From: a virus
Taxonomy: Duplodnaviria > Caudoviricetes
IMG/VR virus record: IMGVR_UViG_3300011415_000011
Coordinates: 1 to 41,203 of that record
DNA: 41,203 nucleotides
Reading direction: 5' to 3' (one strand)
This document shows, in pieces, positions 1 to 41,203 of this stretch. Every line of letters starts with the position of its first letter. Within the stretch, counting starts at the first letter, position 1. The translations under genes were made by a program, and so were the position numbers. The notes below the pieces were generated by a model. That model worked only from the letters and a program-made list of their open reading frames with translations, was not told the DNA's origin and ran no database searches.

Positions 1-123
1 ATTATTGACTATATCAATAGATTTTATCTTATGGATATGGACGCACGGATGCAGTTGTTTGATTTTAAGACTAAATATCAATTTCAAACTGAGCCCGGAG
101 TCGATCAATATAATATGCCCTTG
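1..123. repeat. Terminal direct repeat, left copy (assembly overlap of a circular genome)
   Basis: 1-123 is identical to 41081-41203 and a reading frame continues across the join; unit length 41,080 bp. Confidence 0.97.
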
Positions 124-1170
124 TATAATTTCCAGTCGCAGACTGATGGCAGTCCGACGGCTCAAAATATTGGTTTTTATCCTGTATATCAAGGTTTTAT
201 TGGGCCGGCTTTCATTAATGGTGTCCAGGTATCTTTTCAGACTGAGCGGAATTTGTTCTTTAGAAATTTTCCTAATGTAGTTCAACAGTCAAATGTTGTT
301 GGAACTGGTAATGGAACTGCTGGGCCTTATACATTGCAATTCACTGTTGCTCCTGGTCTTAATTCTGTTCCATTGAATCCACCCGTTAATTATTTGCTTC
401 GAGGTCATGTTGATATTACAGGGATTATTGCTACAGGTTCTAATATTGATCCTTTTTTTGGAACTACTTTAAGCAATGATGGTGCATTGTCGCCTACAGT
501 AAATATTCCTTCAACAAGCATTTATCCTGCTGTTTATTTCACTTCAATAGATGCTAATGGAAACAGTATTGTTGTTCAGGATTCAGGGCAATTCTTACAA
601 ACAACAGGGCCTACGGTAAATCATGCTAATTATGGCTTATTGATGGAGCCGGGCCCCGCGCCTTTTGGATATAGTGTGTTATCAGGTGGTTATAGTCTTA
701 CATCGAATACTATTAATTATTTGACTGGTGTTGCCAATGTAACATTTCCGGCAATTATACCTTCAGGTGCTCAAATCAATGGCCAATGTTTCTTCTTCCA
801 AAGCGGATTACCTAGAGCAGTTTTGTTTAATAATAACGTTATTACACTTAGAAGCCCTCCTGATAGGCAATATTTGGTCGAACTGGATGCCTATTTATCT
901 CCATCGGCTTTTTTCAATACTGAAGGCTCCATTCCATTTGGTTATATGGCTGAATACATAGCGCGTGGGGCAGCAAGGAAAATTCTTTCTGATACTGGCG
1001 ATGTAGAGCAGTTCATGTTTTATGAGCCATTATTTAGGGAGCAGGAAAATTTAGTTTGGAAGCGTAGCCAGCGTCAATTTACTGCTACTCGTACGCAGAC
1101 AATATATAGCCAAGGCGGCGGCCAAGGCAATCTTGGTTACAACAGTTTTTCAGGAGTAAATAGTTCATGA
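1..1170 (+). CDS. Head-tail adaptor / tail tubular protein A-like, 3' part (gene starts at ATG 41000; about 416 aa)
   Basis: Frame is open from ATG 41000 (MNLLQDVITYVRRIIKSPSN...) through the join into the 31..1170 ORF; adaptor-like C-terminus (LRSPPDRQYLVELDAY...YIARGAARKILSD); lies before the nozzle-like gene. Confidence 0.65.
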   Translation: MIDYINRFYLMDMDARMQLFDFKTKYQFQTEPGVDQYNMPLYNFQSQTDGSPTAQNIGFYPVYQGFIGPAFINGVQVSFQTERNLFFRNFPNVVQQSNVVGTGNGTAGPYTLQFTVAPGLNSVPLNPPVNYLLRGHVDITGIIATGSNIDPFFGTTLSNDGALSPTVNIPSTSIYPAVYFTSIDANGNSIVVQDSGQFLQTTGPTVNHANYGLLMEPGPAPFGYSVLSGGYSLTSNTINYLTGVANVTFPAIIPSGAQINGQCFFFQSGLPRAVLFNNNVITLRSPPDRQYLVELDAYLSPSAFFNTEGSIPFGYMAEYIARGAARKILSDTGDVEQFMFYEPLFREQENLVWKRSQRQFTATRTQTIYSQGGGQGNLGYNSFSGVNSS

Positions 1171-1757
1171 GTTTAGCATTAACATATACAAAAGATATTC
1201 CAGATCCCCCAAGCAGTCCTTCGGTAGATGTGCCCAATATGAAGGTTAATACCAATTCTATAAACACTATTTGGACTAGAGATCACTTTACTTTTGAGAG
1301 TGATAATGCTGGATTGCATAATAGGGTACAACTTGTTGAAATTAATACTGCGATTCCAGTCGGTTTGAGAAATATAGGATCTGGGACTTTGTTTACTAAA
1401 ATTAGTCCTAGTCCTTTGGAAGGAAATTTATTTTTTTACAGGATTGGTGCAGGTGCAGCTATTCAAATGACAGGGCCTAGTTCTCCTATAATTGCTCAGA
1501 ATGGCTCAAGTTTTCTTCCTGGCGGGATAATGTTTCAATGGGGAGCTGTTTCTCCTATTGTTGTTGGTGATAATCCAATCTCTTTTAATACAGTTTTTCC
1601 AAATGCTATTTATAATATTCAAATAACAGTAGTCAATCAATTTGCTGATTCTATAGTAACAGTAAAACCTTTAGGTGTTACCACATCTGGATTTATAGCG
1701 GTAAAATCTATTGGAGGAACAGGAACAGGCATCTTCTGGACTGCGATAGGTTCATAA
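1167..1757 (+). CDS. Tail-associated protein with C-terminal gp53-like fibre domain
   Basis: Motif FLPGGIMFQWG...ISFNTVFPNA...IFWTAIG is typical of tail-fibre C-terminal modules; ATGA coupling to the upstream gene. Confidence 0.65.
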   Translation: MSLALTYTKDIPDPPSSPSVDVPNMKVNTNSINTIWTRDHFTFESDNAGLHNRVQLVEINTAIPVGLRNIGSGTLFTKISPSPLEGNLFFYRIGAGAAIQMTGPSSPIIAQNGSSFLPGGIMFQWGAVSPIVVGDNPISFNTVFPNAIYNIQITVVNQFADSIVTVKPLGVTTSGFIAVKSIGGTGTGIFWTAIGS

Positions 1758-1758
1758 T

Positions 1759-4700
1759 ATGGGAGAAAAAATCGTTGTAGGCCCAATAAATAAAGGTATT
1801 CGTAGCGACAGGCTCCCGTTTGTCATTGATAACGATTCTTTTCCTACTCTTATCAATGCTTATCAATGGCGCGGAAGGGTTAAGCGGAAGCGTGGCACTA
1901 AATTACTCAATAGACTTACAAGATTTTTTAATTCTCTGCCAGCTTATGGCTCTATTGCTTCAATAAATCTCGTAGGTGGTTTTGCTAATTTATTTACAGG
2001 ATTTGGCTTGCAATCTACAGGGACTTTAATTCCTGGAAGTGTTTTTATTTTTGACAATAATACAGCAGAATTATTCACAGATGATGGGCTGGGTAATTTA
2101 AATGGAAGTGTAGGAGGAATAGGATTTGTAAACTATGCTAATGGGGATATTCTAATTAATGGTGGTGGTGGCGATTTAATAACCATAACCATTACATATT
2201 ATCCTGGATTACCAGTAATGGGATTGGAGGATTTGATATTGCAAGTCAATCAATTTCCGGGGACATTGGCATTTGATACAACATATTCATATAATATTAC
2301 AACTTTTGCTAATGCTTTAGATCTTTATGACATATACGATGTCAGTTTTTACAAAAATCCTGTAACCGGTTCCTATCCTGGATATATTGAAAAAGTTTCT
2401 GTTACACCGACTACATGGAATGGCCGAGATTATCAGCAATTCTGGACTGTCAATTATGAAGGTGCTTTATGGGCTACTAATGGGATAACGCAGCCATTTA
2501 CTATAACAAATATTGGAATGCAGTATAAACCTATAGTAACTATAACGGTAACAGCTGGGGGGCCTCCTGCGATAGCTACATTACAAATAAATGGTCATGG
2601 TTTAGTTGTAGGCGATTTTTTATTTATTAATGAAGTAGTCACAACTACTGGAATAAATTTTCAAACAGGTTATGTAATAGCTGTTATTGATGCAAATAAC
2701 GTTTCGGTTGAATTTCCTAATGCTACGATCGCGACTAATGGAACGGGAGGAATTGCTCAATATTTAACTAATCGTTCTGATGTCACTATAGATAGTTTAC
2801 GATGGTATGATGGTGACCCAACTGATGGAGTGCCTGCAACCCTGGCTTTGACAGGTCATAAAGGTTGGGTTAACTTTGCACCCCCATTGTCACAGAATCC
2901 TTATTCAATAGCCGATCTGCCAGAAGCTATTTATTATCTTGTTGGCGCAAAAATGATTATTCCTTTCAAGGATAGATTGCTTTTTTTAGGCCCAGTTATT
3001 CAGACTTCGACCGCTGGAAGCCAAATTTATTTACAAGATACTATTATATATAGTCAAAATGGAACACCATTTTATACAGCTTCATTTACTGGGCCACCTG
3101 ATTCAGCGGCTACAATATTTAACCCTATCTTAACTCCGACAATAATTACTACGCCAGCAACGCTTCAAGGAGCATCACCAAATGCCTATTGGGAAGATGT
3201 TACAGGATTTGGAGGATTTATTAAGGCGGGTGTTGATCAACCTATAAATACGGCTTCATTGAATGAAGATGCGTTGATTGTTGGATTCAGTACTTTGCAA
3301 ACTAGGTTGATTTATAGCGGTAGTGATATATCACCATTCAACTTTTTTTCCATTAACTCAGAATTAGGATCGGGAAGCACCTTCTCGATTATAAATATGG
3401 ATAGGGGTGTAATTACTAGAGGTAGCCGAGGAATTATCATTACAGGTCAGACAGATAGCCAAAGAATTGATTTAGATATTCCTGATGAAGCATTTCAGAT
3501 AAGCTTAAGAAATAATGGATCTGAGCGATTTACGGCTATCCGCGATTTTATCAATGAGTGGATTTACTTCACATATCCGGGTAATTACACAACATATAAA
3601 TTTCCTAATCAGTCGCTATTTTATAATTACAGGGATCAATCATGGGGTATATTTAGAGAAACCTACACAACATATGGTATCTTTAGGCGTCAAAGTGGGT
3701 TAACCTGGATATCAATAACTAATGCGTGGAGTAAGTGGACTGATCCGTGGAATGCCGGAGAGAATACTTTGCTTCAGCCAGATATCATTGGGGGAAATCA
3801 GCAAGGATTTGTCTTATTTAAGGATGAAGATATTGAAGAAGATCCTTCATTATATATTCAAGCAATATCTGGAAGTACTATTACATCTCCTAATCACACG
3901 TTGAATAATGAGGATTATATCATTATTACAGGTGTAATAGGAAGTTATTCTGCACAAGTTAATGGCAAGACATTCCAAGTAGCTTCAGCAACCAATAATA
4001 CTTTTGATTTGCTTCCTCCTCTAACTTTGCCAGGTGTTTATGTTGGAGGTGGAGTAATAACTAGATTATATATTCCTCAAATACAAACTAAGCAATTCCC
4101 TGTTTCATGGGAAATGTCACGTAAAACGCGATTAGGTCCTCAGCAATATTTGTTGACCAGGACGCAGAATTCGCAGATCACATTGCAGATTTTCTTAAGC
4201 CAGAACGCCGCAAGTGAATATAATTTTGGGCCTATTGTGCCGGCAGTCAATGTAGTTAATAATTCACTAATTTATAGTAATGTACTTTTTACATGCCCTG
4301 AGAGTACTAATTTAGGCCTTACTCCTGCAAATACTAATTTAAATATGGTTACAGCAGGCCAGCAGGGGCAGATATGGCATAGAATGAATACATCACTATT
4401 AGGTGATACGGTACAGATTGGTTTTACAATGTCAGATGATCAAATGAGGGCTTTAGTAGATGCGGGCGAGCCTAAGCTAATTACTGGTATTACTCTTGGG
4501 GCAACAACGATAATTACTGTAGATAATGGGTTTTCAGTTGATGAATTGGTGCGTATTAATGGCGTTGAAGGAACTGAAGAGCTTAATTATGATACCAATG
4601 GCGCAAATGTTTATCTGATTATAGCAAGTACACCTACGGACATAACTATTGATGTAGATTCAACGGCATTTACTGCTTATGTTTCTGATGGAACTGTCAC

Positions 4701-4785
4701 TGTCGTTGATGCTAATAATCAATTTGCTGAGATAGAGCTTCATGGCATGATCCTGGACGTAACACCGAGCATGTGTTTAGCATGA
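1759..4785 (+). CDS. Tail nozzle / head-stabilisation protein (P22 gp10 or T7 gp12-like position) with FCCH-like inserts
   Basis: 1008 aa, beta-rich, between adaptor and ejection proteins; three inserts loosely matching HG...GD.V.I.GV.G...NG. Confidence 0.65.
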   Translation: MGEKIVVGPINKGIRSDRLPFVIDNDSFPTLINAYQWRGRVKRKRGTKLLNRLTRFFNSLPAYGSIASINLVGGFANLFTGFGLQSTGTLIPGSVFIFDNNTAELFTDDGLGNLNGSVGGIGFVNYANGDILINGGGGDLITITITYYPGLPVMGLEDLILQVNQFPGTLAFDTTYSYNITTFANALDLYDIYDVSFYKNPVTGSYPGYIEKVSVTPTTWNGRDYQQFWTVNYEGALWATNGITQPFTITNIGMQYKPIVTITVTAGGPPAIATLQINGHGLVVGDFLFINEVVTTTGINFQTGYVIAVIDANNVSVEFPNATIATNGTGGIAQYLTNRSDVTIDSLRWYDGDPTDGVPATLALTGHKGWVNFAPPLSQNPYSIADLPEAIYYLVGAKMIIPFKDRLLFLGPVIQTSTAGSQIYLQDTIIYSQNGTPFYTASFTGPPDSAATIFNPILTPTIITTPATLQGASPNAYWEDVTGFGGFIKAGVDQPINTASLNEDALIVGFSTLQTRLIYSGSDISPFNFFSINSELGSGSTFSIINMDRGVITRGSRGIIITGQTDSQRIDLDIPDEAFQISLRNNGSERFTAIRDFINEWIYFTYPGNYTTYKFPNQSLFYNYRDQSWGIFRETYTTYGIFRRQSGLTWISITNAWSKWTDPWNAGENTLLQPDIIGGNQQGFVLFKDEDIEEDPSLYIQAISGSTITSPNHTLNNEDYIIITGVIGSYSAQVNGKTFQVASATNNTFDLLPPLTLPGVYVGGGVITRLYIPQIQTKQFPVSWEMSRKTRLGPQQYLLTRTQNSQITLQIFLSQNAASEYNFGPIVPAVNVVNNSLIYSNVLFTCPESTNLGLTPANTNLNMVTAGQQGQIWHRMNTSLLGDTVQIGFTMSDDQMRALVDAGEPKLITGITLGATTIITVDNGFSVDELVRINGVEGTEELNYDTNGANVYLIIASTPTDITIDVDSTAFTAYVSDGTVTVVDANNQFAEIELHGMILDVTPSMCLA

Positions 4786-5264
4786 ATAATGTTGTTAATA
4801 CAATGCCTTATATCCGGTCGACCCGCGATTTTCCTATTGAGGTGGAGGAGCTTTCTTCAGAGATTAATAGAGCTTACCTTGACATAGCGCAGAAGTTAAA
4901 TGATAGGACTATTGGATTATTCCCTACTACGCGTAGCGCAATTAATGGCGAGGCGTGGTATGTAGAAAAGAATCAGAAGCAGCAGGCATTTAGGCAAGTT
5001 TATCCTTTTACGGCAGCCGGTAATATCCCTCATAATATAGATTTTGCGCGCACTGTAGAAAGATTCACTAAGTGCCAGGGTTCCTATAGTGATGGGACTA
5101 ATTTCTATGGTGTAATATATGCAAGTAGTGTGCCAATAGCTGGTCAAATTTCTTTTTACATTACGCCTACCAATATAGTAGTATTGGATGGGGGAGCGCC
5201 ATTGCCGATCACTAAAGGAATAATTGTGCTCGAATGGCTCTCTAGAACGTCTACAAATAGGTAA
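4782..5264 (+). CDS. Virion tail-associated protein
   Basis: ORF overlapping the end of the nozzle gene; probable start MNNVVN; function inferred from position only. Confidence 0.55.
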   Translation: MNNVVNTMPYIRSTRDFPIEVEELSSEINRAYLDIAQKLNDRTIGLFPTTRSAINGEAWYVEKNQKQQAFRQVYPFTAAGNIPHNIDFARTVERFTKCQGSYSDGTNFYGVIYASSVPIAGQISFYITPTNIVVLDGGAPLPITKGIIVLEWLSRTSTNR

Positions 5265-5267
5265 TAT

Positions 5268-5879
5268 ATGTCATCATTAAGCGGCAACATGGGATTCGGT
5301 GGACAGCGTGGACCTACTGGACAAGTTGGTAATAGTAAAACTCCATCGGGTTACCGTTCGGGTCAAATGGCTCAATTTACTCCTGAACAGATGCAATTAT
5401 TCCAGCAATCATTTGGTCAAGTATCGCCTGAGAGTTATACGTCACGATTGGCTGGTGGTGATCAATCACTATTTGAAGAAATGGAAGCTCCGGCATTAAA
5501 GCAATTTTCTGGTCTCCAAGGTAATATTGCATCTCGTTTTAGTCAAGGCGGTGGTGGTCCAGGAGCAATGAGTAGTAGACGTAGTAGTGGTTTTCAGAAT
5601 CAAATGAGTTCTTCTGCTCAGGATTTCGCTAGTCAATTGCAGTCACAGCGTCAAGGTCTACAAAGACAAGCTATTCAAGATTTGCGCGGTATGACTAATG
5701 ATCTCCTTGGTCAAAGGCCATATCAGCAATGGATGACGCAGAAGAGACAGAAAGAACAAGGTGGGTGGGGTGGTTTGGCAGGTGCGGGCGTTGGTGCAGT
5801 AGGTGGATTCTTTGCATGTTGCCCTGCTGGCACATTGACTAGAGGAAAGCTAGGCTATGATATTGGATCTCAATTTTAA
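5268..5879 (+). CDS. Internal virion DNA ejection (pilot) protein 1
   Basis: Gln/Gly/Ser-rich with a C-terminal glycine zipper (GGWGGLAGAGVGAVGGFF); typical podovirus position. Confidence 0.65.
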   Translation: MSSLSGNMGFGGQRGPTGQVGNSKTPSGYRSGQMAQFTPEQMQLFQQSFGQVSPESYTSRLAGGDQSLFEEMEAPALKQFSGLQGNIASRFSQGGGGPGAMSSRRSSGFQNQMSSSAQDFASQLQSQRQGLQRQAIQDLRGMTNDLLGQRPYQQWMTQKRQKEQGGWGGLAGAGVGAVGGFFACCPAGTLTRGKLGYDIGSQF

Positions 5880-5897
5880 TTTAATATAGGTTATCTC

Positions 5898-7133
5898 ATG
5901 GGATTTCAAATTCTACCTCAAGCGCAGCCAAAACAAGCTTCATTAGGAAAGAGATTTAGCAATGCTGTAGGAACTGGCCTAGAGACTGGCGGCAGAATGC
6001 TTCAAGAGCAACGACAGAAAGAAGCTATTGGAAAAGCCTTGGGTGCTGATGCGCAAAATTTACCCCCTGAAATGCAAAAACTTGCTTACCAGGCTAAATT
6101 ATCTGGTGAAAATGAACGCGCTAAGCGTGTTTTAGAATTACAGGGAAATCAACAACAAATTAATGCTATTGAAGATGAACGAGGCCTTGAACGCGGTACG
6201 TTAAAACAATTTGTCAATGATCCTGCAATGGCTGAGAGAATAAGTAAACCTAAAGCAGATAAGGCCCCCCCTGGTGGACTTGGTGGAATTCCAATTCCTA
6301 AAGAAAAAGCTAATGCTATTTCAAAAATTGTTAAAGAAAATCCTAACGCTACTGCAGAAGAACTAGAATTACTTTTTAATGAAGCAGAAATCGAACCTGG
6401 ATATACTTCTAAATTATTGGAAAGCCGAAGACAAACAGAGCAAAGAAGTTCTGCAAGTAAAGATGCAAAAGAAGCTCAATTGCGTGCAGAAACATTACCA
6501 ATGAAAAAAGAAATAGCCGATAAAGCACAGGCAGCTCAACAAGGGATTGAAAACAAACATCAATTACTTGATTTAATTAAAAATGGAGATATTAATGATC
6601 CGACTGTTGCAGCATTAGCCGAAGCTTTACCACTGAATTTAGGTAAAAGATTGCTTTCAAACGATACTGTTCAATATAAAGCAGGACTTATTGAAGAATT
6701 TGGCGATTTGAAGAATTTATTTAAAGGCACTACCCGCGTTAAAGAAATTGAGCTTTTACAAGAAAAAATAGCTGATTTATATTTGACAGATGATCAAAAA
6801 GAAGCTGTTTTAAAATCTAGAATTAACGCCCTTCAAAGAGATGTTATTCTTGCTGAAGTTGCAGCAGATATGGAATCAGAAGGTGTAAATTATCCTCTTT
6901 TAACATATCAGCAAGAACTTAATAAGAGAGCAAAGCCAAAATTAGATGCTTTATTCAATCGGATTTTAGATGAACATAAAGCTGTATTTCAAGATGCTGA
7001 AAATAAAAAGAAAATCCCTTTAAATTTTAGTGATCCTGATGATAAAAGAATTGCTGAAGAACTTATCAAAGAAGCTGGTGGCGATAGAGCAAAAGCTAGA
7101 GAATTAGCCAAAAAGAAAGGTTATACATTCTAA
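5898..7133 (+). CDS. Internal virion ejection protein 2
   Basis: 411 aa, helical and charged, between pilot protein and large ejection protein. Confidence 0.6.
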   Translation: MGFQILPQAQPKQASLGKRFSNAVGTGLETGGRMLQEQRQKEAIGKALGADAQNLPPEMQKLAYQAKLSGENERAKRVLELQGNQQQINAIEDERGLERGTLKQFVNDPAMAERISKPKADKAPPGGLGGIPIPKEKANAISKIVKENPNATAEELELLFNEAEIEPGYTSKLLESRRQTEQRSSASKDAKEAQLRAETLPMKKEIADKAQAAQQGIENKHQLLDLIKNGDINDPTVAALAEALPLNLGKRLLSNDTVQYKAGLIEEFGDLKNLFKGTTRVKEIELLQEKIADLYLTDDQKEAVLKSRINALQRDVILAEVAADMESEGVNYPLLTYQQELNKRAKPKLDALFNRILDEHKAVFQDAENKKKIPLNFSDPDDKRIAEELIKEAGGDRAKARELAKKKGYTF

Positions 7134-9361
7134 TGCCTGATATATTCGATCAAATTGATAATTCTGATACTGAAGTTGGTGGAAGTGATATTTTTGATCG
7201 TATTCCAATGCCTGAAGAATCATTTGGAAAGAATGCATTGCGTACAGCATTGCAAATTCCACAAGGTATAGCTGAAGGAACTAAAGCAGGTGTTGGAGCA
7301 GGATTATGGCATTTACTTGGACAAGGCGAAGTTAATGATCCTGTAGAGTTAGATAGAATCAGAGCAATATCAGAACGTGAAGGTATTCCATTTGATGAAG
7401 AAGCATACATGGAAGCTGGGCGAAGAGCTTTGGGTACAATTCCAACGGTTTCTAACATTGCTAGTAAGATTGAAGAGAAAACAGGTTTGCCATTAGAAGC
7501 TAAAACAAAAACTCAAAAAGCATTGCGACTTGGATCAACTGCAGCAAAATTTCAACCTGGATCAATATCTCAAAAAGCAACAGCCGGCGTTGTAGCACCT
7601 ACAATTTCACAAGGATCACAGGCATTAGGATTACCTGAGCCATTTTCTGATTTGGCAGGATTAGCAGCAGGAGCCGGATCAGGAGCTATTACGCCAGCAG
7701 TTGATGTGACTTTAGGTAAAATTAAGCCATCTGGTATGAAGGCTAGACAATTTGAAAAAGTTACAGAACCAAGAGAAGTACCGAAAAGTAAAATTAATCA
7801 AATTAATAAAAAACTAGAAACTGATTTCAAGGAAATATCTGATAAAATCATTAAGGATAGTCCTGTAGGTGAAACTTTTGAAAACCTTAAGAATGATCCA
7901 ACATTTAAGAATGAAAGTCGAGAATTGTTGAATCAAGCGCAAGTTGTTGCTGATTCTATGCCTGAACCTTTATTTACTTCAGCCATAAAAAAAGAATACG
8001 CTGATATCTCAGCCAAAAAAGTTAAAGGTATTTCTTTAAGTGAATATGATAAAAGTTATATGTCTTTTATGAAAGAAGCTATAAAAGATATAATTCCAGA
8101 GAAAACAACTTTTGGAGAACTTGTAGAGCAATACAGGAAGAATAATTCTTCTCTTAGTGAATATTTTGAGCCTGGATCTTCTAAAGCATTAAATAGAGCC
8201 AAGCGTGATGCGTTACTAGATCAAAATAGAGCTATAGCTAATATAGTAGAAAAATCTTCTCCCGAACTTTCTGAGATTTTTAAATCTGGGAATTCTCGGT
8301 GGACAAAAATAATGGATGCTGAAGCAGTAGATGCATTTGTTGATAAAATATTCTCAAAGAATGTGGATTATAAGAAAATTCATGATTTCTTTGATAAAGA
8401 AGGTTATGGATTTAAATTTAAGCGTGCTTTAGGAGAAAAAGGTTATAAAGATTTTCAAGTGTTAATGAAAGATATGCTCACTTCTGAAACTCCATATAAA
8501 ATGCTCAAGGTAGCACAAACTAAAGGTTTTGGTGAATTGGCTGAAACAGCAGGCGCATTTATTCTTCACCCTACATTAGGTAAAGCAAAATTAGGATTTG
8601 AAGCAACTAAGAAGGGATATAAGGCATTAGTTAATGCAATGCTTGATAAACCTCAACTTGCTGTTACTTGGAAGCATGCTGTTGATGAATTAAAAGCTGG
8701 TGATTTTAAGGCTGCTGCCAAAGATTTTAAGGTTCTAGAGGCTGAAGTTGAAGTTTTACCAAAAGAAGAAGTTGCGCCAAAAGCAAAACCTGAAGGCGAA
8801 ACTATAAATGTTAAATCTGAAAAAGTAGAGACACCTAAAGAAAAAGAAAAAATTTCAGAAGTTAAATTAGAAGAAGGTCGAGAATTTCGTGATCGCTTCA
8901 TGCAAAAAGAAACAGGAAATGAAGTTAGGGATATTGAGGCAAAACGAAAAGAAACATTAAAGAAATTTAATGATAAAAATAAAGAATCAAAATTTACTAC
9001 AAAGCATATTAAAAAATCTCGTGGGGATGGAGAGATAGATGTTCATGATATAGAAGGAAAAAGAATTGCTGGATTAGAATATTCAAAAAATCCTGAAGGA
9101 ATTTATATTGAGCATGTTTATTCTGAAAAACCAGGTGGTGCAAAAAAAGCCTTAATTGATTTTGTTAAAATGTTTCCGGATAAAGATTTATTTATAACAC
9201 CCATGACAGAAAAAGGTGCTAAGGCATTTGAAAATGAAATGGGAATTAAAATTCAGCCAAGAATTGTCAAAGGTGAAACTATACAGGAAACACTTAAACG
9301 ACCAAGAGAAGATTATAAATTAACTGAATCTGATAAGAAAAAAATTCTTTCAGGTAAATAA
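7133..9361 (+). CDS. Large internal ejection protein 3 with possible C-terminal GNAT-like domain
   Basis: N-terminal DIFD repeats, Gly/Ala-rich segments, helical core, Lys/Glu linker and a terminal alpha/beta domain. Confidence 0.6.
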   Translation: MPDIFDQIDNSDTEVGGSDIFDRIPMPEESFGKNALRTALQIPQGIAEGTKAGVGAGLWHLLGQGEVNDPVELDRIRAISEREGIPFDEEAYMEAGRRALGTIPTVSNIASKIEEKTGLPLEAKTKTQKALRLGSTAAKFQPGSISQKATAGVVAPTISQGSQALGLPEPFSDLAGLAAGAGSGAITPAVDVTLGKIKPSGMKARQFEKVTEPREVPKSKINQINKKLETDFKEISDKIIKDSPVGETFENLKNDPTFKNESRELLNQAQVVADSMPEPLFTSAIKKEYADISAKKVKGISLSEYDKSYMSFMKEAIKDIIPEKTTFGELVEQYRKNNSSLSEYFEPGSSKALNRAKRDALLDQNRAIANIVEKSSPELSEIFKSGNSRWTKIMDAEAVDAFVDKIFSKNVDYKKIHDFFDKEGYGFKFKRALGEKGYKDFQVLMKDMLTSETPYKMLKVAQTKGFGELAETAGAFILHPTLGKAKLGFEATKKGYKALVNAMLDKPQLAVTWKHAVDELKAGDFKAAAKDFKVLEAEVEVLPKEEVAPKAKPEGETINVKSEKVETPKEKEKISEVKLEEGREFRDRFMQKETGNEVRDIEAKRKETLKKFNDKNKESKFTTKHIKKSRGDGEIDVHDIEGKRIAGLEYSKNPEGIYIEHVYSEKPGGAKKALIDFVKMFPDKDLFITPMTEKGAKAFENEMGIKIQPRIVKGETIQETLKRPREDYKLTESDKKKILSGK

Positions 9362-9362
9362 A

Positions 9363-9464
9363 TTAATCTCCCCATCCAAAAATACAACATCCAATAGCAC
9401 ATACCCAAAACAAAACAAATCCTATTGCGAAAATTACTGCTCCACTAATTATTAATGTATTCAT
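9363..9464 (-). CDS. Small membrane peptide (33 aa)
   Basis: Translated by hand: MNTLIISGAVIFAIGFVLFWVCAIGCCIFGWGD; in line with the neighbouring minus-strand genes. Confidence 0.45.
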   Translation of the reverse strand: MNTLIISGAVIFAIGFVLFWVCAIGCCIFGWGD

Positions 9465-9480
9465 ATTATTTCATATTCCT

Positions 9481-9783
9481 TTATTTTGGTGCATCTGGCA
9501 ATGGCTGCCAATGTGTTACATAAGTGTTTTTATATCTATTAAAATAGATTTCTCCATAAGGTGCCCAATTGCATTGATAGATTATATCAACTTTTTTACC
9601 ATCAGTAGCAATAAAACAAATTATATCTTTAGGGATTTTATGAGTTTTTACATCTAACCAACCTTCAGGAAAACCTCTATATATTTTATCTTTTTGAAAA
9701 ATATATACAGCTCCGCTAAAAAATATAGCTGCAACAGAATAAACTAATAACATCCAGCTTAAAGAATTGAAAAATTGATACAT
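9481..9783 (-). CDS. N-terminal membrane helix plus DUF551-like domain
   Basis: GWLDVK...P...VTHWQPLPDAP motif. Confidence 0.6.
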   Translation of the reverse strand: MYQFFNSLSWMLLVYSVAAIFFSGAVYIFQKDKIYRGFPEGWLDVKTHKIPKDIICFIATDGKKVDIIYQCNWAPYGEIYFNRYKNTYVTHWQPLPDAPK

Positions 9784-9939
9784 ATTCTACCTATACCTAT
9801 CCATCAACGATTCAACTTCATATTCAAGCTCATCTTCTGTCGGCTCTCGCTCGTATACTGTTACAAACATATTATACGCTTCACCTCTAATGTTACTGCA
9901 TTCGTCGTGTAAATCTGTAAAACTCATTTATTTTTCCTT

Positions 9940-10428
9940 TTAAATATGTATCCATCGTTTCCTATGGACAATTTTTGTTACTGTTGGTTGATTTAAATTA
10001 AATATTTTTACCAATTCGCAGACTCGAGTTCCTTCTGCATACATTTTTCTTATTAGAAGAACGGTTTTATTGTCTAAAATTGACGATGCATTTAATTCTC
10101 CTTGTTGATTTTGTGTCCTTCCTCTTCCTTTTTGTTCTCTATCTTGTGAATTATCTTTTGCTGTTCCTAAAAATAAATGGCAAAGATTGAAACATTTTGG
10201 GTTGTCGCATGCATGACAAACAAGCATTCCATCAGGAATATCACCTAAAAGTAAATAATACATTAACCTGTGAACCTTCCAAGTTTTTTTAGACTTTTCA
10301 ATGGTTAGAGTTGTTATACCATAATTGTTTTTGTCAAAAGGACCATCCCATTCAAAACAATTATTTAAATTAAATTTTCCTTTTTTTATCAATTCGAAAA
10401 GTTTTGTTTGTTCGTATTCAGATTTCAT
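9940..10428 (-). CDS. Free-standing HNH homing endonuclease with C-terminal HTH
   Basis: CFEWDG...YG...VHRLMY...VCHACDNPKCFNLCHLFLGTAKDNSQD. Confidence 0.9.
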   Translation of the reverse strand: MKSEYEQTKLFELIKKGKFNLNNCFEWDGPFDKNNYGITTLTIEKSKKTWKVHRLMYYLLLGDIPDGMLVCHACDNPKCFNLCHLFLGTAKDNSQDREQKGRGRTQNQQGELNASSILDNKTVLLIRKMYAEGTRVCELVKIFNLNQPTVTKIVHRKRWIHI

Positions 10429-10654
10429 TGTTTTCTTTCATTTGTCTTTTAATATTTTCCTTTAAATCAAACATAATAATTCTTTCAATTTCAGTATGAG
10501 GAATTCTATAACTTGCCTTTTTATCAGAACCGAATTTAAATGCGCTGATTTTGCAGTTCTTTATAGATCGTCTCACGGTATTAGGATGAACTTGTAATTT
10601 TTCGGCAAATTCACTAATCGTATAAAAGTCTTTGATTTGTTCGTTTTTGTTCAT
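10418..10654 (-). CDS. Excisionase-like (MerR/HTH_17) DNA-binding protein
   Basis: YTISEFAEKLQVHPNTVRRSIK...I.AFKFG...YRIP. Confidence 0.8.
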   Translation of the reverse strand: MNKNEQIKDFYTISEFAEKLQVHPNTVRRSIKNCKISAFKFGSDKKASYRIPHTEIERIIMFDLKENIKRQMKENNEI

Positions 10655-10792
10655 ATCTCAATCATACCATATGTTGTTATTTGTTGTGAAGTGAAATCAC
10701 ATAAAGTAATGATTAAATTAAAAGCTTGACCTTTATTTTGAATATGTTAAATTTGAATTTATTAACAAATTAAATTTACAATTGAGGTTTTT

Positions 10793-13204
10793 ATGCCATT
10801 AGTATCAGGCGTGGGTGGTTTTGTAAGTGTTCCACAAGGTGCAGTAAGAGGAAATGGTGCTCCTCCAGCTTCATTTAAAGCGGAACTTGGCCAAATGTAC
10901 TTTGATGTGTCTGTAAACCCTCCAGAATTATATATTTATAATGGTGTAGAATGGGATGCTGGCGGAGATACCGAAGCTACAACATCATCGTTTGGTAGTG
11001 TTCAGTTAGCAACACTTGCAGAGCTTCAAGGTGGTACTGCCCCAGCTGGTGCATATGTTCCAACTGCTAACGATGTGGCAACTGTTATTGCAGGCGTTGT
11101 AGCCGGAGCAATTTCGCCCTGGACTGAGACGGTTTCAGGGATTGGTCAACTGTCTACCGTGGCAGAGGCTCAAGCTGGAACTAATGACACAACCGCAATG
11201 ACGCCTCTTAAAGTTGCAGCCGCTTTAGCTGGCGGTTTGCCTGTAACTGGTGGGGCTGGGTCATTTACTACATTGGCTGCTAGTGGGCTGTCCTCTCTTA
11301 GCGGATCAGCTACCATCTTAACCGCTGGCACAGCGCTTAATTTAGCTTCCGATGCAGATACAGCAGCCGTAAATATAGGTACTGGCGCTGCCGCAAGAAC
11401 AATTACAATTGGTAACGTATCAGGTGCCACCGCTGTTGCTGTTAACACTGGTACCGGTCACTTTACTGTATCTACAACTGGTTCAGGCGATATTATCTTA
11501 AATTCCGATGATACTATGCTGCTTGATGCCGATGGCGTATTAGAATTAAACTCTTCTGCCGGTGTTATTGGAATTGGTAACGATGCTGATGCTCAAAATA
11601 TTAATATAGGAACCGGGGCAGCACAAAGGGTTATTACAATTGGTAATAGTACTTCAGCTACTCAAGTTGTAGTTAATGGTGGTACAGCCGGGGTTTCTTT
11701 GGGTGCTAACGCAATTGCTCAACCAGTTGTTGTAGGTAACCAAACAGGAGCAAGTTCGCTTGTTCTGGATTCAGGTACTGGAGCGATGAACATCGGTACG
11801 ACAATTGCCAAAACAATAACTCTTGGTAACGTAACTGGCGCAACAGCGGTGAATATTAACGTTGGGACAGGAAACTTTGCTCTTAATGGAGTAGCAGGAT
11901 CTACTTATTCACTAGGAGCATCCACAACTACAGGTACTATTGTTATTGGCGGTACTGCACAGACAGGAACACTTACAGTTGGTTCTAGTTCAGGAACTAA
12001 TATTGTTGCAGTAGGCGCAGGCGAAGGAGCCACCACAGTAAATATTGCTGGAGGAGCAACAAATGCTAAAGCAGTCAATATTGCAACGGGAGCCGTAGCA
12101 AACGTAGTAACAATTGGTACTGTGTCAGGTGCTGCCTCACTTTCTCTTCTTGTTGGTACAGGAAACTTTGCATTAAACGGTGCTGCTACTTCTACATACA
12201 ACATTGGTGCTGCAACAACTTCTGGAACAATCACAATCGGAGGAACTGCCCAAACTGGGACGATGACACTTGGTTCATCTTCTGGTACAAATATTGTAGC
12301 GATTGGAGCAGGAACAGGAGCAACAACTGTTAATATAGCAGGAGGCGCGGGTTCAGCTAAGGCAGTAAATATTGCCACAGGAGCTGTTGCAAATGTTACT
12401 ACAATCGGTACTGTTAGCGGCGCATCTTCTTTGTCGCTCCTGGTAGGTACAGGTAACTTTTCTTTAGATGGAGCTGCAACTTCTACTTATGCAGTAGGTG
12501 CAACTACAACTTCCGGTACAATTACAATAGGTGGTACGGCGCAAACTGGTACTTTGACAGTAGGAAGTTCATCCGGAACTAATATAGTAGCTGTTGGTGC
12601 TGGTGAAGGCGCAACAACTGTTAATATCGCCGGCGGTGCAACTAACGCTAAAGCAGTTAACATTGCTACAGGCGCGGTTGCAAACGTCGTGACGATTGGC
12701 TCGGTTTCTGGAGCCGCGTCGATGTCATTATTAGTAGGTACAGGTAACTTTGCGCTAAATGGCGCCGCTACTTCTACCTATACGATTGGTGCTGCGACAA
12801 CTACAGGTACAATATCTATAGGAGGTACAGCGCAAACTGGCACAATGACAATTGCTGGTGGTACTGGTGCTCAAACAATCAATATTGCTAACTCAGGAAC
12901 TGGCGTTAAGACAGTCAACATTGCTGGTACTGGTGCAGCTAATTTAGTGACAATTGGTTCTACGACTGGCGCAGCAGCAGTAACGCTTCAGGCTGGAACT
13001 GGGCTGATTACTATGGCTGGTAAAGTTGCTTTAAACTCTGCTGCTGGACCTCAAGTTCTTGGTGGAGCTGGTGATCCAAACGCATTAGTAACAGCTCCTC
13101 AAGGCTCTATATGGTTTCGTACTGATGGATCATCTACAAGTACACGTGCATATATTAATACAAATGCCGGCACTGCATGGACTGCAATAACAACGGTGGC
13201 TTAA
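10793..13204 (+). CDS. Tail fibre/spike with 97-aa Gly/Ala/Thr-rich tandem repeats
   Basis: 803 aa; fibre-type repeats GSVQLATLAE and GIGQLSTVAEAQAG; GNF.L motif recurs every 291 nt; SD GAGG upstream. Confidence 0.75.
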   Translation: MPLVSGVGGFVSVPQGAVRGNGAPPASFKAELGQMYFDVSVNPPELYIYNGVEWDAGGDTEATTSSFGSVQLATLAELQGGTAPAGAYVPTANDVATVIAGVVAGAISPWTETVSGIGQLSTVAEAQAGTNDTTAMTPLKVAAALAGGLPVTGGAGSFTTLAASGLSSLSGSATILTAGTALNLASDADTAAVNIGTGAAARTITIGNVSGATAVAVNTGTGHFTVSTTGSGDIILNSDDTMLLDADGVLELNSSAGVIGIGNDADAQNINIGTGAAQRVITIGNSTSATQVVVNGGTAGVSLGANAIAQPVVVGNQTGASSLVLDSGTGAMNIGTTIAKTITLGNVTGATAVNINVGTGNFALNGVAGSTYSLGASTTTGTIVIGGTAQTGTLTVGSSSGTNIVAVGAGEGATTVNIAGGATNAKAVNIATGAVANVVTIGTVSGAASLSLLVGTGNFALNGAATSTYNIGAATTSGTITIGGTAQTGTMTLGSSSGTNIVAIGAGTGATTVNIAGGAGSAKAVNIATGAVANVTTIGTVSGASSLSLLVGTGNFSLDGAATSTYAVGATTTSGTITIGGTAQTGTLTVGSSSGTNIVAVGAGEGATTVNIAGGATNAKAVNIATGAVANVVTIGSVSGAASMSLLVGTGNFALNGAATSTYTIGAATTTGTISIGGTAQTGTMTIAGGTGAQTINIANSGTGVKTVNIAGTGAANLVTIGSTTGAAAVTLQAGTGLITMAGKVALNSAAGPQVLGGAGDPNALVTAPQGSIWFRTDGSSTSTRAYINTNAGTAWTAITTVA
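11870..12860 (+). repeat. About 3.4 copies of a 291-bp (97-aa) coding repeat
   Basis: GGA/GGT-AAC-TTT unit starts at 11870, 12161, 12452 and 12743. Confidence 0.9.
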
Positions 13205-13205
13205 T

Positions 13206-13403
13206 ATGTTAAAAAATTTAACGAAATTAGAAGTAGTGATTGAAAATAAAGTTTATCAATTTATTTGTGATCCTACTTCATCTACTACGCATTGCAATAT
13301 GGCCTTATGTAAATTTATAAAGCATATTGGGAATATTGAAGATTCAGCTATGAAGCCTGATGAAAATCTAAATGATAATGAACCTCCTGAAGTGGTGGAT
13401 TAA
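13206..13403 (+). CDS. Small protein, possible fibre chaperone
   Basis: 65-aa ORF directly after the fibre gene; function from position only. Confidence 0.5.
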   Translation: MLKNLTKLEVVIENKVYQFICDPTSSTTHCNMALCKFIKHIGNIEDSAMKPDENLNDNEPPEVVD

Positions 13404-13404
13404 T

Positions 13405-13725
13405 ATGTCTATTAATAATAGTCAAAGGGCTGTTCCGGCAGACCAATTAATTGCTGCAATGACAGGGGCTAATACTCTTATAGGTACATTGAGTGAGTCT
13501 CCTGTCATTATAATTTTTGACAATCAAAGTACTTCTTCGGCTGTTATTTCAATTGATGCAGTCAGTTGGAAAACATTTACGGCAGGGGAGGCATTGGTAT
13601 TGGATATGCGTGCAGCTCATGGAATGGCACCGAATTTTACTTTTGATGTTGGTACATCTTTCTTTGGGAATGGTGCAGCAACAGGAAGTTTTTCTATATC
13701 ATACTTATATGCTAAAAACAGTTAG
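13405..13725 (+). CDS. Small beta-rich virion protein
   Basis: Probable start MSINNSQ right after the upstream stop; beta-strand pattern. Confidence 0.55.
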   Translation: MSINNSQRAVPADQLIAAMTGANTLIGTLSESPVIIIFDNQSTSSAVISIDAVSWKTFTAGEALVLDMRAAHGMAPNFTFDVGTSFFGNGAATGSFSISYLYAKNS

Positions 13726-13734
13726 AGGTATATC

Positions 13735-14283
13735 TTGAGCCAAATATATAAGTCTTTAACTAGCGGGCCAGTTCCGCCTGCCGTGCCAACTAGCTTTGTA
13801 ACTGACATAAATTCCCCTGCAATTCCAGTAGCTAACGTTCTTAATGTTCTAGGCAATGACACAACTGCCAATAATGTTAATGGAATTCAGACTGATGGAA
13901 GCTCAGGAAGCAATATATTAACGGTTCAACTTACTAATAGATTTCAAGGAGCCGTTACAACTGCTGGCGCTGTTACTTCTACATTAATTTCATTCACTCC
14001 AACAGTTATTGGAACATATGCCATAGAGTATCGTGTAGGTGCATATAATACGACCTCTCTTTTAGGTGCAGGTTATAGTGTTTTTGGCTCTGCACGTTTC
14101 GATGGTGTTAATTCTAATCTTTGTGGCACGGCTGATAGGATTGTTAATGAAGAAGGTACTATGACTTCTGCAAATATTACCTTTTCTGTTTCAGGAGCAA
14201 ATATTGTCCTTAGTGCTAGTGGGTATCTAGGTCAATCTATTAATTGGTCAGCAGTTGGCCTATATACATTTGTGGGGGCATAA
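13735..14283 (+). CDS. Tail fibre-associated protein
   Basis: TTG start with SD GAGGT; Thr/Ser/Gly-rich. Confidence 0.55.
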   Translation: MSQIYKSLTSGPVPPAVPTSFVTDINSPAIPVANVLNVLGNDTTANNVNGIQTDGSSGSNILTVQLTNRFQGAVTTAGAVTSTLISFTPTVIGTYAIEYRVGAYNTTSLLGAGYSVFGSARFDGVNSNLCGTADRIVNEEGTMTSANITFSVSGANIVLSASGYLGQSINWSAVGLYTFVGA

Positions 14284-15812
14284 TGAGCGGCTTTGAGAAC
14301 GACGTCGTTTTCGCGAAAAACGCAGATTTTACTCAATCGGATAATCAATCACCTGCTGAGGCTAATGGATTATTTACCAATGGTCAATTATGGATAGGAA
14401 GGACTGCTGTTAATGCTGGTGGTACTCACATTGATGTAAATACACTAACTTCCGGCACAGGTATAACAATTACAAACGGGCCAGGAACAATTAATATTGC
14501 CTCTACAGCATCATTAACAGATTTGCATGTTGCAAGATTTATCGTAGCCTCTAGCACTTCAGGAACAGGCGCAAATTTTACTACAATTGCGTCGGCTATT
14601 ACAGCAGCCGTAGCAACTGGAATCAATTCAACAATTTTCCTTCAACCTGGAACATATACAGAAAATTTTATATTGCCACCAAATATTAATCTATGCGCCT
14701 TTGATTGCGATGCCCTAACGCCAAATGTCACCATTTCAGGAACTGTGACAATGACAGCCGCAGGAACTTCATCTATTAGCGGTATCCGTCTTCAAACTAA
14801 TAGCGCAGCATTACTAGCTATTACAGGAACACTTGCTTCTATTGTGAATTTGTCTAATTGCTATTTGAATTGTACAAATTCAACAGGAATTACATTTAGC
14901 ACCAATAGCGCTTCCGCGCAAATAAATATTATAAATTGTAACGGTAATGTTGGCACTACTGGAATAGCTGTATTTGCTCATTCGAGTGCAGGAACATTAA
15001 ATATTAGATTTAGCAATTTAACCAATTCTGGAGCCTCAACAACAGCTAATACATGCTCTGCCGGGGTACTTAATATAAGTAAAAGCAGTTTCAACACGCC
15101 ATTGACAATGTCAAGTACTGCTGCATGTACTATTGACGATACACTCTTTGCTACAGCGGGAACAAATACAACAAGTGCCACACTTGATTCAGGTGGAATT
15201 CAATCGTTTAGATATTGCCGTTTTTCTTCTGGGAGTGCCTCAGCTGTATCAATTGGTGGAACAGCTGTTTTAGATATATGTGAAATTGATAGCACTAATA
15301 CTAATGCGGTAACTGGAGCGGGGGTATTAACAGGAAATACACAAACATTTACAAATAGTTCTACGCTTGTTAATACTACAACACGTACGCCTCAAGTTTT
15401 TGGTTTGACGGGCCAGTTTACACCTACTGTTGCTTTAGGCACCCCTGGAACTTCATCTTTTACATACTCCCAACAAGTTGGACATTATAACATAATTGGA
15501 TCATTAGTTTTTATTACAATTAGAATTGTATTGACCAATTTTACAGTTGGTACAGGATCAGGACAAGTGGCCATTGGAACTTTGCCATTTGCAGCAGCTG
15601 CAACATCAAATCAAAGCACTGCTCTTTCATGTGTTGTGCAAAACGTTACTTTTGGTGTTGGTGTAACTTATTATCAAGGACAAATTCAAGCTTCAGGAAC
15701 AACTATAATAGTAGCCGGATCCGTTACCGCAGCAAACCAAGTAAATTTACAAGCTGCGGGATTAAGTAGTACATCTACCTTTCTGATCAGCGGTTGCTAT
15801 TCCACTACTTAA
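14283..15812 (+). CDS. Tailspike-like protein with a parallel beta-helix (pectin-lyase-like) region
   Basis: Beta-helix cap motif NFTTIASAITAA...IFLQPGTYTENF followed by an Asn/Cys ladder; C-terminal GHYNIIGSLVFITI...LPF fibre module; probable start MSGFEND. Confidence 0.7.
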   Translation: MSGFENDVVFAKNADFTQSDNQSPAEANGLFTNGQLWIGRTAVNAGGTHIDVNTLTSGTGITITNGPGTINIASTASLTDLHVARFIVASSTSGTGANFTTIASAITAAVATGINSTIFLQPGTYTENFILPPNINLCAFDCDALTPNVTISGTVTMTAAGTSSISGIRLQTNSAALLAITGTLASIVNLSNCYLNCTNSTGITFSTNSASAQINIINCNGNVGTTGIAVFAHSSAGTLNIRFSNLTNSGASTTANTCSAGVLNISKSSFNTPLTMSSTAACTIDDTLFATAGTNTTSATLDSGGIQSFRYCRFSSGSASAVSIGGTAVLDICEIDSTNTNAVTGAGVLTGNTQTFTNSSTLVNTTTRTPQVFGLTGQFTPTVALGTPGTSSFTYSQQVGHYNIIGSLVFITIRIVLTNFTVGTGSGQVAIGTLPFAAAATSNQSTALSCVVQNVTFGVGVTYYQGQIQASGTTIIVAGSVTAANQVNLQAAGLSSTSTFLISGCYSTT

Positions 15813-16078
15813 TCTTGATAAGAATCATTGATCAGAGCAAGGACTTTTAAATAAGCTTGTCTCTGACCATTCCAATAGCCATATTCATATATGGTCCATT
15901 GATCATCTTCAAAATCTGACATGACTAGTAAATCATAAATTGATTGTTCTTTCTCAAGATTTTTACATGCCTTGTTGGCTGTATTAAATTTAAATTTGCA
16001 TAATTCTTTAACTTCATCAGAAAATGCAAAATTAAATGTTAAAAAAATAAACATTCCGCTAGCTAAAAATTTCTTCAT
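15809..16078 (-). CDS. Secreted hypothetical protein
   Basis: Signal peptide MKKFLASGMFIFLTFNFAFS followed by DE. Confidence 0.55.
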   Translation of the reverse strand: MKKFLASGMFIFLTFNFAFSDEVKELCKFKFNTANKACKNLEKEQSIYDLLVMSDFEDDQWTIYEYGYWNGQRQAYLKVLALINDSYQD

Positions 16079-16116
16079 ATGTAAAATCCTGATTAAAATT
16101 TTACAGAGGTTATATC

Positions 16117-16272
16117 ATGGCTAAGGGCAAAGAGCAACGAAAAGTTAAAAAGGTTTTGGGCGAATTCTCAAAAGGCGATCTTCATAGTGGAAGTAAAGAA
16201 GGGCCATTGGTTAAATCAAAACCTCAGGCTGTTGCAATTGCCTTATCTGAGACAAAAAAAGGCAAGAAATGA
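16117..16272 (+). CDS. DUF6496-like small basic protein
   Basis: Translated by hand: MAKGKEQRKVKKVLGEFSKGDLHSGSKEGPLVKSKPQAVAIALSETKKGKK; SD GAGG. Confidence 0.75.
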   Translation: MAKGKEQRKVKKVLGEFSKGDLHSGSKEGPLVKSKPQAVAIALSETKKGKK

Positions 16273-16454
16273 TCAACTGGAACCGCTATTCCCTAGATCA
16301 AATTAGGCAAAAGTGGGAAGATTTCATTTTCGCTAGAAATTACCCATATAAAATTACTAAAAAATCTCTAGAAAAAAAGTACATAACTTGCCTAGAGCGC
16401 GAAACATTAATTGAACATTTATTAAATAGGTTGGAAAATGGACAAGGAAATTAA
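16269..16454 (+). CDS. Hypothetical protein
   Basis: 61-aa ORF with ATGA coupling. Confidence 0.5.
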   Translation: MINWNRYSLDQIRQKWEDFIFARNYPYKITKKSLEKKYITCLERETLIEHLLNRLENGQGN

Positions 16455-16560
16455 ATCTGAGCAGAAAAAAATTAATAAGGGCATGGACAAGTTAGCTAAG
16501 ATGGATGTTAAAAGAGACAAAGCTTGCGATGCTGGCATGAAAATGAAAAAGAAAAAATAA
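16438..16560 (+). CDS. Small basic hypothetical protein (40 aa)
   Basis: MDKEIKSEQKKINKGMDKLAKMDVKRDKACDAGMKMKKKK. Confidence 0.5.
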   Translation: MDKEIKSEQKKINKGMDKLAKMDVKRDKACDAGMKMKKKK

Positions 16561-16671
16561 CAATGGACGATCATTATGCGATATATATTAGTCTCGCTGC
16601 TTGTATCTTTAGCTTTCTATTTGGCCTCATGTTAGGCAATTTCAAAAGATAGATTTTCGGCATAGTGCCGC

Positions 16672-16707
16672 CGCGAGAGTTTTTTAGGCTAACTCTCGCG
16701 CGCTTTT
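16672..16707. terminator. Hairpin terminator between convergent operons
   Basis: CGCGAGAGTT / AACTCTCGCG stem followed by a short T run. Confidence 0.55.
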
Positions 16708-17329
16708 ATCTAACCTTTTCTTTAAATGTCCAACTTTCTCGCGTAGGCTCCATAGAGCACATAGTTTCAAAGTAGAATTCTTTCTCTTTCTCGATCATTG
16801 ATTTTATATATGGTTCATTCCTGTAAACTATAGCAACAGCTAATGGCTCTGGGGCATCTGGATGATAGCTGGCGTAATATGCAACTGCAACCTCAGCGCA
16901 ACACATTTGATGTTGCATTTGTGCATAATGACAAGGATCGATATTTTCATCTGAAACCTGTAAATGTTTCTGTAATTTCATACATTTAATTTCACAAATG
17001 CAAGCATGTCTTTTACATATTCCGTCTAATGAAGCACCCATCCAAGGATAATAGCTGCTTTCAATGACCATAGGCTCAAATTCTATATCTAATTGCTCGC
17101 ATAATAGATCTCGAGCAATCGGTTCAAGCATTTGTCCGCGTAACATCGCTTGATTGACTGGCTCAGGCTCTATGAATCCCATTTTTTCCTGCCAAAGCTG
17201 GTGCATATCTTTGAAGTTGTTAAGTCCAAGGATAATGCCAGCATCGGTTGCCATTATATGCTTTTGTCTGTAGGAGAGCCATTGCGGACTCCCCTGCTCT
17301 AAATTAATTATTTTCATTTTTTTGCTCAC
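16706..17329 (-). CDS. YqaJ-like (lambda exonuclease family) recombination nuclease
   Basis: EQGSPQWLSYR...ATDAG...GQMLEP...GASLDG...EIKC...QMQHQM. Confidence 0.9.
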   Translation of the reverse strand: MSKKMKIINLEQGSPQWLSYRQKHIMATDAGIILGLNNFKDMHQLWQEKMGFIEPEPVNQAMLRGQMLEPIARDLLCEQLDIEFEPMVIESSYYPWMGASLDGICKRHACICEIKCMKLQKHLQVSDENIDPCHYAQMQHQMCCAEVAVAYYASYHPDAPEPLAVAIVYRNEPYIKSMIEKEKEFYFETMCSMEPTRESWTFKEKVR

Positions 17330-17461
17330 TAATATTCATTTTCATTAAATATATAAAATCTTCAATTACAACATCTTTGTTTAAATCGTTTTCTTCACAT
17401 AAGCATTTAATTACTAATGATAGAGCTTGTATTTTTTCGGCATGGTCTAAATTTCTATGCA

Positions 17462-18184
17462 TCATAAATCCTTATTTTGAGAATTTAAATTTAAATCAAA
17501 AGAATTAATTGTACCTTTATATTTATCTGCCGGAATTTTATATAATTCAGTTTCATCTTTTAAACCAAAAAAATCAAAGAAATTACTTTTACACTTATTA
17601 GTTAACTTCGGCAGATAAGACGCGATAGTATCGATTTGCTCTTGATTTAATGCAAGATTATTTTCATGCTGAATATTATTCAATTTTTCGGTACATGTAG
17701 ATTTATCTACCGATTTGGTAGGTATTGGTAGGTTATTGGTTTTTGGTTCAGACTTTTTTGGTTGCTCTTGCTTCCTCTCTGTTGTCTGTCCACGACCTAC
17801 AGCAGTTTCCCCGTCATCGTCCTCCGTAACAACGCCAACCATTGCAGCAAGTGAATATCTTCTGAGGTAGGTCATCGCAGCACCAACGCCTTGAGAATCG
17901 TTTTTAGTGGGATTGATCAATATCGATGACTTAACCCATTGACCTGAACTATGAGCTAAAATAGTAACTAATATGTTTTTATCTCCAACTACATCCGTAG
18001 TTTGCATAACACAAAGTCCATGCTTACATAATACAGGTCTAGCGGCATCCCAAACAGAACCTAAATCAGCATATTTGCTTTTAAAGAACGGGTTAATGCT
18101 ATCCTTGATGGCTGCTTGCATTTCGCCTTGTGCTTTTGATAGTGCCATAGCTAATTCGCTAATATTTTCTGATTGCATATCCAT
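17462..18184 (-). CDS. erf: ERF-family single-strand annealing protein
   Basis: ALSKAQ...KDSINPFFKSKYADL...LAHSSGQW...GAAMTYLRRYSL...EDDDG. Confidence 0.9.
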   Translation of the reverse strand: MDMQSENISELAMALSKAQGEMQAAIKDSINPFFKSKYADLGSVWDAARPVLCKHGLCVMQTTDVVGDKNILVTILAHSSGQWVKSSILINPTKNDSQGVGAAMTYLRRYSLAAMVGVVTEDDDGETAVGRGQTTERKQEQPKKSEPKTNNLPIPTKSVDKSTCTEKLNNIQHENNLALNQEQIDTIASYLPKLTNKCKSNFFDFFGLKDETELYKIPADKYKGTINSFDLNLNSQNKDL

Positions 18185-18638
18185 GTTTTTCCTTGCCTTT
18201 AAGTTGATATTTAGTATTATTCAGAAGAGTGAACGGGAGTGGTTACCCGGTCACCCTCCATTAGTCTTTTTTGTTATTGGAATTGGTATGAGCATTTCAT
18301 AGGGCACGCCACAACACGTGTCCTATGTTTTTTCTTCATAATATTTCTTGTACATTTCTTTAGTTTTAACTTCATCTTTATATTGTAAAAATAATGCGTG
18401 GCAAATCCATTTCCAATTATCTGAACTTAAATGATTTTGTATCTCTAATATTTCTGTAATTTTATTGTTAAACTCTTCCATATGTCCTCATTGTTAAAAA
18501 AAATCCCCATCACTCAAACCCAAACTATCACTCGATAGCTGGGCATTATAATAATCATCGTATTTCTGCTGTCTTAAGGACTTAAATTCTTCTTCTGTTA
18601 AGAAATCTTCCATCGTTAGGTCAATATCTTCATCCATG

Positions 18639-18857
18639 TTAAATGTCGCTGTACATGGCAGATAATGAAGTTAAATCATTAGCATCGCGATACATTTGAT
18701 GCGATAGCTGCTCAATGTATGCGCCAAATGCAGTAGGAAATATCTTAGGATTCATCGATAATCGCGCTAATTCATCGCTCATAACTTGCAAATTGTTAAT
18801 TGCTTCTTGTGCTGTGTTCATGTAATCCCTCGTTAAGTTTAAATTTAGTCTTTCCAT
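18639..18857 (-). CDS. Hypothetical protein (first gene of the leftward early operon)
   Basis: 72-aa ORF with SD AAGGTG, divergent from the Cro-like gene. Confidence 0.55.
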   Translation of the reverse strand: MERLNLNLTRDYMNTAQEAINNLQVMSDELARLSMNPKIFPTAFGAYIEQLSHQMYRDANDLTSLSAMYSDI

Positions 18858-18987
18858 ATATCACCTTTTTTTTGTTTTTGTCTACTGAAACACTAGTCTT
18901 GACATAAAACAGTCAAAATTGTTACGTTGTATATGGATTATATTAAACGAAAGCTAAAATTAAGTCAACCTAAAAAGGGAAAAAATT

Positions 18988-19257
18988 ATGAAAATATCAG
19001 AATATTTTGATACGGTAGAAGGAAAAAGAATAAAAAAAGGAGCACTTTGCGAGGAAGTTGGAATTTCTTATGCTACCTTAAGTCATTTGCTTATAGATGA
19101 ATACTTACCCAGCCTTACAACAGCCATAAGAATTGAGAAGTTTACTGGTGGTAAAGTAAGCGTTTATGACTGGTTACCCACCCAAGCCAACGATACCCAA
19201 GAAATACATCATCGGGACAGAAATAGCCAAAAGAAGGAAAAGCAAATAACAAAATAA
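18988..19257 (+). CDS. Cro/XRE-like HTH regulator
   Basis: LCEEVGISYATLSHL...PSLTTAIRIEKFTGGKVS. Confidence 0.8.
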   Translation: MKISEYFDTVEGKRIKKGALCEEVGISYATLSHLLIDEYLPSLTTAIRIEKFTGGKVSVYDWLPTQANDTQEIHHRDRNSQKKEKQITK

Positions 19258-19305
19258 AGGATCGTTCTTCCAAACACGTACAAACTCTTTTAAGCATGAT
19301 CTCAT
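19174..19305 (-). CDS. Small membrane peptide (43 aa) overlapping the Cro 3' end
   Basis: Translated by hand: MRSCLKEFVRVWKNDPLFCYLLFLLLAISVPMMYFLGIVGLGG; AAAGG upstream. Confidence 0.45.
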   Translation of the reverse strand: MRSCLKEFVRVWKNDPLFCYLLFLLLAISVPMMYFLGIVGLGG

Positions 19306-19557
19306 TAGGAAAACCTTTACTTTATAGCCATTAAAATTTAAACAAGACAGGATGTCAAATGACTCGAAACATACATTTCAAAATATCATTAGTGTTGCAT
19401 AAAAAAGGGAACACCTGTCTAAAGTGTTCCCTAAACGAGAATTCCTATGCGCCAATATAGTGGCATAGCATAGGAATTTTTAGCAATAGGCAACACTAGA
19501 TTCTAGGAGGTTGCCTGTGACTATTTGCTGGAATTCAATTGGAAATGTGTCTATAGT

Positions 19558-19662
19558 GAAAATGAAAATGGCCCCGATTTGCCGTCGGAGCCATTTAGAC
19601 ATCGTGAGATGCAAGATAGATGAATGTAACCCTATCTTAGCATCTCATGCAATTAATTGCAA
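19558..19662 (-). ncRNA. Putative antisense RNA (about 65-70 nt) upstream of the initiator gene, with its promoter and terminator
   Basis: Minus-strand TTGCAA-N17-TAAGAT (19662-19634), then a GC hairpin (19566-19596) with a U-rich tail. Confidence 0.5.
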
Positions 19663-19679
19663 TTTATTAATGGGGTGTT

Positions 19680-20486
19680 ATGTCTAATTTTACTATTCAA
19701 GATCAAAATAACGATCATAAATACTTTACTTTACTACAAAACATATTATCTAGCATTGGTTTAACTGCTTTTGAACGTTCTGTTTATTGGGCATTAAAAG
19801 AATGTGCTGGTGAACATGGATCTTGCACTAAATCTTATGCAAAACTTGCAGTGATGGCAGGTCTTAGTATTCCATCCCTAAAACGAACATTAGAGACACT
19901 TTCAGAAAAAAACAAAATCCTTAAAAAACCATTAATTCAGATCATAAACCGACTTACTGAATATGGAGATCGTGACACTAATGAAATAGTTTTAGCATCA
20001 TTATGGAATGATAATATGAAACATTTTCAAAAAGAAAATGGTCAGGTCACACAGAACTCACCTAAGGTCAGACAGACCCAACCTCAGGTCACACCGATCC
20101 AAGGGGTCAGATCACACAGACCTGAGGGTCAGGTCACACAGAGCTATAAAGAAGAACCCTTTAATAAGAACCCTTATGAAGAAGAACAACACACCCCAAA
20201 AGCCCCATTAAAGTTTGGTGCGTGTGTAGTTCTTTTTTCTTCTGATTATGAAAAATTCTGCCAAGACAATGGCAAAGTTAAAATCGATTTGCTTATCGAA
20301 GAGATGAACGATTATTGCTTAGCTCATGGAAAAACATACAAGGCCGAAGCTGGCTATGCTGCTGCTATGCGTAATTGGCTTAGAAGACGAAAACAAGATG
20401 CCCCATCAAAAAATACAAACACAGATCGTCGAACTCAAAACAAAGACGGATCTCCTATCGTAAGTCCTGCTGATGGGAGGTTTTAA
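19680..20486 (+). CDS. Phage replication initiator (lambda O-like, N-terminal winged HTH)
   Basis: GLTAFERSVYWALK...SYAKLAVMAGLSIPSLKRTLETL; internal iterons; C-terminal Y.AAMRNW motif; precedes DnaC-like gene. Confidence 0.8.
   Translation: MSNFTIQDQNNDHKYFTLLQNILSSIGLTAFERSVYWALKECAGEHGSCTKSYAKLAVMAGLSIPSLKRTLETLSEKNKILKKPLIQIINRLTEYGDRDTNEIVLASLWNDNMKHFQKENGQVTQNSPKVRQTQPQVTPIQGVRSHRPEGQVTQSYKEEPFNKNPYEEEQHTPKAPLKFGACVVLFSSDYEKFCQDNGKVKIDLLIEEMNDYCLAHGKTYKAEAGYAAAMRNWLRRRKQDAPSKNTNTDRRTQNKDGSPIVSPADGRF
20043..20190 (+). repeat. Replication origin: five iterons, consensus AGGTCACACAGA, plus an A-rich tract
   Basis: Copies start at 20044, 20065, 20086, 20109 and 20131 (spacing 21-23 bp), followed by AAGAAC repeats. 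Confidence 0.8.
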
Positions 20487-20487
20487 C

Positions 20488-21000
20488 ATGGTTCAGATTA
20501 GCGAAATAGACGGAAAAACACCTGAACAAATGGAAAAAATTCTAGAATTCGCCAAAAATCCAAAAGGTTTTTTCCTAATGGCTGGCTCAAATGGCACAGG
20601 TAAAAGTTTTGTGGCGGAAGCAATTTACAATTCAATTCGTGTTCCTATTCATGAAATGGACTTAAAATTAATGATTTCTCAGACAGATTTAAATTTAAAA
20701 TGGCAAAAACAACTCAAAGACTGGGGTGAAACGACATATTTATTAGATCAAATCATTTCAACTAAAATACTTGTTCTAGATGATATAGGAACAAGAACAC
20801 CGACAGAAAGTTTCATGGATTTTTTATATGCTATTGCAGATAAACGATATAGTGATAAATTTAATTGTGGAACAATTATAACAACTAATTTAAATTCCCA
20901 AAACATGCGTTTAAAATTCGGAGATGCTTTCGTTAGCAGAGTAGCTTCTGGAGTATGTTTGAGAATGGATGGAAAAGATCGAAGATTTTTAGAATTTTAA
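20488..21000 (+). CDS. DnaC/IstB-like AAA+ helicase loader
   Basis: Walker A GSNGTGKS, Walker B VLDDIG, IITTNL and GKDRR; start could instead be 20473. Confidence 0.85.
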   Translation: MVQISEIDGKTPEQMEKILEFAKNPKGFFLMAGSNGTGKSFVAEAIYNSIRVPIHEMDLKLMISQTDLNLKWQKQLKDWGETTYLLDQIISTKILVLDDIGTRTPTESFMDFLYAIADKRYSDKFNCGTIITTNLNSQNMRLKFGDAFVSRVASGVCLRMDGKDRRFLEF

Positions 21001-21007
21001 GGAATTT

Positions 21008-21193
21008 ATGAAAAATATCAAAATATTTACAAACGGTAAAGTAGCTACTTTAGAAAAGTCAATAAATGATTTTGTGTTAAAAATACCAGACAATTATGAA
21101 ATTGACGATATAAAATTTACAACAAGTCAATCATGGGATGAAAGTTTTGAAAAAACAGATTATACATATTCAGCAATGATAATTTATTCGTAA
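21008..21193 (+). CDS. Small hypothetical protein
   Basis: 61 aa with SD AAGGA; IDDIKFT...YSAMIIY pattern. Confidence 0.55.
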   Translation: MKNIKIFTNGKVATLEKSINDFVLKIPDNYEIDDIKFTTSQSWDESFEKTDYTYSAMIIYS

Positions 21194-21203
21194 AGGATTA
21201 AAA

Positions 21204-21557
21204 ATGAGCAATATAGAGCTAGTAAAATTCGAAGAATATCCACATGATCAATATACAAAAGCTATTGCTGTTTTATGTGTGGATGGGAAATACAATATTT
21301 CTTATGGTAAAAAAGCTATGAAAGATGGTGGCACTTATTGGGCTAGTCCTAGCTTTGGCGTTTCCGATGGCAGCGGCAGCAAGGAATATTTCGAAGGATT
21401 TAGCATGGACTCTAAGAAAGAAGATCAGAAGTTCAAGGATTTCATCAAGCAATGCGAAGACAAGCTTCGAGGTAAGCAAACTGACTTGCCTAGGTCAGAT
21501 GTGCCATTTATTCAAAGACCGCAAGAGGTGGCAGTAAACGAAGGTCTTCCGTTTTGA
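21204..21557 (+). CDS. Putative single-stranded DNA-binding protein
   Basis: Beta-rich with an SSB-type C-terminal tip (EGLPF); located in the replication operon. Confidence 0.55.
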   Translation: MSNIELVKFEEYPHDQYTKAIAVLCVDGKYNISYGKKAMKDGGTYWASPSFGVSDGSGSKEYFEGFSMDSKKEDQKFKDFIKQCEDKLRGKQTDLPRSDVPFIQRPQEVAVNEGLPF

Positions 21558-22023
21558 TTTTAAGGGGTCGCCAATCGATCAGCGCGGTTTAACTGCAAAA
21601 TCACCCAGGCGAGCCAAGCAAATCAAATTAGAGCCTTCTGTCGAGTTCGGCACATTTATCCAAGATAGGCAAATTTTGCTTGTCTTGGATCTAAAACTTG
21701 CCAATGAAGCTAATAGCTCCGAAGGATGGCGCGTTAAGCATGCGAGGCATAAGAAGCAGAAAAGGCAGATTTTCTTTGAAATGATCCCTATAAAGCACTT
21801 GATTAAATTGCCTTGCACTCTTAAGATTACCCGATTTGCGCCTAAGATGCTAGACCGACACGATAACCTGCCTTATTCTTCAAAATGGGTCAACGACCAG
21901 TTGTGCGCAGAGATTACAGGAGATTTGCGTCCGGGGCGAGCGGATGATCACGACGGTTTTGCATTCCAGTACGACCAAGTTAAGTCCAAAAAGTATTATG
22001 TTAAAATTGAAATAAGTTGGTGA
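21538..22023 (+). CDS. RusA-like Holliday junction resolvase (start uncertain: ACG 21538 or TTG 21676)
   Basis: LPCTLKITR...LDRHDNL...K.VND...DD...YDQ pattern. Confidence 0.6.
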   Translation, partial: TKVFRFDFKGSPIDQRGLTAKSPRRAKQIKLEPSVEFGTFIQDRQILLVLDLKLANEANSSEGWRVKHARHKKQKRQIFFEMIPIKHLIKLPCTLKITRFAPKMLDRHDNLPYSSKWVNDQLCAEITGDLRPGRADDHDGFAFQYDQVKSKKYYVKIEISW

Positions 22024-22024
22024 T

Positions 22025-22333
22025 ATGGAATTTAAAAGAAAAGCTGCACAACAAAATATTGACCCTGATTATGTCAAAATGACTGGAGGAATTAGCGAAG
22101 AACTTATGGGGAAATCTGATATGGCAAAACAAAAATCAAGTTACTACTATTCTTTAGACGATATGATAAATATTTTCAAAGATCACTCGAAGCAAAATGA
22201 AAAGCAGATGAAAAAAGTCAAAAAAGATTTTCCAGACGTTGATTGGACAAAAGATCAATTTAATATTTCAAAGGCACTTTATTCGATTTGCCATGAGATC
22301 GATCAATTGAAAAATGGCGGAAATTACAAGTAA
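22025..22333 (+). CDS. Hypothetical protein
   Basis: 102-aa ORF in the operon. Confidence 0.55.
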   Translation: MEFKRKAAQQNIDPDYVKMTGGISEELMGKSDMAKQKSSYYYSLDDMINIFKDHSKQNEKQMKKVKKDFPDVDWTKDQFNISKALYSICHEIDQLKNGGNYK

Positions 22334-22369
22334 AATCATATCAAAAATGGCGGAAATTACAGGTAAAAT
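22310..22369 (+). repeat. Direct repeat of 27 bp with a 33-bp period
   Basis: AAAAATGGCGGAAATTACA(A/G)GTAAAAT at 22310 and 22343. Confidence 0.85.
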
Positions 22370-22395
22370 TGTAGGCTGCTATTGGGCAGCTTGCT

Positions 22396-22614
22396 TTAGA
22401 ATTGCACCTTATATGACGTACAAATATTTCTTTCTAAAATTGTAAGTCGTTCTTCCAATTCATTGATTTTCTTCGTTAACTCTCCATTTTTTGCGAACAA
22501 ACTTTTTCTGACCTTGTTAGCAGATTCCTCGCACTTTTCCATTCGCGCCTTTAATATGCTGGTCTCGCTTTCCTCAAAAAAATCAAGCTGGTAAAGTATA
22601 GCCATATAATACAT
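22396..22614 (-). CDS. Coiled-coil hypothetical protein
   Basis: 72 aa; QLDFF motif and heptad pattern. Confidence 0.55.
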   Translation of the reverse strand: MYYMAILYQLDFFEESETSILKARMEKCEESANKVRKSLFAKNGELTKKINELEERLTILERNICTSYKVQF

Positions 22615-22689
22615 ATTTTTCTTTTAAATTTACTAGTAAATTTAAATATGCTAAGATGTTGGCATTAAACAATCAAGGTTTTTTTACCG

Positions 22690-23148
22690 ATGAAGACAAA
22701 ACTTAGCTCAGAACAAATTATAATATATACAATTTGTGGCATACTTTTTATTTTAGGTACATTCTTTGCTATAAGAGGAAATGCTTGTGAATATTGGATG
22801 GAAGATAAATTTGTAATACTAAATAGTAGTCAGGCACGTACCTACAGAGATAAAAAGAACTATCATCAAGAGCAGGGTATTTTAGCTTTAGAGAGAGCAC
22901 AGGAAAAGTTTTGGTGGTTGCCAAGGATTAACGATAGAGTTATGGCTAGATCTTGCTACACGTCTGTTTTAACTACTGTAACAGCTTCAACACCGCAAAG
23001 TAAGATAATGGCAGCTGTAGTAAATATGATGATAACGTATGGATTGTCTGCGATGGATGAATGGGATTATATAAACTATAATCTTGCTGAAGCAGAGCAT
23101 CATTTTGAGCTTATGGAATTCTATAACGATGTTTTGAATAAGGCATAG
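22690..23148 (+). CDS. Exported or membrane-anchored hypothetical protein
   Basis: N-terminal hydrophobic helix and a helical body. Confidence 0.6.
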   Translation: MKTKLSSEQIIIYTICGILFILGTFFAIRGNACEYWMEDKFVILNSSQARTYRDKKNYHQEQGILALERAQEKFWWLPRINDRVMARSCYTSVLTTVTASTPQSKIMAAVVNMMITYGLSAMDEWDYINYNLAEAEHHFELMEFYNDVLNKA

Positions 23149-23149
23149 T

Positions 23150-23374
23150 ATGAAAATAGACCTGACTAAAGAAGAGTGGGAGTTTTTGAAAAATGAATTT
23201 GAAAATAATAAAAAATATATTTTAAACGGATTGTTAGAACGCGATGATGAAATGTTTTTATTGCTAAATCTGATTTTACAAAAACTCGGCAGCGAATGGG
23301 TTGATGGTGAATGCAATGCAACTTTACCTTGTGGATATGAAAATGGAAAAGAACCAAGATTTACTTATGACTAA
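23150..23374 (+). CDS. Hypothetical protein
   Basis: 74-aa ORF in a closely packed cluster. Confidence 0.5.
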   Translation: MKIDLTKEEWEFLKNEFENNKKYILNGLLERDDEMFLLLNLILQKLGSEWVDGECNATLPCGYENGKEPRFTYD

Positions 23375-23555
23375 CTGCAAAGGTGAAGAATTAAATAGAA
23401 AAAAGAATCTTCTGCTTGCTAAATTAGCCTATAGGGATATCATGCATGTAATAAATGATTGGGAACAAAATAGCGGAATAAATATTAGGTTTAATTGGGA
23501 TGAGTGCATTACTATAGATGATGAAAACTTCTCTTGTTGGAGTGAGGATGACTGA
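23367..23555 (+). CDS. Hypothetical protein
   Basis: Probable start MTNCKG overlapping the upstream stop. Confidence 0.45.
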   Translation: MTNCKGEELNRKKNLLLAKLAYRDIMHVINDWEQNSGINIRFNWDECITIDDENFSCWSEDD

Positions 23556-23590
23556 CTGCAAAGGCCTTTTCGGAAAATGATAGGAAAAAA

Positions 23591-23896
23591 ATGGCATCAA
23601 TAAGAAAAAGAATTGCTTCTGGTTGTGTAAATATATCTTATCAAGTCCAGTTAAGAAGAAAAGGGCTTCCCTCCGTTACTATTAGTTTTGTCACTTATGA
23701 AGAAGCTTCTAAGTGGGTAGAAAATAATGAAGAAAATTATTTGAGAAATCCAGATTCATATTCTCATTTGAAATCTGATTATCGGGAATTAAGGAGACAG
23801 CGAGAATTTAAAAAGAAAAAAATGCAAGATTATATTCCCCGAAAAAAACCAAAAAATATATCTGAGGAATTAGAGGTTTTTCATGAATCCATGTAA
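23591..23896 (+). CDS. Stand-alone integrase arm-type/AP2-like DNA-binding protein
   Basis: MASIRKR...YQVQLRRKGLP...SF.T.EEA.KW resembles the N-terminus of tyrosine integrases; no catalytic domain follows. Confidence 0.55.
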   Translation: MASIRKRIASGCVNISYQVQLRRKGLPSVTISFVTYEEASKWVENNEENYLRNPDSYSHLKSDYRELRRQREFKKKKMQDYIPRKKPKNISEELEVFHESM

Positions 23897-24074
23897 TAGC
23901 CTTTTCGGAAAGTGGTTTGGACATTGTTTTAAGAAATTTTTAATTAAAGAAAGTACCATCGGAAAAATAGGGCCTTGTTCCGTTGCTCAGGAATCAACAA
24001 AAATAATTATTGAAAATATGAATGACTATTATCAAATCAGATGCAAGCGCTGTGGGTGCAAGGCAGATGAATGA
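23883..24074 (+). CDS. Small Cys-containing protein
   Basis: GH.F...CKRCG zinc-binding pattern. Confidence 0.5.
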   Translation: MNPCNSLFGKWFGHCFKKFLIKESTIGKIGPCSVAQESTKIIIENMNDYYQIRCKRCGCKADE

Positions 24075-24128
24075 AGTTATAGTAACTTTTTACTATAAGT
24101 ATATATAACTCACTATAAGTTGGTATAA

Positions 24129-24320
24129 ATGCCCGATATTACTTTATGTAACGATGACAAATGTCATTTAAAAAATAAATGCTACAGATTTATGGCGATT
24201 CCCAGCAATCATAGGCAATCATATTTTTCGCAAACTCCTAGGATAGATTATGAGTGTGATTATTTTTGTCCAATTGAATCAGGTCAATCAATCAAGGATA
24301 TAAATAATGCCGATGTATGA
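24129..24320 (+). CDS. Small Cys-rich phage protein
   Basis: DITLC...C..K.KCYRF...QSYF...CDYF. Confidence 0.55.
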   Translation: MPDITLCNDDKCHLKNKCYRFMAIPSNHRQSYFSQTPRIDYECDYFCPIESGQSIKDINNADV

Positions 24321-24501
24321 CTATAAATGCCCGAAATGTAGAGAAATAACAGAAATTCCAAAGAGGATTGAAGATTGTTATATTTGTCCTGATTGTTTCA
24401 AATGCCAACAACCAACTTTTTTAATGGTATCCAAACCTTCTGGCATTCACTTCAAAGGCTCTGGATTTTACGAAACTGACTATAAGGGAAAGAATGGCTA
24501 A
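24307..24501 (+). CDS. FmdB-family zinc-ribbon protein
   Basis: MPMYDYKCPKC...C..C...HFKGSGFYETDY. Confidence 0.85.
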   Translation: MPMYDYKCPKCREITEIPKRIEDCYICPDCFKCQQPTFLMVSKPSGIHFKGSGFYETDYKGKNG

Positions 24502-24832
24502 AAAAGACCTACAACAAGAAATTAACGAATTCCTAGAAGTATTTGATGTGAAAAGTTTAATTGATTTCCTTGAATGTTCTATTCCACTTACTGAACTATA
24601 CGACGTAGAAGAGAATAAAGATTGGGTCGAGGATTATGTTGGCAAGGATCAAGCTTCAACTATACGAATGATTCGTACAGTTTACCTGATATCAAAATTA
24701 GCTGATGCTAGTGGTGGTAAATTAGCTACTGTTAAAGCTAAATTTGGCAGCTTATGGAAGCGGTTAGAAAAAATTCATGATGAAACTAAAGAGCAAAAAG
24801 ATAATGATGATCTTGACAAATTAAATAAATAG
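24494..24832 (+). CDS. Hypothetical protein
   Basis: 112-aa ORF overlapping the upstream gene end. Confidence 0.6.
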   Translation: MAKKDLQQEINEFLEVFDVKSLIDFLECSIPLTELYDVEENKDWVEDYVGKDQASTIRMIRTVYLISKLADASGGKLATVKAKFGSLWKRLEKIHDETKEQKDNDDLDKLNK

Positions 24833-24860
24833 GTTATAACTATCCTAAAAAGGATTATAT

Positions 24861-25367
24861 ATGACTTGCGCACCTTCTCATTTACTACCAGAAAGAAATC
24901 CTAGAGGAAGGCCAAGAGAACACGATCGCGATCAAATTGCCTTAGAATTAATTGAATGGGCTAAACAACCAGATAGTATTAATTTATGTAAGTTTTGCTG
25001 TACTCGAGAACCTCCTTTAAATCCTCGAAGAATTACAGATTGGGCAAAAGAATGTGATAATTTTCGGGGAGCGTATGACACTGCTAAGGCATTTTTAGGA
25101 GCAAGACGCGAAGAATGGTTGAACCAAGAACACCTCCACGTTAAAGCGTACGACCTAAATGCAACTACATATGACATATTCTTAAAAGAAGAAAAACAAG
25201 ATCAGCAGAAGTTTGAGTCAAAGCTTAAAACTGAGGAAGCAGTCACTGTCGACGCTGCATTCAACGATAAGTTTGATAGATTTAACAAAGCCATTGAGAT
25301 AGCTCAAGCATCATCTAAAGCTTTAAAGAGTTCTGAAATTAAAAGCAATGCTGACGCAAAATCATAA
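24861..25367 (+). CDS. Terminase small subunit
   Basis: GRPREH N-terminus, HTH-like segment and F..AY..AK motif; upstream of the large terminase; TTGACA-N16-TATAAC promoter upstream. Confidence 0.7.
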   Translation: MTCAPSHLLPERNPRGRPREHDRDQIALELIEWAKQPDSINLCKFCCTREPPLNPRRITDWAKECDNFRGAYDTAKAFLGARREEWLNQEHLHVKAYDLNATTYDIFLKEEKQDQQKFESKLKTEEAVTVDAAFNDKFDRFNKAIEIAQASSKALKSSEIKSNADAKS

Positions 25368-25693
25368 TGTGTAATTGGGGCTAAAGCTGCATGTTGAGGT
25401 AGATTCTCAATGTTATTTATCATATCACTGAGCATACCTAGGAGTTCTTTCTTATCTGGTTTGTTTAGTGGTATGTCAAGCGGCTTTACATCTGATGACA
25501 TTTCTTTTATTGTAACTACGATTTCGTTTCCTAAATCATCCACTCGTATGAAGTTAGACCAGTCTCTAGATCCACATTGCATTTTATTCCCTGCTGATAC
25601 AGCAATTTCTCCGCATGTACATTCTACATAATCCTGATCGTGAAAACTTTCGATGATGTCATTGCAAAGCTTGCATTTAGCGCGATTTTTCAT
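25304..25693 (-). CDS. Zinc-binding hypothetical protein inserted antisense between the terminase genes
   Basis: NRAKCKLCNDIIES...YVECTCGEIAV motif. Confidence 0.65.
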   Translation of the reverse strand: MKNRAKCKLCNDIIESFHDQDYVECTCGEIAVSAGNKMQCGSRDWSNFIRVDDLGNEIVVTIKEMSSDVKPLDIPLNKPDKKELLGMLSDMINNIENLPQHAALAPITHYDFASALLLISELFKALDDA

Positions 25694-25714
25694 TAGGATG
25701 CCTCAAAACTATAG

Positions 25715-27013
25715 GTGAATATGGAAAATCTTCCTCTTGCTCCTAGGCAAGTAGAGTTCATTATTAACGCAACTGCTCATTGGAACTTAGCACATGGTTC
25801 GGTGCGTTCTGGTAAGACTGTCGGGTCATTATTTGCCTTTATGAATGCTGTAGAAACTTGTCCAGATAGCCAAATATTCATGGTTGGGCATAGTAGCGAT
25901 ACGATATTTCAGAATGCAATAAGATTATTACTTGAGAGCGAACAATTATCCATATATAAGCCATATTGCACTTGGTATAGTGGTAAGAGGCAACTAAAGT
26001 ATAAAGATAAAACTATTCAGACATTAGGTGCTAAGGATGAAGGGGCTATTGGGCAATTCCAAGGTAAAACTTTTAGCTTATGTTATAATGATGAAATGAC
26101 ATTATATCCTGAGTCCATCATTGATATGATTGATACACGTTTAAGCAATCCCTGGAGCAAAGGTTTTGCCACTATGAACCCAGCACAGCCTACACATAAG
26201 ATTAAAGAGTGGATAGATAAGGCTGAAGCTGGAGATCCTAATTATTATTCATTACATTTTACTTTGGATGATAACCCATATGTTGATGAAAGTTATAAGC
26301 AGCGTATTCGTAATTCTTTATCTGGTCTTTTCTATAAGCGTAATTACCTTGGCCTTTGGTGCTTGGCTGAGGGGGCAATCTTCGACTTCTTTGACAAGAA
26401 AATACATGTTCTCCCTAAGCCCCCTGCTGCTGCTGAATATTGGGTTGCTGGGATTGATTATGGGGTTAGCAATGCTTTTGCTTGCGTCTTGGTGGGAATA
26501 AATACAGGTATTGCAACGCAGACAGGTAAGCGATTATGGGTTGAGAAGGAATACTATTGGGATTGTAAGAAGACTGGTAGGCAGAAGATCAATAGTGAGT
26601 TTGCAGATGATATTCAAGCTTTCCTTGAGCCATACGCGGTCAAGAATATCTACATTGACCCAAGTGCATTATCAATGAAATTAGAGCTACAGCGTCGAGG
26701 TATGCACATTGTAGAGGCTAATAATGATGTATACAATGGCATTCAAGAGATGTGTACGCAAATGGGTAAAGGTAACTTGTATGTGCTAAAGGATTGCCCT
26801 AATTTGATTCGAGAGATTGAAGGATATGTCTGGGATAGTAAGAAGAGTGCACAAGGTGATGATTGTCCAGTCAAGAAAGCAGACCATGCAGTTGATGCAT
26901 TGAGATATGTTATAGCTACTCATAAGGTTGCAGTTTATAGCCCATTTAAAAATGGCCATAATCCAGAAGACTATGGCCAAGGTAGATTTAATATAGGACC
27001 TAGGATGTTTTAG
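25715..27013 (+). CDS. terL: Terminase large subunit (PBSX-like)
   Basis: Walker A GSVRSGKT, Walker B CYNDEM, TMNP coupling motif; nuclease motifs GIDYG, IDPSA and DHAVDALRY. Confidence 0.95.
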   Translation: MNMENLPLAPRQVEFIINATAHWNLAHGSVRSGKTVGSLFAFMNAVETCPDSQIFMVGHSSDTIFQNAIRLLLESEQLSIYKPYCTWYSGKRQLKYKDKTIQTLGAKDEGAIGQFQGKTFSLCYNDEMTLYPESIIDMIDTRLSNPWSKGFATMNPAQPTHKIKEWIDKAEAGDPNYYSLHFTLDDNPYVDESYKQRIRNSLSGLFYKRNYLGLWCLAEGAIFDFFDKKIHVLPKPPAAAEYWVAGIDYGVSNAFACVLVGINTGIATQTGKRLWVEKEYYWDCKKTGRQKINSEFADDIQAFLEPYAVKNIYIDPSALSMKLELQRRGMHIVEANNDVYNGIQEMCTQMGKGNLYVLKDCPNLIREIEGYVWDSKKSAQGDDCPVKKADHAVDALRYVIATHKVAVYSPFKNGHNPEDYGQGRFNIGPRMF

Positions 27014-27948
27014 GCATCTTCAAGAAATTCTTTCATAGGATCAATTCTTAAATAGTATTCTTTTAGGAAATTAAAGAATTCCATATTTGAAGAGAAGTTT
27101 GATATCTTTGGTAATTTAATAGTTTTATGATCAAACTTTGACATAACTTCTTTAAAGTTATATTTATCATGTTTCATTAATTTTATATAAGCGTCAAAGA
27201 ATTCGCTATTGCTGAAAAATGATTTAGGAGCAAGACTATAACTTATACATTTATCTAAAAATCGGCACACTTCATCAACTTCACGTCTGCGCTCTAATTC
27301 ATTATTAAAAACAAATTCACCACTTCGAAAAATATTGCTAAGTCCTTTTCTTTCTGAAGGTCTTTTTGATAAAGGTAAAGCAGTGCATATATCAAGTTTG
27401 AAATCATCACAGAATTTTTTAAAGTTGATATATTCTTGGTTTCCTAATTTGCAATAGAATTCGCAGAATTGCGGTGTAGTCCATTTTGAAAGGCAATAAC
27501 CAGTATCAACGATATCATTAATATGAAAATCATCAGCTATAATAAAGTAAATAGGAAGCTGCTTTTCAAGGGCTATAGTGAATCTGTGATTTCCATTTGT
27601 AATCTGATATCGATTCGATTCGTTAACCTCACCTTGAGGCTTTAAAACAGTTATAGGATATTCATGAAGAAGATTGTGTCTTTCTATAGACTCTCTAAGC
27701 CTATTTAGGTTTCTATCCTGTAGTTTGCGCTGTAAGTGGAAAGGTTCAAATAGCTTGTAATCAGTGGATGAAAATATTTTAGGTGGCTCTTTTGAAATAT
27801 TTTTTGATTCGGATTGGTTTTGTTGTGGACTAGAAAGTTGATTTAAGGTATCATTTAGGCTATTTTCTGAAAATTCATTTTGTGATAAACAATTTGACAT
27901 ATGACCGTCCTTATGTGTTGCCATATAGTTGTTATCTTGCCAGAGCAC
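27010..27948 (-). CDS. ParB/Srx-like N-terminal domain protein
   Basis: LRESIE..NLL..PITV...YQITNGNHRF; true start probably a downstream Met. Confidence 0.7.
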   Translation of the reverse strand: MLWQDNNYMATHKDGHMSNCLSQNEFSENSLNDTLNQLSSPQQNQSESKNISKEPPKIFSSTDYKLFEPFHLQRKLQDRNLNRLRESIERHNLLHEYPITVLKPQGEVNESNRYQITNGNHRFTIALEKQLPIYFIIADDFHINDIVDTGYCLSKWTTPQFCEFYCKLGNQEYINFKKFCDDFKLDICTALPLSKRPSERKGLSNIFRSGEFVFNNELERRREVDEVCRFLDKCISYSLAPKSFFSNSEFFDAYIKLMKHDKYNFKEVMSKFDHKTIKLPKISNFSSNMEFFNFLKEYYLRIDPMKEFLEDA

Positions 27949-28202
27949 TACTATATGGCATTTGTTTTTGTTAAAATTTTGTCTTTCGTAGATACGAAAG
28001 AACGCATTACGTATAATGTATTTTATTCATAATGGTAAAGGAATAAATTTGACCATCTCAAAAGACCTGCTGCATGAAATCCGCTGCTACTATATAATCT
28101 ACAAACGATTGTCGATTCCGATGATGCAGAGGAAGTGGAAGCTTAGTTGGCAGGTGGCTAGTGAGATTGCTAAATATTTGAAGGCGAAATATTAATTTTT
28201 AC

Positions 28203-28289
28203 GAGTTCCGTATCTCAACTGGAAGAGAGGCGGTATTATGGGGTAAAGCTCAGTTATGCAGGTTATGGGTTCAAATCCCATCGGAACTC
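28203..28289 (+). tRNA. tRNA-like element with an expanded, non-canonical anticodon arm
   Basis: Acceptor GAGTTCCG/CGGAACTC, D arm TCTC-AACTGGAA-GAGA, T arm ATGGG-TTCAAAT-CCCAT; anticodon region is 30 nt instead of 17. Confidence 0.65.
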
Positions 28290-28324
28290 ACCTTGTTAAT
28301 TATTATTTGAAGAGGCTTGGATGA

Positions 28325-28525
28325 TTGATTTTATGGGAGAGTAAAATGAAACAAAATATAGAAAATATTAATGAACAAAAAAAAGAATTGGAATGCGACT
28401 TTTGTCAAGGAAATTGTAAATGTTTTCTAAGACAAAAAAACAATAATATCGAACATTTGATTATATCTAGAAGCGTTAAAAATGAAGTAATCGAGAATAA
28501 AGGACCTATAACTTTTATTAGTTAA
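28325..28525 (+). CDS. Hypothetical protein
   Basis: Small ORF with CDFCQGNCKC; probable start MKQNIE. Confidence 0.4.
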   Translation: MILWESKMKQNIENINEQKKELECDFCQGNCKCFLRQKNNNIEHLIISRSVKNEVIENKGPITFIS

Positions 28526-28538
28526 TTTTTAAGGTGAA

Positions 28539-29405
28539 ATGTTAAACGGATTATCCCTCTTTACTGGAATAGGTGGCTTAGATGTGGCTTTATCTGACTG
28601 GGTACGACCAATCGCCTACTGCGAAATCGACCCCTACTGTCAAGGAGTCTTGCTCTCTAGACAGGCGACATGCGATATCGGAATTGCACCAATCTGGGAT
28701 AATGTATCTACACTCTCTTGTGGACATTTCGACGTTGCAATTGACATCATCTATGGAGGATTTCCATGCCAAGGAATTAGCGTTGCAGGACTTGGAAAAG
28801 GCTTGGCGGACGAGAGAAGCGGACTATTCTTCGAGATTGTGCGTTTGGCCAAAGAAATCAAGCCCATTTTCATATTCCTTGAAAACGTGCCTGCCATCAC
28901 TAGGCGTGGGGGTTTGGAAGTCGTTAGAATCCTTGCCGAAATGGGGTATGATTGTAGATGGTGTGTTATTTCCGCTGCAAGCGTTGGAGCGTTACACCGT
29001 CGCGAGAGATGGTTCTTATTGGCTCACGCCAAGCACAATGGAGCATCTACCAGTGAGAACAGGGGAAGCGTTAAAGAAAAGCATGTGTCGGGGATCGACG
29101 AGCAAAAGAAAGACAGCAGGTCGACTCAACGAACAAGTTGCTTATCCACAGATGTGGCCGACACCAGCAGCGAGGGATTGGAAGGACAACGGCAAATCTC
29201 CTTCGGAAATGAAAAGGAAAAGCCCATCACTTCCAGCAATTGCCATCCGTTTGAATCCAGAGAGCATTGGCAAAAAACTGTGTCCAAAATGGATAAGTGT
29301 TCTCATGGGTTACCCTTCCATGTGGACAAAATTAGAGCCCTGGGCAATAGCGTATGTCCTCAGCAAGCGAAAGAAGCGTTCAAAATCTTAATGGGTTTAA
29401 ACTAA
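28539..29405 (+). CDS. dcm: C5 cytosine DNA methyltransferase, alpha-type subunit
   Basis: Motif I LFTGIGG, IV GGFPCQ, VI ENV, VIII HRRERWF and X RALGNSV; motif IX not evident. Confidence 0.92.
   Translation: MLNGLSLFTGIGGLDVALSDWVRPIAYCEIDPYCQGVLLSRQATCDIGIAPIWDNVSTLSCGHFDVAIDIIYGGFPCQGISVAGLGKGLADERSGLFFEIVRLAKEIKPIFIFLENVPAITRRGGLEVVRILAEMGYDCRWCVISAASVGALHRRERWFLLAHAKHNGASTSENRGSVKEKHVSGIDEQKKDSRSTQRTSCLSTDVADTSSEGLEGQRQISFGNEKEKPITSSNCHPFESREHWQKTVSKMDKCSHGLPFHVDKIRALGNSVCPQQAKEAFKILMGLN
28582..29391 (+). CDS. Overlapping +1-frame methyltransferase beta-type subunit (TRD-like repeats plus motif IX)
   Basis: YWLTPST and MWPTPAARDWKD, then KLCPKWISVLMGYP..WT; true start may be internal (e.g. 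ATG 28948). Confidence 0.65.
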   Translation: MWLYLTGYDQSPTAKSTPTVKESCSLDRRHAISELHQSGIMYLHSLVDISTLQLTSSMEDFHAKELALQDLEKAWRTREADYSSRLCVWPKKSSPFSYSLKTCLPSLGVGVWKSLESLPKWGMIVDGVLFPLQALERYTVARDGSYWLTPSTMEHLPVRTGEALKKSMCRGSTSKRKTAGRLNEQVAYPQMWPTPAARDWKDNGKSPSEMKRKSPSLPAIAIRLNPESIGKKLCPKWISVLMGYPSMWTKLEPWAIAYVLSKRKKRSKS

Positions 29406-29567
29406 TGATTGAGCTTACTATAACTCAATATACTACAATAATTATTTTATCGAGTTTTTTGTTAGGATTAGTGATCGCTTTTCTAGCTATAAATGCTTTT
29501 CAGGAATGGTAATGTTAAAACTATATAATCTTTGGATTTATATGTTGATAAAATTAAAGGATGAAAT

Positions 29568-29846
29568 ATGAGAAATAGAGAATGGTTAAAACATGCGATT
29601 GATACTACACAAAGAATTAAGGAATTAAAACAATGTAGTCCTCTAGGATATTATACAAGCCCAGAGGAATATATGGAAATTCTTGAGGATTTTACAAAGT
29701 TAATATTTCCACTAAATCAAGTTTCTGATGAAGCAGCGAATCAATTCCATGAAACAGAGAAAAGCTTTGAAAGATTCAAAAATAATCTATGTAAACATTG
29801 TGATATTTTATTGAAAGAATATGAGAAAGTTAAGGTTGATGAATAA
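29568..29846 (+). CDS. Hypothetical protein
   Basis: 92-aa ORF with SD AAGGA. Confidence 0.55.
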   Translation: MRNREWLKHAIDTTQRIKELKQCSPLGYYTSPEEYMEILEDFTKLIFPLNQVSDEAANQFHETEKSFERFKNNLCKHCDILLKEYEKVKVDE

Positions 29847-29961
29847 ACTATATAATATTTCAACTATTAACTTGGTAAAATTAAAATACCCTATCTGTAA
29901 TTAACTACAGGGCACAATTAATTAAATAAAGCAACATAATAAACATTATCAGACGTGATAT

Positions 29962-30225
29962 ATGAAAAGAAAATCAGATGAGTATTATAAAGAACTATCA
30001 TATGTAGATGAGCAGCAATGGCAAGCTATTAATGAAGATCTTACTAAGATGCGAAAAGAAATATTTGAACTTTATAGAAATGAACTTTCTGCTAAATATT
30101 CAGAAAAAGAAATACATATGGCACTAGCTTATTTTCTATGTACTCCTAGCATTACAATTTATTCAACACCATCTTATTTTCATATTCTGATTTGTTGTGA
30201 GTCAGCAAGAGAAAATTTAAAATAA
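29962..30225 (+). CDS. Hypothetical protein
   Basis: 87-aa ORF. Confidence 0.5.
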   Translation: MKRKSDEYYKELSYVDEQQWQAINEDLTKMRKEIFELYRNELSAKYSEKEIHMALAYFLCTPSITIYSTPSYFHILICCESARENLK

Positions 30226-30246
30226 TCAGGTTATCCGCGGTACAAT

Positions 30247-30447
30247 ATGTCAATAAAATCAGAAAAACCTATGATCTATGAATGCGACAAATGCAAATGC
30301 GAGATATTTGGAGGGTTTAACCCCACGGGATTTAGTTTTGATCATGGAGGTTTTAAAGGCGAATTATGCCGTCCATGTTATGAGGATTATTGGGCTCAAT
30401 TTAATAAAATAGAAAAACAATTTGTTGCTAATTTTTTTGCAGGTTAG
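30247..30447 (+). CDS. Small CxxC...CxxC zinc-finger protein
   Basis: ECDKC...ELCRPC; flanked by 24-bp direct repeats. Confidence 0.55.
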   Translation: MSIKSEKPMIYECDKCKCEIFGGFNPTGFSFDHGGFKGELCRPCYEDYWAQFNKIEKQFVANFFAG

Positions 30448-30511
30448 CCGCGGTACAGCATGTACACAAGTAAAAGCGAATTCTATCATTTTGGCATATT
30501 GCCACAAGCTA

Positions 30512-30709
30512 CTAAAAATATTTACGGACGGTAAAGTTTAATCGGTGCTTACAATCACAAGATTTAATTAAATCTCCTTCGCCTATTGACCTAGCCCCAC
30601 AAATATGGCATTCATATCTCCATTTTTCAGGTTTAAAAAGAGATTCAAGTTCAGGCATAGAACTATCTAATAAATTTGGGTTGCTAAATTCTTTAATTTC
30701 TTCATCCAT
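30512..30709 (-). CDS. Small Cys-containing protein
   Basis: CHICG...SCDC; SD AAGGA. Confidence 0.5.
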   Translation of the reverse strand: MDEEIKEFSNPNLLDSSMPELESLFKPEKWRYECHICGARSIGEGDLIKSCDCKHRLNFTVRKYF

Positions 30710-30852
30710 TTTCCTTATCCTTATCTAAATTATAAACTTTTATCAAAGCATTTTTAAATCGATCCCATGCAGGTGTTTTAATGTTTTCTGAAAAATATGG
30801 ATTTTTTTCTATTAATTTAGGCTCAGGGGATTTCATTTCTTCATCCATTTTT

Positions 30853-31083
30853 TTACTTCATTTCAAAATACATGTGCTTAACAAAGACAGCATCGACTTT
30901 CTCATATGCCGTTCTCACCCATTGGAATTCATATGTATTAGTTTTTTTTGATCTGTTTATTTTATATACCCAATATTTTCTTGCTAGCCAGTCGATAGGC
31001 ACTTCTTCGATATGATCCCATCCTTTATCATCGGTAAGATGGATCACAGTCTTTATAATTCTTATTCCTTCAACTCCATCCAT
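30853..31083 (-). CDS. Hypothetical protein
   Basis: 76-aa ORF divergent from the portal gene. Confidence 0.5.
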   Translation of the reverse strand: MDGVEGIRIIKTVIHLTDDKGWDHIEEVPIDWLARKYWVYKINRSKKTNTYEFQWVRTAYEKVDAVFVKHMYFEMK

Positions 31084-31104
31084 CTCTCTTTAATCTCTCT
31101 GTGA

Positions 31105-31133
31105 TTGCCATAATAAAGATTTTATTGTAACGT
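31105..31133 (+). promoter_or_regulatory. Sigma70-like promoter for the portal gene
   Basis: TTGCCA-N17-TAACGT. Confidence 0.45.
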
Positions 31134-31169
31134 ATCATTTTACAATATTTACTTCTTTGGGAGGCTTCT

Positions 31170-33302
31170 ATTTCTCTTAATTTAGCACCCTTTAATAATA
31201 ACATAGAGCCGAATGCGGGCAATATACGACAGTTCATGGATAACTTATACAGTAAGTTTATGCCTATCGAACAAGCACGTTGGAACCAAGCGAACATTGA
31301 TACTCTTTTCTATGCCGGAAATCAATCTTTCATCAATAGAAATTTCGCATTCTCACCGGGCATAACAACGCAACAATATTACTTTAACTTATGTCAGCAG
31401 CCTGTAAATATGGTAACAGGATATCAGAGGCAGCATAGGAAATCAATAACATATCAGGCAGCAGATGGCGCAGATCCACAGACTACGGATCAATATACGC
31501 GATTGATTATGAATGTAGCGCAGAAGGAAGGCCTTCATGAGCAATATTCTAAGTCGTGTGAGTTAGCTGCTATTGCTGGTATGAATCTTATGCAACCTTA
31601 TCTTGATTATACTGGAGATGACCCAGCTCAAGGACAATTAAAAATAAAAGTATGGGAATATAACTCGTTTCTCGTTGATCCGTTCTTTAGGCAGCCTGAT
31701 ATGAGTGACGCTCAGTTTGTGTGGTGTCAGGAATATATCAGCAAGCAGGAGGCGGAAGCCAGATTCCCTGATAAAACACAATCGATTCGTCCAATGGCAG
31801 GAACTCCACAGCGTTATGGTAGTTTCTATTTCTTGCCTGAAAACTATAATATGAATCGTAATGATTTAATGGTTATGAGTTATGTTTGGTATAAATGGCG
31901 GAAAAAAAGAAAGCGATTATATAGCTGTAAGAGGAATCAATTCTTTGATTATGCTGGTGGCGATGGGCAACTAGAACAGATTCTATATAGCATTGACGAT
32001 ATGGAAGAAGTATTGGTTGAATCTCCATGCTGGAAATTATGCGCTGTTTTAAATGATCAATTAATGTTTCAAGGTGATAATCCTCTGTGGAATGGTCCAG
32101 AATGCCCTTTTATTCCTAACTTTTGGAATTATGACCCACATATTCAACAGTATGAACTTAGATCACGATCGTTGATCTTTCCTATGCGGTCACCCCAATT
32201 CCTTTTCAATTATAAAGTAATAACTAATAACGATATCGCTGCTGCCACTATTAACGCGGGATGGAAGCGCAAGATCGGGGCTGTTGCCAATGAAGACAAT
32301 CTTAAGAAGGCTGGTCAAGGTTGGGATGTAATTATTAATGAAGGTTATGAGCTAACAGATTGCGAGAAGATCATTCCTAGTGCCGTTCCCGAGAGTGATT
32401 TGGCATTAGCTGAACAGATGAGCAGCTTAATATTTAAGACTAGTGGGATTGACCTGGAGAATTGGGCAGGTCAACAGGATAAGCAGGTTTCTAGTTTGAC
32501 ATTATTGATGAAGCAGGCAGCTAATTTGTTGCCATTTCAGAAGTATTTTGATCAGTGGGACATGGCTTTGAAACTTGTAGGTGAGCGATTGCTTCAGGTA
32601 GCACTTAATAATTGGAGTGCGGAAAAAGTGGCCTTAATGATTGGTGAAGAGCCTAGCCCGCATTTCTTTAGTAAGATATTTGCTAAATATCAGACTGTAG
32701 TTGAGGAAGGATTGCTGACAGCTACGCAGAAGAACATTCAGGCTCAGCAGATGTTAGATATTAACACAACATTTGGAAGGGAAGTAATTCCTGCTTCTAT
32801 GATCATCAAGGATATGAATATCCAAGGTAAAGCTGAGATTATGCAATATCTTCAGCAGCAAGAGCAACAGGCTTCAGCAGTTCAGGCTGAACAAACGAAT
32901 ATTCAGCATGCTTTTGAAGAAATGAAGATGAAAGAATTGATGGCGAAAATTCACAATCAATTAAGCCAGGCGAGAGAACGAGATGCACGCGCAGAAAGTA
33001 ATGTGGGATTATTTGAGGAAAGGATGTCAATGATATCTAAGAATCACGCGCTAGCAACTAAAGAAAAAATGGCTGCACTTGCTCAATTGCTAGAAACTAT
33101 ACAGAAGTTTGGCGAAGTTGAGACATTCCTTAAGTCAAATGATTTAGATTCAATTAAATTAGATGAAGAAGAAGTTGAGAAAGAATCACGTGCTAGTGTA
33201 GAACGTAGTGAAGCATCAAAGAAATTCCTTGAACAAATAATGAGTTCAGGTACAATGAATAATCAACAACAACAAGAGCCGCAAATGGCTCAAATGGGGT
33301 AA
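31170..33302 (+). CDS. Portal protein (P22-like), probable ATT start
   Basis: About 710 aa; NLCQQPVNMVTGYQRQHR, LVDPF..QPDMSDA and a Gln-rich helical barrel; frame is open upstream to ATT 31170, 5 nt after GGAGG. Confidence 0.88.
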   Translation: MSLNLAPFNNNIEPNAGNIRQFMDNLYSKFMPIEQARWNQANIDTLFYAGNQSFINRNFAFSPGITTQQYYFNLCQQPVNMVTGYQRQHRKSITYQAADGADPQTTDQYTRLIMNVAQKEGLHEQYSKSCELAAIAGMNLMQPYLDYTGDDPAQGQLKIKVWEYNSFLVDPFFRQPDMSDAQFVWCQEYISKQEAEARFPDKTQSIRPMAGTPQRYGSFYFLPENYNMNRNDLMVMSYVWYKWRKKRKRLYSCKRNQFFDYAGGDGQLEQILYSIDDMEEVLVESPCWKLCAVLNDQLMFQGDNPLWNGPECPFIPNFWNYDPHIQQYELRSRSLIFPMRSPQFLFNYKVITNNDIAAATINAGWKRKIGAVANEDNLKKAGQGWDVIINEGYELTDCEKIIPSAVPESDLALAEQMSSLIFKTSGIDLENWAGQQDKQVSSLTLLMKQAANLLPFQKYFDQWDMALKLVGERLLQVALNNWSAEKVALMIGEEPSPHFFSKIFAKYQTVVEEGLLTATQKNIQAQQMLDINTTFGREVIPASMIIKDMNIQGKAEIMQYLQQQEQQASAVQAEQTNIQHAFEEMKMKELMAKIHNQLSQARERDARAESNVGLFEERMSMISKNHALATKEKMAALAQLLETIQKFGEVETFLKSNDLDSIKLDEEEVEKESRASVERSEASKKFLEQIMSSGTMNNQQQQEPQMAQMG

Positions 33303-33303
33303 T

Positions 33304-33531
33304 ATGGCAGGCGGACAAAAGATCGACGATCATTCATTCTGGGCAGGCTCTAAGGGATCAGCTTCAGTATTTCCAGATGGTCCACATAAGGTAAAGATGG
33401 AATCTTCGGCTACTGGTGCAGGCGAAGTCATGGACTATCAAGATAAAACTGATAAGATCAAAAAATCTCAGGTTGATAGCGTTAAGCAAGTAAAGTCCCA
33501 TCAAGGTAGACTTCCTGAATGGCGTAATTAA
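33304..33531 (+). CDS. Small hypothetical head-module protein
   Basis: 75-aa ORF directly after the portal gene. Confidence 0.6.
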   Translation: MAGGQKIDDHSFWAGSKGSASVFPDGPHKVKMESSATGAGEVMDYQDKTDKIKKSQVDSVKQVKSHQGRLPEWRN

Positions 33532-33538
33532 TTATTAT

Positions 33539-33626
33539 GTTGCTTGGTGTTATGAAGCATAGCTTTGCCGAATTTAGCTGCGCAGCGGAGCAAAGAAGGG
33601 TAAGTTTAAATCTTACATGCAACCCA
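33539..33626 (+). ncRNA. Degenerate tRNA-like element
   Basis: GTTGC/GCAAC acceptor-like stem ending in CCA, T arm GTAAG-TTTAAAT-CTTAC, long anticodon-like arm CTTTGC...GCAAAG. Confidence 0.5.
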
Positions 33627-33644
33627 TATTAATAAGGAAACTCA

Positions 33645-33971
33645 ATGAAAAGCACAAAGACAGTCCAGTCTTACAAGAATACTGCTGCTGAAACCAATAG
33701 ATCTAGTCTAAAGCACGCTAATCGCGAGTTTGCTGATCCTATTCGCATTAAAGAGCAGAATCCTAAAGATAAGCCTATGGATAGCGTTAAATCTCCTTGG
33801 GATTTCCGTTGCCCTCAGTATGACCAAAGAAGCAGTAACTTTGTCAATGCAGGCACGCATTATGGTGTTGGACATAAACAACCTGTAGGCCATAAGGGTG
33901 ATCCTGTTCAAGTTGTGGATGTATTGCCACAGACAAGAAAGAATACATTGCAGGATGATGATTTAGGTTAA
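33645..33971 (+). CDS. Hypothetical head-module protein
   Basis: 108 aa with SD AAGGA. Confidence 0.6.
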   Translation: MKSTKTVQSYKNTAAETNRSSLKHANREFADPIRIKEQNPKDKPMDSVKSPWDFRCPQYDQRSSNFVNAGTHYGVGHKQPVGHKGDPVQVVDVLPQTRKNTLQDDDLG

Positions 33972-33976
33972 TATCA

Positions 33977-34174
33977 ATGATAATTCAAGAAACTTTTTAT
34001 ACAATTAGTGAATTCGAATTGCAATATTTGTGTCAAAGGATTGCTATTATGCAATCTGCCAATGGTTATAGCGACATTGAATTTGCAGTTCAATATAATG
34101 ATTTAATTAAATTTTTAATTGATAAGAAAAAAATAGGTTCTTTTGAATATTCTAGAAAATTGTTAAAAGAATGA
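33977..34174 (+). CDS. Hypothetical protein
   Basis: 65-aa ORF. Confidence 0.45.
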   Translation: MIIQETFYTISEFELQYLCQRIAIMQSANGYSDIEFAVQYNDLIKFLIDKKKIGSFEYSRKLLKE

Positions 34175-34341
34175 AGAAGATCAAACCAAATAAACCAGCC
34201 CGTTCATCGAATGGTAGCAATAGCATGGTTAACCATTTTGGATCAGGTATAAAGAATCCTGTCGGAACCATTCGAGACGTTATGGGCATTACTAATGTCA
34301 AAGCTAAGAATCTTGGCAAACCTCCGAAAAGTCTTGCGTAG
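34171..34341 (+). CDS. Small basic protein (56 aa)
   Basis: Translated by hand: MKKIKPNKPARSS...GSGIKNPVGTIRD...GKPPKSLA; ATGA coupling. Confidence 0.55.
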   Translation: MKKIKPNKPARSSNGSNSMVNHFGSGIKNPVGTIRDVMGITNVKAKNLGKPPKSLA

Positions 34342-34843
34342 TTTTCTTGTGAAGTGCATTCATTAATTTATCTTGATCCATTTCCGAAGCAACTTTAATA
34401 TAAATATTTTTACATTGTTCATCTGATAAATCATCTGCAAATGGCTTTTCTAATTCAATGCGATGTTTTTCAAATTGATCAATGCTCCAAATTACTAAAT
34501 CATTCTGTGTAACATTTCCCTTCTTAAATTGTGCCCATTGTTCTCGTGGTGGTATCATCCAGCACATTTCTATATTATCACTCTTTGACTGTGCTCGAAA
34601 TAGATAAGAGTTTGTTTGGGCTTTTGGCTTAGTTAAACGGGGCTGCCAAATCATTCTTTTATTAACGCCATCCTCAGCAGTCCTTGGATGAGCAAATATG
34701 TATATGTATGGAGAATATTCTTGTAACCCAAGTGACAGGGGATTTTTCAACATACAATCTTGAGCACCTTGTGCAACATTTAGCGCTTGGTCTTTGTGAA
34801 GGTGTAGTAGGCGATCGTGTGTTTCAAGGCGATTAAGTTTCAT
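34304..34843 (-). CDS. Hypothetical protein
   Basis: 179 aa with SD GAGGT. Confidence 0.7.
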   Translation of the reverse strand: MKLNRLETHDRLLHLHKDQALNVAQGAQDCMLKNPLSLGLQEYSPYIYIFAHPRTAEDGVNKRMIWQPRLTKPKAQTNSYLFRAQSKSDNIEMCWMIPPREQWAQFKKGNVTQNDLVIWSIDQFEKHRIELEKPFADDLSDEQCKNIYIKVASEMDQDKLMNALHKKTTQDFSEVCQDS

Positions 34844-34977
34844 CTTTTACCTCTTTAGTATACCAATAGTCCCAATTTACAAAATAACCTTTACATTCTT
34901 CATCTATATAAAGTTTTAGTATCCCTTCGTCTATTCTCCAAATGTTGGAATATATTTCTAAAATATCGCTACCACTT

Positions 34978-35178
34978 TTAACACACATTATTTTCATTTT
35001 CTTTCTCTAGTTTTTCGATTGAGGAGACGATTTTTTCAATAAGAATTTCAAGTCCACCATTATTAATGGTTATGCCTTTGGTAAGTTCCATAACTTCTCT
35101 TAATGTCATATTTTCAATGTTTATTTCATTGCGTTTTTTTGATTCCATATAATTTTTATAAGCTTGATAAAGCGACAT
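34978..35178 (-). CDS. Hypothetical protein
   Basis: 66-aa ORF. Confidence 0.5.
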   Translation of the reverse strand: MSLYQAYKNYMESKKRNEINIENMTLREVMELTKGITINNGGLEILIEKIVSSIEKLEKENENNVC

Positions 35179-35181
35179 ATA

Positions 35182-35246
35182 TTGCCAATAATTAAATATT
35201 TATGTTTAATGTAAAAAAATCCAACCGCAGTCCTGCGTTAAGGGCA
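35182..35246 (+). promoter_or_regulatory. Scaffold promoter plus leader hairpin
   Basis: TTGCCA-N17-TTTAAT; hairpin CAGTCCTGCGTTAAGGGCA resembles one in the MCP leader. Confidence 0.55.
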
Positions 35247-35260
35247 GAAGGATACATTCT

Positions 35261-35926
35261 ATGTCAGTTTCAACACAAGAAAATCAAGCACAAAATGATA
35301 AGCCAAGCGATAAAGAGCTTAACTTCCGCGCACTAGAAGCGAAATACCAACGACAAGTTGAACAAGAACGTAATGCCAGGCTTGAGGCTGAGAAGAAAAA
35401 TGAAGAATTACAAGCTTATCGCCAAGCACAGTCAAAAGATGATGATGATGATATCAGTAGCGAGCCATATATTGACGAGAAAAGACTTGCTAAAAAGATG
35501 AATAAGTTCGGTCAAGCTACTCAGACAGAAATTAATAAGGCTATGGAGCAGGCTAAATATGCTGCTAAGGAAGAGTTAAAGCAGGAAATGTGGCTAGATA
35601 ACAATCCTGATTTCTATGATACATTGCAATTGGCCGAGAAATTCGCTCAGGAAGCCCCAGAATTAGCTAAAACTATATTAAGGATGCCTGAGGGGTTTGA
35701 GCGTCAAAAGCTCGTCTATCAGAATATAAAGCAACTTGGCATTGATAAGCCTAAGCAAAAAGAGGCAAGCATTCAGGATAAGATCGATGCTAATCGTAGG
35801 TCGCCATATTACCAGCCTAGTGGTGTAGGTACTTCGCCATATCAGTCGCAAAGTGACTTTAGCCCTAGTGGTCAGAAGCAAGCATATGCAAAGATGCAGG
35901 AACTTAAAGCGAGGCTTAGTATTTAA
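35261..35926 (+). CDS. Capsid scaffolding protein
   Basis: 221 aa, coiled-coil and charged, with a Pro/Ser-rich linker and terminal helix; upstream of MCP. Confidence 0.7.
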   Translation: MSVSTQENQAQNDKPSDKELNFRALEAKYQRQVEQERNARLEAEKKNEELQAYRQAQSKDDDDDISSEPYIDEKRLAKKMNKFGQATQTEINKAMEQAKYAAKEELKQEMWLDNNPDFYDTLQLAEKFAQEAPELAKTILRMPEGFERQKLVYQNIKQLGIDKPKQKEASIQDKIDANRRSPYYQPSGVGTSPYQSQSDFSPSGQKQAYAKMQELKARLSI

Positions 35927-36150
35927 TGAATTTAGATTGGATTGAATCAGAAAAAGAACTTCCTCAAGAGGATGGAACTTATGAAATATGCAATCATCCT
36001 GAAGCAGAAAATGACGGTATTCGTAGAGAAATGACAGCAACAGCGTATTATGATGGTTATGGTTTTCAATATTTAGGAATATACAGAAATCCTAAATATT
36101 GGAGAGACTATAAAAGATTAGAAAGAAAATATGGAAAACAGGTGAGTTAA
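35926..36150 (+). CDS. DUF551-like small protein
   Basis: WIESEKELPQEDG.Y...AYYDG...PKYWR. Confidence 0.6.
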   Translation: MNLDWIESEKELPQEDGTYEICNHPEAENDGIRREMTATAYYDGYGFQYLGIYRNPKYWRDYKRLERKYGKQVS

Positions 36151-36371
36151 TGCTTGAAGCTTACAGAAGATATATTACTTTCCATTCAAAAGAAGATAAT
36201 CCAAAAAGTGGAATGGTTTATTCAGTTGGAGAAGATGTTAAAGGTATTTCCGCTGGAGATATAATATTTCATTTCGATTATGCACCATTATGTATAGATG
36301 AAGATCTAGGTTACTTTGCAGTAAATCTAGAGCATGTTGTAGCTGTAGAAAAAAACATAAATAAAATGTAA
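36150..36371 (+). CDS. GroES-like protein lacking the mobile loop
   Basis: GMVYSVGEDVKGISAGDIIF..Y...YFAVNLEHVVAV follows the GroES G.V.AVG...V..GD.V.F..Y...DILAV pattern. Confidence 0.55.
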   Translation: MLEAYRRYITFHSKEDNPKSGMVYSVGEDVKGISAGDIIFHFDYAPLCIDEDLGYFAVNLEHVVAVEKNINKM

Positions 36372-36438
36372 AACTGCTTTACACGACGCGGTATTGTGTC
36401 AATTAAAATTTGACTTAATACTGCGTCGTAAATATATT
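36367..36438 (+). promoter_or_regulatory. MCP promoter overlapping an inverted repeat, with an adjacent palindromic operator
   Basis: TTGACT (36410)-N17-TATATT (36433); arms ACGACGCGGTATT/AATACTGCGTCGT; TGTAAA-N5-TTTACA at 36367. Confidence 0.65.
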
Positions 36439-36580
36439 GAAATTACGTCAGTCCTACGTCATGGACAATTCGCGTTAGAAAGCATCGCACCTTTCATCTG
36501 GATATGATCGAGAATAGATGTAGTTAGGTTCGTCTACCGATCTTCATATCAAAAATTAACCTCATGTTTTGAGGTCTCTA

Positions 36581-36844
36581 ATGTCGATCGCGACTACTGG
36601 CAATTTAGGGCCAATGATCTTGCAATCGCTCGCGCCTGCAATGTTATATGTTCCTACGCCAACAATGAATTACATTACTGTTTGTGACAAAGTAAGTATG
36701 CCAGCTAATGGCGGTACTACAATGCGTTTTATGCGCCCACGTGCGCTACAGCCACCTACTGTACAATTAGGAAATTCTGGTATTGATCCACCAGCCCAAG
36801 TGCCTCAAAGAGATATCATTGATGCACAAATGGCATTTTTCGGT
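36581..36844 (+). CDS. Major capsid protein (N4-gp56-like), exon 1 (88 codons)
   Basis: ATG after SD GAGGT; SMPANGGTTMRFMR...DIIDAQMAFFG. Confidence 0.85.
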
Positions 36845-36885
36845 ATAATTGCCAGTGCCGAAAATGAACCCGATTATGCTTATAG
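36845..36885 (+). ncRNA. 41-nt core-less group I-type mini-intron
   Basis: Follows U and ends in G; guide GCCAGT-GCCGAAAA pairs with 5' exon TTTTCGGT (U-G wobble) and 3' exon ACTGGC; removal restores FFG-TGCIINEQV in frame. Confidence 0.75.
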
Positions 36886-37053
36886 ACTGGCTGCATAATC
36901 AACGAGCAAGTGATACTTCAAGATCAAGAGGGTGTTTTGGCTTGGGTGTCAGATAGGCTCGCCGTCGCAATGAGACAAGCGGAAGATTTAATTTTAAGAG
37001 ATTATATTGTTTCTGCTGCGTCACAAATCAATGCTGGCGGAGGTTCCAACGGT
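36886..37053 (+). CDS. Major capsid protein, exon 2 (56 codons)
   Basis: TGCIINEQVILQDQEGVLAWVSDRLAVAMRQAEDLILRDYIVSAASQINAGGGSNG, containing a spine-helix-like segment. Confidence 0.85.
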
Positions 37054-37243
37054 AGAGTTGTTGCCGTTGTAAAATCAGACCTAATCGACTTGGAACTCTG
37101 ACCACGTAATGGTGAAGACAACAAGGCGGAACCCGAAAGGGACCGTGAACGACTAAAGCGGTCAGACACCGAAAGGTGAAGCGATAGTCTAATCTCATAG
37201 GAAACTATGAGAGGTGGCAGAAATGACCACCCGCTTAAGTGTT

Positions 37244-38155
37244 TTAAATACCTTTACGATTAAGATCATGAACTTTATGAAAAAGCTTATCTCTAACTTC
37301 AAGAATAGTAGCGTAGAATTCTTTAAATTTTGGAGAATTTCTGCTTATATTTCCAGTCAAGGGTACGGTTGTTTCAAAAAAATTCATGAGTTCTACACAA
37401 ACAGGTTTTTTGTGTTTGAGATAAGGAAGAATTCTTGGAAGAATATCCCCGAGAGATTTACTAGAAAGACGCCATGTCAAGAAATCTCTATGATTGATAT
37501 CTTTGGATCTACGTTCAACAAAATGAACTTGGCCTCCAAATCTTTCCATAAGCCATTTAAAAATAGGAAATTTGGTGTTTCCACATTGAAGAAGAATTTT
37601 GTAAATAAAATTATCCCTGTTTTTTTGAGTGTATCTAAATATTCCAAGAGAACATTCGGCATCAATGAGGCCAGAGAGATAAACAAAATCCAATTCATTG
37701 GGAACAATTGTCAAAATATGCTCACTCAGAGATGCTTTGTCAGTTTTTTTTATCAAATTTCTTTCATTTTTAACTTTCTTAAGTTGATTCATCAAAATAT
37801 CTTTTTCAATAGGACAAGAAGATTTAATAAATTTGCAGTAAATTTCTGCTTCTTCTCGTTTTTCAATGAGAAAAGGAAGAATTTGTTGCACAAATTTAAT
37901 AGATTTTTTGCCTCTGATAATAAAATGATGTTGAGGTTTCCATTTAGAAGACCTTGTTCCATTGTCTGCAATCCTTCGCACTCCTGGAAAAGTCTTTATA
38001 AGAAACTCAATTATATTTGTATCAGTAGAAGAGATGATGAAAGAACATGCGTATTTAGCTGTTCCAGTGGTTTTTCGGATGGTTTTTCTTATATGAAAAC
38101 ACCCGTCTCCATCTGTATAACCAGCTACATAAGTTAAGGTATTTTGATTTATCAT
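37244..38155 (-). CDS. Double-motif LAGLIDADG homing endonuclease, antisense to its host intron (303 aa)
   Basis: YVAGYTDGDGCF and YLSGLIDAECSL; probable start MINQNTL at 38155. Confidence 0.9.
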   Translation of the reverse strand: MINQNTLTYVAGYTDGDGCFHIRKTIRKTTGTAKYACSFIISSTDTNIIEFLIKTFPGVRRIADNGTRSSKWKPQHHFIIRGKKSIKFVQQILPFLIEKREEAEIYCKFIKSSCPIEKDILMNQLKKVKNERNLIKKTDKASLSEHILTIVPNELDFVYLSGLIDAECSLGIFRYTQKNRDNFIYKILLQCGNTKFPIFKWLMERFGGQVHFVERRSKDINHRDFLTWRLSSKSLGDILPRILPYLKHKKPVCVELMNFFETTVPLTGNISRNSPKFKEFYATILEVRDKLFHKVHDLNRKGI

Positions 38156-38161
38156 GTGAAT

Positions 38162-38190
38162 AGTATCACAGGATAAGGCATTTAAGTCAA
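38162..38190 (-). promoter_or_regulatory. Intron-internal sigma70 promoter for a leaderless endonuclease mRNA
   Basis: TTGACT-N17-GATACT with TG extension, followed by 6 nt and ATG. Confidence 0.7.
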
Positions 38191-38204
38191 CAAGTAATAG
38201 TATG

Positions 38205-38753
38205 TTCAATCCTACGAATTTAGGTGTTAGTGACTTTAGTTTAGTTGCTACTACACTAGATACTAATAATGCGTATAAGTTCATGACAGGTATTGAAGGC
38301 ATGGACAGATTTGGGACCGGTCCTGTACGAAGTGCGTATTTTATGCTTTCGTCAACTGAGCTACAAAGCGATTTTGATGGCCTAGTAGGCTCTGGCTTCC
38401 TCTCACAGTGGAATTATCCTACTAATGCTTCTGCGTTGCCCAGCGAATATGGCTCAGTGTATAACATTCGTGTTCTCACTAGCTCTGAAGCACCAGTTGC
38501 AAGAAATGCTGCTATTAATAACGTTGGTGTTCTTAACGACGTTTATTACAATACCGTACTAGGTAAACAAGCGATTACGCATATTAATCAGAATGGCTTT
38601 AGCATGAATCTGATCTATCGTGATCCTTACTATTCTGGAATGCTTGCACAGAATGCGACTTTGGCAGTTAAATTTGCTCAAGCGCAAGCTATTACGCAAG
38701 ATACAGCTATAAGAAATGTTCTCTCAACTCGCAACAGTGCATTGGGGGTATAA
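38205..38753 (+). CDS. Major capsid protein, exon 3 (182 aa)
   Basis: FNPTNLG...GTGPVRSAYF...SEYGSVYNIRVL; SEYG..YNIR pattern typical of HK97-fold capsids. Confidence 0.85.
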   Translation, partial: FNPTNLGVSDFSLVATTLDTNNAYKFMTGIEGMDRFGTGPVRSAYFMLSSTELQSDFDGLVGSGFLSQWNYPTNASALPSEYGSVYNIRVLTSSEAPVARNAAINNVGVLNDVYYNTVLGKQAITHINQNGFSMNLIYRDPYYSGMLAQNATLAVKFAQAQAITQDTAIRNVLSTRNSALGV

Positions 38754-38754
38754 A

Positions 38755-39882
38755 ATGGCTGAATATTCTAAAATAGCAAGAGGTAGCTTTACATCTACAG
38801 GTATGGCAGAAATTATACAATTGCCATTTAAGCCACAGTACGTAAAGTTTGTAAACTATACTAATTCTTTTACAGCAGCGGCAGCAAGCCAGGTTGTATC
38901 GGCAGAATGGTTTTCAAGCATGGGCCAAGGCTTTGCACTACAAGATGTATACGACGCAACACCAGATTTAATTTCTGATGCCGTTATTACTGGTGGTATT
39001 AGCACATTTGAAGCTGGACAAATGCTTCAATTTGGGGCAACTAAAGTTGTTGGTGGAATTACAAAGGCAGCAGCTGCTGTTGTTACAGTCACAGCTCACG
39101 GTTATAAATCGGGTGATGTGGTAATTTTAGAAGGATTATTTGAGACTACTACTACAGGTATGCCTCAAATCAATGGTATTCCTTTTACTGTAACAGTAAT
39201 CGATGCTAATAGTTTTTCAATTCCTTGGAACACAAACCAAAGTAATTATACAGCTATTACAGGTGGCGCAACTGGAACCCCTAGGGTTAAGCAAGTTCTT
39301 TACCCTTATATCTACTTTCCAGGCACAACTTTTATTAGTGCTATTACATTGGGGACTACAACTACTATTGATACAACAGATGCACATAATTTTGTTGTAG
39401 GTCAAGAAGTAGCGTTCCGTATTCCATCGCAATGGGGAACAGTAGAGTTAAATTCATTACCTAACGTTCTCATTCCTGGATCTCCGATCTATGCGTATGT
39501 GATCGCGGTAACGGATTATAATACTGTTGTTGTTAACTTTGATTCATCGGCTTATACAGCATTCAATAGTAATCAAACTGTGGCGAGTGTCCCTGGACTC
39601 TCATATCCTCAGATTGTAGCTGTTGGTGATGTAAATACTGGTGGAGTACAAGTTTCGGCTAATTCCAAACTGTATCCTCCTCCTTATTTTGTGCCTATTG
39701 GTACAACTAGAGTTAACACTATCAATGGCCCTGCAATCCAAGGTGCGTTTGTAAACAATACAAGCCAAGGATTCATTATAGGTGCTGGTGCTGGTGTTAA
39801 TGTGACGGATTCAGTACTTGTTGGTGCTGAAGGTGATGTAATTCACTGGTTGGCAATCTATCCAGATATGTCAATTCCATAA
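38755..39882 (+). CDS. Capsid decoration / minor virion protein with two FCCH-like domains
   Basis: Follows MCP; GITKAAAAVVTVTAHGYKSGDVVI...GMPQING and ISAITLGTTT.I.T..AHNFVVGQEV. Confidence 0.65.
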   Translation: MAEYSKIARGSFTSTGMAEIIQLPFKPQYVKFVNYTNSFTAAAASQVVSAEWFSSMGQGFALQDVYDATPDLISDAVITGGISTFEAGQMLQFGATKVVGGITKAAAAVVTVTAHGYKSGDVVILEGLFETTTTGMPQINGIPFTVTVIDANSFSIPWNTNQSNYTAITGGATGTPRVKQVLYPYIYFPGTTFISAITLGTTTTIDTTDAHNFVVGQEVAFRIPSQWGTVELNSLPNVLIPGSPIYAYVIAVTDYNTVVVNFDSSAYTAFNSNQTVASVPGLSYPQIVAVGDVNTGGVQVSANSKLYPPPYFVPIGTTRVNTINGPAIQGAFVNNTSQGFIIGAGAGVNVTDSVLVGAEGDVIHWLAIYPDMSIP

Positions 39883-39928
39883 ATAAAGGTTTAACTTGTC
39901 TTGCAATTAAACTTTTATTAATACATCT

Positions 39929-39954
39929 TAGGGAGAGGATAAAATCTCTCCCTA
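39929..39954 (+). other. Intergenic hairpin (terminator or processing site)
   Basis: TAGGGAGAG/CTCTCCCTA 9-bp stem without a U tract. Confidence 0.45.
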
Positions 39955-39961
39955 GGTGTGT

Positions 39962-40393
39962 ATGACATCATTCGGTTCCGTAATATCTTTTCCGACTCCT
40001 GCGTATAGCAACGTTGCTATTGAATCTGATTTTTATGAACCCAGTCGTTTTGTTATTTCAAATATTACTTTGGGTCAAACTACTATTGTTACAACAAGTT
40101 TAAATAATAATTATGTAATCGGTCAGGAAGTCAGATTGATTATTCCGGCTGCATTTGGCTGCTATCAATTGAATGCATTATCAGGTTATGTATTGTCATT
40201 ACCAGCAGCTAATCAGGTAGAAATTTCAATTAATTCCTCTAGGAATGTCGATGCTTATATATCCGCTATATCGACTCAATCGCCTCAAATTTTAGCAATA
40301 GGCGATATAAATACAGGTACGAATAATTCTCATGGCAGGATATCAAATATTACTTATATACCTGGTTCTTTTATTAACATTTCACCTCAGTAG
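39962..40393 (+). CDS. Virion protein with one FCCH-like domain
   Basis: ISNITLGQTTIVTT..NNNYVIGQEVRLIIP resembles the second domain of the upstream gene. Confidence 0.65.
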   Translation: MTSFGSVISFPTPAYSNVAIESDFYEPSRFVISNITLGQTTIVTTSLNNNYVIGQEVRLIIPAAFGCYQLNALSGYVLSLPAANQVEISINSSRNVDAYISAISTQSPQILAIGDINTGTNNSHGRISNITYIPGSFINISPQ

Positions 40394-40400
40394 GTATCAC

Positions 40401-40976
40401 ATGACAGAAAAACTCACTCAAAAGACAGTAGATAAAGAATTAGAAAAAGCTACAAAACAATTTGATGCGTTTGATCAGAACATCAAGGATATGACGCTTG
40501 ATAGAATGAATATGGCTCCTAAGCTTGAAACTGAGCCTCAGACACAAATATCACAGGCCGACCGGGCGAAGATGAAAGATATTTATCTCAAGCCTGATCG
40601 TTCTATAAGTTCAAAGGAGAAATTCAATGAAAATTATAGAAAAGAGTATGAGCATGATAAAGAATATGTATGCTTCGAGGCAGAGCATAAAGAAATTATT
40701 GGCGAAACCATTGACATGTGGACTAAACCATATGCGGGTATGCCTGCGGAATATTGGAGAGTTCCTACGAATAAACCGATATGGGGACCGAGATATTTAG
40801 CAGAACAGATTAAACGATGCAATTATCACAGATTTACAATGCAAAATACTGTTCAAGGTGCTGATGGAATGGGGCAATATTATGGTGCTATGGCTGTAGA
40901 TACTACTGTTCAAAGGCTTGATGCGCGAAAGGCTAATACTAATGTGTCTGTTTTTATGGGTTCAAGGAATTTTTAA
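40401..40976 (+). CDS. Hypothetical head-tail module protein
   Basis: Probable start MTEKLTQK after AGGT; 191 aa. Confidence 0.65.
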   Translation: MTEKLTQKTVDKELEKATKQFDAFDQNIKDMTLDRMNMAPKLETEPQTQISQADRAKMKDIYLKPDRSISSKEKFNENYRKEYEHDKEYVCFEAEHKEIIGETIDMWTKPYAGMPAEYWRVPTNKPIWGPRYLAEQIKRCNYHRFTMQNTVQGADGMGQYYGAMAVDTTVQRLDARKANTNVSVFMGSRNF

Positions 40977-40999
40977 TATAAATTGTAAAGCGGTTTTAC

Positions 41000-41203
41000 A
41001 TGAATTTGCTTCAGGATGTTATTACATATGTGCGTAGAATAATAAAAAGTCCTTCGAACACGGATATAAGCGATATTTTGATTATTGACTATATCAATAG
41101 ATTTTATCTTATGGATATGGACGCACGGATGCAGTTGTTTGATTTTAAGACTAAATATCAATTTCAAACTGAGCCCGGAGTCGATCAATATAATATGCCC
41201 TTG
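41000..41203 (+). CDS. 5' part of the adaptor-like gene that continues at base 1
   Basis: MNLLQDVITYVRRIIKSPSNTDISDIL runs in frame into IIDYINRFYLMDMDAR. Confidence 0.75.
   Translation, partial: MNLLQDVITYVRRIIKSPSNTDISDILIIDYINRFYLMDMDARMQLFDFKTKYQFQTEPGVDQYNMPL
41081..41203. repeat. Terminal direct repeat, right copy
   Basis: Identical to 1-123. Confidence 0.97.

Follow-up and report, generated by a model that had tools for sequence, protein, structure and literature searches.

A 41-nt insert in the major capsid gene of a phage is best explained as a core-less group I substrate module that would be excised by a ribozyme 168 nt downstream, to which it is predicted to be tethered (probability, roughly 0.76). 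The window, i.e., the whole stretch of DNA that was analysed (41,203 nt), represents a ~41-kb phage genome with genes for a terminase, a P22-like portal, and ERF and YqaJ recombination proteins. From the comparative evidence below, we infer both the excision of the mini-intron and the borrowing of its catalysis. The larger picture, towards which we lean, is a natural system of two introns and one ribozyme, in which satellites are tethered to a downstream intron, splicing is coupled, the elements spread by homing, and the exon has been recoded for a destruction tag.

The interrupted capsid gene

The gene at positions 36581-38753 encodes a major capsid protein of the N4-gp56 family; an intact relative (326 aa) scored 82.8 bits against TIGR04387 (cutoff, 60) and also matched phrog_1357, and the capsid annotations of relatives read only ‘N4-gp56 family’. 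Exons 1, 2, and 3 were 95, 96, and 94% identical to intact relatives, the gap left being exactly the insert, and together the exons amount to 981 nt, or 326 codons plus a stop. A spliced alignment to the intact 326-aa relative, which gave no bonus for U or G at the gap ends, put gaps of 41 and 1151 nt at codons 88/89 and 144/145, respectively. The exons and the parts of the first insert are as follows:

36581..36844 (+), major capsid exon 1 (88 codons), from the alignment of relatives; 36837-36844 is the exon strand of the mini-intron P1
36845..36885 (+), core-less mini-intron, 41 nt, after U36844 and ending in G36885 (putative omega-G)
36851..36856 (+), P10 part of the guide, pairing with 36886-36891 (6 bp)
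36857..36864 (+), P1 part of the guide, in which G36857 pairs with U36844 (pair probability, 0.66–0.99)
36886..37053 (+), exon 2 (56 codons), from the alignment of relatives; predicted to fold back with both ends meeting
38205..38753 (+), exon 3 to the stop codon, from the alignment of relatives

An earlier, sequence-only reading of this DNA had described an insert of 41 nt that follows U and ends in G, with a stop at 36896-36898 in the unspliced frame, and had claimed an 8-bp P1 with a U-G pair at the junction plus a 6-bp P10; all of these were recovered here. Its proposal that the capsid frame is restored without the insert also holds, as intact relatives are continuous exactly at this point. 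Other sequencing runs bear out the 41 nt, in that contigs of three DNA runs (X3, X4, and X5) bridge the insert with 0 differing letters, which rules out an assembly error. X3 and X4 possibly stem from the same campaign as the source, and X5 is from a different habitat and year. Among 20,000 shuffles of the insert, none produced both P1 and P10 (P1 alone, 1.4%). In the precursor fold, P10 had a probability of 0.0 and lay outside the minimum-energy structure; the P10 of this mini-intron is supported by complementarity and covariation. A catalytic core (P3–P9 with a G-site in P7) was absent from the 41-nt insert and from all core-less inserts tested. Having failed the core test, the insert is therefore not a group I ribozyme, and it appears to work like a group I substrate.

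No matching isolated phage was found, and when a host was sought, 14 of the loci fell into genome bins that belong to unrelated phyla. Upstream of the capsid gene, a long inverted repeat (36375-36428) was noted by eye, with look-alikes in runs X24 and X10. Elsewhere in the window, a tRNA-like sequence (28204-28289, +; Rfam RF00005, 41 bits) occurs near a gene for a C5 cytosine methylase (28539-29405, +).

A family of core-less inserts

In total, 298 loci were fetched and, after the removal of duplicates, yielded 76 capsid genes with introns (window included) and 191 inserts, comprising 133 full introns (at least 196 nt), 54 mini-introns (29–79 nt), and four inserts of ~950 nt. The 58 core-less inserts occupy four sites in the capsid gene (264, 275, 312, and 342), and every one is compatible with U|...G boundaries (58/58). 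A core profile built from 26 short full introns matched all 133 full introns and none of the 58 core-less inserts, in line with the lack of a core predicted by the sequence-only reading, and a P7 motif pair was found in 0 of the 54 mini-introns.

Pairing signals were retained across the mini-introns. P1 averaged 7.4 bp (minimum, 6), a U-G pair was present at the 5′ splice site in all site-264 members compared (23/23), and P10 reached at least 4 bp in 52 of the 54. Watson-Crick pairs in P10 were more numerous in the 54 mini-introns than in 121 full introns (5.1 compared to 2.8; p = 3e-12), a comparison that left out 12 full introns with a P1 of <6 bp in the first 60 nt; the longer P10 may arise because the choice of 3′ site in mini-introns has no core of its own to help. 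Covariation of guide and exons, another expectation of that reading, was borne out by compensatory pairs at P1 positions −4 and −7 and at P10 position +3. Among these 23 site-264 mini-introns, P1 −4 is C-G in 21 and U-A in two, and P10 +3 is paired throughout, in three types (U-A, A-U, and C-G). All 54 mini-introns shift the frame or contain a stop. One case, a 29-nt mini-intron (L155:4266-4294) without P10 and without the read-through tag described below, is either a decayed member or an assembly error.

The four core-less introns of ~950 nt (L040, L041, L065, and L071) are all at site 312 and carry a homing endonuclease; in the two inspected (L040:2694-3665 and L065:2729-3681), a LAGLIDADG-type ORF fills the P1 loop. 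From their content, such introns appear capable of homing but not of self-splicing. A sigma-70-like promoter precedes the endonuclease ORF in these introns. A full group I intron at site 264 (L161:3516-4227, reverse-complemented locus) has the same P1 guide as the mini-intron of the window and is a plausible candidate for its ancestor. A metagenome scan, used as background only, returned 79 genes without an intron among the best 80 matches.

The helper intron

The sequence-only reading had placed the start of a full group I intron 168 nt downstream of the insert, and this intron, here termed the helper, does lie there. Its parts are:

37054..38204 (+), full group I intron (helper), 1151 nt, from the alignment gap, an RNA contig, and core covariation
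37075-37081/37160-37166 (+), helper P3, from covariation
37087-37092/37122-37127 (+), helper P4, from covariation
37151-37155/37185-37189 (+), helper P7, from covariation
37167-37178 (+), helper P8, from covariation
37244..38155 (−), LAGLIDADG endonuclease ORF, antisense in the helper (PF00961, E = 4.6e-08)

In an alignment of 39 introns, helices P3, P4, P6, and P8 covaried and P9 aligned poorly, while P7 was fully paired in 34 of the 39, with three pair types. No Rfam group I match to the helper occurred at E up to 1. In RNA run X22, position 37053 is followed directly by 38205 in one 85-nt contig, without a mismatch (depth, 2; shorter arm, 30 letters at a threshold of 31), and the same run also holds one unspliced contig; the joint did not show in the DNA runs examined. 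The joint contig fits splicing of the helper, and DNA of an intron-less strain may be its source. Coverage of X22 was confined to 36958-37108 and 38205-38259, short of the mini-intron, that of X24 to the 5′ end, and run X23 probably represents DNA of relatives.

The start of the endonuclease at 38155 is putative; the mechanical ORF starts at 38302, in exon 3. On the capsid strand, the region over the antisense endonuclease is an open frame of 307 codons (37214-38137, +). Other full introns in the set (L106 and L168 at site 366; L176 at site 432) have 3′ domains with long unrelated insertions or short ORFs.

Co-occurrence with a downstream intron

It had been predicted that core-less inserts would be found together with a full group I intron, and a downstream full intron accompanied every one: 57 of the 58 were aligned, and in the 58th (L297) a full intron starting at site 366 is cut short by the end of the contig; no core-less insert was found without one. 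A full intron upstream was present in only 25 of the 58. Among 100 distinct full-length genes collected by exon match alone, 25 have both kinds of insert, 0 have a core-less insert only, seven have a full intron only (sites 280–435), and 68 have neither. The three pattern searches for inserts required no helper. These counts ignore kinship, and neighbouring inserts could be linked by co-conversion in homing alone. Over all loci, for which sampling was partly pattern-based, a core-less insert occurs upstream of every full intron at sites 290, 303, and 366, such that the link runs both ways. Mini-introns and full introns alternate (mini, full, mini, full) within a single capsid gene at five loci (L019, L052, L064, L168, and L283), with a predicted tether from each of these mini-introns to the full intron that follows it.

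Tether between mini-intron and helper

The comparative predictions of the sequence-only reading held; it had neither the tether described here nor the ssrA-like tail. Across the family, the part of the mini-intron 3′ of the guide is complementary to the exon directly before the P1 of the next full intron. In the window, this pairing and its neighbours are:

36866..36870 (+), tether A, mini-intron strand; predicted partner, 37042-37046, right before the helper P1
36872..36879 (+), tether B, mini-intron strand; predicted partner, exon 2 at 36893-36900, with the 3′ splice site in the 13-nt loop between the strands (probability, 0.98)
37042..37069 (+), exon strand of tether A (37042-37046) followed by the helper P1 (37047-37053 with 37063-37069), from fold prediction

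For mini-introns at site 264, the next full intron is 26, 32, 39, 96, 102, or 168 nt away, and the pairing partner mostly moves along with it; three cases with the full intron at site 296 pair further upstream. The tether helix was better than 95% of other exon windows for 31 of 37 mini-introns, and the same was true for 18 of a further 21 inserts that came to light afterwards. When 53 contiguous stretches of mini-intron, exon, and helper were folded without constraints, P1 was present in 51 and at least four tether pairs were expected in 48.

Tether A of the window is only 5 bp long, 6% of other exon windows score equally, and its exon strand is present in 25 of 108 intron-less genes. An equally good tether A arose in one of 200 shuffles of the 3′ part of the mini-intron. 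The fold of 36825-37240 gave tether A a probability of 0.88 (mini-intron P1, tether B, and helper P1, near 0.98), and the helix is present in this fold because exon 2 folds back on itself. In a relative with an exon 2 80% identical to that of the window (L005), the tether A helix is kept through a two-sided compensatory change. As the tether would set the P1 of the mini-intron beside that of the helper, it strengthens the case for a borrowed core.

An ssrA-like end in the unspliced frame

Translation of the unspliced capsid RNA would end in a short C-terminal motif:

36887..36898 (+), Leu-Ala-Ala-stop that exon 2 codons spell out when read in the unspliced frame; the read-through product ends ...AENEPDYAYRLAA

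An in-frame read-through end of Ala-Ala or Val-Ala occurred in 56 of the 58 core-less inserts, 53 of the 76 full introns that are not helpers, and five of the 57 helpers. The same ends were found in the two other frames in one and 0 of the 191 inserts, and the chance level is 0.4% (338/81,146 random-frame ends). At site 264, the tag lies inside the insert in ten of the 11 cases with an internal stop (L155 being the exception) and is written in exon 2 in 16 cases, all with a length of 2 mod 3. Codon 92 is ATA in 13 of these 16 genes compared to five of 108 intron-less genes, and the tag motif itself occurs in only three of the 108; this codon bias and this rarity argue that exon 2 was recoded to suit the unspliced frame.

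Helpers are poor in the tag. With a stop at least 12 nt inside the intron, the tag was present in five of 35 helpers compared to 53 of 57 other full introns, and at site 432 in 0 of two helpers (window included) compared to eight of eight others. This scarcity suggests that ribosomes seldom meet an unspliced helper; either the mini-intron would shield the helper, with both leaving close together, or the helper would leave first.

Protein made from uncut RNA is likely tagged for destruction by its Leu-Ala-Ala end. That the Ala-Ala-stop is instead an element for RNA docking or a signal that makes ribosomes pause, with no part as a protease tag, seems improbable to us. The motif does sit in structured places (the L1 loop and a P5 extension), and stops that lie in frame close to a 5′ splice site help folding according to the available text of a review of phage introns (PMC3984707), yet it keeps its frame, its third codon positions vary, Val-Ala is allowed, a hydrophobic residue is preferred ahead of it, and it shifts between insert and exon. 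Three other roles considered for the GCNGCNTAA motif (promoter, methylase site, and docking loop of the RNA) were rejected when it proved to be the in-frame Ala-Ala-stop.

Proposed mechanism and alternatives

In the proposed mechanism, exon 2 is modelled as looping out, with the mini-intron P1, the tether, and the helper P1 in a row before helper P3. Introns that have P1-P2-P2.1 place these in front of P3. The helper core would then dock the mini-intron P1, guanosine would cut after U36844, the long P10 and tether B would align exon 2, and G36885 would enter the G-site, upon which exon 1 would be joined to exon 2; the helper would also remove itself at its own sites. Before the mini-intron is removed, ribosomes would halt at the Leu-Ala-Ala-stop, and the capsid fragment would likely pass to a ClpXP-type protease. 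Excision of this sort is chemically possible since engineered group I ribozymes carry it out, by the available text of their descriptions (PMC4094466, PMC2532722). Removal of the mini-intron first and in cis has about an even chance of being the route taken; a less likely course is that the helper, once excised, removes the mini-intron while remaining bound to its own exon junction. In either order, the two removals are likely closely coupled, since helpers rarely carry the tag of other full introns.

Other explanations of the insert place its removal elsewhere or do without it. It is unlikely that a foreign core or factor (a released intron, maturase assistance, or the host) removes the mini-intron while the neighbouring intron is a fellow traveller. 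Homing with co-conversion can link adjacent inserts, some core-less inserts have upstream introns as well (the 25 above), and LAGLIDADG proteins can be maturases in trans (PMC3073962, in the text available), but the tether shifts with the position of the full intron that comes next, for helper sites from 290 to 432, and many helpers are ~200 nt long, with no space for an ORF. Self-splicing with exon help, after the manner of the 67-nt fungal PaSSU intron, finds a parallel in the P1, P10, and tether-B-like intron-to-3′-exon pairing of PaSSU-type introns (63–75 nt; PMC3160393, as far as its available text describes them). Those introns have P7, however, while the mini-introns lack both the P7 motif pair and any core match, some are just 29–33 nt long, and a self-splicing element would need no downstream intron, yet one is there in every case; this explanation is very improbable.

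We give hardly any credence to skipping of the insert by the ribosome, through bypass or frameshifting of an unspliced message, for which the insert is suitably short, forms a hairpin, and has a stop nearby. Bypassing of the T4 gene 60 type involves matched take-off and landing codons and a stop after take-off; matched codons occurred in 0 of the 54 mini-introns and a stop right after the junction in one of the 54. Mini-intron lengths, moreover, span all three frames, the U|...G boundaries and guide covariation are signs of splicing, and four members of the family contain a 950-nt endonuclease gene. The insert could also be the decayed remnant of an intron that is no longer removed, in capsid genes that are dead, as might be thought from the failure to find a matching isolate phage and from the full intron of L161, which could be its source by deletion. 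This too is very doubtful, given that the exons are still 94–96% identical to intact proteins, that guides, tether, and tag are retained across diverged sequences at four sites, and that the identical sequence recurs in several runs.

Implications and comparison with known systems

If true, the arrangement would represent an extant intermediate form between self-splicing and spliceosome-like splicing, and its read-through tail a phage counterpart of nonsense-mediated clean-up. The separation of catalysis from splice-site signals has long been put forward as a step in the origin of spliceosomal introns, and a natural family would show how the two part ways. It would also supply design rules for excision ribozymes (a tether beside P1 and a long P10). 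More generally, short frameshifting inserts in phage genes, usually written off as assembly errors, can be real introns, and a tag in the unspliced frame can influence which codons an exon uses.

Exon skipping is a property of the Twort introns. The literature searched, which took in few subscription journals and no supplements, held no precedent for a natural group I core acting on another intron. The available text of three reviews (PMC3984707, PMC3073962, PMC8393795) contains neither core-less introns nor degrons, though in-frame stops near 5′ splice sites are noted. The accessible part of a preprint on Staphylococcus jumbo phages shows no ‘mini-introns’.

The helper is a group I intron of the kind found in phage protein genes, with a LAGLIDADG ORF. 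The mini-intron shares with the phage group I introns described in the available text of PMC3984707 the P1 U-G pair, the internal guide, P10, and the terminal G, and differs from them in having no P3–P9, so that a single core would have to handle the four splice sites of two introns. Among natural introns, the closest parallel is the fungal PaSSU group, small introns of SSU rDNA (PaSSU, 67 nt; range, 63–75 nt) that, going by the text available (PMC3160393), are also short and have P1, P10, and 3′-exon pairing. By that description, the PaSSU introns retain P7, self-splice, and reside in nuclear rRNA, whereas the mini-introns have no P7, span 29–79 nt, occur in phage mRNA, and always precede a tethered full intron.

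In the ssrA (tmRNA) degron for ClpXP, as given in the available part of PMC10638403, the C-terminus is likewise Ala-Ala (ENYALAA compared to DYAYRLAA in the window); unlike ssrA, the tail of the window is encoded in unspliced mRNA, partly by exon codons in another frame, and is not added by tmRNA. In twintrons, tandem introns, and trans-spliced introns (PMC8393795, by its available text), splicing of one module likewise needs another, but the modules there possess cores of their own or come together as parts of a single intron; in the present case, the core-less intron and its presumed catalyst are separated by a coding exon. Trans-excision-splicing ribozymes and spliceozymes (PMC2532722, PMC4094466), to judge from the text available, come close in function, as a core likewise excises a foreign internal segment and joins its flanks, but they are man-made and hold the guide in the ribozyme, while the present system is natural, with the guide in the substrate. 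We rate the two-intron, one-core arrangement, with its presumed catalytic step, as a new kind of system made of group I parts.

What the first reader, a model, noticed from the sequence alone, without database searches (positions are those of the whole stretch)
36841..36900. Mini-intron 3' half can switch pairing between the 5' splice site and exon 2
Seen: GATTATGC (36872-36879) pairs perfectly with exon 2 GCATAATC (36893-36900), placing the 3' splice site in a 13-nt loop (TTATAG-ACTGGCT) where the guide could dock as a pseudoknot. GATTATGCT can alternatively pair with GGTATAATT across the 5' splice site (9 bp including G-U pairs), which competes with P1. Most of the 41 nt therefore take part in predicted pairings. 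Inference: the hairpin presents the terminal G to a borrowed catalytic core, or the alternative pairing acts as a switch timing capsid synthesis.
Basis: partly seen in the sequence, partly recalled or inferred. Interest (0 to 1): 0.7.

Follow-up and report, generated by a model that had tools for sequence, protein, structure and literature searches.

The report
Coreless mini-intron tethered to neighbour ribozyme
A 41-base insert that breaks a phage's capsid gene has a self-splicing intron's guide but no catalytic part; it is predicted to clamp both ends of the next exon so that the neighbouring complete intron likely cuts it out, while the proposed timing switch is not conserved.

Summary
Both pairings exist as written. 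The hairpin GATTATGC/GCATAATC (anchor A) is conserved with compensatory changes: at least 8 bp in 67 of 78 related minis. The 'switch' pairing is 11.5 kcal/mol less stable and beats shuffles in only 3 of 78.

The insert (36845-36885) is one of 101 distinct inserts found at three capsid sites (29-79 nt, one of 974 nt). They have U|...G borders, P1 and usually P10, but no catalytic core. In 116 complete genes, 28 of 28 mini carriers have a full group I intron next, against 13 of 88 others.

It forms in 97 of 99 minis and changes with the partner's site. Read-through of unspliced RNA ends in an ssrA-like (A/V)A-stop in 91 of 101.

Best reading (0.72): a dependent 'satellite' intron spliced in cis by its neighbour's ribozyme. 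One RNA contig shows the partner removed at the predicted borders. No read covered the mini junction, so its excision and mechanism are inferred. Ten paper searches found only engineered analogues.

The parts
36581..36844 (+). Capsid exon 1 (88 codons), ends in U of the U.G splice-site pair
   Evidence: spliced alignment to an intron-free homolog; family TIGR04387
36845..36885 (+). 41-nt coreless mini-intron, ends in G (omega-G 36885)
   Evidence: 101 related minis; no P7-type motifs in any
36837..36864 (+). Mini P1: exon 36837-36844 with guide 36857-36864, U36844.G36857
   Evidence: predicted pair probability 0.98 (short window) and 0.69 (long window)
36851..36856 (+). P10 guide GCCAGT, complementary to exon 2 36886-36891
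   Evidence: sequence; P10 of 4 or more bp next to the U.G pair in 96 of 101 minis; two-sided changes
36866..36870 (+). Anchor B, mini side (GAACC)
   Evidence: predicted pair probability 0.89-0.93 with 37042-37046; L100 has GATCC/GGATC
36872..36879 (+).
36886..37053 (+). Capsid exon 2 (56 codons); anchor A partner at 36893-36900, anchor B partner at 37042-37046
36887..36898 (+). Shifted-frame Leu-Ala-Ala-stop; unspliced read-through ends ...ENEPDYAYRLAA*, an ssrA-like tail
   Evidence: degradation not tested
37054..38204 (+). Partner full-length group I intron (1151 nt); own P1 37047-37053 with 37063-37069; P3, P4, P7, P9 motifs in about 37075-37240
   Evidence: one RNA-library contig joins 37053 to 38205; core covariation in related partners; Rfam RF00028 did not hit this copy
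37244..38302 (-). LAGLIDADG endonuclease ORF, antisense to the partner intron
   Evidence: PF00961, E 4.6e-08
38205..38753 (+). Capsid exon 3

Best explanation
The 41-base insert is a group I-type mini-intron with a splice-site guide but no catalytic core, and it is likely spliced out in cis by the ribozyme of the full intron downstream, to which its 3' half is predicted to tether it. Shown by sequence and comparison: U|...G borders, P1 and P10 complementarity, no core, a full intron always next, and two exon-2 pairings that follow the exon sequence (A) and the partner's position (B). Inferred steps: (1) anchors B and A fold exon 2 (21-168 nt across the family) out of the way and put the mini's P1 beside the partner's P1; (2) the partner core docks the mini's P1 and free G cuts after U36844; (3) P10 and the anchor-A loop present G36885 and exon 1 joins exon 2; (4) the partner then docks its own P1 and splices. 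A ribosome on unspliced RNA would stop at 36896-36898 and release a fragment ending Leu-Ala-Ala, likely degraded like a tmRNA-tagged protein.
For: Co-occurrence: 28 of 28 mini carriers against 13 of 88 non-carriers have a full intron in codons 88-146 among 116 complete distinct genes, Fisher p 3e-17. Of 101 minis, 97 got a partner automatically, 3 by eye, and 1 contig ends too early. Anchor B: a mini-exon 2 helix with probability >0.5 lies 0-5 nt from the partner's P1 in 97 of 99 (0-2 nt in 95). With exon 2 of 50 nt or more it is 37 of 37, against 54 of 180 shuffled minis. Mean duplex energy with the mini's own B window is the lowest value in each of 10 site-partner classes. Covariation in the 88-to-96 class: 93.8% of cells paired, 34 cells and 6 pairs changed on both sides, slid controls 21-57% paired. 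Four insertion sites (88, 91, 104, 114) and seven anchored partner sites use the same layout; L091, L094, L298, L300 and L305 hold two mini-partner pairs. L231 anchors past an intervening intron to the usual partner site. Partner splicing in RNA: joint 37053-38205, 85 of 85 letters identical. Tail under selection: the exon-2 shifted frame reads (A/V)A-stop in 53 of 54 minis that run into it, 4 of 76 insert-free genes and 1 of 23 minis with their own stop. Partners have mostly lost the AA-stop that lone introns carry (4 of 82 against 75 of 107; at site 144, 0 of 2 against 6 of 6). Chemistry has engineered precedent: a core acting on a P1/P10 pseudoknot substrate (ref. 27 as described in PMC2532722) and use of an upstream 5' splice site by a downstream intron (PMC10136302).
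Against: No read or contig covered the mini junction in the one run on record as RNA, so excision of this mini is not shown here. The partner junction rests on one contig of depth 2 with a 30-letter short side, one under the tool's bridging rule; an intron-free allele is not excluded. In this window anchor B is only 5 bp and alone is not significant (shuffle p 0.27; 14 of 106 other exon windows bind as well); only 22 of 37 long-exon minis reach p<=0.05 by that test. Where exon 2 is 26 nt, A and B are one helix. The minis' 3' ends show no match to the partner's P9.0 strand by eye, so how the mini's G displaces the partner's own is unexplained. All structures are predictions, and the registers were read from these sequences. 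Most minis came from patterns that fix the flanking codons. 10 of 101 lack the (A/V)A tail. The partner-versus-lone tail contrast is confounded by site and lineage, and 28 of 82 partners stop at once. The capsid tree is star-like, so independent origins cannot be counted.
Confidence: 0.72

Rival explanations
1. The mini is spliced by a group I core, but in trans and after the partner has left: the excised partner (or any other intron RNA) binds the P1/P10 pseudoknot, as in trans-excision-splicing. Anchor B would only keep exon 2 folded.
For: Engineered cores do this (PMC2532722 passages; PMC4094466 abstract). The exon 2-exon 3 junction contig does not show whether the mini was already gone. 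Loss of the AA tail in partners also fits partner-first order.
Against: B sits 0-2 nt from the partner's P1 in 95 of 99 and moves with the partner site, which has no purpose once the partner is excised. Minis are never left with only upstream or distant introns in 28 of 28 complete genes.
Confidence: 0.13
2. One reading: the 3' half flips between exon 2 and the 5' splice site to time capsid synthesis.
For: The 9-10 bp alternative exists here and beats 100 of 100 shuffles. The excised 41-mer folds weakly with the same strands (-2.1 kcal/mol), so it might aid product release in this lineage.
Against: 11.5 kcal/mol above the main fold, pair probability about 0; significant in 3 of 78 site-88 minis; under 7 bp in L100.
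Confidence: 0.05
3. The mini splices by itself or with a protein, as claimed for 56-81 nt fungal rDNA inserts.
For: PMC3160393 (passages) reports in vitro splicing of the small PaSSU intron.
Against: Minis go down to 29 nt, with P1, P10 and the anchors using nearly every base, and none has P7-type motifs. Autonomy does not explain the obligatory partner or anchor B.
Confidence: 0.04
4. The insert is not spliced: ribosomes bypass it (T4 gene 60 style, recalled), or the genes are dead remnants.
For: No RNA across the mini junction was seen here.
Against: The take-off codon is repeated at the landing site in 0 of 101. U.G, terminal G, P10 and anchors are conserved. Exons keep about 95% identity to intact capsids. 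28 of 116 complete genes carry a mini, and the capsid locus is present in an RNA library.
Confidence: 0.04

Closest known systems
Phage group I introns with homing endonucleases (T4 td, Twort; review PMC3984707; Bastillevirinae PMC11878797; crAss-like capsid genes PMC7886860)
   Same: U.G at the 5' splice site, terminal G, P1 and P10 guide, in-frame stop; the partner is such an intron with a LAGLIDADG gene.
   Different: The mini has no P3-P9 core and is tied to a specific neighbour by an exon-2 anchor. Term searches in these three papers showed no such element; supplements were not read.
Engineered trans-excision-splicing, spliceozyme and shortened-core reactions (PMC2532722, PMC4094466, Sargueil and Tanner 1993 as cited in PMC2532722)
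   Same: A group I core removes a short segment that lacks a core, using P1, P10 and a terminal G.
   Different: Laboratory constructs acting in trans; in TES and the spliceozyme the guide is on the ribozyme. Here the guide is on the substrate, the core is a natural cis neighbour, and the tether runs through the exon.
Small 'degenerate' group I inserts of fungal SSU rDNA (PaSSU, Arthonia, Porpidia; PMC3160393)
   Same: 56-81 nt inserts keeping P1 and P10, with pairing to the 3' exon.
   Different: Described as self-splicing with a P7-like element, in eukaryotic rRNA, with no obligatory partner. I recall that some were reinterpreted as spliceosomal (reference title seen only).
Tandem group I introns with exon skipping (Twort orf142, Coxiella 23S; PMC10136302)
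   Same: Two introns around a short exon, and a downstream core able to use an upstream 5' splice site.
   Different: Both introns are complete and the outcome is skipping; here exon 2 is conserved and must be kept.
tmRNA (SsrA) degradation tag
   Same: C-terminal hydrophobic-Ala-Ala; one tag found in a genome assembly holding a related contig ends LLMAA.
   Different: Encoded in cis by intron or shifted exon frame; proteolysis untested; the second tag found ends VAI.

Membership tests
Group I intron (the mini) | U.G pair at the 5' splice site within P1 | tested here: met
   U36844.G36857; 5-8 further pairs in 101 of 101; the U was required by the filter
Group I intron (the mini) | Terminal G and P10 with the 3' exon | tested here: met
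   G36885 (required by the filter); P10 of 4 or more bp in fixed register in 96 of 101; covariation
Group I intron (the mini) | Catalytic core P3-P7 with G-binding site | tested here: not met
   41 nt; no P7-type motifs in 101 of 101; no Rfam hit. Not filed as a member; works like one
Group I intron (the mini) | Removal from RNA by two G-dependent transesterifications | not testable with these tools
   junction not covered in RNA
Group I intron (the partner) | P1, P3, P4, P7, P8, P9 core | tested here: met
   motifs in the window sequence; covarying helices in 4 related partners
Group I intron (the partner) | Match to Rfam RF00028 | tested here: inconclusive
   no hit in the window; of 10 related loci, 2 hits above cut-off (site-90 introns) and 1 partner below cut-off at E 2e-7
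Group I intron (the partner) | Precise removal from RNA | tested here: inconclusive
   one contig joins 37053 to 38205 exactly, 30-letter side, depth 2
Translational bypass element | Matching take-off and landing codons | tested here: not met
   0 of 101; feature recalled from T4 gene 60
Conformational RNA switch | Two conserved folds of similar energy | tested here: not met
   11.5 kcal/mol gap; 3 of 78 above shuffles
ssrA-like degron | C-terminal Ala-Ala kept by selection | tested here: met
   73 of 101 AA-stop, 91 of 101 (A/V)A-stop; 53 of 54 against 4 of 76
ssrA-like degron | Degradation by ClpXP-type protease | not testable with these tools
   needs a reporter assay; host unknown

The most novel reading that the evidence does not exclude
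A natural class of non-autonomous 'satellite' group I introns: programmable guide-plus-tether RNAs of 29-79 nt that plug into a neighbour's ribozyme, force mini-first splicing, make the partner intron indispensable, carry a built-in destroy tag, and in some cases (L170, L320) home with their own LAGLIDADG gene although they have no core.
Probability: 0.55. Interest if true: 0.9.

Novelty: categorically new. Interest (0 to 1): 0.8.

Why it matters
One natural ribozyme core would process two different introns in order, a reaction that my searches found only as laboratory constructs. The family offers about 100 natural designs of guide and tether for removing short segments from RNA. It would also give introns a way to become permanent: once a mini is present, losing the partner should destroy the capsid gene. 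Such inserts look like frameshifts and are missed by Rfam and gene callers.

Tried and rejected
Switch pairing: rejected. Ribosome hop: no matching codons. Pairing of the mini's 3' end with the partner's P9.0 strand: none seen by eye. Rfam at gathering and at E<=5 found no intron model in the window. RNA: three runs with 5-6% of words. X1 gave 5 contigs in 19.9 kb, all in the capsid gene and the next gene, none over the mini. The 41-nt skip in X2 is from a probably-DNA run of diverged relatives and was not counted. X3 covers only the start of the gene. Capsid DNA tree of 153 genes: label changes 60 against 63 shuffled, star-like, uninformative on origins. Host not established: no match among annotated phage records; 14 genome-collection contigs sit in assemblies of many phyla, 3 of them chlamydial. 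Rows dropped: L248 (no capsid match), L269 (mini not parsed), duplicates, and 97 of 213 loci that were partial or repeated before the 116-gene count; L320 was counted there as a non-mini gene; L231 and L257 were left out of the 99. L320 and the two site-114 minis are outside the 101. The translation began one base off and was not used. My notebook figure '72 of 78 at 8 bp or more' was wrong; it is 67 (72 at 7 bp or more). Paper searches found no natural coreless intron spliced by a neighbour; the library lacks most subscription journals and no supplements were read.

Full report
Setting. The window is a 41-kb virus record with terminase, portal and an N4-gp56-family major capsid gene. A spliced alignment to an intron-free homolog splits the capsid gene into exon 1 (36581-36844), a 41-nt insert (36845-36885), exon 2 (36886-37053), a 1151-nt insert (37054-38204) and exon 3 (38205-38753); both inserts follow a U and end in G. 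The large insert has its own P1, group I core motifs and an antisense LAGLIDADG gene. Rfam detects neither insert.

Observation. GATTATGC (36872-36879) is the exact complement of GCATAATC (36893-36900), with the 13-nt loop as described; pair probability 0.998. The alternative pairing with 36842-36850 has 9 bp, 3 of them G-U, and beats 100 of 100 shuffles here, but forcing it costs 11.5 kcal/mol and its probability rounds to 0.

The family. Protein and pattern searches of viral, metagenome and genome collections (one search kept 80 of 227, 119 of about 200) gave 101 distinct coreless inserts at codons 88, 91 and 104, 29-79 nt plus one of 974 nt, and two more at codon 114. All have P1 with 5-8 pairs beyond U.G; 96 have a P10 of 4 or more bp in fixed register; none has P7-type motifs. 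In the set not selected for minis (116 complete distinct genes out of 213 loci), 28 carry a mini, all 28 have a full intron as the next insert, and only 13 of the other 88 have a full intron in codons 88-146 (p 3e-17). In that set all full introns at sites 96 (6), 101 (6) and 122 (10) follow a mini; outside it, L119 and L240 have a site-122 intron with no mini directly before it. Mini-bearing capsid genes are a median 72.5% identical, so these are not near-duplicates, but the tree is star-like and cannot count origins.

Anchor A against the switch. Among 78 site-88 minis the helix with exon-2 positions 7-19 has 8 or more bp in 67 and beats shuffles in 70; the alternative helix beats shuffles in 3. 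When exon 2 changes ATA ATC to ATC ATC, the mini changes GATTAT to GATGAT: at exon position 12 the pairs are U-A 57, G-C 15, A-U 3, unpaired 3. In the 88-to-96 class 93.8% of cells pair and 34 cells change on both sides, with no shuffle reaching that and slid controls at 21-57% (related sequences and a register read from them inflate this).

Anchor B. The bases just after the mini's P1 pair with the end of exon 2, next to the partner's P1: here G36866-C36870 with G37042-C37046, probability about 0.9, with no gap before the partner P1 at 37047. L100, with the same partner site, has GATCC/GGATC in place of GAACC/GGTTC. The segment changes with the partner: ACTTG-type for site 101, CTCAT for 120, CTTG(N)CGCAT-type for 122. 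Such a helix lies within 5 nt of the partner P1 in 97 of 99; for long exons 37 of 37 against 54 of 180 shuffles. By a simple duplex test it is weaker: 22 of 37 at p<=0.05, and this window's 5-bp helix alone is not significant. L231 anchors past an intervening intron to site 101 and L320 to a partner at site 116.

Tail. Unspliced read-through ends ...YAYRLAA* at 36898. 91 of 101 minis end in (A/V)A-stop. Site-88 minis of length 3n+2 use the shifted frame of exon 2 (53 of 54), which reads so in 4 of 76 insert-free genes and 1 of 23 minis with an internal stop. Lone full introns also end in AA-stop (75 of 107), partners rarely (4 of 82), as if the mini shields the partner from ribosomes, though site and lineage confound this. 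tmRNA tags in two assemblies holding related contigs end LLMAA and DLVAI; the host is not established. That AA tails are ClpXP signals is my own knowledge.

RNA. One metatranscriptome (X1) holds five contigs of 99% identity or more in 19.9 kb, all in the capsid gene and the next gene: one joins 37053 to 38205 exactly (30-letter side, depth 2) and one is unspliced there. None reaches the mini.

Origin (inferred). A full intron exists at site 88 (L105). Full introns with a tail, an ORF in the P1 loop and a core exist (L119, L127, L151). L170 and L320 have tail, LAGLIDADG gene, guide and anchor but no core motifs. Loss of the core next to a usable partner, then loss of the endonuclease gene, would give the minis.

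Mechanism and rivals. Cis use of the neighbour's core, mini first, explains the obligatory partner, the position of B and the retained exon 2 (0.72). Trans action by an excised intron (0.13), a switch (0.05), autonomy (0.04) and no splicing (0.04) fit less well. How the mini's terminal G out-competes the partner's is not explained.

Literature. Seen as passages: PMC3160393, PMC10136302, PMC2532722, PMC11878797, PMC8565351, PMC7886860, PMC3984707 and bioRxiv 10.64898/2026.10.21.760802; abstract and outline only: PMC4094466; Sargueil and Tanner 1993 only as described in PMC2532722. Ten searches found engineered analogues and small fungal inserts but no natural neighbour-spliced coreless intron; supplements and most subscription papers were not seen. 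Earlier AI notes of this scan describe the same class in other genomes, two claiming RNA evidence of mini removal, and the AA tail. I could not check their RNA claims and do not count them as support.

Verdict. Observation confirmed; borrowed-core half supported and extended, switch half rejected. Not a member of group I introns (no core) but works like one. Interest 0.8.

Noticed in passing
L170:2673-3646 and L320:4549-5501: Site-104 inserts of 974 and 953 nt with an AA-stop, a 292-aa LAGLIDADG gene in the P1 loop, guide and anchor, but no core motifs: possibly mobile coreless introns.
   Followed up: partly
L298 and L300, capsid codon 114: A fourth mini site (43 and 36 nt) where exon Leu-Ala plus GCN-TAA gives LAA-stop at once; partner at 122, exon 2 of 24 nt.
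   Followed up: partly
L091, L094, L298, L300, L305: Two mini-partner pairs in tandem in one gene.
   Followed up: partly
window 37244-38302 (-): The partner's LAGLIDADG ORF is antisense and its longest frame starts inside exon 3; the sense strand over it is also open (37214-38137).
   Followed up: no
Capsid genes of all related loci: Full group I-type introns at over 40 capsid sites; most lone ones downstream of codon 60 read ...IDLELLAA* while those before codon 50 mostly stop at once.
   Followed up: partly
L094, L212, L294, L302, site 98: Partners at site 98 have an unusual insertion after P1, and anchor B lies 5-6 nt from their P1.
   Followed up: no
L204 (same as L300), site 88: A 79-nt mini with an extra stem-loop before the terminal G.
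   Followed up: no
L223, L229, L232, L247, L259, L270: A group of site-88 minis with partner 101 that lack the (A/V)A tail.
   Followed up: no
window 28203-28292: tRNA-Pro(GGG) gene between terminase and a DNA cytosine methylase.
   Followed up: no
window 27010-27948 (-): 312-aa ORF opposite the terminase gene with no Pfam or NCBIfam match.
   Followed up: no

Follow-up and report, generated by a model that had tools for sequence, protein, structure and literature searches.

The window, by which we mean the whole stretch of 41,203 bases analysed in this work, is a virus record that corresponds to a complete genome with terminal repeats. Genes encoding a terminase and a P22-like portal protein are located upstream of the gene encoding the major capsid protein, which is interrupted by two inserts and is organized as follows:

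36581..36844, + strand: exon 1 of the major capsid protein gene (88 codons), ending in the U of the G-U pair of the mini-intron P1
36845..36885, + strand: coreless mini-intron of 41 nt, ending in G and with no core match
36886..37053, + strand: exon 2 (56 codons, residues 89-144)
37054..38204, + strand: full group I intron of 1151 nt, with its guide at 37063-37069 and ending in G
38205..38753, + strand: exon 3 (182 codons plus stop)

Removal of both inserts gives a protein of 326 aa, and translation of a message that keeps the 41-nt insert stops at 105 aa (stop codon at 36896-36898). The layout drawn by the original prediction was confirmed at each point. Both inserts are in phase 0, follow the Gly codon GGT in a CGGT context and end in G. 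The motif GCCG is found in both guides, at 36857 and 37063, and the direct joining of exon 1 to exon 3 stays in frame, yielding an open frame of 270 aa that lacks the 56 aa of exon 2.

The capsid protein obtained after removing both inserts aligns from end to end with uninterrupted relatives at 87–95% identity, and spliced alignment placed the insert boundaries in agreement with these relatives. Family and fold were assigned on L001, an intact stand-in 95% identical to the capsid protein of the window. This relative belongs to the N4-gp56 family (TIGR04387, 82.8 bits, cut-off 60) and has the N4 capsid fold (Foldseek E 1.6e-19, TM 0.77). No second capsid-like frame was identified among the listed ORFs of the genome. 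The comparison with GenBank phages gave no match and no cultured relative. Fourteen of the related loci come from genome bins whose labels are mixed (one is Chlamydiia); these loci have the appearance of phage contigs swept into the bins.

By its anatomy, the large insert belongs to the group I introns. It contains the following elements:

37070..37239, + strand: ribozyme core with P3, P4, P5a, P6, P6a, P7 (37151-37155 with 37185-37189), P8, P9 and P9.1
37244..38155, - strand: LAGLIDADG homing endonuclease gene (PF00961), antisense, in the loop of a P9.2-type helix

The pairing check found P3, P4, P6, P7, P8 and P9 to be present, as well as P5a, P6a and P9.1, together with a P1 of 7 bp and the terminal G at 38204. 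The core matched our own profile, made from 43 short relatives, with 82 bits (E 6e-25), and it is the sole core in the complete genome. Moreover, a base following P7 shows covariation with the 3' end among relatives. Rfam found neither of the two inserts, the large intron being without a match at the gathering score or at E≤10. The endonuclease gene has its start codon at 38155, and a promoter-like site is located at 38190-38162.

In run X1, the RNA contigs that match the window without differences diverge at 37053, one form continuing unspliced and the other having exon 2 joined to exon 3. Nevertheless, the exact removal of the large intron from RNA has thin support, since the exact 37053-38205 join is carried by one contig of depth 2, whose short side of 30 letters is one letter under the tool standard of 31. 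The five contigs of this run, within 19.9 kb, all map to the capsid gene or to the gene after it, and exon 1 and the mini-intron are covered by none of them. For this reason the removal of the mini-intron in the window phage is deduced from what follows, and the lack of an exon-skipping joint in this run carries no information. Joints seen in run X2 were not used: the run probably consists of DNA, and relatives that are diverged and have no intron account for its joints.

Anatomy and family of the mini-intron

The 41-nt insert contains three stretches that pair with its flanking exons:

36851..36856, + strand: P10 half of the mini-intron guide, 6 Watson-Crick pairs with the start of exon 2 (36886-36891)
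36857..36864, + strand: P1 half of the guide, 8 pairs with 36837-36844, the splice-site G-U being one of them
36872..36879, + strand: strand of a local helix of 8 bp with exon 2 (36893-36900), leaving the 3' splice site of the mini-intron in a 13-nt loop

The P1 of 8 bp and the P10 of 6 bp greatly exceed what chance would give, and in the folded ensemble the pair probability of this P1 was 0.64–0.92. Across 105 mini-introns inserted at codon 88, the guide tracks the changes of the exon in both P1 and P10, and in relatives its P10 half changes along with each of the four third-base variants that the exon codon shows. P10 averages 5.8 in minis (n = 152) versus 4.0 in full introns (n = 247). A search with the core profile gave no match in 155 coreless inserts, and no P9.0-like pairing for placing the terminal G of the mini-intron was visible. 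As judged from sequence, therefore, the mini-intron resembles a group I substrate in all the features examined, but not a self-splicing member of the group, since it has no core with a P7 guanosine site.

The family was collected by spliced alignment of 266 fetched capsid-bearing loci and the window, which gave 587 intron calls, 24 of which were dropped by eye as alignment artefacts. The result was 403 unique inserts, 247 with a core, 155 coreless and one set aside as borderline (L223, core score 60.2), which was left out of the coreless set. Locus L188 was removed as a duplicate of the window, no capsid match was obtained for L171, L180 and L225, and L019 (88.0) was excluded from the tether counts because the guide finder failed on it. 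Coreless inserts occur at four codons (88, 91, 104 and 114), and none of the 247 unique full introns occupies any of these. A U before the insert and a terminal G are found in 153 of the 153 minis analysed, and P1 and P10 are also kept in all of them. The shortest have 30 nt, nearly all of which is guide and tether, and by frame class of their length they number 78, 40 and 35.

These data bear on three explanations that do without a borrowed ribozyme. Self-splicing of the mini-intron with help from its exons, in the manner of fungal rDNA inserts, or its removal by a host or phage protein, is very improbable. The mini-intron does share with those inserts P1, P10 and a helix linking the intron to its 3' exon (in the part of PMC3160393 used here), but the fungal inserts are drawn with a P7, while the phage minis shrink to 30 nt and have no core match. 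In addition, self-splicing or a protein would leave without explanation the strict downstream partner and the partner-specific tether described below.

That the ribosome hops or shifts frame over the insert with no splicing has next to no chance of being correct. The 41-nt length and the hairpin at the 5' edge do resemble translational bypass elements. However, take-off and landing codons match in such elements, whereas 0 of the 137 phase-0 inserts end in the codon preceding them and 15 inserts split a codon. The presence of lengths in all three frames and the keeping of U, terminal G, P1 and P10 in 153 of 153 minis also argue against hopping.

It could also be thought that the gene is dead or the assembly wrong, given that the GenBank phages hold no cultured relative and that the RNA contigs stop short of the mini-intron junction. 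We regard this as extremely unlikely: 108 different inserts are known at the same codon, with compensating pairs, the exons are 87–95% identical to intact genes, the complete genome has no second capsid-like frame among its listed ORFs, and RNA from the capsid region is present.

According to the original prediction, the mini-intron makes the phage dependent on the large intron. The family bears this out. For 153 of the 155 unique coreless inserts the next downstream intron has a core (120 seen whole, 33 with the start visible), and in the remaining two the contig runs out, although one still shows the first bases of the partner; these counts, like the others given here, refer to unique related sequences in 14 site-pair classes and not to independent events. 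No insert was shown to lack a partner. The presence of the partner was not selected for, as most loci were found through patterns of the mini-intron only. The proposed check of whether a mini-intron ever persists after loss of the full intron points the same way: among 75 distinct genes picked solely by exon 3 similarity, whether or not they had inserts, 20 have a mini and a full intron, 0 a mini only, 9 a full intron only and 46 neither.

The partners sit at codons 94 to 144, always downstream and within 6–56 codons. The distance ranges from 18 to 168 bases, the partner in the window, 168 nt away, being the most distant found. Some coreless inserts, long ones at codon 104 among them, carry LAGLIDADG genes. 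The idea that the partners form a ribozyme lineage of their own was put to a tree, which required 28 label changes versus 78 in shuffles, a comparison that is confounded by its alignment because endonuclease inserts split many partner cores.

Predicted pairing of the mini-intron tail beside the partner P1

The tail of the mini-intron, from the guide to the last G, pairs across the family with the exon just upstream of the partner P1. In the window, the strands of this tether are:

36866..36870, + strand: tether strand, 5 Watson-Crick pairs with 37042-37046, probability 0.97–0.99 in the folded ensemble
37042..37046, + strand: tether target in exon 2, at -12 to -8 from the 5' splice site of the large intron, abutting its 7-bp P1

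Mean tail pairing energy over the family peaks at positions -18 to -8, with -10.5 versus about -4 kcal/mol elsewhere, and 138 of 152 tails beat shuffles of themselves at p≤0.05. When up to seven candidate sites were offered, the true partner was the best-pairing site in 100 of 118 cases. Of 1476 comparisons with an exon swapped in from the same class, 1221 gave better pairing of the tail with its own exon and 95 gave worse. The nearest intron can be passed over: the tail of L147 pairs with the second downstream intron at -11.4 and with the nearest at -5.2. Full introns located upstream in genes bearing a mini are never the target of the tether. One class did not conform, since codon-98 pairs fit the fixed tether window poorly (1 of 5).

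The tether of the window, taken alone, is weak. Neither of the two codon-144 tethers, those of the window and L009, beat its shuffles (0/2), and for both of them the unconstrained test picks the local stretch that serves with codon-96 partners. In fact, the equivalent of 36872..36879, which forms the local helix here, is the tether when the partner is at codon 96. The case for the tether of the window is made by its register, shared with the codon-120 class: in both the window and L009 it has 5 pairs in the register common to ten codon-120 pairs, nine of which lie at -8. The pairing is reached at 0.8% and 3.2% of control positions in the window and L009, respectively, and L009 has one compensatory tether change with respect to the window. 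A scan targeted to codon-144 pairs returned only L009 again (1 of 11 loci), the other 10 of the 11 pattern matches not being capsid genes.

Splice-site likeness, exon skipping and order of splicing

The proposal under study was that one ribozyme acts on two similar 5' splice sites. The first half is supported, and a role of the similarity is not: four shared splice-site bases are found in 2 of 152 mini-partner pairs (window and L009), and two or fewer in 97 of 152. The match of CGGT with CGGT is real but near expectation. CGGT is usual at each site whatever their pairing (91 of 105 site-88 minis and 11 of 12 site-144 introns), G88 is conserved in 57 of 80 alignment rows and G144 in 66 of 80, and a U at -1 is required by group I chemistry. 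Furthermore, in five loci (L039, L093, L102, L134 and L269) CGGT precedes both a mini at site 88 and an intron at site 144, but the mini is partnered with another intron. As the mini has its own guide, the guide of the partner is not needed. The resemblance of the two splice sites thus looks incidental, and what links the mini to its partner appears, from the pairings, to be the tether and not splice-site likeness.

The original prediction had also raised an exon-skipped capsid isoform, and a role for it is not supported. Two routes to a skip exist: the large guide may act on exon 1, or cleavage may take place at the mini P1 and the end of the large intron may then be used. Complete tandem introns provide precedents for both routes (PMC10136302 and PMC11878797, in part). 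That the large guide reads both CGGT sites, and that a skipped 270-aa isoform is made and used, is nonetheless highly improbable. In its favour, 4 in-register pairs are possible between the large guide and exon 1, the reading frame survives the skip in the window, and exon skipping does occur in other tandem group I phage genes (in the portion of PMC11878797 consulted). However, the cognate helix of that guide has 7 bp, the splice-site similarity is absent in 150 of 152 pairs, and a skip of the exon 1 to exon 3 type is in frame in 74 of 152 pairs and causes a frameshift in 78 of 152. In 118 of 119 cases the mini P10 is longer when formed with exon 2 than when formed with the skip exon, the window having 6 bases for exon 2 versus 2 for exon 3.

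The protein itself also argues against such an isoform. Residues 89-144 comprise the end of a core strand, a short helix and the entire 28-residue spine helix (105-132) in a structure model built from 80 rows with a pLDDT of 92 (a shallow-alignment model reached only 31). None of 78 homologue rows lacks the segment; the lowest fill, 40 of 56, is found in a fragment. All these results make a useful exon-skipped capsid protein unlikely. Some low-level skipped RNA in the window phage is possible and would be a by-product, not an isoform.

We consider it quite likely that the 41-nt insert is a coreless group I-type mini-intron cut out by the core of the downstream 1151-base intron, where its tail is predicted to hold it through exon positions -12 to -8, probably before the large intron removes itself, so that one 326-residue protein results. 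The mini P1, P10, the local helix, the tether, the partner P1 and the complete core can all be drawn in the sequence. The tether helix would stack on the partner P1, bringing the feet of the two P1 helices together at the linker that leads to the core, so that either P1 could dock. Free guanosine would then attack the 5' splice site of the mini-intron in the docked mini P1. The long P10 of the mini and its loop-presented terminal G may outcompete the terminal G of the large intron, and because of this exon 1 would be joined to exon 2 and not to exon 3. Finally, the large intron would splice exon 2 to exon 3, the step to which the thin RNA support given above applies.

The productive order in this scheme would be mini first, given that the tether binds exon 2 and that the core leaves exon 2 after its own splicing. 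With the opposite order, translation of the message would halt at 105 aa if the released intron did not bind again. On balance we favour mini-first splicing as the simplest productive path. Translation of the unspliced RNA would stop before the partner splice site in 138 of 138 short minis. A stop is present in all 33 minis whose length is a multiple of three (23.5 expected), and minis of length 3n+2 have it in 21 of 74, fewer than the 55.6 of shuffles.

An order switch in which the mini sequesters the partner P1 was also considered. In the window, the probability of the partner P1 was 0.26–0.58 with the mini versus 0.86–0.94 without it. The effect is not present in L009, and over a family of 132 the P1 was slightly more stable with the mini, so the switch was rejected as a general rule.

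The same catalyst could also act in free order, the large intron splicing first and the released ribozyme, or that of another transcript, removing the mini-intron in trans. The large guide still pairs with the junction of exon 2 and exon 3 (-13.8 kcal/mol), beside the tether target, and the mini is not predicted to block the partner P1 in the family, so that nothing shown here prevents large-first splicing. Trans splicing by a group I core is also known in vitro (in the sections of PMC2532722 used). Nevertheless, the partners are always downstream within 6–56 codons, the tether aims at one particular P1 foot, and upstream full introns are never its target. A 5-bp tether would also be of little use between separate molecules. 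Removal in trans is therefore unlikely.

Returning to removal by the tethered core of the same transcript, the family probably represents a class of cassettes, non-autonomous introns of 30–80 nt in which the guide names the splice sites and a short address beside the partner P1 names the ribozyme. Such an address would be rewritable over 18 to 168 bases and could pass over a nearer intron. Those cassettes with their own LAGLIDADG gene would be mobile introns without a ribozyme.

Comparison with known group I systems

The interest of this locus lies more in the borrowed ribozyme and the tether than in alternative splicing. To our knowledge, group I introns are regarded as self-contained, each with its own removing ribozyme. 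A natural intron consisting of a guide only, with a borrowed core, would mean that one RNA catalyst serves two introns of an essential and highly expressed gene, and it would offer a small system for testing how self-splicing could give way to a catalyst of splicing that is shared. The tether rule is testable by a few base changes and could be a compact way of directing a ribozyme to a second intron. There is also a consequence for annotation, since capsid genes bearing a mini-intron have the look of dead, frameshifted genes, and not even the full introns are detected by Rfam. The new elements are the results that speak against splice-site similarity and against skipping, the counts for prediction of the partner, the partner at 168 nt and the coreless inserts bearing LAGLIDADG genes.

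In the open-licence literature, covered through titles and the starts of abstracts, no natural coreless intron spliced by a partner was found. Comparable natural inserts are the 'degenerate' introns (63–75 nt) of the fungal SSU rDNA of Phialophora (PaSSU), which are also tiny and have a P1 with G-U, a P10 and a helix that their middle part forms with the 3' exon (in the part of PMC3160393 available). This last feature, the pairing of the middle of the intron with the 3' exon, is present in the mini-intron as the 8-bp local helix and the tether. However, the PaSSU introns belong to nuclear rRNA, are drawn with a P7, end in U and are reported to splice without a partner (same part of PMC3160393), whereas the phage minis lie in a capsid mRNA, have a terminal G in 153 of 153 cases, lack P7 and are always partnered.

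Group I introns in the major capsid gene are described in LittleE (PMC3706429) and in the crAss-like Zeta MCP (PMC7886860), and LittleE has in addition a LAGLIDADG-like gene on the opposite strand (PMC3706429). In the portions of both reports that we drew on, no coreless intron or shared ribozyme was seen.

Tandem introns show a related arrangement. In Twort orf142, Coxiella 23S, the SIOphi polymerase and engineered Tetrahymena pairs, two introns surround a short exon and one catalytic centre can use sites of both introns (from the text available of PMC10136302 and PMC11878797). Exon skipping is real in phage genes of this kind, namely in Twort orf142 and in >47% of SIOphi polymerase transcripts (PMC11878797, in part), and in engineered tandem introns it is driven by a distal alternative P1 (PMC10136302, in part). 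In contrast to the phage, both introns are complete ribozymes in these systems and their cross-reaction skips the exon (same portions of PMC10136302 and PMC11878797), while the phage has one core in its genome and its pairings favour inclusion.

Trans excision-splicing ribozymes resemble the proposed reaction in that a group I core excises a short segment ending in G and joins its flanks, with help from P10 (PMC2532722, in the sections used). In them, however, the guide is part of the ribozyme, whose terminal G is the attacking nucleotide (same sections of PMC2532722), whereas in the phage the excised segment holds the guide.

Finally, a truncated Tetrahymena core, with free guanosine, completes splicing when the substrate contributes P1 and P10 (Sargueil and Tanner 1993, as described in the sections of PMC2532722 used here). 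This trans reaction needed 10–100 mM Mg and 55–65 °C (PMC2532722, same sections). The likeness to the phage arrangement consists of a core without its own guide, a substrate with P1 and P10, and free guanosine. The shortened Tetrahymena intron, however, is a laboratory construct of separate molecules acting at high Mg and with heat (PMC2532722, same sections), whereas the phage pair is natural, lies in one transcript, would be joined by an exon tether and has a core with its own intron still to splice.

Intron load and pairing between minis and full introns

Considering the whole family, introns were found at more than 40 positions of the single 326-codon capsid gene, and in six of the related loci (L052, L063, L092, L099, L172 and L235) one gene contained two successive pairs, each formed by a mini (a short group I-type intron with a guide and a terminal G and no ribozyme core) and its partner, the core-bearing full intron located downstream. 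The partner is not necessarily the nearest full intron. In the locus L147, the tail of the site-88 mini pairs upstream of the codon-101 intron, skipping a complete intron that lies in between at codon 94, and the same mini was identified in L132 and L168. Certain full introns seem, in return, to be tied to minis. Among loci L001 to L080, a coreless insert was located immediately upstream of the full introns at codons 96, 101, 116 and 122 in all 19 unique cases, and upstream of those at codons 120 and 144 in two of nine.

Endonuclease gene and additional features of the window

A promoter-like site on the minus strand, in the 38190-38155 region, stops 7 bases ahead of the ATG (38155) of the antisense LAGLIDADG endonuclease gene carried by the large intron, and no clear ribosome-binding site was seen before this codon. 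The sequence of this region suggests that the gene may be read from a leaderless antisense transcript; promoter-like matches in the region did not stand out from shuffled sequences (11 vs 8.1). The following features were also annotated.

37214-38137, plus (capsid) strand: stop-free frame of 307 codons opposite the endonuclease gene; no NCBIfam match found
28203-28292: predicted tRNA-Pro (ggg), 90 nt in length, whose anticodon region is too long
28539-29405: cytosine methyltransferase-like gene, TIGR00675 match below the cut-off
28582-29391: frame of 269 codons, shifted by one base and covering the methyltransferase-like gene nearly end to end; without family match

Possible origin and content of the coreless inserts

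The codon-181 full introns (e.g., L086, L088 and L095) have a P1 guide identical to that of the site-88 minis and a similar exon context, and they are a possible source of the minis. Many of the longer site-88 and site-104 minis show a recurrent GCAGCATAA-like motif or a small hairpin in the P1 loop, as do some full introns. In minis of length 3n+2, in-frame stops inside the insert were rarer than in shuffles (21/74 vs 55.6), the stop being placed just within exon 2 instead.

Larger coreless inserts were also present at codon 104.

L040:1976-2951, L044:4694-5665 and L064:4729-5681: named examples, with ten others, of 13 unique inserts of 946-987 nt among the related capsid loci
L234:2699-3023: insert of 325 nt containing a 74-aa ORF that matches no NCBIfam family

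In the 13 long inserts the last 40 nt retain the guide, the tether (the stretch predicted to pair with the exon just upstream of the partner's P1) and the terminal G, and the P1 loop houses a sense-strand ORF of 288-296 aa. The three ORFs tested from this set were all identified as LAGLIDADG proteins. These 13 long inserts are candidate mobile introns that lack a ribozyme.
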